DNA from: Bigelowiella natans CCMP2755
Taxonomy: Eukaryota > Protista > Cercozoa
DNA length: 64,000 nt
Direction of reading: 5' to 3'
Assembly (NCBI GenBank): GCA_000320545.1
Contig: ADNK01000421.1
Coordinates: forward strand, 1-64,000
Below the pieces are notes generated by a model that was not told the DNA's origin, made no database searches, and was given only the letters and a program-made list of their open reading frames with translations. Shown one piece after another: positions 1-64,000 of this stretch (position 1 is its first letter; every line of letters starts with the position of its first letter). Both the position numbers and the translations under genes were made by a program.

Positions 1-233
1 TATTACCAGTCACATATTATCGTAAAATACCGCCCCATACATATATTAGATGCAAGAAAGTAGAGTTGTAGACGAGGCTTGTCGTTACTTGCACACAACA
101 GTCTGACTCCTCGTGAGATGATGCTGCTATTATGTGGAATAAGCATTACTTTGTGACATCTGCTTCGAGGATCAGGTCGCTGGGTCCGAGGTATTGAAGC
201 AAAGAAGAAGCCGCCCCCCCCCCCCACCAATAC

Positions 234-280
<47 letters not shown>

Positions 281-510
281 TGCTGATTAGGCGAGGCAGC
301 TTCTTCTTTGCTTCAATACCTCGGACCCAGCGACCTGATCCTCGAAGCAGATGTCACAAAGTAATGCTTATTCCACATAATAGCAGCATCATCTCACGAG
401 GAGTCAGACTGTTGTGTGGAAGTAACGACAAGCATAGTCACCAATATACTTTCCTGCATCTAATATAAGTATTGGGCGGATATTTTAACGATAATATGTG
501 ACTGGTAATA
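1..510. repeat. ~215-bp inverted duplication (1-215 vs 296-510) centred on a (TA)n tract; probable fold-back sequencing/assembly artefact
   Basis: 1-215 is the reverse complement of 296-510 and gives twin ORFs 3..230(-) and 280..468(+). Mismatches increase away from the self-complementary (TA)n at ~235-276. Confidence 0.85.
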
Positions 511-1217
511 ACCAACGACCACAGACCTTCCACACTCTACCCGGCACTAGAGGACTCAGACTTCATAATCTTCGCTGCCGGAGCCGGCGTCTCATCGTCA
601 ACCTCATCGTCCGATAGCATGCGAGGTGTTTCAGAGGGGGAGAAGGAGGAAAAGCCTTCTTCTCCATTAAATGCGCTGTTTAATGCGGGCAGTGCGGAGA
701 GGATCCCAGAGATTTTGCTGGAAACACCATCTAAGGTGTAGGAGACGTAGCAGTAGTAGTATCGAGATTATTAACTTGAAAACTCATCCAATCCACCCCC
801 CCCCCCATATCTGAACACGGTCGTTTGTGGTAGTGTGGGTAGTTGTATAGTAATATAAGTAACGGGGCATTCCTGAATACTACGTCGATTTGATCATGGT
901 TTCAACTGTGTTGTGCAGCTCATCGATGCTGTCGCATTTGGGGGATTTGAGAAAATTGACAATAGAGGTCGTTCTTGAGCACCTTACCACATATCATTTT
1001 CAATGTAAAGATGCAGACTAGCAGCAGCAGGAGCAGGAGGAGGAGCCGCTGTCGTGTGCTGATGTTGAGAGGATATTGTTCGTTGTGTACTCTGCTGTGT
1101 ACATAGGTGTGGCCAATGTAGCAGCTATTGCTTCAGGTAGTGAGATAGATAGAAATGTTGTTTATGTTCCCGCTGGCGTTAAACAGTATTGCATCACATA
1201 CAGAAAATCATATAACA

Positions 1218-1248
<31 letters not shown>

Positions 1249-1432
1249 TCACACATTAGAAATCCTATTTATTATCATTACCATGTTGCTCTTGTGTAAG
1301 GAAATAATAAAGTATCACCGACTCGTTCTCAGGCATCTCCAGCGTTAAGCGAATAGTGCTGATTTCGTCTTTAGGTGTCACCAGATTTCCAATTGTTCAG
1401 GTACTACTGCGTTGCTATCTACGATGTCGGTA

Positions 1433-1468
<36 letters not shown>

Positions 1469-1702
1469 TTGATGACCATCAAGCCAAAGGAAACACACTC
1501 GTGGTAATCTTGTTGGAAAAGCCAGCAGTGTATTTTGCCCAAGCCTGTTGGCTGGATTCGCAGCAGTTTGAGAGAAGATTGGTTCTTCACGCCGATGATG
1601 AGTTTGCTGTTGTCCTCCTTTCACTGGTTTTTACACGGAATTTTAAAGTACAGATGATGATTATAACAGCGTGCAATGATACAATTCCTCCTTGTTGGTT
1701 GG

Positions 1703-1738
<36 letters not shown>

Positions 1739-2094
1739 ATGAAATGTACGCAGCTGGCAACGTTGGCAGGGGATGTTCTCTCACAGAAAAGAAAAGGCGA
1801 AGAGGTGGGAGAGTTATACCGCAGTGGTCGTAGAAGTTCTTGCCTCATGATGAGCAGTAGCATTAACAACAGAAACAGTTGAGCTACGTATGTCCCTTTT
1901 TCTTTTCATATGTTTTTGCCGGTGTGCTATCATCCCCATCATTACCACCGTCATCATCATCATCGTCATTACAATCATCTTCATCCTCATCAGTATTATC
2001 CTCATCACCTTCATCATCATCAGGCCTTAGCTTCGAGTGGAGTCAGGTATACTGTTATTCGCCCCGGCGGTCTCACATCCAAAGGAACCGGTGC

Positions 2095-2126
<32 letters not shown>

Positions 2127-3045
2127 CGATGATGACGATGATGATGATGATGAGGATGATGACGATTTCAGTCGAGCCTCTCCAAATCTGATCAGTGTTT
2201 GAATGGAATTTCACAAACATGGATACATACCTGTTGTTGTGGCTTCATAGGTCAAAAGCTACGGGTGTCGCAAGGGGATACCGATTTCGGGTATTATTAT
2301 AATACATCTAAATAACATAATAGTACATGTAAAAAGCTGGTCAAAACTGCAAACAGTCACGGCAACGACTGTGAGCACGGGTGCGTCTAACCGCGACGCC
2401 AAAAGTAGCTTTGCTTTCGTAACAAATTCGCATTGCGGTGTCCAATTCCTCCGTGCTTCTCCATCGAGCACACCACGTGTTTCTTCTGCATCACCACAAA
2501 GAACTGCTGCCATACGAAGAACAACTTAGGCTTGTTACTGCTCCTGTGTTTACACATGATTGCAATGGCATGATGATAGTGGTGATGGCGATGGCATGTG
2601 TTGCGTGCCTACCACACAACGAAGATACGGTTGCTTTGATTATTCAGGTCTATCTCACGATCGGACGTGGCACGTGCGTGTTTGGAGGTAGCAGCTCGCA
2701 CCTATTTATGGCAAACATAACCCGAGAATCAAATCACATTCTCGAGCAAAAACGATACACTATTTGCTTGGAAGGATCATAAGAACGTCATCAATGCTCG
2801 TTTTGCTCGTTTTTGTATACAAACAAACAAGCAACAAATTGGCCGTTGTGATGGCGAGATCAAACGCGCCGTGATTGTTATATGTGCTCTTCCAGGTAAT
2901 ATCTAGGCCGGAGGCGGCATTAGACAGCACGTTTGAAATTGTTGGAGATGCGTCTGGATTATCGAAGGAAGAATGGGCCTCGGTAGACATCTTCGGCTAA
3001 TTTCTAAAAAATCTTTACAGTTGTGCATGTATACATATGTACATA

Positions 3046-3104
<59 letters not shown>

Positions 3105-3357
3105 TTGCTCTCAACTTCATGTTCTCTAGGTACTTTCGAATGTAAAGGCAGATGTGGACGTCAAATCTCCTGTGGAAGAGGTTGTTGGCTATGTTGCTAC
3201 TGCTGCTGCTGCTGCTGCTGGAGAACATTCGCATATTTATCATTTAGCAGTTGATCCTGATACGCCACACGTGCAGGTATTCGGATTCAACCCTTTCGAC
3301 CCGAAGTCGGTGTTGGACGGCTTTACGTCAATCGTAAACGACGCCTCCAAGAAATGA
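291..3357 (+). CDS. NAD(P)-binding Rossmann-fold atypical SDR (NAD_binding_10 / TIC62-like), multi-exon, 5' end missing
   Basis: Spliced exons read EADVTK|PSTLYPALEDSDFIIFAAG, KIDNRG|VANVAAIA, QKRKGEE|ALASSGVRYTVIRPGGL, GSISRSDVARACLE|VISRPEAALDSTFEIV and ..NDASKK* with GT-AG introns. Confidence 0.8.
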
Positions 3358-4032
3358 TTATATAGCTGTTTCTTTCTTCACAGCTTATGTCACGTATGGT
3401 GTACATGGCAAGGTACCGGCTGCAGTGATGGTGTGTATGCATGCTTCTCTGGCAGTTACGGATATAAGGCGCACCGATTTGCTACAAAAGAAACTATTAG
3501 CCATTTGCCGCCCACGATTTACGAATACTAAAAAAAACTCTATTCAATGAACGTGCTTGAAGTCCTCGCAAATCATCATGATGATCAATCGTCGCGCACG
3601 TACTGAGACACAGCTAGACAGGCTAGCAGCCTATGCAACGTAGTGGTCATGGCACATGCCTTTGTGTCATAAATATGTGCTGTAATAACTGCTGATATGC
3701 TATATCTACAAGGGCACGTATTGCAGCTTTGCACAACTATACATTAGGATGACAATTGCAAAAAATATATTGTGATATTCTTTAGTCATGATGATTGAAA
3801 AAAAATGATATATTTACTGCATCCGTCTTATTAGTCACGCGTCTCATATAGGCGCATATCACCGTTGTGGCGTTGGCAACATAAACATGCAGATGTGCAT
3901 GCACCCGGCGCACAAACAGCTATATATCGACAACATATGGCACTCGTATCTACTCAAAGAGAAGCAGCCACGAAGCTACAAAATGTAATAAGCACGGGAA
4001 TACATTATTACACGATCATTCATTGACCGCTC

Positions 4033-5585
4033 TTAAGCTGTCACTGCAGCTCGGGCTGAACAAGCCAAAGTGCGTCTCTCCGCATGCTGCTGCACCGTGG
4101 TGATCACCGCCATCGTTCCTGTTGGTAGTAGATTCAGAATCTGCCCTCCCCCCCCCCCGGGAATCAATCGATGGGATGTACAATATTGGCTGGAGCTGAC
4201 CGAGGTCGAAACTGAGGTTATCATTACGTGCAATCTTATGATTCTGTAACACACTCAAGAACCCAATCATGCACGCAACCCATCTATATACGTGAAACCA
4301 ATTGTGCGCGAAAAGCTTCATTGGCGACGCAGACAAACACCTGCAACGGTGATACTACACTACTACTACTGCTGCTGCTGCTTCTACTATTCTCGGTGCA
4401 AACACGATACGACTCTGCTACTGCATGATATCACATACTCTTTCAATTCCTCAAATCCGCCTGATGACTGAAACATCTCTTCCAGTGCCATCACCTGTGA
4501 GCGAGCACCACGTATGACAAATGATCAAACACGTGTAATGTCACAAACAAGCATGAGGCAGAAATAAGCAACACGCTCTTGCGGGAGGGACCTGATGCAG
4601 CATTGACCGTTGAAGTCGGCCCTTTGCCTGCATCATGTTGTTTTTTGAATTTTAGTCCTTTCACATAACGATGGGCGAGTACATAAAGTTTGGTTATCAT
4701 TGTTACACCTCCGTAGTTCCTTGGAAAGCAGGGCTTCGATTGGCCTTAATGCGTGATTATGATTATGCAAGCAGCATTACACTTGTTTTTGTCTTGATCG
4801 TGATCATTTCCATAAAACAAATGGCGGTGGTAATATTCAAGACTCTCCGTTATTTGTATGTCTTGGAATGAGCCAACACCGCAGCACAAAATGGCGCTAC
4901 ACGCATCTTGTTGGATGGTCGCAGTGATGATCATATATGATGATGATGATGATGATGACGATGATGATGCAGCTGCTTGCGTGCTCATGTAAATCGATAA
5001 AGCTGCTATTATTATTATCATTATTATTATTACTATTATTATTATTAATATCTTACTTTTATTAATTTATCGTTACAGTACTACCTCGATGAACCATATC
5101 TTCATGTTACTGTCAATCATAAAGTCACATCCAAAGACACCTGCAAAGCAGCAGCAGCAGCAGGATGATCATGAGGATACCAACCCCAAATTCAATCAAT
5201 CTGCACGATGAACATGGAATACGATAACAGAAGAGCTGCACCATTTTGTCTACTTTACACACCGACGGATAGAAATGAGAGTTATGTACCAAATAGACCA
5301 CGTCGCTTGATCATCTTGGGATGCACAGCCTTTGCAAACACAATCACACACACACATACACCCAACACAGCAGGTAAATCTCAAAGCACATTCGAATATT
5401 AAAGTTTATAATGAGCAGCAGCATCCCTGAAAACTGTTGTTAGTAAGATGGATGGTTTTCGTCTGGATGCCCTTATTTGCATAAGTGTCTTTCAGAAATG
5501 AAACCATTAATGTGTTCTTCGGTGCAGTGAAGAAAGTGTCTTATGTGAAGTTCCAAAGCACGATTATGACATCTCATTTATCAAT

Positions 5586-5619
<34 letters not shown>

Positions 5620-6658
5620 CTTCAATATATGAACCATTGTCCTTTTTATACTGGGCTCGAGGTGGTTACGTACCTGCAGAAGAAGACATTGAAAACAAGC
5701 AGATAATAGCAATACATATTGATCATAGATCATTAATTGGAGAAGGGTGATGCTCAGCCATTCAAACGTTATTGAGGAAAAACTAGCTCGTGTGACTTGG
5801 AAGTAGCAATACCCAGTTTGGATCATCAATAAAGCCCTCTTCCAGCATCGATTCCTGCCGTGTTTGGTGTGAATCATTCTCTCTTGACGGCGTATCAATT
5901 TTAATCAGCACGACGGATTTGTTTATCACTGCTTTTTCTGTGGTGTGTGTGTGTGTGTGTGTGTTGCGTGGATTTGTGTTGGGAGGAAAATCAATCATTC
6001 TCTCTGCGTTGTTCTTATATCCAGCAGGTAAACACACCTGCAATTGCTCAAAAGATCGCATCTGGAATTTTGCCAGCTCTGTATTGTTCTTGAAGATATT
6101 AAACAGCAAAATTTTCACAAGTAAACACTACATTTCTTCTTCTTCTTCTTCTTCTTCTTCTTGTTGTTGTTGTTGATAGTATCCCCCCCCCTCCCCTCCT
6201 CAAACAGAAGTTCCCTTACTACCTTAAACTTGGCCTTGGCGAGTGCGGTGTTGGTTATGTGCGAAGATCGATGGGGATCCAAAGCATCATATTTGCTTAA
6301 CGACACCTAATAATTGATTTCGTACGAATCACTGATTGATGATGATAGCGATGATGAGGACGAAGTGATAGAGGGGGGGAGAGAGAGAAGAAACAAAAGT
6401 TACTACTAGTACCCTGAGAAATCCTGGATGATAAAAGGCCAAAAATGGGGAGGTAGAGGCTACGATCATATACCTAAAATATCGTGTTTTGTCATGACCA
6501 TGATCATCACCATCGACTACTACTCCACAAAGATACCAATCATCATAAAACACACACTGCTTTCAACGCTGTGATGGTATTACACTCTCAGGTCAAATTT
6601 ATGGCCGCCATCAATTGTCAGGGGATTCGGCATGAAACGCTGTATCAACACCTGATAA

Positions 6659-6707
<49 letters not shown>

Positions 6708-8580
6708 TCGTGAAGGAGGAAAGGGGCAGTTTGAGAGGTGCTGAAGTTATGAAAAGAGCTGTGCAATGTCGTCTTTTAGATTTGTACATGTGGGAGGATT
6801 GGTTTCAGGTAGGTGTTTCTTGAAGGCCTTCGTATATACCTATTGTTTTTAAGATTATTATTATTATTATTACTATTACTATTATTATTTTATTGTTGCT
6901 GTCGATGAACAATAGTGAGGATGGCAAATGAAGATCGTATGATCCTTAAATGGCGATGATTGGCGTGATGATGATAATAATCACAATGCCAGCGCTGTGC
7001 ATAATGAGGGAGAAAAACGTTATCTGGTTTCAAAGCAAAGCTTTTATGTGCTGTTCAGCAATGTAAATCTACTCTCATCATCATCATCATCATCATCATT
7101 ATCATTATCAATATCGTTATTAGCATCAGTTCTGCTCGTTATCATCGTTCTGTTACATTCCGTGCCGCAGGTCAGCCGACACCTGAGCACACCCGAAACA
7201 ACAACAACAACAACAATAACAACAACAACGAGAAATCACTAAACAAAGGGAGGACTGGTTTCATCATCATCCTCATCTTAATAATCATCCTCATCTTCAT
7301 CGTCATCATCATCATCATCATCATCGTCCATTGTACCGACCGTATCGAAGGTCTCAGGCCCCGTATCAACATGCATCAGTACCCCTGACAACACACAAAC
7401 ACGCCAACAAGCACACACCAATACCTCACAGATGACCGACTTTTGCGCTCGCAATATTTCATATAAACTCACATCATCACTACAATAACAACTAAAGCAC
7501 TATCTTATAAACCGACGGCGCAAATGATGAGTCATTCATCACCAGTAGAAGTGAAGGCGTTGCAGGTCCTTGCTCTGTCGCACTCCTCCATCATTCTGAT
7601 GATAGCAATTAGGAAAGTAGTGATAGTAAAGGGCACATGGCAAGGGGGGTTGGTGTTGGTCTCTCTCTTCCTACTGGGTGAGAGTTCTATTCTTCAAGCG
7701 TATTTCCTTGATCGGAGTCGCTCTTGTTGGCATCACCCCGGGGAAAAACCTGCATGTGTTGTTCATGATAGATTTGGTGTTTACCACGACGATGATGACG
7801 ACGATGATGGTGAGTATCAAAGTGCACGAAGATTGATGGTTGCGGATGATATCATGGCTATTCTCTACCATCCTCATCATCGTCATCATCATCATCATTA
7901 TCATCATCATGTGATATATCGATGAGCTTTGATATGGTATACACGCATTCAGCAGAAAGAGTGGGGTGTTGTTGGTGCTGCCAAGGATTTAATGAATATT
8001 CCGAACAACAAACACACACACACAAACACACTATCACTCAAGCTCACTTTCTACGTCTTTTCTCTCTCTCACTCTCTCTGTTTCTCACTGATAGTGATGA
8101 CGTATCAAAGGTTTGCTACAAGCGCGTCCTCCTATATGAAAAAGATGCATACATTACAACTCAGCAGTATTTCGAGAGATTCTGGAGAGAACTACGGCAT
8201 CGATGACGTGTTGATCTATCCTCCCCTACCACCCTCCCCTTTCTCCCAGCAAAACTTACCTTCAAAAATGTGCGATAGAACCTCCATGTCACTACACCGG
8301 GAGATACATCGGAACGAGGGAGAGGGGAGGGGGGAGGGGGGGTGAAGAAAGATGGATGTAGATATGAATTTGGAAACCGAATTGGGAAATTAGGCGGGTA
8401 TGGTGACGACTTCCGTCCTGCGACATTCGTTGAGCACGCAAGCATCAGTCATCAGAGATATAACCCTCAAAGCCAGGAAAATTTGAAAATGTGTTGGTAC
8501 TATCTATCATACTGCGTGATTTGATGACCACCTTAAAGAATATAACATCAATGCTTTCCCTGAGGCCACACATCAAGACA

Positions 8581-8619
<39 letters not shown>

Positions 8620-9139
8620 AAAAGACTACTCAACAACGCATTGAATGAGCAAACTCAGGGGTGGAAGAGGTTGATGAAGAGGTGCGGCTTGTATCATCCA
8701 TCGATTTTTTTGGGTACAGTTGTGAAAGACGAAGATGATGTTTTTATTATCAAATACATCTCATAATTCTTTGAAGCAGTACCGTTATGCCTTGTTGCGT
8801 GTTTGCTGATATACGCGATTTGGCTGCCGTCTGATAAGCTACGGCTACTTCCCCAAGTCTTGAGGTCGTCTCGGAACAGTGCCTATTTCGAGACGTGTGG
8901 TGATAATGATAATGATGAGGATGGTGAGGATGATGATGGTGATGGCGATGAAGGTGGAAATCGTGATACTGTCCTAAGATATTATATCAAATTCAATTTT
9001 TGTCCCCCGCCCCCCGTTTGCCCCCGTATTGGTAAAAATCATTGCTACTTGACAATCCTCCGGTTTAGAAATCAGGAACGTTTTGGGTTGCAGACTGTGA
9101 AAACAACATTTAAGCATATGAGCGCGTGAGAGTGAGAGT

Positions 9140-9181
<42 letters not shown>

Positions 9182-9446
9182 CAATGAAGTGGGGAAGAAG
9201 GACAGCCCCCCCCTCTTCATTTTCGTTGTACTATAGCATCATAAATAAAACAAACCCGTGAGGAGGAAAACAATGGTCACCATCTTGGTTGCTTTGGAAG
9301 TCGTCTTTGCCACCCTGCTGCTGCTGCTGCTGCTGTGTTGGTGTGATAGCATCGAGCCTTTCTTGATATTCTCTTAACGCAACGACTAGTTTATCCTACA
9401 TGAAGAAGAAGAAAGGAGGAATTTGATGAAGAAGAAAGTTGTGTAC

Positions 9447-9512
<66 letters not shown>

Positions 9513-9900
9513 AAAACATAAATAATACATTGGCTACAGTGTTACCTTGACTCCGATATGTTCTTCTCCAGGAATATGATTAAACAGTTGGCCTGGGTTA
9601 GAGGGAGGGGAAGGGGTGAAGAAGGTTACAGCACCATGCGTGCATGTTTGTAGAAGGACTTCTTCTGATCTTGTAGCGAACATAAGCATACGCGCCAGTA
9701 CGGCAACAAGAACACGAACAACAACTAGTATTTACTTTCTGCTGCTACTACTGCTTGGTAATGCATGCTGCCTACCTTCACAAGGAAATCCTGGTATTCC
9801 ATACCTGCAAAGTAGTGCAGCACCGCACGACGAGGATGATGACAAAGAGCAACGGATTATGATGATTTCATGATTTGATGATCAGAGTCAAAAACATCTA

Positions 9901-9935
<35 letters not shown>

Positions 9936-10676
9936 CCCCCCCCCCCCTTCCCCTGCCTTGAATTCTCGAAAATTAAATTGAAATGAATACGCGTGTGCAC
10001 TACTAACCCATATCGAAGGTGACTCGACGTAGATTTGAGGAGGAATAAGGTGACATTCGTGTGTGGGATGGGGGGGGGGTAGAACGCAGATCCGTTGTTA
10101 TAGTGAAGTCTTTCCTAAAGGTGTAAGATCTTATCAGGGCACCATATTCATTGAGTGTGCATTTGCGGAGATGTTGAAACGAAACAATACTTTATCGTTC
10201 CGGGTGCGCGACACACATCATACACCGGCCGTCGCCTCGCAGGTTGTGCGACCGGAGCAAAGACGCACTGCGTTCTTGCAAATGTGTGTGAAAGTAAGTC
10301 GGCACAACTACCTGCTGCTGTGGATGCTCTGGCGAAGGAAGATAAAACGGGGAGATTCTGGTCGTATTTTCAAGGTAGAAACACGACAATATTAACAGCG
10401 GCAGCTGCTGTACCATCAGGAAAACATGTACATGAGCTTCTTCTTAAAAGCATAGACGGACAAGAAGAAGGTGCAGTAAGAGTAGTGCAGTACTAGGGAA
10501 AGCTCTGTTAATTCTCGTATTGTAACTAATGATAACTGCACGGTGGTATGTTTGTTTCATCTTCAACCATGTCTATTCGTTGTTTACGATTGTGATTGGG
10601 TGGTTTTATTCACTGAGACCTGTTCCCATGGACATTAGCATCGAAGTATCTACCAACCAGTGCGCGCGCGCACACA

Positions 10677-10707
<31 letters not shown>

Positions 10708-11913
10708 GCACGCACGCACACACACACGCACGCACACTGAGTAAGTCTTTTGCTTATGAATGATACTGTTATAATGAATCGGCCATTCATACTGTCTGGA
10801 TTTGAGAAGCTTCACGAACAGATTTCCTCGTTTATAGTCTGACCACATGACCAAGGGAATCTGCACAAAATACCATGATATATCACATCAAAAACGACAG
10901 GCAGCTCCGGGTGAAACCACCACCAAAGATTGAGAAGAAGTACCTCTCTCTCGAAATGCCTTCGATAGTTGCTTTGATACATTCTGCAAGAAGGCAAGGC
11001 AATCAAGTCCCATATCACATACATTATATATGCTCTACGAAAAGAAAGTACAACAGTACCAGAATCGGAAAGGATTCTCCTTCCCGACAACAACAACAAC
11101 AACAACAACAATAACGACTACTACTACCACTACTACCACTTCTGCTGCTACTACCTTACATGTTCGCAGTACCATCCCATGGTCGAGTTTATCTCTTGCA
11201 TATGCTGTCGTTGCTGTTGATGCTCTACTGAGGAAAAACGATGATGAAGTTGATGATTGTTAATACAATCTTGATGATGAAGTTGGTGACAACGATGATG
11301 GTGAGTATACGCTTTTATTCATGTCGTCGTTGTGAGTGCAAGATAGTAGCAATTCCTCAAAATATCTACCATATCATGTGTGTGTGTGTGTATATATATA
11401 TATTTATATATATTATATTTACCTTGAGCCTTCAATTCGAGTGAACGATGGTAGATGATCGATTCAACAACCTGAAGAAATATACAATATTTGTGACTGT
11501 TAGGTGAAATATGATAATCAGGATCTTGGCCGTTTCTGAGGCATGGCTGATTGTAGTGTTGTCGTCGTCGAAAAACTGCTATATTTCTCCATAATTCAGG
11601 GCGATTTCACTGTTAATGTTTGTGTGCAAACGTGGTGATAATGGGTGGTAGTACATGATCGAAGGTTGGACAAGACTCTTCTTTTCCTTCACTGACCGCC
11701 GTTGTTATTTTCAATTTCCTTCCGCGTGGAGGAGAAGATGGACCAGGAGAAAAAGAAGAGGATGGTGATGATGCCCTTTCTTCTCGTAGCTGTTGATTAT
11801 GAGCTGGCATGGCTGCTGCACGGTCACGAATCCAACCGAAGTCGCTTCTTTCCCTGTAATGCATTTTCGCTCAGATTGTGTATTAGATTAATTTACCATG
11901 GATATCATATAAA

Positions 11914-11956
<43 letters not shown>

Positions 11957-12598
11957 CATTTGATTCCTCCAGCATTCCTACCTATTGTAAGATGCTGAAT
12001 TGCCGTCATTGCCATTGCCGTTGTAGATCTCGCCATCCCTCTCGACAACTTCGCGATTCTCCCGGGCCATTTCGTTCCTAGAATAAGGATGATGGGGGTA
12101 GTGGTCTCTGGGAGGGTGTCTTTGGTCTTCACTGTATCTGCTTCTACTCTTTCGTTCGTCTTCAAAAAAGACTCTTTCGGAGCGGGATCTCCCTTGCCTG
12201 GACAACGCAAATCGATGATAAGAGTGATGGGTTGAGACGAAGATACGATGGTAGTGGTGGCGGGCTATTGAATACTATGGTTATAATAACAAGGAGGAGG
12301 AGAATGGGGAGGAGTCTGGAAAGGGAATAGTAAAACCTGTCTCAAAGGATAATAACATCTGTGTTCTGTTTCATAAGCTACTTACCCGTCGTGAGAAGGA
12401 ACGTGAGATTCCCTTGGGGAGCTGGCAATCTTCGTACGAATAACGTATGATTAGCATCAACGTGTGTCAGTCATGATGACAAACACCCAGATTACACAGC
12501 ATCACGGTAAATGAAAGAGACGAAAAAATCATTTTGATGTGATTAATAGAATACCATGGAGATTATGACGTAGTAGGTGAAGAATCCAACCGCACATA

Positions 12599-12677
<79 letters not shown>

Positions 12678-12968
12678 AGCAAATGTTCTTGATGTAACGA
12701 GCTGGGACCGTGGGTTTAAGTACCAATCCTACCGATGATATTCCGAACCTTCTCCTTCGAACCCCAAAATATACATGAATTCCATTGAGTAGTTGCTTAC
12801 GTCGCTAACCACCTTAGCGCACTGAAATAGGCACTTTCGTCTCCGATGTGGCGAGATCCTTAGATGCCATGGTTTTTTCTCCTTCCCTGGCCCGCCATCA
12901 CCCTCCCGTTTAGAAGAGAAAAGCCCGGAACGACGATGCTTTCCCCCTCCTCTCCATCCCTCCACCAT
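4033..12968 (-). CDS. Tubulin-tyrosine ligase-like (TTL/TTLL family ATP-grasp) protein, many small exons; 5' end unresolved
   Basis: Ordered TTL motifs on the minus strand: QLFNHIPGEEHIGVK|DKL (~9590-9340), YISKHATRHNG (~8800), RYMIVASTSPFLAFYHPGFLR (~6450), SHITNT (~6255), VFGCDFMIDSNMKIWFIE|ANRSP (~5140-4710). Confidence 0.8.
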
Positions 12969-13613
12969 CTCAACCGAATCTCGTCTACGCAGAAGCCCGT
13001 ACCATCATCATCATCGTCGTCGTCGTGTCTGTGCCCCATTCCGCATCATCACAGGCAGGCAGGTTGTCAAGCCCATCATCGTTGCCATAGTCAGCCCTAA
13101 CTGTGCTGTGACGGACAACGTGGATTTGCTACGTGCGACAAGGAATAACGAGGAATATATCAAAAAATGCCCTGTTTTAGACATAATTTCCCAGATTTTC
13201 TGTAACAGGCAATGCTCCCAGTAATTCGTTAAGCGGCTTGCAGGAACAGTGATCACCTCATCATCCCGCCCTCTACCATTGGATAAAAGGATTCAGCGTG
13301 GGATTGATACTGCTGCTGGACTCTGCTACACGATTGAGGATACTAGCACTGCAACTGTTTTTCTTCCTTTTCGTCGTATAAATGAAAGATAGTGTGTGGA
13401 GTCGGCTGAATCAGGTAGTGTGTGAATGCATCGTTGTGTGGATCCCAACATTATACTAAACGCACCGTTCGCGTGGCTTTCAACATCTGTCCCTCCTCTT
13501 TCCTTTTATTTTCCGGGACACTTTGACGATGGCAACCCACAAACTGAACCGCAATCTGTGTCTTCAACAGCAAGGAACTTACACATACAACTCTCGGAAA
13601 AGGGAGAAAGAGG

Positions 13614-14198
13614 ATGATTCTGCAGCATCTGCGGATGAACGATTATCTGATTTCGAAGCAACCAGGTAGTAGAAGTGAGTGGACTTCAAATGACTTGCAT
13701 ACAGGACCCAAATGCAATGAGTTGCGCATGTCAAAGATTCTTCTTTATCACAGGTACACCCGAGGGCGACGCCAAACAAGACGCAGCAGTTCTGTGAGAA
13801 GGAATACCATATCGTCATCATCATCCACTCCAAGGAGCTTATCACGCTCTGCATCAGTCACACGTACTTATTGTTACACGCACCCTTACACTTATCAGCT
13901 GTGTTTTTTTAGAGAAAGGAGGGAGGGGGGGGAAGGGGGGGGTGGTGATTAACATGGTGCTGTTAAACATGGTGATCCTTGCACAATTAATGCCTCCGCT
14001 CGGTGTAGGAAATGAAGAATTTTGGGAAAGGCTGCATCAGGTAATACTCGATCGATAGTTTATTCCATTGAAGAATGTTCGTATTTATACCTGCTGCTCC
14101 ACAACTTATGATGTTATGTATGATCAGCAATCAACGGTTAATAACAGAATTACGAAGAAAATGGATTACAGGAACAAACAACGGACTCGACGCTTATC

Positions 14199-14283
<85 letters not shown>

Positions 14284-15705
14284 TCTCTTATCGAATACTA
14301 GTGCGTAGATTCAAAGGCCGGTGACATGAACATCACTGACCCTTTGAAACTCCTCTTCCTCTCTTCCAAACTTAGGCGGAGCTCATCCATGAGCTCGCTC
14401 TCAAGTTCAAGAGAAAGACGAACAAGGAACAGCAGCGTGAAGGCAGAAAAAAGGTGGGATACTGCACACTGTTGGCGTCGAGGAGTAAAATGAACTAACG
14501 TCGTCTATTTTCCTCCAACGCTACAGGTCAACCCTGAAAAAACAACCAATAGTGAAGAAAAGGAAGAAGGGCTACTTGCAACGGTCGCGCCATTTTGCAG
14601 ATTTTCAGCCAATGCATCACCTGTTTGAGGTGGAGTTGATTATGCGTAGGCTAAGAATAAAGGCCCTCGAAGACAAGAAGATAAATGACGCAAATGAAGA
14701 AGATGAAGTAGAAACCGAACCGGCTCAACTCAACAGCTCTTTACTCAGTTACGATACTAAAAACACATTGATACGCCTCCTACTCCGATTGGAAAGGTGA
14801 TAAGTGGCCTGTAACAAGCTTCGTTTCTACATCAGGTACTCACGAATTCACGGTAGAGTCTTTTGCACGACGAAAAAGACCTCACAGTGAAGAAAAGCTG
14901 GAAGCTTCTGACGAACATGATAATCTCGGTAGCACCATCAAAAGCGACCAAGCCTATCTTGGCCAACAGCCTGGCCTCATGCTGCAGGATCGTCAGCATT
15001 TATCAACTACTTTCATTTCCGAGCCAGAAACAGCTACTACGAGCCTGGCTACTAGGGTGTCTTCGAAGAAGAAAAGGCCGTGCGGTAACACTGACGAAAG
15101 GCCTCCATCGGTCTCCTTGATGCCATACACTGGCAAGCATCTAAGCTATGGAGAGGTCAAGACTCAGGTCTCGGAATTGCAGAAGCAGCTATCCTCGGTC
15201 ACCACACGTCTCAAGCACGCATCGTTAGCAATAAAAGCGAAAGACTACGATTCAGGGAACCTCGTATTAGGCCAGTTGGAAGCTGGTAAAGACTCGATAC
15301 ACTTGATATAGCATAAGATGAAACCGGATGTGCCTTTTAATTCCCTCTTTGCTTTTTCAGGAAGAAACGCTGCTTTCTATCAAGGTCACGCCAATAGCCA
15401 TGACAATGGCGACCAGAAATTCGGAGTGAGCAACAGAGACGACGAAGTGATGAAGATCGTTCTGGATTTCATCGATGAGGTCAGTCGTATACAATTCATG
15501 CAGTAATGTCCTTCGCGATGATTGCTTAGAATCACAATCGATTTCTCCGTTTGTAGGTCAGTTTAATGGTGTCGCAAGAAAAGAACCAGCTTGCTCCAGC
15601 AGCTCTTGAACCGACATCTCAAGCCATTCGTATTGCAGAGGACTTTATTTGCGTTAAGAAGGTCGTTGTTCGCTGATTTATATTATTTATATATATATGT
15701 ATATA

Positions 15706-15752
<47 letters not shown>

Positions 15753-16395
15753 TTGAATATGAAAAAACTTTGATAATAGTTCTGCGTCATGCTCATTAGC
15801 TGTGTCGTAGAGGGAATCTGTTCATGCTAGTGATTGTGTTGAGATGAGATTCTGTTTGATTTCAGAATCTATAATCATTTCGAATGATAAAAGTTCTCTA
15901 AGTATGAATCACTAATTGTAATGAACAACTCTATCCACTTAGTACGGGTCTCTGAAGTCCCGCTTCCTACAAAGGTTAATTGTGAATGGAACAGTGCGAG
16001 ATAAACGGCTGCTAGGGTACGACATTCGTTTTTCTTTCGCAGATGTCATATCTGCTGTTGTAACGAAGGTGAGAGAATTGTGGTGTTGAGTTATGGTATA
16101 TACTATGCACAGGTATGTCAGTGTGTCGATAGCTGACCTATGGTACTACATTTTTTGTTTTGTTTTTACTTTACGTGAAAGAGTGATCCCAAGGTGTTAG
16201 TAACGTCTTCGTGTTATTTAGGCATCGCTGTGCAGGCAGTAGACCGACTACTTTAGCAAAGACTTTTCTCACCCAGGTATACTTTGCTCAATCTACGCGC
16301 CGCATGCTAGCATGATGTAAGCTGGTGACACTGATAATTTGTTGTTTGTTTGCAGATTCCTCGACACCTTGTTGACGCTTGTGAACCTAGAATAG
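13614..16395 (+). CDS. Hypothetical multi-exon protein; coiled coil, C-terminus weakly reminiscent of sorting-nexin Nexin_C
   Basis: Chain of + strand ORFs with short GT-AG introns (14552, 14979, 15318, 15591). Peptides KIVLDFIDE, LLQQLLNRHLK and FLDTLLTLV. Start and last exon phase uncertain. Confidence 0.45.
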
Positions 16396-16489
16396 AGCTC
16401 GAGACCGGGTCCTTTGCAAACTTTTGCTCAGAAGATGCTGCTTATGTGCCATTTTAGTCATTCGCAATTTTAAAGCCAGAATCGAAATG

Positions 16490-17050
16490 CGTTCAATTAA
16501 TGTTTCGTTCCAGACTAGATAACAATTCTAAACTTTTGCTGGTATTGCATTGCTGATTGCTGCATGACTGTACGTAGTCTGTTTCAACAAACGTGATGTA
16601 CCTGCTATGCTTCCACGCGTGCATTAATTGCACTCTAGCACTGCATGGATGCTCAGCGACAACTCGGCTCCCACGCGCAATGCATGATGCTATAGGATGG
16701 CTAGATCTCATCGAGATGGCTAGATGGCATGCGCAATTTAATGTGTCCATATTATTCCAGCTGTTTATTACAACACGCACATGCTAGCTTGCTAGTAGCC
16801 AGCTAGCACATGCCCAGATGTACACGTAATTTAGTCATAGATCTAGAGATGCCTGCTTGTGCTATTCGCTTCCTTTAACACACAATGCTAGCTAGCTACG
16901 CTATTGGCCCACCTTCTTCACACCGTCTAGATCTAGAGACGTACATCATAACAGATCCACTAGAGATAGGCGACATACTACTAGACTAGCACATGCAGCA
17001 GCTGTGTACATCATCCACACCGCGATGCTTCGCCGATATGCATCGTCATG
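16490..17050. repeat. Intergenic CTAG-footprint domain
   Basis: Exact NNNN-CTAG-NNNN at 16635, 16720, 16843 and 16981; gatg-CTATAG-gatg at 16690. Confidence 0.8.
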
Positions 17051-17430
17051 TTGCATGCCATATTTATGCCTTTAATTTGCAAAGTTGGTGTCACCGGGAA
17101 TATTTTATTAAATATGATTTACAGTTGCAAATTCGAGCCAGCTGGATTCCCTTTTTATCTTTACAATGCTATAATATAGTGACAAGATGTGACATTTTAT
17201 TGGTGCACGCTGTACATGTCGTAACTGCAAACTTTTAATTTACCAGACTGCTTAGATTATTAGGTACCACAAAAATACTCTTGAACAGATATTGTATGAA
17301 CTACGAAAAAAAATATGAAAAAATGTATACGCGTATATTTATAATATACTAAAATATATGTCTGGCATAAATGACCAAAAGAACAGACAATTTCCTGAAC
17401 CCTCTCACAACTATACGTGTATTGTATTTA

Positions 17431-17489
<59 letters not shown>

Positions 17490-18077
17490 AAAGTATGAGG
17501 AAATTAAAATATTTTCCATTCTCTGCTTTTATATTTTCGGTATGGTTTCACTCCAACGGTATTGCATCAGTACTACGTTGCTGTACCGTGGCAAATGTGG
17601 GATTAGTAACAAGGAATGGGGTGGAAGAGAACACAGTACAATTTTATTCAAGTCATCTATCCCCTCGTAAACAGATAAGAAATATCGTGAGTACAACTGC
17701 CAAATTACGTTGACTAAATTTCAAATAACTCTATGACAGGGCGACAAGGACAAACCACCCTCATCAAACAACTAATACTCTCTGATGGATATGTAGAAGA
17801 AAGATTATTTAAAGTAGTAGTAGTAGTTGCAGAATCTATCATGCGCCTAATACTATTCCTCTAGCTTATCATTTAAAAGTATTTAATAGTCGAGGTCGAT
17901 GCGTATTTTATGTTACACTTTAGGTTCTCTTTTATTCGGTGTAATCCTCCTCCTCCTCTGTTCCCTCTAATTCTCGGCAGGGTGGTTTGGAACGCTAATA
18001 CGAAGTCTCTTGTGGGCCCAAGAGATGGATACCCTTCCAGACTTTTTCGGACCTTGAATATTTTAAAAACATCACAG

Positions 18078-19410
18078 TCATTCACCTTGCACTAGTAGTT
18101 TCAATGTTGTGGTATCCCCTGCCTCCCCCGCCTTCCCGCAAGTATTACATGTGACGTTTACGTGTGCGGGTTCATAATGTAAGCATATCATATACAATAT
18201 ATATATATATATATATATATATACTAAATGTATATAATAAATTTCCATAGAGTCTATGAAATTATTTTCAATATTGTCTCGCACAAATGAAAGGATAATC
18301 GATCACATACCAGCGAGCACATCTAGACCTAGGATCATGTCAGGCATCCTGCCCTCTTCCGTAACTTTAGCGAATTCTTTAATCGTCTCGATATCCATGC
18401 GGTCCATCACGGCGAATCGACGTCGCTCAGTCTGGATCTCCCCTGATTCCGAGGAAAACTCTAACTGTGCATAAATAGCGTCGCAACTGTTTGGCTGTGA
18501 ACCAACTCCTCCACCTCCCATGGCACCCAGAGCTACTTGCTGATCCACGTCCTCCATGTCATCGGCGATACATTTCGTGAAGCGAGCAGCGAAATCAGGG
18601 CTTACAACCGTCTTTAGATGCGACGTTGAGACAACGGCAAAAGCCTTAATACAAACATCATTGAATCTTTGTTATTCGTTATTGTAAAGTTGGTAATTTT
18701 AGTGCACCACTTCAATAGCGTACATCATTAGAATATAATAGACCTCTTCAAGATCGCCATGGAGTTGCATGAGTCCCTCTGGCGTTACCCTGGGATCTTT
18801 CCTCAAAAATGTCTTGATTATTGCGGGGCGGGCGGCAAATTCAAGAGGAAGATCAACCAACACACCGCCCTCTATCGACGGATTATGGCGGAGAAGCGAA
18901 CCGGGCTCGAAAAAGTTTGCCGTATTCTTTTTGAAATCAATGTCAAGATCGTACTGCGAAAGGAACTCTGAGTCGAGGATTCCGTCTACTGGTAGCTGAG
19001 CGAGATTATCGATACTATCATCATCAAGGAGAGGGGCAATCGCATCTGGTGAAGCCGGGGTAACAGCTGCATCACCGAATGGATGACCACCATGGAACAA
19101 CTTCTTGGATGCAACCAATGTGCGCACGTTGTGCTTGCGCCCGGTATCAAGAATGAAAGATGCCCTGAAAATAATAACAATATCATGTTTGGATCAAGGC
19201 TTACTAGCGATAATAATTCTAGGCGCAAAGAATATATATTTTGAATTTTCAGTTACTCTTTCTCAAGCGGCTTGTTCTTCCTCAAGGCCATTTTGATCAC
19301 GCAAGCTGCTAGATCGTGGAAATCATCCGGTATTTCTGAGTTTGAAACAAACTATTTTTCAGGAACAGATGTAGATAGAATTGAAAATAGATAAAGATGA
19401 AATTAAAAGA

Positions 19411-19450
<40 letters not shown>

Positions 19451-21022
19451 ACTCTGACCACCAGTCTTCACTCAACCCCCTCTTCAATTAAAATAAGGTC
19501 AGCACCTGGTGGGCAAGCGACAAGCTGTGCTTCTGCCACAAAACCGTCTTTTGCTGACCACGATTCTAGTCGTCGCTGCTCCTTCTCCTTCTCCTTGAGA
19601 ATTTCAGATTCGAATTTGATCGTTGTAACCTTGATAGGAGTTCCAACAACGTAGGAGGGCAGCCATCCCTCCTCGGTATATTTGGGACCAGAGGTGGTTC
19701 CCGTTCCTGTAGGAAATGCTGAATCGCTGTAGTGTCCAAAGCGACCTAGATAACCAAATATGAAAGGATGATTCTGGCATCAATTTACTGCGAAGATATT
19801 GAAAGATGCGTTCCCCTATTAAGCCATATAATATTTCCATTTCGAACCTGGTGCTTCATCACTTTGCTTCCCGTCTTTGGACCAATCCCTCTGAGAGGAA
19901 AATCCTTGATCTCCACGGTTAGTCTTGTGTCCGTTCCTGTCAAGCACGTTCTCCATATCATTTGCTCCTCCTCCCATCACACGACGCCGCAACTCTTCCT
20001 GAAACACCAATCCAAATTAACTAAAGCCGTTTGTGTTTCAAGTTGCTCTGAGGGTCAGTAGCGGAAAATATTATCATCTTATTTCGAAATTAAGGTAGGA
20101 ACGTCATGATTGATTGTGTCTACGCGATATAAGTGATGTTATTACAGGGCTCATGCCGTTTCCAAGGACTGGCCCGCTAGACACGTTTGTTTGACTACTG
20201 CTTTTTGTCTCAGGCTGTTGCCTCTGCTCTACTTGGAGCTTCTTGAAAGTTTGTTTGGGAGCGAACGCAGAAGCAGAATAGACACGGTCTTTACGTAGCC
20301 CACGATTGATGTCATTGGGTACTTTGATGACGAAGTCCTGCCATTGAAAAGTAGCTGGAGGTCTTGATTTAGCGGTTTCCTCAGAACTGCGACTTCTTGA
20401 TGAATATTTTCGAGTCAGACGTGCCACTTCGTCCACTACAATGCCAAGAAGATCCTAGTGAATATTAAAGAAGGGTTAAATAAACTATTGAGGGCACAAG
20501 TGTTACAGGGAGATATTTTCGACTGATTGCGAAGCACTGATCGTCGGATACCAGGCGCATCAGAAAGTAAGTTTTCCACGGGAAGAAAAATTACAGCAAA
20601 ATTGTGTGAATGTTGTATGGTAGAGAAAAACTGTCGTGATTGTGGGACAGGCGAAGTGGAAATACCCACAATTTTGTGAAACTGCTCAATGAAAAGATCA
20701 TCACCTCATCCGAAAGACCCTCTTTATTAATCCTTAAGCGACGAAGTTCCTCTTGGATATCCTCCACCGGTTTTCGTTTCCAGTATTCCATAATATGAAA
20801 TTTGTCATTTGCTGGCTTAGAATCCAAGTTCCGAAGGTCCACTTTGGCCATTGGACGAAGAATCCGCCTCTGTGACCTTCCAATCTTTTGCATGGGCGCA
20901 ACATTGGACCTTATTTTTACGCGAGGGTCTAGATGAAGGGCTGGCCTTAAGGAAGTGAGAAAAATTGCTAGAAATCCTGCGAGAACGAGGGTGGAACTGA
21001 GCAGAGCAGTGTTGGGCGCCAT
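18078..21022 (-). CDS. Plastid-targeted protein with bipartite leader and tandem retropepsin-like (Asp_protease_2-type) lobes
   Basis: ATG 21022 MAPNTALLSSTLVLAGFLAIFLTSL (hydrophobic signal) followed by an R/K/S/P-rich transit-like segment. Lobe 1: ASFILDTGRKH...VDGILDSEFLSQYDLDIDF. Lobe 2: AFAVVSTSHLKTVVSPDFAARF...PDMILGLDVL. Confidence 0.65.
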
Positions 21023-22079
21023 GCTGCCTAGGTGTGACGGAAGTAAGTTTTTCCAAAATCTGTTATTCTTTTCAGATAAGAAGATGTTCAAATCAAACAC
21101 ATAATTTATTAATTTTGGTCGTAATGAGCAACTCCATCAAGTCGCCAAAAAAATTCAGATTCTATTCCTGTTTGCTGATGTTCTACTTTTGACTTCCGTA
21201 ATCTCTCCCCAGTTTCAAGTCCCGAGTATCGATACCAAAACCAATAGAATTTTAAAATGTGCACCTTTTCTTGGAAATTAAAAATTGAAATTTTTTGACG
21301 TAGGAAAAAAATAACGATAGTATGATACTGTGTATATATTCTTAAGTCTGAAATTGAGATATGGGGGGGTTTGAGAGCATTTGCCAGGAGAGTTCACACA
21401 GGACGAATAAGAGAGAAGCAACTTCCGAAAGTAGAGCATCTCCATCAAAGCAGGAAAAATATTTGAAGTTTTAATCCTCTATTAAGTGCTATGAGACAAG
21501 ATCTCAGGACTGTTCTAAGCAGAAAACATCAAAATAAAATGAACGCCTGCAGTCTTGAAACTCTGAAGATTGTGTGCAGATATTAAACGTGAAAAGCAAC
21601 CAGTACATAACGTATTGATTACATATTCCTTGTCGTTAATGAGATTAGTAGGAGTTTTCCTTCTAAATCTAAAGATACCAAACGAGATCCAAGAGAAATA
21701 CAACTCGCACAGTGTCTACACTTTTCGCGCCAATATTTCCTAATTTGACAGAGAGCAATCGTCATGGAAAACACCTGAAAGACAACAATTTTTCTGTGGA
21801 AAAGATGTGCAAACGACTATGGTACCTCGTAATTGATGACGTTAAATTGACATGAGGATTCAGAGGAATTTCATCCTTTCGAATGAACATTAAGATAAAT
21901 ATAGCCTGCAACTATAAGAATGAAATACGCAACTGTGCTACGGTTACCATGGTACCTCTTACACCCCCCCCGTAGACAGGCATCGTAGCCAGGAAAACTT
22001 CCAAAAATTTGAAAACAGTGCAAAGTTTTGGCTTTTTTGCAGGTGACTTGAAAAATTTGCCAACTGAGCAGGGGCGCTT

Positions 22080-22429
22080 ACTGTTTTTCACTGATCTTTT
22101 CGGCCATCTCATGCACAACGAAATCACTTCTTCAACACTTTGGAAATGCAGTTTTTCATCATTGTTCATTATTCATTGTTCCTTCTTTCAACCCTTTCGG
22201 ATCAAGCAATCAAAGCAATTGAATCAAAGCACATTCGTTTGAGTTTTCTTGGCAAATGGAGATGAGACGAGTGTGTCAGCCTGTCCCATGACCCTTTCAA
22301 CCTCTCCAACGGAACATCTTCTTTCCTTTTTTCTTTCTTTCTGTCTTCAACCGCTCCAACGAAAGCACTTCCCTCTTTCTTTCTTTCCACCAGAGTGAGC
22401 TGATCCTGTTGTTTTGGCTTGTCTGAGTG

Positions 22430-22465
<36 letters not shown>

Positions 22466-23520
22466 GGGCGAATCAGCAGACTCTGAAAATCCTTTCTGAC
22501 CCCCTTTTGGAATTCTGGAATTGCTCATCTGGTGCACTTTGCGTTCACGCACTCACCTCGAGCGCTGCTGCCAACCAACAATGCAAGCACTTGCTGCTGC
22601 ACGAAGTTTCGTTCAAGGTCCAGCTGGCTCGCTGGAGGTGCGAACGTTCCAGCATTGCCAGATTGGACAATGGACACAGGAATCCTGCATGTGGAACATG
22701 CACGCAGCATGGCATTCCCTGCTAGCCTGTCCACAATTTGGAGGCTCCAGTGGTGCACCAACCTGCACACCTGCTGGCCTGGCTAGCTGGTGAGGCAAAA
22801 AACAGCACCAGTGGTGGACGTGTGCAACGATGCGTTACTCTGTTTGCTGACTGTGCACACAACTCTGAAGATGTCCAGGCTGTGAAAACCTGCCTAGCTA
22901 GCTAGCTAGCTGGCTAGCTGGCTAGCTGGGCGGTCAGGCCAACCGGGTGCGATGTGCGTTGCCGGGTCGATCATTGCGTGCACAGCTAGCAGACATGTCA
23001 GTGTGGCAATGCGTGATTGGCTCGTGCTGCTCAAGTTAGGCACACTGGCATGCGTGGCGCACATCGTCGCGATGCATCGTCTAGATCGTGTCGATCACCG
23101 CTAGACCGCCTGCCGCACCATCTAGCCATCTCGACCCAGCTAGCCAGACTAGCAAATCTGCACGTTCCAGCGTTGGCGGTCGCCATCGAGCTGGCGAGCG
23201 CGCAGAGCTAGAGTGCCAGGCTAGCACGGCTAGACGGCCTGCTGCTACTAGCTAGCTAGCCCGCCGGCACCACGATTCTGCATCAATGCGAATTGATGGT
23301 GCTTGTTCAAATGTTGGAAAGGCGTGCGCCGCGTGCTTGCCTCAAGCTTGTGCCTGGCTAGCGGATCCACTAGTGGTCACAATACGCTGCTGCTGCAAAG
23401 GCAAAAGAGCTTTCGTTGTGACAGTTTGGTCTCCGTGTTTTTGCACGTGTCTCTAGCTAGCTAGATCTAGACAAGGGATCTAGACATGCACGTTCACACC
23501 AATCAAAAGACATCAGACAT
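22080..23520. repeat. Intergenic TA-depleted, CTAG-footprint domain
   Basis: No TA in 22172-22722. Footprints at 22722, 22783, 23101, 23122, 23140 and 23230; CTAG/CTGG array 22894-22929. Confidence 0.9.
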
Positions 23521-23540
23521 CGACCATCTACCGACTGTTT

Positions 23541-26500
23541 CTAATCATCTGCAACATGGAACATGTCATCGAAGAATGTATCCACATGCTCAAGCAAACG
23601 GCTCTCATCTGTCCTCATTCTCACCAAAGTTGATGTTTCTCCCACACGAAATTTCATCAACAGATGGTATCTGAAAATTGTTATGAAAAGAATAATCAAG
23701 GCGCGCGAGTGGAATTGTGGAATTCAAGGCGTCATGTTCACACCTTGGAGGGAGAAAAAGTGCCATTCTAACCGAAGTAATGGTCGATAGTTTCTGCAAA
23801 TTCACATATTATTTCAATTAAAGTTAAGAGACCAAAAAGTATAACAGCATACCTCAGTTGAAACGTCATATTGAGTTGATTCTGCCTCATCATCACCTCT
23901 TCTCTCATACCAGTAGTATCTTTCACCAGATAGTTTTGTTGAATATTGCATGTCACTTGAAGACGGTCTGGGTTTGAACGTTGCATGCCTCACCAAATAC
24001 GAACGAAGATACAACTTAATCCGCTCAATTACCCTCTTTTTAGGAAGGATTAACAGCTTCACGGATTCAGCTCCGCCTACACTCCTTTTCGGTGTATTAT
24101 GCGGAGCTGCCGCCACAGATTTGCTGCTTCGACTGCCGTTCTTGTCTCCTCCCGGAGGATATCCGAAATTTATTCCCCGCAAAATATTCTTCCATAGAAG
24201 CTGGAACAGTATGCTTCGCAGCAGGGTGTCGGTGTCCCGTCCAAGTAAAGTTCTTGGCAGTGATGATGTGCCTTCTTTCTTGCCTTTCCTGTGGCTTACG
24301 CGAGACCGGTCCAAATCTTCCCCACGCACGAGTTTCTTCCGTTCCCATGCCCTTCTTACGCTTGGTTCCCAGGATCTTCTGAAAGATGGGGAGATAGGAA
24401 TCGGCAGTAGTAGATCTGCAAACTTAATTGACAAGGGTTCTAAAGAGCCTCTGCATGTATTCCCAGCCTCATCGTTAAATAGTATTGTCGTTCGAAAGCT
24501 CGACGGTGCAGGGAATCTTGGTGTCAACGCCACAGTGAATCTGTACACGAATGGAAATCGTGCATAAGCCTTAGCAGCTGCAACTGCAGCTGAGTTTTTC
24601 TCACTTGTGCTATGATGATGATGATGATGACGACGATGATGGTGATGACCGGAAGTAATATCAATCGGACGCCGTCTCAGATACGGTAGAGTGATAGGGC
24701 GGAGAGGCGAATAATTCTGTGTTGCGTGCAGCTGAACCATAACGCCGAACATCTGTTGTGGAAACGATGAGAAGAAGAGCTTCGATGGGTTGTTGATGTT
24801 GCTATCTGCTGTCTTCAAATCGTCTCCTCCTCCTCCCATTCCGAATAACACAGGTCCTCTAGAGGAATACTTCCCACCACCTTTTCTCTCTCTCGTGGAA
24901 AAAGAAGAGGAAGAAGACACAGCGACCGCCTTTAACTCCCCCCCCCCCCTTTTCTTCTCTGCAGAGCTACTACTAATCCCTAAATCGGAGGAGTGTGCTT
25001 GGTTGACTCCGCTATTAGAGGCGAACATCTTGCTTGATTCCAGGTCGTAGAAGATGTAGTACTCTAACAGTAGACGCAAGTGTGGGTGCTCCGCATACGT
25101 TGCCTCTCCGTTTGCATCTATATCCTCCTCCCTTGCCTCCAGCAGCCGTGCATAATCATTCAGCAGCGCCACCGCTCGGAGCTTGATCGAAGTTCGTCCT
25201 GGTTTGTGGGTGCTTGACACCGCCCCTCTTTTATCAGACTTTACTGAGGAAGACTTGGAAGATGGGGAGGACGAGGACGGGGACGCTTCTGTAGTGGCTT
25301 TCGAAGAAGAAGAAGAAGAAGAAGAAGAAGAAGGAGAAGAAGAAGAAGGAATAACAGAGGATGATGATGCCGACTGTAATGATGACGCAGCAACACCGCT
25401 ACCACTACCACCACTGTTGCTACTCTTTGCTACTGCTTTGGAATCGCTCCGGCCGCTTATCCTAGTGTCTTCAATAATGGTGGGTATTAGATCGAAGCCT
25501 ACTCTCATCGTATAGTCGTAGAAGAAGGCGCCATCGTCGTCAGAAACACAAGCACCACTTTTATTTCTCGTGCTGCTGCTGCTGCTGCTGCTACTGCTTC
25601 TGCCCTCGTTAGACTCATCATCACCCGGGTTGTGATCCAAAACTCCAAATGGGGATTTATAGCCAGGTCGCGCAACCACCGGAGCAATCTTGATGATCTG
25701 GCTGGTGTGGGCATGATACAGAAATTGTAGCTTGGGATACTCAACGCTTAGGCCGTGGTCTCCAACCTGCATCATCGTGTTGCTGCTGCTGCTGCTGCTG
25801 CTGGAGGGGCTGGTGGTACTTCTGCCGCTGCTCAATCGTGCGAAGTTCATTGGGAAGATGATGGCGGCAATGTGCGACAACGGGCAGCAATTGAGAAGGC
25901 CAAAGTACATCCCAGCTCTATCCCGCACATCGGTATCCGTGTGAAAGGACGCTACCCGCCCAAGCACCTCGACTAACTTGCACTTGGGGGCGATTTGGGA
26001 TTTGTTACCAAGAGTCCCCGGAGTCACCATGAGGGAACGGCACACCTCCAACAGCGCTTGGCCTGACCTCCATCCCGACAACGCAAGGGGGGACTGCACG
26101 TAGCTTTCAAGCACTTTGAGAGCAGCGGCTGCCACCTTGTGTATGGGAGGTGCGTACTGATGATCGTACTCATGATGACGACGATGATCACGGTGTGCAA
26201 GCGTTGGTGGTATTGTTAATGGCGACGATGGTGATGATTTAGCGACATCGTCACCATAGCTTTTCCTAGTCACAGCGCGTACAATAAGAGGGAAAAACCT
26301 TCTCAGCCACAATGGGTTAAGAATAGTTTTTGCTTCAGTCCTACTGCTGCTACTACTACTACTACTACTACTACTACTTGTTGTTGTTGTTGTTGTTGAG
26401 CTGGAATGTGGATTTCGCCTTGTCTGCCTCTTCGTAGCGGTTTTGGAGCTGCTATTCGTCATCACAGCTGGTGGGTCGTCATTCCCCTTTTTGCTCCCCC

Positions 26501-28075
26501 CCCTGCCCATCATCTGACCGCTCTTTGCACTACTTGAAGAAGATTCACGTGTCTTCTCGTCTCTGCGTCCGTGCGTCATCGGTTTCGTCTTCATCTTCTT
26601 ATTCTCCTCCCCCCCCCCCCTCCCCAGCTTGTTCCTCTTCGCCTTCTTTCTGTCATTGATGATTATTGTACGAACGACCTCAAACAGAAACTCCGCCCCA
26701 AGAATGGCCACAACCGAGGCCCTTGGTGATTCCGTGATCGGAACGCATGGGGACCTGCCATAGCTACTACTACGTGGTCGTCGTCGCCGTTCTCCTCCTA
26801 CCCCCTGATCATTCTCAATCTTTATCGTTGAGGAGGGGGAGGCGGAGGAGGAGGAGGATGCTGTAGCTGTATTCTTCTTTTTAGTGTCATTGCTACCACT
26901 AGCAATGCTATGATGACCGGCCGGCTGGTATGATGATGATGATGATGATTGTAATAAAGAAGAAGAAGAAGAAGAAGAAGATGATGATGATGACTCTGTT
27001 GCTATTGTCGGAGAGATCCTCTTATTTTCACTACTCGCTCCTCCTCCTCCTCCTCCTCCTCCTCCTCCTCCTCCCCCTCTTCTCACCGAGCTCCTGTTAC
27101 TGCTGCTACTAGCATTGCTAGAGCATGCATTCAATATCGTGTTATCGAATAATATTTGAAGGTTCTCAGGGTCTTGGTAAAGGAGGTTAAGGAGAAGATG
27201 CCTCTCCCTTTTAGCAATTGAAGGATCCACGTCAATAGCTAAAAGAGCAACCTCCATACTCGCCCTGCGTATCGCACCTCCCTCTCTCCTCTCCGCTGAT
27301 GCAGTTCCCGCCCCCATTCCCTGAAGCAATCGGCGAAGAAATCCATCTTCAAACGGCATCCACTTCTCTCTCTTCACCCCTCCCCCCTTACACTCGTCGC
27401 CATCCGTACTACGGCGGCTATGTTGGGGTGGGGGTGAGTGCTGGTCGCCGTCATTCCTCCTGTGGAAACGTGCGAATGAACCGAGGAAAGCCAAGGCTTT
27501 GAGTTTCCGGAGGGGGAGAGAATCGTAACAATGAGGGGTCAGTGCGTCTCTTAACACGTGCAGCACCTGTCAGAATGGGAAACACACATATTCTTCGCTT
27601 TAGGATATGATATATAACACAGCAGAGACACCCGGTGATCGAGGATTTGCTGTCTACTGCCCGGGTACTAAGAGTTTGAGCGAACAGCTGCGAGAAACAG
27701 CACTCAAAGACGTTTTTCGTTGTATATTCACATTATGGAGCCATTATTAGATTTAAAATATAATAATAATGATAATAATAATAATGATGATGATGATGAT
27801 GATGATACCTGCGCTGCTTGATTCTGAACCCCACCATCATCATCGTCTTTCTCTCCGCTCTTATTACATCTTGCAGCCCCCCCCCCGGAGGCAAAAGCGT
27901 ATCTTGATGCAAAGCTGAGCCAGTAGGTGATGATGAAGGCGTCGTAGGGTCTTCCTGACAACACTGCTTTGTGCTGAAGAGAGTTGGCAAGCTGCTTTAT
28001 TTCGATCAAACGTTCGGTGTCATTAAACAGTGCTAGTGCTGCTGGCTGTGTAGAAATAACCATTCTTCTTTCCCT

Positions 28076-28106
<31 letters not shown>

Positions 28107-28109
28107 GAC

Positions 28110-28140
<31 letters not shown>

Positions 28141-30394
28141 CGTGGCTGCTTTCACCACTGTCATCGCTGTCTCGTTGCGAAATGGTTATCGATGTCGCGG
28201 AGCTCTCTTTGGGAACGAAGAACATCAACCTCATGCTCATATCAAATCCAACAGCATCTTGCCTTTGATTGCAAACACACACGCACACAGGAGGAGATGC
28301 AGAAATATACAGTACAAGATACACACATAAATAGGGAAATTAGGCAACAACGATGACGACACTATAACAGAGAACCATGATCTTCAAACGAATGAGGGAA
28401 TCAGTGGTAATTATAGTAATAATAATGATGATGATGATGATGATGATAGTGGTTTTGAATCTGCAAAGCAGTTGGTGGGATCTACTCGCTGCATTTCTTT
28501 TACGATTAACTCTCATCAGTACATATCAAGTAACCCCTCCCCCCCCCTCCTCTCATTTTAATGCATCTTTACTTTCGGCTCAATCTCCTCGCTTCGTTCT
28601 TGATGAGAGGCGCTAAGAGCCGCTTGCTAATATCGCTCCTATAACCGCCAATACCAGCAGAGGTTGACGACGATGACGATGTTGGCGAAGATAATGAGCG
28701 AGATGGTGAGGATACGGACAGTTTGTAGTGATTTGATGCTATGCCCGGCGAACTTTTAAATCCTCCTGCCGCCCCCCCCTTGGAAGCGTCAATCGGTCTA
28801 ATATTGCCTGAAACTGTGCAAGCTGTTGTGGCATCTACAGCAAGAAGCAATGGGGTGATAATGGAGAGGACTTGTGCGCGACCTGTCGCCGCAACACACA
28901 AGAACAACAAGAGAGAGAATAGTCATAATAATAATAATAATAATTATTATTATTATTATTATAATAGACAGCAGCATCGAGAAGTAGGAAGGTGAATGGA
29001 CTTCCAACAAATTGGACGAAATGCTGTATATGTCTAATACGGTAGACGTGGATGATTTTGCTGTTTAGCAGTGATATAGAAAATGAATGTGACGTCGGGT
29101 TTCATTTGATTCCATTGATGATTTATTGAAACACGCGAAAATATGGCTGCTGATTGATTGGCTGCTGTGATAGATACTCTCACTGTGAAGTCGCAAACGT
29201 GAAAATGACAGCATTTGAAAAACAAAAATGGCATGCGCTGAAACATCTTGCCAGTCTCTCTGAGCAGCATCAGTGGTTTTTGCTATAATCTCGTTATAAA
29301 TAATATAGTAAAAACTCACATTAATTCCTCATTCTCTACTACCACTACCACTACTGCAGCTTCTCCTACAGCTACTAACATTTCGCTACTACTGCTTCTT
29401 CTCACTAACCCCATCCTGAGATCTTCTGCACGCCCTGAACGATGATGTACTTGAGAACCTTCCTTAGTTTATTTCTTCTGAGTCCGATGACCACCGACGA
29501 CGAAGAGGATGATGATGATGATGATGATGATGATGGCGATGACGATGATGACGATGATGATGACGATGATGATGATGATGCTGGTGGTATTGTGGTTGCG
29601 ATAGTTGTCGTAGTATTTTTATCAGCATTGGTATTAATGCTGTTTGAGAGCAGGAGATACGAATGCACGAAGTCGGGTGCTGGAAATGGCAAGGGTAGAG
29701 GCACGTCGAGTTCCTGGTTGCCATCATCATCTAACGCTGGTGCCTCTGCTGACGACGATGATGATGATGACGATGATGCTGTTGTTGCTGCTGCTGCAGC
29801 AGCTTCCTCGCGCATAGCAGCATTGACACATTCACTCGGTATGGTAAATCTCCAGGCTGATTATGTGCACCGTCCGCAACAATGATCGAATATCAATGAT
29901 ACGGGGAGGATGATGACGATGATGGCGGCGAGTTCTCCTCTCTTCATGATGGTAAGAATCGTGCTATTTGACGAAAGTGCGGTCTATCTAGCTGTAACTA
30001 ACACTTCTCCATGGCCTCATATGCGACGATGCGACATTTGTACCTGCGTTTGATGATTTGCTGTTCTTCTTCTTCTTCTCCCAGCTGGTAGAGGCTCGAG
30101 GAGAAGCGCTGGGGCTTGACACGAGGGCATTAGTTGTACTAGACGATTGGCGTTCGTGGAGACTTCTGCTGCCCCCACCCGTTTGACTTCGGAACGGGGA
30201 GCGCACTGAGAACATAGACTGGGAAACAATAGTCAAAACAGGTAGATTCAAACGAAAGAAGAACTGCAGGATGATGGCGACGTGCGTGATACTATCATCA
30301 CAGCAGGGTAGTTGCAGGATGGACCGACGAAGATGATTACAACATTTCGAGTTGAAAAAGAAGGGCTTTTCAAACGGCCATAACCGCAAAGTCA

Positions 30395-30430
<36 letters not shown>

Positions 30431-30940
30431 CAAAACTACTGTTATTATTACTACCACTTCTACTGCTACTACTACTACTACTACTACCGTTCTGAATGGC
30501 TCAAATACTGACTGTGCGGGGTTGCGAGTTCTCATCGTATGGCCTTGTTGGAAGATAAACCGATTATTGCGTAAATTACTTTTAAGATTTGTACTTCAAA
30601 CGTTGATTATACTGAAAGGACGCAGGTGTATTTCGACTCTCATCACGTTGCAGCAAAGGAAAAAAGCATCTGTGTTTTCAAAGGAATCGGTGTTGTCTTC
30701 TTCTTCTTCTTCTTCTTCTTCTTCTTCTTCTTCTTCTTCTTCTTCTTCTTCTTCTCCTGCTTCCTCTCCCTTGGCTATTGTTTGTATATTGCACATTGTA
30801 CGACATCAACTTTCCTACCGGGCTGCTGACCAGCTCCTCCTTTAAATAGTGAAGAAGAAGAAGAAGATGATGATGAACCCCTTTCGGCCAACCCTATATA
30901 TTCAAAACACATATCATCCACATGCTTTTCTATCGCTACT

Positions 30941-30985
<45 letters not shown>

Positions 30986-31456
30986 GAAATAGAGAGAGAT
31001 TGCATCTTTATAGAAAAAAGGCGCTGCGGCTACTAATTATTTTTACAAGGCGAAAACCAACAACATTTCTAATAAATTTTGCCGGCAGCATTGTAAATTA
31101 GTAGCCGTGCCGCATGACAACTAATATCGATGTTTATCATCGATGTTTTTCGCTCAACCCGAGTAATGAGTCATTTACAACAGTGCTCTCGAAAGCTGCT
31201 TATTACAATCAATGTGTGCGAAGAACATAATAATAACACGATAACTGCTACTACTACTACTACTACTACTACTACTGCTGCTACTACCGCTATTCTCTGC
31301 AATGCCTCCTCCTCCTCCTCCTCCTCCTCCGCCTCTCGAGCCTTATAATAGTTGAAGATTATAATGAGATGAACTTAATAGGGAATCAATGTGATTCAGT
31401 AATACGACGTACACGCAAAACCACATATTAGGTCGATGGTGTCACCTATAATCCTC

Positions 31457-31497
<41 letters not shown>

Positions 31498-31613
31498 TTC
31501 TTTATTGTATTGTGTTTGTTTGGTTGGTTGGTTCTCAACCGTTGGTATCTGAAAGGCTTTTCCGATGATGACTTCCTGTCTTATTGCCCTTGGAATTAGC
31601 GTCCAACTACTCG

Positions 31614-31682
<69 letters not shown>

Positions 31683-32105
31683 GGATTTAAATCTCCCTAT
31701 TGACGATGACATCAAGCGCGTATGAATGCTCATTTTTGTACACTTATCGTCGGCTTGTATGACAAGACTTTCGATCAGCGATGTTGGTAATACAGCATCT
31801 TCTACGAACAGCACCCTGGCAAGTGCCTGGCCTCTTTCTTTCAAAGCGTTGATATATAAAGCATTGGAAATGACGGTAGCAAAGAGCAGAAGATATCCTT
31901 GGCCTTCGTGTTTTCTTCTGTGTGAGAGAGATCTCTCGCACAGGTCAAACAAGAGCATCGGCATTGGTAATGGCGACAGCTCATCCTGATGCATCATCGA
32001 TGTCAAAGATCGTTCAAAGAGTCAACGATAATGTTGGTGGGGGAGGGGAACCTTAACACAGTGATTCAAAATCGTATCATGACTGCAGCGAAACAATAGT
32101 TTTAC

Positions 32106-32143
<38 letters not shown>

Positions 32144-32875
32144 TTTTGTTTATATTTTCTGTTACACAATCATTGGCAACCTTTCCTATTGAAAGCAGCT
32201 ACCACATCGTCTCACCATCTCGCGAAATCATCATCATCATCATCATTATTTCATCATTTTTTGATGATTAGTGCGACTAATCGTCCGTCATTGTTCTCTT
32301 GACTACCAATACATCAAACACGAGGTGCTGCAAAAGGCCTGGGTACGATGTCTAAACACATAACAGAAGGACTCAAACAATATGATATGTGCTATGATAG
32401 AAGAAGAAGAAGAAGAAGAAGAAGAAGAAGAGTGCAAAATACATGCACACTATCATTCATTAGTGAAATAGACCGACCTCAAGTTCCAATAGGCACTCCG
32501 CAGCAATTCTCTTAATCTCGGGCGAGATCTTCTTAAACGCCTTCACATCAAAAAACCCGCTTTCCAAAGACGATGATCTACCAGTGTTATCCCCGCTCTT
32601 GCCCCCATATCCAATATGGCCTGTTGGTTGAAATGGCCAACAACGCATTGATTTGTAGATTTTACAAATAGAAAAAAACACCCAACGGTGGCAGTTGCTA
32701 TCGCCTAACTATCAGCGGGGTTCAGCCGAGTTATGGGAAAGAACTTCGTTGTCGCTTATTCGCAAAACCGTATATTATTGTGCTCCTACTTGCATCAGAT
32801 GATGACCCTTTGTTAATGACCGAAGCGTTGCTTTTGCTTCTTCGCTCTTTCGCATAACGCTTTCTTCCTGCACAA

Positions 32876-32911
<36 letters not shown>

Positions 32912-33815
32912 ACGCTACAACAGCAGCTTTTATATTTTGTTGTTCTGCTGTCGTTCATTGTCCCGCCCTCAAGGGAAGATAGGTGGCGATTGCAGGGACT
33001 TCACTATAAACAGTGTTCGTCTTTCACTGTTGATACACATGTTTGCGGAAGAGTAGTTTCTCGCATATTGTTAAAGAGGAAATTCTTACGTAATGAGCTG
33101 CTGTCATCGTCGTCATCGTTCTGGGATGGCATCATGCCTTTGAGAAACCCTAAGAGTAGCTCCACGTACCCTATATTTTGTCCACCGGAGAATAATATTT
33201 ATAACGATGATGACAACGACGACGACGATGATGATGATGATGATGATGATGATCATGATGGCTACTGCTCATAACAAAACACCATGCAACTTCTAGTAGC
33301 ACGCATCCGACTAAAAGACCTAACAGAGCAGTGCCATCTTCGATGTGTACTGCTCGCATCAGCCGGCATTCGTCCATTTGCTTGTTGTTACCTTCTAGCA
33401 TATCCGGGTGGCGCGTAATCGCATTTCGTTCAATGAGCAGAGTAACCATCGCCACGAGTAGCTACACATCATCGTTATTTGTCAAATCTTGTTAGTGACA
33501 GGATACCCATTGAAATTCGTGGAATCGATGATTATACAAACACAAAGAAACTATTTTGCAAAGAATCTTCTGATTAGTCTGATGAGATGATTATTTCTAA
33601 CTGACTTGCGACACAACAGCATCTGGCAATTTATGCTTTCGTTCAATGAGTTGTCCGAAGACTTGCCAGCAACGATATCTGCGGGGCAGGGGGGGGGGGG
33701 GTAGTAGAATGAAGAAACGCGGCAGGTTATCTTGTTTGTCCATTAATAAAAGGAGGAGGGACAAAATACTAGTCAACAATATCGTTGAAAGGCACTATGA
33801 TATGATGCAATTCAC

Positions 33816-33850
<35 letters not shown>

Positions 33851-34714
33851 CCAAGCTATTTTGCAAGTACACACAAAGAATCTTACGGATAACAACAATA
33901 AACTATTCTGCAATCAAGACACATCTTGGAGCTGCTATATTACGTTGAGGCGTTGTCCCTCACAAGGTCTGGAATGTTTTCCGCCAAAAATGTAATTAGA
34001 TTTATCAAAACCACGGGCTCCGACTGATAGAAGAGGAAACGAATTTTTAATGAAGAATCGGCACAAAGACTAGAAATACCCAATTTCGTAGCACGTCTTT
34101 GGATTTCATATTCCAACATATTCTTCGTTATGTCTGTGCGTCTGTGAGAGCGGACGTGTGTGTTGTATGTGTATGCTTATCGCATTTTTTTGTATAATCT
34201 TTCTCCCTCAATGTCGTGCATTGCGTGTTCTTTTGCTGCTTTTTATCATCCTGGCCCGTAGTAACAGCGCAGCGCGTGCATGTGTATGTATTAATGTGCA
34301 AACGATTGATTGTACAAATGGTGGGTTGGTAACCGTGCAGAGGATGATGGAGAGGATTTCGTGCAGATACCTGTTTTAAACGAACGCCATATGTAAACTT
34401 AGTCTACGTGACATTAGTGCGTATCCACATTCAATTCACAATCATTTGTACGCTCGAACTGTTCTGTGAGGGGTGAGTAATTAGTACTGGTTGCGAGTTC
34501 TTAGCCCACGAATCTCCGCTGCAAGCTGCTCTGACCATCGAAAGGCAGCGGCAATGGTGTACACCTGCAGCACCTGATAGACACGGAGCAAAGACGCAAC
34601 ATGAACGACCCATGAAGGAATGGGCGCCTCCCTAGGGATAAAAGAATATAATACAAACACTGCAACCTCTGATTCCTGCCGATCAGTCATCGTTTGGATG
34701 CGGCCAGGCGGCAA
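23541..34714 (-). CDS. AP5B1: AP-5 adaptor complex subunit beta-1; 5' boundary approximate
   Basis: DTDVRDRAGMYFGLL adaptin motif, PRFPAPSSFRTTILFNDEAGNTCRGSLEPLSIKFADLLLP, ESVKLL, and terminal FLPPR|YHLLMKFRVGETSTLVRMRTD...DD* (stop at 23541). Upstream exon RIAAECLLELE. Confidence 0.85.
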
Positions 34715-34959
34715 TGAGAATACTCGAGGAGGAGGGAGGAGGACATCTGAAGTAATCTTGATCTCTGTACGACAAAGAAAAAGTAGGAAAATGCGGTGCT
34801 ATTTTATCATGCGACAAACCGAAATTCATGTCGCATCCATGGGTTATCAGGCCGTATCCTGGACGACACGAAGTTTCTCCCGGAATGTTATCGATGTGTA
34901 TAAACTTAGGGGATTTTAGTTAATTATCGCATTTTTATGATGTCGCTCGGTAAAAATAG

Positions 34960-35470
34960 CGGAATTGCATGCATCGCTTCCGGCCAGCAGGGTTGTTGCC
35001 TTTAACTGCTTGTTTGCTAGCTTGTTTGGCTCAACAAATGACAATGTTGTTCTCAGTGGATAGCAACATGCTGTGCACCCAGGCCGTGCATCTTCCAGAC
35101 CTGCGCGTGCGTTCGCGATTGCATGGTTGTTGTGTGGTGTGGACGCATTCCATCCGCCCCATTTGGCTTGTTTGTTTGGCCATCTTCGCATGACGTGCTA
35201 GCCTGCGCATGCTGTGTTGCCTGTGAATCTGGACATGCCATGTGAACAGCCAGCACTCCACATTGCAGCTAGGTCATCGTGTTCTGTGTTGAGATGTCCA
35301 GATCATGCCATGCTAGCATGCTGCATCCATGCAAATTATTGCACAGCAGTCTAGCAATGCTAGAATGCCTAATCATGCAAGTCTGTCGTGAATCTCTTCT
35401 GGTCTTCAAGCCAACCTTTTTTTTGTGGTGGCACGTCATTAAATCACTCTCCACGGAATCGGTCATGTGA
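34960..35470. repeat. Intergenic TA-depleted, CTAG-footprint domain
   Basis: Footprints at 35313 and 35360, decayed tctt-CTGG-tctt at 35399, few non-CTAG TA dinucleotides. Confidence 0.8.
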
Positions 35471-35575
35471 TCACGTATAGTACGGTTTTACGAAGCAATG
35501 ATCATAGCTACATGTTTGATTCATGCCTGCTAATGTTCGGCGCCTCCAGCCGTGGACATTACAGGGCGGAGGGCA

Positions 35576-36967
35576 TCAAGCTATTGTGCTAGAATTAGAA
35601 ACAAAAACATACGTGCCCCGGTCGCACAATTCGGCATCGTCCCCGCCTCCATCATTAGCATTTCCTTCACCGACGTTTATTCCGGCAACCATGCGCTGGG
35701 CCCTTTGCTCCCCAACGATCCTCGCAAGGCTGAGAACGTCGTATTTGGTGTAAAGAATTGCGCACATGTTATCACTCCAAGCCGCTGATGACGCCGAAAT
35801 TGAAGTGTCGAGCAGTCCTAGAAGACGACGTATTGAGATATGTAATTTAGTGGGGGTATTCGTGATTATTAGGAAGTGAAAAGCTGCACAGGTTTGCAAA
35901 CATGTGATGGGAAGTTAGTCACCTCCCCCGGTAGGCTGTAAAAGGTTTAACACTTCGTAGTAAAAATCGCAATGCTCAGGGGGTGCATAGAAGATGCAAT
36001 GGTGCGCTCCTAATGTCACAAACACCAAGAGGATAAAATTAGTTTGCTAGCGGTTCTCGTCCTGTGATTGCAAAGGAAACACAGAATACTATGCGTACGA
36101 ATGCTGTTGCTGTTGTTGTTGTTGATGTTATTGTTGATGATGTTGTTGTGCAATGATAGTGAGCTAGCGGGACAAAGTTATCGCTGCCCCCCCCTCCATC
36201 CCCTCTACTTTCTCCTTGCCAATAGATATTCGCAAAATCGAGACGTATGAGGTAGTACACCATATGGCTACATTAAATACGTTTATCCATACCCCTGATT
36301 CGGTATCGTTTGAAGAAATAAAATCGTTCGGTCATCAGTAAGTATTGGACCTGAGAGGAGTGTAGTGAGCAATGGATGAATGACGAGCACATTTTCTGCT
36401 GTGTCGCCGTACGGAATCACTCGAAACTTAATATATACTTTTCCAACAATTAACGACAAGACTTGATGCTCCTCAATCGCATCATCATCATCAGCATCAT
36501 CATCATCGTCATCGTCATTGTCATCGTCGCACAGCTCATACGTCGCCTTGAAAGAACAGTTGTCGCGCTCGAGAGATTTCGCGATCCTGCGTGTACCTGT
36601 TGGGGAGGCAAACTACTGGTTAGCAACCAGGGCTACAAAACGATTGTTGATCAAATCCTGTACGACGATTATCTAGGAGAAAATTGCAGGCGAACAAACA
36701 CAAAGATCGCACCGATAAAAACGTGTAAGTTACTAAGATCACATACGGCAGCAAATCAGTGGTGAAGTAGTATTCTGCCAGCTAGGAGAAGAATAACACA
36801 TTTCATAGATGAGCTGATATCGATGACTAATGTATGAATGTACTCGCAACAATTCGCGAAAGACATATGGTTCCGTTTCATGTAGTTTCGAACGCGTACA
36901 AAATCCAGATACCTAGGTATTATGAGGGGGAGGGAGAGAGACGCGCCCGCTCTTAAACGTATGTACG

Positions 36968-37010
<43 letters not shown>

Positions 37011-37105
37011 AAATTAACATTGAGATCATCGTAGTTTTGCCAAGTTTTGGACGCAAACTGAAAGCACCGATGACATTTCCCATACTCGCACAACACAAGA
37101 AAGAT

Positions 37106-37138
<33 letters not shown>

Positions 37139-38798
37139 GAATGTGGCTTCTTCTTCATCTGCTGATTCCCATCTCTCCCACTTCCAATAATATACTCAAT
37201 CCAAATCTCTGAACTTCCCATTCAGGGTATTGTTCAAAGTCTTTCTTCCTCGAAAATCATACACAAAGAAACATCGATGATTGCCTCCTGTAGGGCCATA
37301 TACCCCCGCAAAAATCAATCATCGACGTTGTCTACACCGCCAAAGAAATCGTGTAAAGGACCGCCTCTTATGAGGATGAGCCGCAAATTGCTTTGATCAT
37401 CTTTTTTGTGCAGTGTAAAGGTGTGGTAGTAGTATTCGTCGTACGAGGGGATGAAAACAAGACAACGCCCCGTTTCTCCAACAACTGAGTCCACCTATTC
37501 ATGAAAGACGGTGGGATGGCAGCAGTTTTGTCATGGATTGGCGAATCGAAAGCAGCCTCCTGGTGATGAGGAAAAGAAGAAATCTGTGTGTCTCCCACCT
37601 ACCTTTGGAAGTATATTATCGATGAAATATTCGAAGCGAGCATCGTAGCTTTGCGCCAGGCTTGTGCACGTTACTTGTTGGTAGATTTGCCGCATAGGCT
37701 GAACCACCCTGACCACGACGACGATAAAGTGATGATGATGAAGAAGAAAACAAAGATGATGGATACAACGGTGATGATGGTATTTGTAGAATATAGCACT
37801 AGTAGTTGTAATAGGTCAAAAAACGCTCCAACAATTACCTTGAAATCGTCCCACTCATTCGTTTGGGCCTGATTTTTATCCTACCCCCCTTGGCATTGCA
37901 TAGCTTGTTTCGCGATGAAAACAACGCAGAGATATCCAAGTTCATGTGTCGCGAGAGTATGATTGTCTGGTGAATAATATATACGGAAGAAAGAGAGGAG
38001 GGGGGGGGGGGGGGGGGGGGGAAGGGGAAAAAAAAAAAAACTAAAAAATTTTTCCAATAAAAAAAATTGGGTTTAAAAGAATTTTTTTTTAAAGCCCCTG
38101 GGAACTCCCCCTAAAAAAATTGGGGGCCCTTTAAATGTTGTGGAAGTGGGGACCAACATCAACAACCACAACATCATCATCCTCCTCCCATGGGGAAAGC
38201 GGCGGCTTCCTTTTCCAAATCCCAAAAGGGGGGAGCCACAGCCCCGCCCCATTAGTAGTATCCCAGCGCTCGTTTCTAGTTTTTTTGCTCCTTTTCGCAG
38301 ATATCATTTATTCCCGAAGAGGTAGGAAGGGACTGGGCAGTTGCGTAATCATCATTTGAGCAGCACCTGGCGGAAGAACTTCGCTTGATCGTTGAGATTC
38401 CATTCTCGTATCTAGGATTTTTGACCAACAATTACGTCAAAACTACAAACGCTAAGTCGCCTATTCGTTCATCAGGCTATGGTGATGGAAATCCTCGATC
38501 GAAAATGTGTAACTTTTCATGAGAGGAGAGAGAGAGCTCTTCTGTATCATCAAGGGAATGTTGGCCTGTGTTTTGGTGTGGTCTCTATTTCATATACAGT
38601 CAGCATCAAACAGGGAACCCCCCCCCCTCCCCCTCCCCACAGTCCTGGTTTCGTTCCTACCCTAGAAAAATCTGTTTCCCTGAGCTTAAAAGGCTTTCGA
38701 TTGAGGTATCCGAACACTGTCTTGAGGTGCTGTAACAATGAACAACCAATAACTTCTGATGATAATGATAATTATGATACCGCACTCTCGTCTGCTCC

Positions 38799-38843
<45 letters not shown>

Positions 38844-39014
38844 TAGCGAAAAGCCCAGCTACTATTCCTCCTCCCTAGACAGGTCACATTAATTATGAGA
38901 TCATCTTTGGAATAGAGTGAATCACCTCCCAGTTTTGCATGGAGAAGATGTGTGCGCAATCCAATGCCGTTATCTACGTTGATTCGACACATTATAATTC
39001 TATAATGATTATGG

Positions 39015-39048
<34 letters not shown>

Positions 39049-39715
39049 AATAATCTTAGAGTTTCTCGAGACCATGTTCCCTGCTACGAGCATATGTATG
39101 AACGAAGATTCTATAGTGCTATTCCATCGGTAGTAAAAGTCTCAAATGATTGAAGAAACACTAGCAGAAAAGGAAAAACAAAATCTTTCTATCACCTCAA
39201 TTGAAGACAGAAAGTCATAATCGCTTTTCTTTGATTGGGCAGCCTCTAACGGCCCTGAGCAACGTCAAAAGGTGTTACAGATGCACAATCACACGGACAA
39301 TCCATTGTTATTTTCCCTCACGGTGCTACTTGAAACAACACGAGATAAATGAATAGAGAGAAAAGAAATTTGGTTGACTTTTTCCTTAAATTCTTTGCAA
39401 TGATTCACTATCATACTACAAATATACAATCTTCTTCTTCTCCTTGGCACATTAAAAAAGAAAAATGTGTAAAAGCACACAAACACACACACACACACAC
39501 GCGCGCGCGCACACCACACAAATCATCTTATACAACGATACGCAAGGAGTAAAGTACAACATGACAATGTTTTCTGAGCAGCAGCGAATAATACTACCCA
39601 CGATCGTTCGTATTCCAAGAGGTGATGCGACGATAATGTCGGAATTGTAAAAATCCGAAAAAAACTTGACAGACCCCCTGAGTATTAAAGCAAATATATT
39701 AGTCTTAATATATCA

Positions 39716-39773
<58 letters not shown>

Positions 39774-39993
39774 TGTGTGTGTTGCATATAAATTCGAATT
39801 ACCGATTAAGTGAGATCCCAATACGAAAGGCGTCATCCTAATCCACCATTATCATCATCTTAATCATAACATCTTAATCATTGGAGCAGCCCTTGTCACA
39901 ATCATATGCATCATCGTTGCGGCATTAGCCACTCTTCCATACTTTGTTTCCTTTGAATGTATCTGCCCAGTCCATTCCCTAGATTATAATCAC

Positions 39994-40025
<32 letters not shown>

Positions 40026-40771
40026 GGATACTACTGCTATGCATGCTGCTAGAGTAGCAATTTTGTATATTTCCACCACCTTTTTCGGGTCGCATTTTTC
40101 ATCGGGATCTGGACCGTATTCTTCCTTCATTCTCTTGCGATTATGCACCTATAAAACATTAACCCTCAATAATATCTACCTATTGACAGCACAAGACGAT
40201 GGACTCTTACTACAACTACCCTCGACGTTATCCAAACAATGATATTTATCATACTTTAAAGTTGTAATACCTATGCGCGGTGCACTACACCTACTACTAC
40301 TACAACTATGTTCATTTCTTCTATTTCTTCTTTATCTTCTTCTTCTTCTTCTTCTTTAGTTACTTGTTTCTTCTGTGAGTCTGGCATGAGCCTCAGTAGC
40401 ATCGTCATTAGCTCATAGGCAGCATTACGAAACGGAGCGAGCAGCAGCACCCTCGGCCTGGAACGCATCAACAACAATCACCATTTAGTGAAACAACTTC
40501 GTTTTGTTGTGCAGTAGCAACGGTGCAGATTGTCTCTTGCCTGTATTACCGTGTAAAACCTTGGTCTTTGCACTCAGGAAGCTCAAATTCTTCTCCTTGG
40601 TGAACGTCTACTCCTCGTCGCCGTCTCTTACCTTGCTTTCTCTTTGCCTTTATCTTCTTCTTGCTGTTACCCGTCTCCTCCTCCCCCCCCTCCTCCCTCC
40701 TCTCATTTTCGCCTTTGTGCTTTTGTTGTGCGACGCCTCCTCCTCTTCCTCCCTTTTTATCCTACGATGGC

Positions 40772-40810
<39 letters not shown>

Positions 40811-41450
40811 TTGGTGGGGGGGGGGATCAACGATTCAAAACCACATTATTCAAAATCACATTATGATGCAATATTCACATTATGACGCGTTCCAACCCGC
40901 GGGAGGGGGGCGACAGGGGAGTCTTACAACAGAAAGAAGCAGCAACGTCATCACCATCGGTGTACTTACTACTTGAGTAGCAAATATTAAGATTTAGATA
41001 GCACCCTTCTCTTTGCATCCTCGAGCGCCTCCTGATCATCAAGTTCCTGCTGTTTTCTTTTTATGCGGACATTGACCTCGCGAATACTCTTGGCGTTCTT
41101 CGTCACAACAGCACGCGCTTTAAGCAGGTGATTGCATATATGAAGTATCAGCCTAATCCGATGAGGAGGGGGAGAAGGGGATGATGATAGAGTGGTAAAT
41201 CAGAGAGTGGGCAGTGGCATCAGAAGCTGGCTAAAAATAGCATGGCTAAATTGCATGTCGATCCGTGTTTCCGAAGCAAGCATATAGCCTTCCTTTCTTT
41301 ACTGCAACGGTGAAGAATTAATCTACCGCAGCCAATGAAGTGGAGAAAATGCAATGTGCTGCTTGCTGCAAGCAACCTCCTTATTTTTCAAGCAAACGAC
41401 GAGAAACCATGCGTGCGCACAATAGCCCTTCAAACGTACGAAAACGATCA

Positions 41451-41547
<97 letters not shown>

Positions 41548-42003
41548 TTGTCGGCAAATGCGCTTCTTGTCTGGGGTTTCTCCAGCGTACCACACATCCC
41601 TTACATTAAGTCCGATGAGCGATGATGATGATGATGACAATAAACGATGGCAACGACACTTCTATGATGTAATAATAATCGGACGCTGATGATTATGACG
41701 GTAATGATAACGAAGAAATACATATGAGAATTATTAAGCTTAGCCAACATGAAGTTTTAATTCGATGTGAGTAGTGACGTCTGTCAATACCAATATTCAT
41801 TCATATAGGGAAACACGCCGCGTTGTATCGGCCCTTGTAGTGCTTGTGTACTTTCTCTCAAACCGTCCTTAAATAGACAACACACAGAGAATGAGCCAGT
41901 TAATAATGCATGATGCTGGCGAAAACATCGATTTCTATTTTAGAATGTAAATTTGCACACACATGTACTATACCCTTGCATGTGTATACCTCTATGTGCG
42001 TAC

Positions 42004-42046
<43 letters not shown>

Positions 42047-42061
42047 ACTCATATACAAATA

Positions 42062-42102
<41 letters not shown>

Positions 42103-42526
42103 CAATACTATAGCATTACCTTGGGATGTTCTTTCAAACCCCGTGCTCTGCGCCATTGATCAATAAGCTTCGGATGAATCTTGTATGAATCAAGATATTT
42201 TCTAGGAATTGGATGGTAGTGCGGAGCCTTGCATCCGGTCTTAATGGTGGAAGAAGTTGTAGCATCATCATCATCAGCAGCAGCAGTATTTCCATTCCCC
42301 GTTTTCGAAGCATTCTTCGTCGTTTTCATCTGCGACTGCTGCCGACATTTCCAAGCTGTATCTTCCATTGCAACATGAGAGTCACCAAACGCTGGCACGG
42401 TGCATGGATGGTATGTACGCGGCTTTGTCAGGAATGATTTCACTTCTGTTGTGCCGTAGCCCTTAGCAATGTATATCACATTCATAATCATGCGTAGAAG
42501 AGTTGTAACGCCAATCTACAACTTAG

Positions 42527-42578
<52 letters not shown>

Positions 42579-43208
42579 GCACCATCCATCGTGATCGATG
42601 GAAATACATCTCCTCCAACCATCACCACCACTGCTACTACTCCTCCCCAATCCCTCTCCAACCTGGGCGTCGAGATATATCGATTGAAAGGGGTCAATAT
42701 CCAATGCCGCCTCCTCTACCGAATTGCCTTTTTTTGTACATTGGTGCATTTGTTTGCATTAAAAAAAATGGGGGACGGAGGTGCTACAAACAGACCATAA
42801 CCCCATTTCTAAATTTCCATCTTGCTACTCCTCCACCCTCCAAATATGTTATCACCCCCCGTCCGTGTTCTACCAGCGCAATCCATGCCTGCTTCTTCAG
42901 GCTTAACGCTATCCTGGTCCTCAATGCCCCCCGCCTCCTCTGCTTTTGTTAGAAAACCAAATTTGTGTTGAATCTGTAGTTGACATACAAGTTCTAATTT
43001 TGCAGAATGTTCATCCCTGTCTACCGTCATTGTTCGACAGCGTTGTAAGTTGCAGCGCTTGCTTCTTCACAGAGACTCGCTTCTCTTTCCCCCCTTCTCG
43101 TGTGCGCTTCCTTCGAGCCTTCGCTTTTGATTGCACTGCAAAAGTTACGCATGATGTGATACACTCATCATTCAAAGTAGTACACGCTCCCCGCAGTACC
43201 TTTCCCAT
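35576..43208 (-). CDS. UTP25: U3 snoRNA-associated protein 25 (UTP25/DIEXF)
   Basis: Exons LHICNHLLKAR..KN, RPRVLLLAPFRNAAY, YSDFYNSDIIVASPLG, NFLSSIEV, QNWE, TDFSRV, DFVRVRNY, ERFYFFKRYRIRG and LYTKYDVLSLARIVGEQRAQRM. Start MGK at 43208. Confidence 0.9.
41455..41543. repeat. Compound (CA)n(TA)n microsatellite, representative of dozens of intronic (TA)n, (GT)n, (GA)n, (GAT)n, (CTA)n and (GAA)n tracts in the window
   Basis: Directly visible. Similar tracts at 3050-3102, 14200-14281, 31617-31680 and 39717-39782. Confidence 0.95.
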
Positions 43209-44080
43209 TTTTCAAAGCCGCCAGTAGTCCCGTGTAGGCCTTCATCGCAGAGAAAAGTAATTGGGCATAATTATGTCCTTTTTCTATCCTGCGACAATGA
43301 TTTTTAGAAGTCGCATCTAGGCATGACGATGATGATGGTGACGGTGAGAACGAACGGAATGATGCCATTCCATTCATTCGAACAGCCACGAACGCATACG
43401 CACCACTAGACCACGCTAGCACGGTCAGCACATGCTCGTTTTGTTTGTTCGTTCAGTTCACTCATTCTTTCATTCATCCAGTGATCCTCTCAGCTGCACA
43501 CGAGCCAACAATCGATCAATCGGTGATGATCAATTCCAGAATCGGTGGGCTTGCATGTCAGCTCGTCATCCGTTCGCACGTGAGCACAGCGCGATGAAGC
43601 TGGACTAGTGGAGGCGTCCATCAGGCGATGAAACTCTCGTGCAAAGCCAGGCAGGTGGTAGCCTGGCGCATTGCATGGTTGGACAGCGTCGCTGTGTGCG
43701 TGATGGGATCTGGCCAGCTGGGGAAGGGACGTGCTAGCGTGTGAGCAGTGTGAGCTCTAGCTTCGATCGCTGTGGGCGATGTGTGATCAGGAGCTTGTCC
43801 AGCTTGTGCACGATCGCTCAATGACACAAACGAAATTGCCATGACTTGACTTGACTTGACATGTGAAGAAATTGCGCGCTGAACTGATGAACACTGCTAG
43901 ACTGCTGCGCCACCTGACGACTAACTAGCTAGGTCATGCAGATCTAGAGATCTAGAGATGCTCTGGTGCATGCTGGCATGCTAGCATGCCAACATGTAGC
44001 ACATATAGCTAGCTAGCCAGATGATTGTCCAGTGCTAGCTGGCTGGAGTGCTGCACGATGACTGCCAGACTGGATGAGTC

Positions 44081-44250
44081 TGCTGCCAGTCAGCAGTCCA
44101 TCTGCTCTGCTAGTCTGGTCCTCAATGCTGGAATGCCCCCCGCTAGCCCGCTAGCCCGCCTCCTCTGCTCACATTCTAGACGTTGCATTGCTAGATTGGA
44201 AGACCAAATTCGTGTTGAATCCGCAGTTGACATGCAAGTCACAATTGCAC
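44081..44250 (-). pseudogene. Decayed duplicate of a UTP25 exon/intron segment (42870-43005)
   Basis: 44196-44239 matches 42949-42992 at 38/44. 44115-44169 matches 42914-42944 apart from three 8-bp insertions. Confidence 0.85.
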
Positions 44251-44465
44251 TCTCTAGCTCTGCTAGTCTAGCTAGCTAGCAAACTAGCAGTCTAGCAGCA
44301 GTGCGTGGTGTGCAGAACAATTTGGCAATCGCAGTCGTCATGTTAGCATGCTGTAGCGCTAGCCGACCACGTTAGCTGTAGCAGCTAGCACGACGATGCA
44401 CTGCACTGCTAGACTGGTGCACGTGATCTAGAGATGTCTAGATGGGCAACGCAGCAAGCACGTGT

Positions 44466-44659
44466 GTGCGCAGAAAAATCACGCTCCCTGCTAGCCTGGG
44501 CAATCGAGCGATGCTGGAACAAAGAACATACACATTCACATGGTGTGACGTACTGCGAGTGCGCAGATCACGCTCTCTGGGCAATCGAGCAATGCTGAAT
44601 GCTGGAACAAAGGCTAGAAAGCACATGCACATTCACACAGTGTGACTGCTAGACTGCGA
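44466..44659 (+). repeat. Degenerate ~95-bp tandem duplication (44466-44558 / 44559-44659)
   Basis: Both copies read gtgcgcag..atcacgctc.ctg..ggcaatcgagc.atgctggaacaaag..acat.cacattcaca..gtgtgac..actgcga. Confidence 0.9.
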
Positions 44660-44823
44660 TGCAAGCGTACGTAGCTAGCAAGCACATCTAGCATCTAGCT
44701 AGCTAGATGCATGTGTATGGCAGATGCTGTAGATCGTTGTCAGCATCATCACTACTTGACCGCAGCAATGTCGACATCTGCTTCTCACGTCAGCTCTCTA
44801 TATCTTGCTAGCTCTGCTTTTGC

Positions 44824-45052
44824 GCTGACGTGAGCAAAAGGTAGCAACGTGTGGGAGTCTTCGATCATCAGGAAATCACCGCCGATGCCACAAGCTAGCA
44901 AGTCCCACATGCATCGCTAGATCAGCCGCGCGCGATATCGTTTCGAGAAGACAACGTCACACACGAGACCAACCGTATGACGTTGATCCTTCGATCATCA
45001 TCCTTTCAGTCATATCTAAAAATCCAAAGAGCATCACCGGTGTTATCCAACG
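44824..45052 (+). pseudogene. Possible highly eroded histone H4 relic
   Basis: Collinear gapped resemblance to H4 coding segments (SGRGKGGKG; VLRDNIQGIT; LEN..D.VTYTE; TAMDVV), followed by a partial histone-type stem-loop accggtgttatccaac. No open frame. Confidence 0.3.
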
Positions 45053-45292
45053 TGCTGAATTTTAGTTTTCAGAAAAAGCATTGACTGCTGATCATTGAGG
45101 CTAGTACACGTTATCGGTGCCTAGCGCAAGGTTTCTGACGACCGTTGTAGTTGGAGAAGTTTGATTTTTTATGACTAGCATACATTCGGCCTGGAAAGGC
45201 TGTGTCGTTGTTTTGTTCATCTACATTTGGAGTATGTGTACAGTTGATTGGGGCATTTGCTTCAAGCTAACCAGAATTTCCGTTTAAATAAT

Positions 45293-45311
45293 GGTGGTGT
45301 CATATGACACC
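45293..45311 (-). terminator. Histone 3'-UTR stem-loop of H1 (GGTGTC-ATAT-GACACC-ACC)
   Basis: 6-bp stem, 4-nt loop and ACC tail about 33 nt after the H1 stop. Same stem as the element after H3. Confidence 0.8.
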
Positions 45312-45343
45312 TTGGGTTTTTAGTTTGTTGAGGAAGAGTTGAT

Positions 45344-45808
45344 TTACTTGCGTCCCTTGGTCTTTTTCTTGGTGGTCTTCTTCTTGGAAGCAGCCTTTTT
45401 CTTAGGAGCAGCCTTCTTCTTAGGAGCAGCCTTCTTCTTAGGAGCGGCCTTCTTCTTAGGAGCAGCCTTCTTCTTGGTAGTCTTCTTCTTCTTGGAAGCG
45501 GCCTTCTTCTTAGGTGCTGCCTTCTTCTTAGGAGCAGCTTTCTTCTTTGGTGCAGCCTTCTTCTTTGCCTTTGCCTTGAAGGAAGGATCCAGCTTGAAGG
45601 ATTGCTTAATCTGGACGAAGACGCCCTTCTCAACTCCTCTCTTGATTGCGAGACGGAGGGCAGACTGGAAGGTAGCCAAGTTCACCTTGAAGTTAGCAAG
45701 GATGTACTTCGAGATAGCTTGACGGGAAGCTCCCTTGCGTTGCTTCAGCTCGATGATTGCCGCAGCAACCATCTTCTGGTATGTAGGGTGAGCAGCTTTG
45801 GGTGGCAT
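45344..45808 (-). CDS. H1: Linker histone H1 (154 aa)
   Basis: HPTYQKMVAAAIIELKQRKGASRQAISKYI...GVFVQIKQSFKL globular domain and PKKKAA-repeat tail. ATG at 45808. Confidence 0.95.
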   Translation of the reverse strand: MPPKAAHPTYQKMVAAAIIELKQRKGASRQAISKYILANFKVNLATFQSALRLAIKRGVEKGVFVQIKQSFKLDPSFKAKAKKKAAPKKKAAPKKKAAPKKKAASKKKKTTKKKAAPKKKAAPKKKAAPKKKAAPKKKAASKKKTTKKKTKGRK

Positions 45809-47060
<1,252 letters not shown>

Positions 47061-47082
47061 ATTTCCTCAATCAAATCACACC

Positions 47083-47100
47083 GGTGTCTCAGACACCACC
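47083..47100 (+). terminator. Histone 3'-UTR stem-loop of H3 (GGTGTC-TCA-GACACC-ACC)
   Basis: Hairpin 22 nt after the stop, with a stem identical to the H1 element and an ACC tail. Confidence 0.8.
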
Positions 47101-47129
47101 AATCTGAAGTTGAAACTTTGAGCTATTGA

Positions 47130-48560
47130 TGCCACGTACTTGATTGAGGCGGACATGATTGCCTGCCTTCCATGACATCATTGGGACTGTTTTTTCTCAA
47201 AGCAGTTGATTCGAATTCCCTCAGTCTGCGTGATTGCCCACACATGCTAGCATGATCCTTGAAGACACGGAAAGATGGGACATTCCGATGTGCAATCTAG
47301 ACATTAACATGCCCTTCCCTAGTTCTAGCGACACATGTGAACTCAAGGCTGCTACCGATGCCCTTTTTGCCAGGCAACGATGTCAAGATTGGAGAGGCAA
47401 TCCACAAGAACTCTGAATCTTCAGGTGGAAGTGATGACGGCTCCGTCCCAACTAATGACGCAGATGCTGAAGAGAAGAAGCAGTGACTCAAGAAGTAGAT
47501 CACCCTCTACATCCTCACTCTGTCCACCTCTAAATGTAGCCCCTCATTTCCCCCCTCCGCCCAACACCTCAATTCCCATGATGTCACCATGTTCATTCTT
47601 CCACCAACCGATTCGCGTTCCATCAATCTGTGCTTTGATGCAATTGGATTGGTCACGCTGCATGGTCAACTAGTCAAGAAAACGTCGTCCATGCATGCAT
47701 GAATGTGCATTGAATCTGGCCATCTTAGCATCATCAAATTGCACCGTGTTTCACCATGCACTTGTGAAATCACACGAGCTAGCGAGTGTGCACATGTGCA
47801 GTTGTCAGCAAGGCACACTGTTGGACGACACGCTGCGCTAGCGGCACGGAGAAGCACATGCATTCCGTTCGGCAGTGCCAGAGTGTGCAGCCTGCTAGCC
47901 TGACATTGCGAGATTGTGCGGTGACTAGCTAGCTAGTGATGCAGTGACTGGCGGCGGAGCTCACTAGCTAGCTAGCTCAGCGAGCACGCACGTGCAGCTC
48001 AGAGCTGCGCTGCGGCCGTGGAGCACAAAATGCAATTCAATCCACGAAATTGGCACGCTGCGCCATCTAGCTAGCGCTAGCCTTGCCACTCCACAGCTCT
48101 AGACATCTAGACATGCACAAAAGACTCCATTTGTCATTCTGGAATTGCGCCCTGGCCGGTGAGAGTGAGGCCGAAGCTAGCTAGTGAAGGCATTCTAGCA
48201 TTTTGAATCGACTCATCAAACAAAATTCATACAAAACTTGCGCAAAGGAAACAACTCTCCATGTGTCATTGCTTGCATTTTGGACATATGGAGGCGCAGT
48301 GCTTGCGTGCTTACCTAGCTAGCTAGTCATTACGTGCTTGCGTGTGCTAGCTATAGCTAGTGTGAGACGGATGCAATGATGAAGTGATTGAATCTTTTCA
48401 ATGGACATCCCAATGTGCAGCCATTGCTGCAGCTAGCTAGCTAGCGTCCAAATCAAGGGAGTATGCTAGTATGCATGCATGCATGCATGCACATGTACAC
48501 CACTTTTTGTAACCACAAGCGTTTGATTGATTGTATCGTAGCTAGCAGAAAAATAACACC
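47130..48560. repeat. Intergenic TA-depleted, CTAG-footprint domain between convergent H3 and CBF5
   Basis: Footprints at 47247, 47779, 47895, 48107, 48195 and 48466; (CTAG)3 at 47925, 47964, 48315 and 48433. All TA in 47730-48228 lie within CTAG. Confidence 0.9.
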
Positions 48561-48628
48561 TAGCTATGTCTCTCGGGCTTTGTGTCGCATATTTGTGGGA
48601 TCCCTGCTATTTTTGCCAGAACGGTGGC

Positions 48629-50481
48629 TTACTCTTTATTTTTCTTCTTCTTCTTCTTCGCAGATTTATCCTTCTTAGCTTTCTTCTTTTTTGGCTTCTC
48701 GGTACCATCCTCATCCTTCTTTCTCTTCTTGTTTTTCTTTTCGGATTTGGGGGTTTTAGGGGTTGAAGGTGGGCTCTTTGAATCTGCTTTAGATTCGAGT
48801 TCCATAGCACTGGCTGTCTTTTTGCCTTCAACCATACCACCTTTGGTAAGGTCTTTATATCCCATTTTCCAATCTTCTGGAGTATTCTCGTTAACTTTGC
48901 CGTATTTGTCAAGTTTTCCCTCCTCAATCAGTTGTTTTTTCTTCGCAGCAAAAGGTCCAAGTCCCCATCTACGAGGGTATGTGTCTCGGTCCATTATCAC
49001 CCGCTTAGCTTTCGCAACCAATCCATGTTCACAGGTCAAAATCTGAACCGAAGTCATTTGTGCGATAGAAACACTGACTGCTTCCCCCTTCGTCGTAATC
49101 ACCACAATTTCCTCCCCAACCTCAATATTATCTGAAAAGCGGAGAACACCCGGAAGCATCAATTTAGCGCCATAGCACAGTGCGTTAACAGCAGAGTCTT
49201 TGACAACGATGCGTTTTAATGGCTCAAGCAGCTTCTCCATAGGCATAATTACTCTTCGAAGGTAGCTACGGAGGAGGAGACATTATTAGAATTTGTAGGT
49301 ACGAATGTAAATTCAAAGAGTTATGCTTACGATTCATCATCCTGGTGCTTCCACATCCACATTGCGTCAAGAATGTCGTGCATCGTGACCATGTTATCGT
49401 CCTCGCCCAAATTTCCTGTTCTCACACGTCGAAGTTCCTCCATATGTCCCCCAACCTGGATATTCATATTCCCGCCAAGGTCAATAATTAAGCATTCGGT
49501 GTTTCAACGACGAGTAGGTGGGAAAGTAAGGCTACTACATTACTATTATTCTTATGACTATTGTCATCATCATCATTATTATTATTATTATTATCCTTTT
49601 TATATAAATTATTATACCCCCAGTAGATATCCGAGATGCACACAGAGAGTCCTAATGTAAGTTCCCGCCTGGCATTTGACCCAGAATACTCCCAAGCCAC
49701 GCTCACTGTCAAATTCAAGGAGCTTGCTTTCGTATATGGTGCGGATGCGTAGCTGTCGTTTCACAGCCGAGATTAGGGGAGGGCGTTGCCATAGAGCACC
49801 AGTTAACTTCTTGAGGGCCTTATTTACTAACTTCTCATTTGGAACTTCTCCATGGAGTCTTAACACGCATACGTACTCCTTCCCTGCACTTTGTTGGGAC
49901 TTAACCATACGAGTTGCTCTGTCGCAGCATACAAGTAGATTTCCTGTAACTTTGGGGTCAAGAGTCCCACTGTGTCCAGTCTTTTCAACCTCCAGAATCC
50001 GCTTTAGCCAAGCAACAACCTCGTGAGACGATGGATTTGCTGGCTTGTCCAGATTTATCACACCATATCGCAAGTAATCCCTCATTTTACGTTGCAAGGG
50101 TGAACTTCCGCTCGGAATTGGAGTATAATGTCCACTCCGAACAAGCAACTTGTCATAATCCTAATTCCACAAATCAGTGTCAGCATCTTTATCACCATGC
50201 TCATGATAATATGTAAAAACCTTCAGAAGGAGAGGCCAGCCTGATGTATCCGCTCTTGAAACTTCATTTGAAGGTTTTATTTGGAAGGTTTCACCACTGG
50301 AATCCGTTTTAGAAGACGACGATGCAACGACTTTTGGACTTTTGGTCTTCTTGTCTTTTTTTGATTTCTTTTTCTTTTTCTTGTTTTCCTTGGTATTGAT
50401 AAACGTCAGAGAAGAAAACTAATGAAAACTATATCTTTGTATATCCATGCAAATCACCTTGGGAGTGCCGTTCTTCCCCAT
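48629..50481 (-). CDS. CBF5: H/ACA RNP pseudouridine synthase dyskerin/Cbf5
   Basis: [41 protein letters not shown] domain and K-rich tail. ATG 50481, short GT-AG introns. Confidence 0.97.
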
Positions 50482-51138
50482 GGTTTATTTTTCGTCCCAG
50501 ATCCACTGACGGCTCTGTTCTACACTTTTTGCTTTTGAGGACTGTAGGAGCATAATTCTCAAGGTTAGCACCGTAGCATTTGTTTAGTATTTTACACATC
50601 ATTGGACAGCTGGACATAAGTAGTTCGGTAGTAGGTCAAACTACATTAAATTCGTTCTTGTACCTGCGTCAAAAACCCTGTAGCTGGGGTTGGGGTGGGG
50701 TTAATGTTCCAAGTTTAACTTGAGCCCCGCAAACTGCAAAAATACCCAAATTCTCATTGGATTTATTGTTTTTTGATCTCCGATCGCCTATCCCGGCTAA
50801 AATAGGATAACTGTCGATCCAACAACTGCACATCTTATTACTGAATTCAGAGTCAATGGCGCTCCACTGCAATTTAGACCCATTTTCTCAAATTTCCCAC
50901 TAATTCTGCCAAATTCCAAGGGGAAACTGAGTAAATTTCCACGCGTTGGATTTTTCAACCGCAATCTGCTGGGACATCGGCATACAAAGACGGTTTAAAA
51001 TTCTAATTTTTATACTGACTACAACAATTACAACAATAAAAACAACTGCGCCCATCCACAGTCCTCTCGGAACGGAAAAAGAAACTGCCATAGGTGTGTG
51101 TGTGGGTGTGCCCCTGGTCTCATTTGTTGGAACCACAC

Positions 51139-53499
51139 ATGGACTCTGGGAAATCAGAGGCCAACGCCGATCAGGATGCGATTGACGAAGGAGAGGGGAT
51201 CGATGAGCCAGCTAGATGGTCTCCGTGTTTATTCTCAGGAAAGAAAGAAGGGCAATGGATCCAGGGTCTTGTTATGGGAGTCTATGATGAGTCTACTAAA
51301 CGAAACGTAATCGAAACGTAATGAAAACTGATCACCCAAACGTATCATTTATCAATATAACGTATTTGCCAGGTAAATGTTCGTTTGCATGCTAAGGCCC
51401 CTATAGCAAAAGTGCACCCTCGAGACGTTCTTGTTTGGAGGCCTGTTCCCTTCCCAGACGCCGAGGTTGGGGATGAAATTCTCGTACATGCAAGGGAACC
51501 TCCAATTTGGTATGAGGCAAAAATTGTAGATAAAAACCCAGACATCGAGGTATTCGAGATTCAGTACACCGGGAAGGATTATCCCCCATGCACAAACTCG
51601 TTTGTCACGGCAAACCAATTCTTTACTCCGATTGACCTATCCCAGCGCTTCACTTATGATGACCAGCAGAAGGAGAATGTGGCGAACAAAGAGGCTAAGA
51701 GAAGGGATACTGAGAAGGACGATTTCCTGATGAGAGGAATCGCAGACGAGCCTCTTAGAATAATATCATGGAAGATTGACACCGACTCCAAGATGGAGGC
51801 GGGGTATAAAAGAACAAAGTCGCTACTGGAGGCGGAGTATAAAAGAATAGAGTCGCTACTGACAATATTGAGGGGCAACAAAACTGAATTTCTCGCTCTC
51901 CAGGGAGTTAACACTTGGCTGGTGGAAGAGTTGATGTCTCTAGGGTGGTTCAAAAAGCGTTTCCCTTACAGCTCATACTATCTCCACGGGGAGAAATGCC
52001 TGAGTAACAGTTCTGTACTTTTCAGTACATTTCCTCTATTAAGTGTAGAGCAACATAAATATAAAGACGGCAATGTTTTTACCTTGTGTACGACAAAAGT
52101 AAAGGGCCGCAAATTGCATATTTTAAACATAGATCTAATCGAAGGAGAGGCACACTCAGAAAAGCGTGTAGCGGATGCAACACTTTTGTGTGCTGTGATA
52201 AAAAAGATTCCGTCGCGTAAAGAAGACACAATTCTGGTAGGAAATTTTGGATTTCCCCCTCACACAGAGCCAGAAAGCACCATCTTTGGTCCTTCGTTCT
52301 TCGTGGATGCGTGGAGAGAGTGTTGTGGGCAGAAGAATGGCTACACAAGGGACCCCGTGAACAACAACAAAAACCATAGTAGTTCCTGCCAAAGATTAGA
52401 TTATGTTTTCCTTCGATCTGAAGTATGGAATCCGTGCGACGCCAAGCTTATTGGAAATTCACAAACCCCCATACCTTCACCAAACTTTGGAATAAAAGTA
52501 ACCCTTAAGTTTACCGCAAAAAGAAATGGTGTCCTTCAGGATAAAGAAGACGAGGAGAGGGAGAACTCGCAGAAATCATCTGCTGCGGAGAATAATTTTG
52601 GAATACCAGTTGAGCAGCTCACCATCGCTAGCTACAATGTTGGTGTTGACGATCCAGACGAAAGCTTCTCATCTTATGATAGGATTGAGGGTGCAAATGG
52701 CATCGTCGAGACCTTTGTAGAAGCAAGAGCTGATGTTTTATGCTTGCAAGAAGTCAAGCCATGGCTGACGACAAAGCTTCAGAAAAATTCTTGGTTTTCG
52801 AATAGTTTCCCTTACTCTACTCTCGATTTTGAGGTGGGGAAAAGTAGTAATAAGAGCAAGAAGGCTCCGCCATTTTTGCCTTGGTATTTGTGTATTTATA
52901 GTAAATATCCTATCTTGGTGACCTCCATATATAACCGGAAGCCGTACATATCGTCCCGGTGCTTTCTCTGTGCCACCCTCGAGGTCAACAACAGGAGAAT
53001 TGACATTTGCAACACGCAGCTCAATGCTTCGCTTTCAGGCGGCTGCGAGCGAGCTATGAACCTGGGATATATCTTTAGGCACCTAGGTCAGAGCAAAGGG
53101 GCAGATGATGCCATTTTAGCAGGCAGTTTCAACTATAAAACTGATTTTCAGCCTGAAAATAGAGTGGTGAAAGCAACAGGCTGGGAAGATGCATGGAATA
53201 CTGCAGACTCCGCTACTGATGGAGCTACTTTTGAACCTTCACGTAATATAGCCATTCACAGCTGCCCCGAGGCACACCTCAAAGCGATTTGCAACATATG
53301 GGGTGACGCGAGACTTGATCGCATATTTTTCCGGTCAGATACCGATGCAATGCAATGTGCGGATTCTAAACTTTTAGGGAAGATGGATATCCGTCAGGAA
53401 TCAACTGCTGAGAAGAAAGTCCAGAAGAAACTTTGTGCTAGTAGGCGCTATTGCATTTTGGCCAACTTCAAACTGATCAACAGTGAGCAGGATCTTTAG
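51139..53499 (+). CDS. Tandem Tudor/Agenet-like domains fused to two EEP (TDP2-like endonuclease/exonuclease/phosphatase) domains with degenerate active sites
   Basis: Exon 1 51139-51306, intron 51307-51372, exon 2 51373-53499. Tudor-like WIQGLVMGV and VGDEILVH...WYEAKIVD. EEP motifs ISWKI/LQGV/GNFG/RLDYVF and ASYNV/LQEV/GSFN/RLDRIF. Confidence 0.75.
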
Positions 53500-53689
53500 T
53501 AATTATGTAAATTTATTTAGGTTATTTTCGTTATTCAGTGGGTGAAGACCGTCAAGAAGTGTGATATTTAGACAGACTCTCACTGTTTTCCCTCCTCCTC
53601 CAGAAGCTGTGTAGCCCACGTTTAGGCTGTGAAATATAACGTTTTCGCACATACCAAAAATAACGCCATCGGTCGAGCGTAGAACCGTC

Positions 53690-54180
53690 TAGCTGTGCGT
53701 GTAAGCACGCACACGCCTTGATAATGAAAGTGTTTCAATGAGTTTCAGATATGGCAGATTAATAATTAAATGACGTACAGATACGATAAGTAGTGCTAGA
53801 GTGGTGGTGCAGTCTAGCAGCAGCATGCAAGGCCTAGAGATGTGTGCGCATTGTGCCTGTGCCCGCCACACAACACACGACGACGATACGATACAACACA
53901 TTCTAGCATTATGCACAATAACGTACAGCAGCTCATCGTCTGCTGTCATGTCGTCGGCATTGTCACAGTTGCTTGTGCGTACAATTCACAGCAGCTGCGG
54001 TGAGAAGTAATAATGCAGTGAGCTGTGTACTACTCTAGCGCCTACATACGTCTCGCTGTGTGCATCTGCTAATGCATGTATGTGGCGGCGTGTGCGGGCG
54101 CAGTCCGGGTCGAAAGGCGCATTGTTAGCCAATCATTTGCAACAATGCTATGCTCGCTGCGTGACTCATCACACACCCGA
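53690..54180. repeat. Intergenic CTAG-footprint domain with weak TA loss
   Basis: agtg-CTAG-agtg at 53796 and catt-CTAG-catt at 53903. Confidence 0.7.
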
Positions 54181-54315
54181 ATAAGCTAAAAAACAATTGT
54201 TTTTCATGCGTCAGGCCTGGCGGTGGCAACTTCATTTTTACTCACGGTTCCTGGTTGCAGCTATCAATTGCGTTTTGAAGGTATTTATATGTCATGACTT
54301 GGGATACTGCAACTG

Positions 54316-54971
54316 CTACTTCTTGATGGTGGGGGGGGTGTCACTTTGCTTTAGTGGATCTTCTTCTTCTGAAGCATTAAGCAACATCCAAAACGAAGAA
54401 ACGTCAATCAAATCAAGTTGCATGTTATATTGCATGATCCCTTCCTTTCTTCTTCTTCTTCTTCTTCTTCTTCTTCTTCTTCTCCTTCTTTGTCTTCTCC
54501 GACAAATTGTTGCTAACTAACTATTGGAATAGTAACCTGGCAGGGGTCTCAAGCCGTCCACGTCCACCCACAACACGACTTTTTTCCCCCTGGGCACGCA
54601 ATTACTCAATATACACCCAGCACACCTCCTATCATGATCAATTGCTTTTATTACCTATCCACATCGCACTTGACACCGTATTTCCTTGGTTTATTCTCGT
54701 GGATATGCTTTAACGTTCCACACTGCCAATGCATCATTTCCGTCAAATGAGTTCAATTCTACTAGTAGTAACAACTGATGCTGCTGCTACTTCGGATACC
54801 TGCCACTCTCCATTAAATAATGCTTTGACTCGCTCTCCAATAGCAAAAGGCTGGTTTGAAAATAGAATTACTAGAACTCTTGTTAAGGTGGCAAAGGGGG
54901 CATCCATAGAGACTCATATCTTCTTCCTTTTTAAGTATCTTAAAGATCATGTTGATCAATATCGTCGCCAT

Positions 54972-55005
<34 letters not shown>

Positions 55006-55112
55006 TAAGTTGTACCTCTGTTCTTCGAGCTTTCTCTTTTCTCGCAGTTGCTTGCAGTGCGGATTGTTTGATTTTCGCTTGTTCGTCCAGATCCCACGTG
55101 ATGCCTGCGTGT

Positions 55113-55143
<31 letters not shown>

Positions 55144-56159
55144 TTCTCACTGCTGCTGTCTTGATACACAAACCATCACCCCTTCCCCGCCATTTTCATT
55201 AATGGCTAGATTCGATAAGCCGTGTTCGCCGTCTTAAGAACCATATAACATGCATAGATCACTAGCTACGATTCCACCTGGAATTGGCACGATATTGAGG
55301 TTGTAAAGTCTCTTTCCTTCATCAAATGGGCTTGCTAATCTAGAATCGGCTCCGAGAACCTTCTTCTTCTTTCTCCTCCTTTGCGCAGTATTCTTCCTAC
55401 GAGTACCCATCAGTCGTATTATCGTCGCCGGCTGCTGCTGCTGCTTATGTTGATTACAGTGGTGATTCTGACGACTGGAAGTAGAGGGCTTGCTCGTTAT
55501 TCCGTCCTGTTTTTTAAACACATCTCTTTTCAGGGGTGGCGTTGAAGGCGTTTTGGAAGCAGTCTTGCCACCAGCAGCAGCGTCGATATTTGTTGCTTGT
55601 TTTGATGACAGTAATGACGATGCCGATGGTATCTTCCATTGCGAAGGTGTGGGTTGATCGTGTCCATTTGTTTCTTCTAACAGAACTTGCAGGCCTCCCC
55701 CATTCACCTTGCTCTGCAGCTGCCGCTTCTGATACTTCTTTTTCTCCTAAATGAATAGAATTGGAATTTTCAAACGATATAACGCATTTATAGTGCACGT
55801 TTCGAGTACAGTATTGATTGGGAAAGTTCCTTCGTATCGTGGGGAACTGTTTACTTCCATATCTGCTGGTACTATTACTGCTGCTACTTCTTCTTCTACT
55901 ACTGCTACTGCTTGAAAGATTTATCTTACACTCAAGATGCAATCACATGGCAATGATAAATACCGATGAGCTTTACATTATGATTCATTTTGAAAAATCC
56001 ACAACAGAGCAACAAACGTGCTACTACTACTACTACTTCTTCTTCTTCTTCTTCTACTTCTACTACACGAATCAATTTAGATTTCGAGAATCCTCCTCCT
56101 CCTCCTCCTCCTCCTCCTCCTCCTCCTCCTTCACACAGATGGTGTGAAAACACTATATG

Positions 56160-56226
<67 letters not shown>

Positions 56227-57340
56227 TACACGTTGACCTACCTTGTTGGTACTGTTGTTGCTGCCATTGACGCTTTCCATAGTAGTAGAAGAAGAAGAAG
56301 AGGAAGAAGGCGGGGGGGGGGGATGATGCTGGCTGCTTTTGATGTGTGGCTTGTTATTGTTACTGTAGTAGGTGACATTGTTCTTTGAGGGAGGGTGATC
56401 AGAGGAAGTAGCATTCCATAGATTTATAGTAGTGGTAGATGTAGTAGTAGTTGTTGTTGTTGTTGTTGTTGTTGTTGTATCATCTCTTTTGCTAGACGAA
56501 GAAGCGTGCTGCCGCTGCTGCTGCTGCTGCTGCAATGGGGCATTATCTGTGGATGTGCCGGCTGGTGATCTTCTGGTAGGTTCTACGAGTAAGCACGATG
56601 CAGCTCCCTTGTTCCTGAAATTGTTTTTGTTCTGCTTGTGTGTAATGTCTTTGTCTGCTTCATCGTCATTATAGCCGCTGCTGCAAGTTTGCTTATCATC
56701 TGCAGTATGAGCGATGATGCCCTTATTGTTCTGAATCGTAGTAGTTGTTTTCTCGTCTTTTCTCGGTATTCTTCGCGGTTTTCGTACATTGGTGCTGCTA
56801 GATCCTCCTCCTCCTCCTCCTCCTCCTGTGAGGCTCTTGAGCAATGCCTTCATCGTGTCCCCCTCCCCATTGCCATTATTATCATCACCATTCTCGTCCT
56901 TAGTTCGTTTTGTAACCGTAGATTTCTTATTGCTAGAGCCTTTTTTCCCTACAGCAGTCCCTTGGTCTCCTCCCCCTCCACTTTCCCTTCTTTTCTCTCC
57001 ACCACCACCACCACCATTATGATCATCACCATGATCCAAGCAATCGCTAAGTGGCATGTTGGTGGGAACGGCACCGTCGTCAGTCAGCTCTGCTGACGGT
57101 GCTGCTTTAGCCCTCTTGGTCATCATCATCATCTTCTTCTTCTTCTTTTTAGGAATGAAGAGGCTCTTGCTGCTTGAGCCTCCTACTGGTGACGGATAAG
57201 TGCTCGAATATGTAGTAGTAGTAGCAGTATTATCGCCACCACGGGGGGTAGTAGCAGCAGCAGCACTCGAGACCAGAGCCCTCCATTTCGAAACCAGCAA
57301 TGTGCACATGCTCTGTTAGTATTGTTATTGTCGTTATTAC

Positions 57341-57371
<31 letters not shown>

Positions 57372-59700
57372 TGTTATTAATATTCGTAATTGTCATCCAA
57401 TGCGGTGGCAGCAAGAAATGGAATGCAGTGCTATGCTAGAACGCATAGCTACCATACTAGGTGCTGCTGCTGCTGCTGCTGCTGCACAAACACCACCATC
57501 TGTGGAACAATTATCATCATCATCATCGTCGTCGTCGTCGTTATCGTCATCATTGTTATCTTTATCTCCTGAGCGTTTCTGTACCTTAACTTGTGGGTAT
57601 TCCTCCATAGCAGAAAGGACTTCGCTCACTGTTTTCAAAGCCCTGATTGATTGATTTATTGATAGACGATAGTAAAATGTTAGAAATCATCACCGCAAAA
57701 TGATGAGGGTGCACGTTTCATTATAATTGATTTAATGAATATGAAGATGTCCGTGTTTATTCTACCGTGTGCTTTCCAGAAGGCCGCTGGCAGGTTGTTT
57801 CGCATTTTGCAACACTCTTAACGTGCTGATCACCTGATTACAAATAATAGTGCGGTCGGTCTAGTTGTTGTTTTAATTCAGCTTGCACAGCCGTAACGTG
57901 TCACATATTATACAATTCACGATTATTTTCGAATTGTCCAACCCAGATGACCAAAACTACTTTCAACGAGACTTCTTAATTGTGTTACCACACACTCGGA
58001 GAACAAGGGCGGAGGGGGGGAGGGGGGGGGGGGGGGGGGCAAACAACCCTAATTCTAAAAGGCTCTCAGCAATACTGCAGCAATGAAAATAAAATCCCAC
58101 AATTGAATAATTCTGAGCAAATTCGAAGACATGAGTTTGGTGTGTGGAAAGCCGTAGTGAGAAAGAAGTGAATGGAGCTTGTGGCTGCTGATCAGAGACG
58201 ACAAACTACCCGGTTTTTATTTTTTCTTCGAGAATCATTTTTGAGTCTTATCAAGGCTCTTTCAAAAGGTCCTGATACGAGTAGTAATTGTAGTAGTAGT
58301 AGTAGTAGTAGTAGTAACAACAGTAGTTATTTTTGCTGCTGCTGCTGCTACTGCTGTTTGCCTTGGAATGGCAAGTTTCAGCTATATCAATCGCGACAAG
58401 AAAAACTTTATTATCATCGTCACACACCTGCTGGCTTGCTCGGAGCCATGAGCGACGATTCCTGTTTCTTTCTCCTCCTGGAGGAGGAGGAGCTGGGGGG
58501 GGATGATGCCGTATGGTGAGTCTTGCTAGCAGTAGAAGAAGAACTATAGCCGATTTTCCTCTGATTCCTATTGTTGTAAGTATTGTTGATGTTCTTATGT
58601 TTCCTTCCGCCACCTCCACGAGCATCGATGATATCCTCCTTATCGATGATGGTGATGCGGCTACTACTGCTGCTTTCATTCAATGAACCCTTGTCGTGAT
58701 CATGGGAATGCCTATCTCGCTTCCTTGTCGCCTTTTCCGTCGTATTTCTTTTTGAGCGAGGGCGCATCGAGTGATGATTCGTTTGCTTGTTGTCACATCG
58801 CCTCCCCCCCCCCCTGGGACTGGGATGATGATGCTGACGGTCAAAGGAGACAGCCCTCCCCCCCTTTCCATATCTTCTGTTGTCGTCATCATTCCGGGCA
58901 GAAGGAAGTGTACTCCTTTCCCCGTCGCACTGACCAATATCATCGTCGTGATAATTTTTGTCATTGACTCCGCGTCGTCTATGCTGCACAGAGCTGTTGT
59001 AGCGTTTGTTATCAGCAAACGCTACACCTTCCTTATCGCCTCTATCATCATCAGCAGTAGCAGCAGCAGCAGCAGCAGCAGCAGCATCACCTCTGTGAGA
59101 TTTCCTCCCACCGTTATCGGCATCATCCGCAACAACATCCCCTGTCAAATCTATCGCTTCTCTTTTCATCATCACCAGAGGAGGGGGTGATGATGATGAT
59201 GATGATGATGGTGAGGAGGCAGATAATCGTCGCTGCTCCTTCTGCATCATCGATCGTGTCTTTTTTTCCCTGCTGCCTTCTTCCCTGACATATCCCTCCT
59301 GATTGTTGCGATCGTCATCGTACGATCGATTTACTTCTCTTCCTTGGCCAGTATTTCTGGCTGCAATGGCTACTGCTGCCGTCATAATCCTCTTCCCTCT
59401 TCGTGTTGGAGGTGAAGATGTCGGTAATCTTGGCGGAGGGGGGGGTGGTCGCTGCCTTTTTCGGAGACGTTGCTGTCGCTCCTCCTTCTTCTTCGGCTTC
59501 TGCAGCTGATTTGATGATGATCTCACGCTCGTCTTTGCGCACAGATCTTCTTCTAACGCATAAGGACTTAATAGGTCGTTCAATTCCAGTCGAAACTGCA
59601 TATTTATTCATTATATCATCGTTATATGATAATCACTATCATCATCCTCTCGTCATCGTCGTCGTCATCATCAATATCATCATCAATATCATCATCATCG

Positions 59701-59733
<33 letters not shown>

Positions 59734-61378
59734 CTCTCCCATCCCAATAATGATCAACGGTAGTTGACCAAAGATCATCAATTCCTGCATACACTATTCT
59801 GTCTACGAAGACCGCCCCATGATATCCCTCCTCCTACCTTGAACGGGAACTTGCGACAGCTTTTGAGAATGTCGGTTGCAAACCTTCGATAAACGCCAAT
59901 GGATACGTTTGCCTGCAGACCGATAAAATAATGTAAGCTCATTTCTCTATTTCTCCTTACTGCCCTACACTACCACCACCACCACCAGCAGCAGCAGCAG
60001 CAGCAGCATCATTTGTTTTGTCATCTTTGATGTACATTCCATAACAACGATTATTCAGAGTTTCGCAGCCTCCTCTTTACGTCCTCACCCTTTTCCTCGC
60101 AATGGAATGAAATGAAAGCAGTAGCTGTTCTGCATCGCCTTCTCCCAGTCTTTCAGTTATCTAAGAAACCCCGCAAACCGTGTCGGAGAATAAAGATCAT
60201 CGATATTACGTGGCTTCATTTTAGCTCCGCTCAAAACACGAAAAAGAATATTTTCGGAGCATTACAGACATGCAAATGTGACAAGTAAAAGCACCTGGCA
60301 GAGCATTGACCCGTACTTTTTGCACAAAGCCTCTAACTCCTGGTCGATGGCAGCTGGAGCAGCAACAGAAGTTCCTACGAATAATCGTACATAGTCAATC
60401 GAGAATGCTGATCGCAGTTTACGATGTTTCACGGTGTTCTCCTTTTCCAGCTGTCTAAGCACTAGATTTCGTGACAACGATCACCTATACAATGCATTAA
60501 ACGTGGCGACGACTAGTGTTTTTTGTACTGCTTGAAAATGTTTCACCACCACCACCACCTCTTTCTCCTCTTCTTCGCGGCCACTTCTCAAGAGACGGGG
60601 GTTTTGGAGGGGGTGGGGGGACAAATTCGGATGAAGGAGAGGATCGATATCGGGTCTCTTGCGACGGAGAAGAGGGGGAGGAAATTGGCATCTTTCTCCT
60701 CGTTCTAGGTCGTGGAGGTGGTGGTGGTATAGTGAGCGCGACTCTTGATTCCCTCCCTCTAGAAGTGTTGTTGGCAGCTCTGATACTTTCTGTGGAATTC
60801 ACTGGCGAGCCAGTGCGAGGGGGGGGTGGAGGCGGCTTATTACTATGGCGACGGTAAGATAAATAGGGTTGCACTGAAGCGGCAGCAGCACTGGTGGTGG
60901 CTGGTACATCTTGAGGGCAGACTCGATGGTGGTGATTCGGGAGGGGCTGGCTTGAGGCAGCAGCAGCAGCAGAAGAAGCAGATTGGCGGTGAGGAGGAAT
61001 ATCTCGGCCACTTCGCTGTGAGCTGTTGGAATTACGTGCAAGGTGGATGGGGGCGGGACGAGAGGTTGGACCAGGAGAATGAAAGGGAGGGGGGTCATTG
61101 CGGCGACGAGAGGGGGGAAATGTCTGATGCGCTGGAGCTGGAAAGGAGTAGGAAGGAGGTGGCTCATCCTTCGGGAGGGGGGCATCATCGGGCATAAGGG
61201 GGTGGCGAGAGGAACGGTAAGGCTGAAGATTTGAACGACAATGATGACCGTGAGTATCATAACCAACTTGGTCATTGCCCTGCTGCTGGTGATGCTGCTG
61301 ACGGAAACCACGATCGTCATCAAACTTCCTCCAATCCCCCCTCTCTCTGGTGTTACTGAATCTACTTCTCTTTTGCAT
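54316..61378 (-). CDS. Large low-complexity protein with a TFIIS N-terminal (TND/Med26-like) domain; boundaries approximate, could be more than one gene
   Basis: Spliced VISTLRVLQNAKQPASGLLESTR|ALKTVSEVLSAMEEYPQVK|SMCTLLVSKWRALV (57833-57270). Long minus-strand ORFs at 60497, 58420, 56131 and 55234. Confidence 0.55.
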
Positions 61379-61903
61379 GTTTCCCGCAGTGATTCTTGAC
61401 TCAGTGGCTGATTTTCTGAAGACCCCTGAAAGTGGTCAAGTAGTTGTATTTGGTTTCTTCCTCCTCCTCCCCCTCCGCCTCATGCCGATGCAAGCACATT
61501 TCACCCGAAAAAGGTACGTCTACCCGCGTATTATTGTCCCCATTTTGTGCATCAACGTTGAGGGGAAAATGAAGGGGGAAAATATATATACGATATATTC
61601 CAGCGTATGTCGCTGTAATAAAATCACTCATCATGTGTGTAATTCTTGCGAGGTCTGAAAACAGAAACACTCTCACTTGTTGTCCTGCGTCATGGGAAAG
61701 GGGCTATCGTCAGAAAGAAATAAAGCATGGGGTTTCAAGAAGCAGGATCGGACAATCTAGAGAGAATTATAGCTACGACAACAAAAACATGCGAAAATGG
61801 GCAGAAATCGAACAGCACAACAGCGACACCTCTTTACGGCAGCAGCAGCGCGGGGTTCCATTTGCTCTGGGAGGGGGTCATTTAGCCGCCATATTTCGTT
61901 GCG

Positions 61904-62914
61904 ATGTCCGGCTCTCTCACTTCTGAAGAAGTGAACTTTCTCGTCTATAGATATCTCCTAGAGTCCGGTTTCGTCCACAGCGCCTTTGCCTTTGGACATG
62001 AAAGTCTCATTGCGAAGTCTAACATTGATGGGTCCAACATCACACCTGGGGCGCTCATCTCATTCATCCAGAAGGGATTACAGTTTGTAGAGATTGAGGC
62101 CCATACCAATGATGACGGGACTGAATCCATATGTGCAGAACGCTTCTCAGCGTTGAGACCTCACTCATGCAAAGTGAAAAGCAGGAAGAAGATCTTTGAT
62201 CCATTCGGTGTGATGATGATAATGATTATGATGATCATGGTCATGAAGATGGTGATCATGATGACGATGAGAAGATGATGGTGATGTTTAAATTTCACTG
62301 TTCACAAAGTTTCGCTGACGTAAGAGATCAAATTTTAAGATATCTTCTTCCATCCATGCACATTGATTTGTTGTCAGAGGACAATGTTGATGACAGCGGA
62401 TTTGGAACCCTAGAAGCATCGTCCGAGGACGTCTCCTATCTGAAAGGCCACACCAAGATGGTTTGCTCATGTGCCTGGCATCCAAACCGTCCCCTTCTTG
62501 CGAGCGGGTAGGAGTAGTAATTAGAGGAGGCGAGTATCACCATTGATGGACACAGTACACAAGAATTTGACTCTGATGAAATTTATGTACAAAATTTTGA
62601 TAAGAGTTGCACAATCAATAGGTCAAGCGATTCGACCGTGAGGCTTTGGGATAGAGAGGCTGCGACAAAAGCTGCCGCAGCATCCTCAAATACTGCTCAC
62701 ATAGACAAGAAAATGAGGACTATGGACACCAACGTGGTGGTAGTGCAAATGCCCTCCAGCAAGAGCAATAATTCTCTCCAGAAAAGAGACCCAGATACTA
62801 CAGCTGATAAGAGTGTTGCCGACACCAATGAAAAGAAGCAAAAGGAGGAGAGGCCAACTGAGTCTATGGTTCTCACTATGGAATGGAATGTAGTACATAA
62901 TTCACTGATACGTT

Positions 62915-62965
<51 letters not shown>

Positions 62966-64000
62966 TCAGGCAAGTGGGGCACAATTGGCGACAGGATGCT
63001 ACAACGGGAATGTGTACACATGGAATGAGGAGGGTCAGCTTCTGAAGACTTTCAAGGAGCACAATGCCCCCATCTCTGTGCTCAGGTGGAATCCCAAAGG
63101 AAACACATTTCTCACTGCCAGCATTGACAGCAAGGCTATCCTTTGGGATGCCTCGAAGGGCACAAAAGAGCATGAATTCAAAGAGCACACTGGTAATAAT
63201 AGCAAGGCGCTCCTTCAATCTCCTCCATCATGTTAATGTCGTCGCTCTCACATCGACTTGTGTTGCTGCTGCGTTGTTTTATTCTCATCGTCCAAAGGCC
63301 CCATTACTGACCTCGATTGGCAGAACGACGACACATTCGCTACATGCTCTATTGATCGAAAGATCGCCATATGGGATTTAACCAAGGCATCATCATCATC
63401 ATCATCTGCATCATCATCATCATGTTGTATTGCAAAACTCGGTGGACACGCAGCTGATATAAACATGATTCGATGGTCTCCTGCATCGGTATCGACGTTG
63501 GCCTCTTGCTCTGACGATTCCTTGGTGAAGCTTTGGAATGTAGACTCGAAAGCCTGTGTGCAGGAGCTCACTCAGCATACCCGTGAAGTGTGTGCAATTC
63601 AATGGGATAATAACTCAGGGCACTTGGCCAGGTGCTTCTTCTTCTTCTTCTTTCTTCTTCTTCTACCACTACTACTACTACTACCACTACTACTACTACA
63701 ACACACCACCACCATATGATGTGTATGCGAGATTCACCAGACAACGCATCGAAAGACAATGATTACTGCTGAGCCGCACACACAAGAGCAAACACTAAAA
63801 TCATCCATCGTATATTCATTTTGTTTCATGTTGATGTTTTTTAATATCAATGCATCAGCGGCTCGTTGGACACTACTGTTAGAATATGGGAGGCTGAAAG
63901 TGGAAAGTGCTTGCAGACATTCACAAAGCACCTCCACCCTGTCTCATGCATTTCGTTCAGCCCAGATTATTCACTGCTAGCGTCAGCTTCTCACGACAGG
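61904..64000 (+). CDS. TBL1: TBL1/TBL1XR1/HOS15-like LisH + WD40 corepressor subunit, 3' truncated by the window
   Basis: [34 protein letters not shown]...[18 protein letters not shown], then WD repeats ([42 protein letters not shown]). Confidence 0.93.

Follow-up and report, generated by a model that had tools for sequence, protein, structure and literature searches.

The window, a 64,000-bp stretch of the Bigelowiella natans genome, contains several genes whose 3' ends face silent DNA densely populated by one short sequence arrangement, in which CTAG is enclosed by two identical copies of four variable bases (N4-CTAG-N4, hereafter a scar). The features discussed below are as follows, with CTAG runs of three units written as (CTAG)3.

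16250-17050, no strand: fourth and weaker scar island, 5 perfect scars
22600-23560, no strand: third scar island, 11 perfect scars, lying directly past the AP5B1-like gene's 3' terminus
23814-27566, minus strand: AP5B1-like gene, its 3' end adjoining the third island
35309-35371, no strand: two isolated scars (CATG, AATG)
about 42870-43000, plus strand: copy A, the empty state, lying within a transcribed minus-strand gene and devoid of 8-bp blocks
43313-44902, no strand: main scar island, 18 perfect scars and two (CTAG)3 sites, or 34 events with one mismatch allowed
43940-43959, no strand: double scar AGAT-CTAG-AGAT-CTAG-AGAT, in which one copy of a duplicated target was hit again
about 44100-44230, plus strand: copy B, the filled state, a diverged duplicate of copy A within the main island, with five extra 8-bp blocks
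44139-44159, no strand: double scar CCCG-CTAG-CCCG-CTAG-CCCG
44891-44902, no strand: scar CAAG-CTAG-CAAG (CTAG at 44895), in the transcribed 3' UTR of H1
45347-45808, minus strand: linker histone H1 gene (Pfam PF00538, E 1e-23; identified from its translation and covered by RNA), its 3' end facing the main island
47700-48560, no strand: second scar island, 10 perfect scars, including (CTAG)3 at 47929, 47968, 48319 and 48437
53792-53914, no strand: two scars (AGTG, CATT), directly beyond the 3' end of a 704-aa Exo_endo_phos ORF

The main island occupies a head-to-tail spacer, extending from the poly(A) end of H1 to the point (~43300) where the neighbouring minus-strand gene begins, with an RNA depth of ~0 across 43382-44527. 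RNA reads place the end of the H1 transcript near 44733, and an RNA contig spanning 44733-45440 carries the scar of the H1 3' UTR with zero differences from the window. No other record of the exact H1 protein was found. On the opposite side of the spacer, RNA at the copy A locus derives from the minus-strand gene only, with an intron at 43136-43199; the name UTP25, given to this gene by the first-pass annotation, finds no support among the 18 ORFs of 39349-43431, which are without a Pfam hit. The second island is flanked on one side by a plus-strand gene whose 3' end lies at ~47774 and on the other by the 3' end of a dyskerin-like last exon. A search of 42500-49000 against Rfam returned no match. 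Separately, DNA contigs of equal depth disagree with the window across 46650-47040, mostly at multiples-of-3 spacing. This pattern suggests that the genome holds, at another site, a diverged second coding copy of this gene; RNA reads over the same interval show additional variants of their own.

The proposal that non-genic DNA is densely remodelled here holds in quantitative terms, with scar DNA making up ~15-17% of the main island and with 34 events, one mismatch allowed, against 3.4 in simulation. Islands carry 11-13 scars per kb, compared with ~0.27 per kb in silent, neutral Harbinger relics of the same genome, where one of the 23 indels between paralogues is a scar. This contrast in density argues for regional targeting, not tolerance alone.

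Scar counts, step size and target preference

Position-by-position re-checking found all 40 of the CTAG starts listed earlier to be exact N4-CTAG-N4 sites. The window total is 53, comprising these 40, three further sites (22914, 22922 and 47670) and ten occurrences of CTAG-CTAG-CTAG. Removal of low complexity of period ≤4 before scoring leaves 43 non-repetitive sites, such that 43 of 225 CTAGs (19%) are repeat-flanked, compared with 0.93% for all other 4-mer centres. Simulated windows of Markov order 1, 3 and 5, which retain 2-, 4- and 6-mer content, yield 0.7-1.0 sites with a maximum of 5; for 43313-44902, the same kind of simulation yields 0.05-0.7, against the 18 perfect scars that the first-pass annotation had counted there. 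The excess of N4-CTAG-N4 far above chance is confirmed.

CTAG alone is enriched when centres are compared under control of composition, and it is the sole outlier among all centres of 1-8 bases between identical 4-mers, with the next-ranked GCTA, TAGC and TCTA representing the same sites read in a shifted frame. The product is uniform in both of its parts. Flanking repeats around CTAG measure 4 bp in 53 cases, 3 bp in five and 5 bp in one, and exact products account for >95% of scars, with the partial products CT, AG, CTA, TAG, CTG and CAG occurring between repeats at background level only.

Tandem CTAG units follow a distinct parity. Sites of the form N4-(CTAG)k-N4 number 93, 0, 3 and 0 for k = 1, 2, 3 and 4, and CTAG runs comprise two units in six cases, three units in 17 and four units in one. 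A run of three arises when the same event takes a CTAG as its target, and the parity of run length therefore indicates an 8-bp step rather than slippage. Old scars have been re-targeted with the identical 8-bp step.

Target preference was determined by stripping the perfect scars from four islands and comparing the 4-mers used with all 4-mers available. The pattern M-N-N-K fits 39 of 46 targets versus 27% of the background, with C at N1 in 63% and G at N4 in 72%. Across 77 scars, positions -1 and +1 are enriched for C or G (S); G-CTAG-C is the commonest junction form, and CATG contributes 12% of targets, TTAA none. The resulting preference, S|C-N-N-G|S, is palindromic and reads identically on either strand, a symmetry to be anticipated if a two-fold symmetric strand-transfer complex attacks the two strands 4 bp apart.

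Filled and empty paralogues, scar age and fixation

Empty and filled alleles had been reported within the window, and alignment of copy A with copy B shows them to be real. Five 8-bp blocks of copy B are missing from copy A (CTAGTCTG, CTGGAATG, CTAGCCCG, present twice, and CTAGATTG), each composed of CTAG, in one case CTGG, and a copy of the preceding four bases. Harbinger-relic loci outside the window behave in the same way: AAGT-CTAG-AAGT of L044 aligns with an 8-bp gap in L045, its paralogue at 93% identity, and CATG-CTAG-CATG of L048 aligns with an 8-bp gap in L038. Loci L041 and L042 have one scar in common, with another reading CTAG in L042 and CCAG in L041. Three independent pairs of paralogues (A/B, L044/L045 and L048/L038) differ cleanly by having or lacking 8 bp, which demonstrates that the sites are true 8-bp insertions, consisting of a fixed CTAG and a 4-bp target duplication.

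Scars stand out against the base composition of their surroundings. Within the main island, 42 of 62 TA dinucleotides fall inside CTAG; outside CTAG, TA is reduced to 0.13-0.26 of expectation in the islands 43313-44902, 47700-48560 and 22600-23560, with CA and TG raised to ~1.7 of expectation. A published mutator of B. natans converts TpA to TpG/CpA, and the island composition bears its signature, such that silent spacers behind genes also seem to have been mutator targets, beyond viral and transposon DNA. Hypermutation does not extend to the TA inside scars, where CTGG and CCAG variants only modestly exceed other decay products. At the Harbinger-type transposase loci L038-L049, TA is depleted to 0-0.1 of expectation over kilobases; CTAG scars provide most of the remaining TAs and appear younger there than the purge of TA.

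Genome-wide counts were obtained on the 91.4-Mb assembly of 3736 contigs, in which a 30-base reference allele from Table S2 of a B. natans mutation-accumulation preprint (bioRxiv 10.64898/2026.01.13.699255) has an exact match; the strain is therefore the reference strain or a very close one. CATG-CTAG-CATG occurs 3828 times in 91.4 Mb, compared with seven for the reversed control; with CATG at 12% of targets, this implies a genome total of roughly 3x10^4 perfect scars. Scars are spread in age, with 83 perfect duplications around CTAG, ~37 above chance with one mismatch and ~6 with two, a distribution corresponding to a mean divergence of ~5% per site. At the published mutation rate of 3.5 × 10^-10 per site per generation, this divergence represents ~1.5 × 10^8 generations, to an order of magnitude. 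Given the number and age of the scars, ~1 × 10^-4 events per genome per generation are enough, which is an ordinary transposition rate.

Polymorphic 8-bp indels, which the first-pass annotation had suggested looking for in raw reads, are absent from 43000-46802 in two independent DNA runs (2025); contigs of both runs match this interval with no differences and no gaps, and the scars are fixed in the strain. The many read joints are 20-mer repeats common to other islands and do not represent insertions. Among de novo indels from mutation accumulation, 0 of 21 is an insertion of CTAG plus four bases (bioRxiv 10.64898/2026.01.13.699255). With ~3000 line-generations, a figure estimated from published rates, only ~0.5 scars are expected, so this absence is weak evidence and does not imply that the process has ceased.

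Candidate elements and related systems

Inverted-repeat elements of the forms N4-CTAG..CTAG-N4 and N4-CT..AG-N4 were absent from the ~150 kb of B. natans genome scanned. The matches returned were artefacts of CTAG runs, and one candidate, 32352-35293, was dismissed as a chance match with an inverted repeat that does not extend. For the hottest target, CATGCTAG-N(9-39)-CTAGCATG occurs at 215 sites genome-wide; among the matches listed (~1/4 of the 215), no shared internal ends of short deletion derivatives were found, and most are two neighbouring scars.

Transposase domains were surveyed across the genome. DDE_3 (PF13358; Tc1/mariner/IS630) and DDE_Tnp_1 (PF01609) give no hit, and neither do piggyBac (PF13843) and ISAzo13-type (PF07592) domains, for which control genomes are also silent, making the latter two results uninformative. 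Domains present comprise three of hAT type, 15 of Harbinger type (all TA-purged) and 38 rve, the last of which are for the most part retrotransposon pol and ~375-aa integrases and resemble the integrases of retrotransposons and virophages. The usual duplications of hAT and Harbinger measure 8 bp and 3 bp, respectively, and no fitting superfamily is detected among the domains searched.

Two further repeat families are present in the genome. A short interspersed repeat lies at 48360-48424 of the window, at 831-859 and 1342-1370 of locus L036 and in loci L002-L012, with terminal segments of ~38 bases, starting GAGACGGATGCAATG, that form inverted arms; at least 171 candidate copies exist, and read depth is 30-180x. 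On contigs C2149 and C2351, copies adjoin ORFs for hAT transposase, so the repeat with GAGACGGATGCAATG ends is probably a hAT-derived miniature element. Several of its copies are themselves scarred, for example at CTAT and CCAT targets in L012 and L010. The other family is a 1489-aa stop-free frame with an rve integrase domain, present in at least 15 copies (C319, C1145, C1239, C2162 and others) and probably derived from a recently active LTR-type retrotransposon.

No second organism with the scar pattern was found in the metagenomes, viral contigs (0 matches) and other assemblies searched, and the C-terminus of the AP5B1-like protein retrieved no related locus from metagenomes. A set of 22 unrelated metagenome contigs (L013-L034; 34-72% G+C) holds CATGCTAGCATGCTAGCATG as short (CATGCTAG)n arrays of period 8 and contains no other N4-CTAG-N4 sites, so the double-scar word alone is no marker of the process. 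Literature on CTAG footprints and on Bigelowiella yielded no description of these scars.

Among known systems, Tc1/mariner elements (Tc1, Tc3, Minos, Sleeping Beauty) leave a similar anatomy, with both target copies kept and a few terminal transposon bases between them. Their transposases make staggered cuts 2-3 nt inside the ends, and the inverted-repeat nature of those ends renders the footprint palindromic. However, Tc1/mariner duplicates TA only, whereas the B. natans scars duplicate four variable bases in a genome that gave no DDE_3 hit; Tc1/mariner footprints are also mixed, in contrast to scars that are >95% identical. To our knowledge, no genome has been reported with tens of thousands of footprints of the Tc1/mariner type. 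The piggyBac system and the ciliate PiggyMac, which acts on internal eliminated sequences, resemble the scars in their 4-bp stagger, in the rejoining of complementary, TA-centred 4-nt overhangs and in a uniform junction, but piggyBac restores its TTAA target without a scar, whereas 8 bp are added here at C-N-N-G-like targets. A 4-bp target duplication is also made by superfamilies of the Sola, Ginger and Academ/Chapaev types, a comparison confined to duplication length. By contrast, hAT elements duplicate 8 bp and leave flank-dependent footprints, unlike four duplicated bases around a constant CTAG, and PIF/Harbinger elements duplicate 3 bp (TWA) and usually excise precisely, unlike the 4-bp scars. 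The Harbinger relics of B. natans are themselves struck by scars.

Probable excision footprints and rival explanations

On balance, the scars are probably footprints left by the excision of a cut-and-paste transposon that duplicates 4 bp of its target and has CT(A)..(T)AG ends. They have the anatomy of transposon footprints, namely a fixed-length duplication kept around constant palindromic bases, with N4 varying between sites. Each site would record that a cut-and-paste DNA transposon landed once and left once. On landing, the element would have its 3' ends joined to target phosphates 4 bp apart, preferentially in 5'-S|C-N-N-G|S-3', and gap repair would then double the intervening 4 bp. On excision, the transposase would cut a few bases inside each end, such that the flanks retain terminal CT.., CTA.. 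or CTAG..; the flank overhangs could pair and be ligated because CTAG is its own reverse complement, producing N4-CTAG-N4 nearly every time. Landings would fall mostly in silent spacers behind gene 3' ends, where neutral scars would accumulate over roughly 10^8 generations and eventually amount to ~1/6 of such spacers. The near-total uniformity of the product, taken together with a self-complementary CTAG, suggests element ends of CTA.. or CTAG.., not just CT... From these features we infer that a mobile element once lay between the two target copies, that its ends were of this nature and that its departure was followed by rejoining of cohesive ends.

The first-pass annotation had proposed excision scars of a single element family. 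The anatomy, the palindromic target preference and the plausible rates agree with that proposal; an element with matching ends is missing from the ~150 kb scanned, and derivatives are missing among the matches listed. Ordinary end joining usually yields mixed footprints, and the >95% uniformity observed here is unusual for excision. If footprints they are, the scars amount to a record of cut-and-paste transposition that is both very large and clean, numbering ~3x10^4 or more uniform products, from which target choice, regional preference and timing can be read without the element. Excision scars alone could then build a sizeable share of intergenic DNA, ~1/6 of the main-island spacer.

With no parent element seen and no fitting superfamily detected, a process free of any mobile element remains a serious rival, although we regard it as rather unlikely; the first-pass annotation had likewise given an undescribed micro-insertion process as its second option. 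A host enzyme, a domesticated transposase or a topoisomerase-II-like enzyme would make a 4-bp staggered break in spacers, fill-in of the 5' overhangs would duplicate the 4 bp, and healing would write the fixed CTAG, for instance if each of the two 3' ends received an identical short tail and the tails then paired. The extremely uniform product without partial forms is in keeping with such a route, as are the failure to find a parent element (~150 kb) or deletion derivatives among the matches listed and the clustering of scars behind gene 3' ends, which are sites of torsional stress and termination. Type II topoisomerases are established to cut with a 4-bp 5' stagger and symmetric site preference, and filling in of their breaks duplicates the overhang as observed here. 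Such filled-in breaks, however, produce plain 2-4-bp duplications with no fixed filler, leaving the constant CTAG unexplained; we know of no repair pathway that adds a fixed tetranucleotide, and no candidate enzyme was identified. A more specific version, in which no mobile element takes part, a host-encoded enzyme breaks silent DNA behind genes and a dedicated step writes CTAG, so that the process is (semi-)programmed and builds a distinct class of spacer, seems to us doubtful indeed. Should the scars not be footprints, they would represent a previously unknown healing of DNA breaks with a fixed tetranucleotide.

Whether produced by excision or by an element-free process, the insertions account for the palindrome-rich DNA behind Bigelowiella genes and provide strain and population studies with an 8-bp marker that is easy to score.

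The remaining explanations are contradicted by the observations. Selection of GCTAGC or TCTAGA-type palindromes as binding or termination signals behind genes, with flanking repeats as a by-product, would accommodate the concentration of scars behind gene 3' ends and junctions that are mostly G-CTAG-C. It cannot yield an exact duplication of a variable 4-mer or clean 8-bp differences between paralogues, and scars also lie within dead transposase genes and decay nearly neutrally, at roughly 5% per site; we consider it very improbable. Replication slippage with expansion of a period-8 microsatellite, or gene conversion between islands, merits still less credence: Tandem Repeats Finder does call period-8 arrays of 2.5 copies, but only at the double scars, whereas most scars are single with differing N4. 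Microsatellite slippage generates variable arrays without parity, in contrast to CTAG runs in which three units far outnumber two or four and N4-(CTAG)2-N4 is absent, and the metagenome contigs with true (CATGCTAG)n arrays have no other scars. An artefact of assembly or sequencing, such as linker or adaptor remnants, is next to impossible, given that two independent DNA runs reproduce 43000-46802 exactly and that the scar of the H1 3' UTR is present in an RNA contig. A scheme in which adenines are deaminated in pairs at TpA and endonuclease V then cuts was also rejected, as it would give 3' overhangs at TA, not insertions at C..G targets.

A possible insertion signature of a different kind appears in Table S2 of the mutation-accumulation preprint (bioRxiv 10.64898/2026.01.13.699255). 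Within that table, seven among the 13 legible de novo insertions end in ACA (GACA, CAACA, ACA, ..AACA, ACACA, ..CAACA and CATTACA), and a multi-base change gives AACA. Insertions of GACA, AGACA and ..CAGACA separate the Harbinger-relic paralogues L038/L048 and L044/L045, and ACA-ending insertions may constitute a second stereotyped insertion signature of B. natans.
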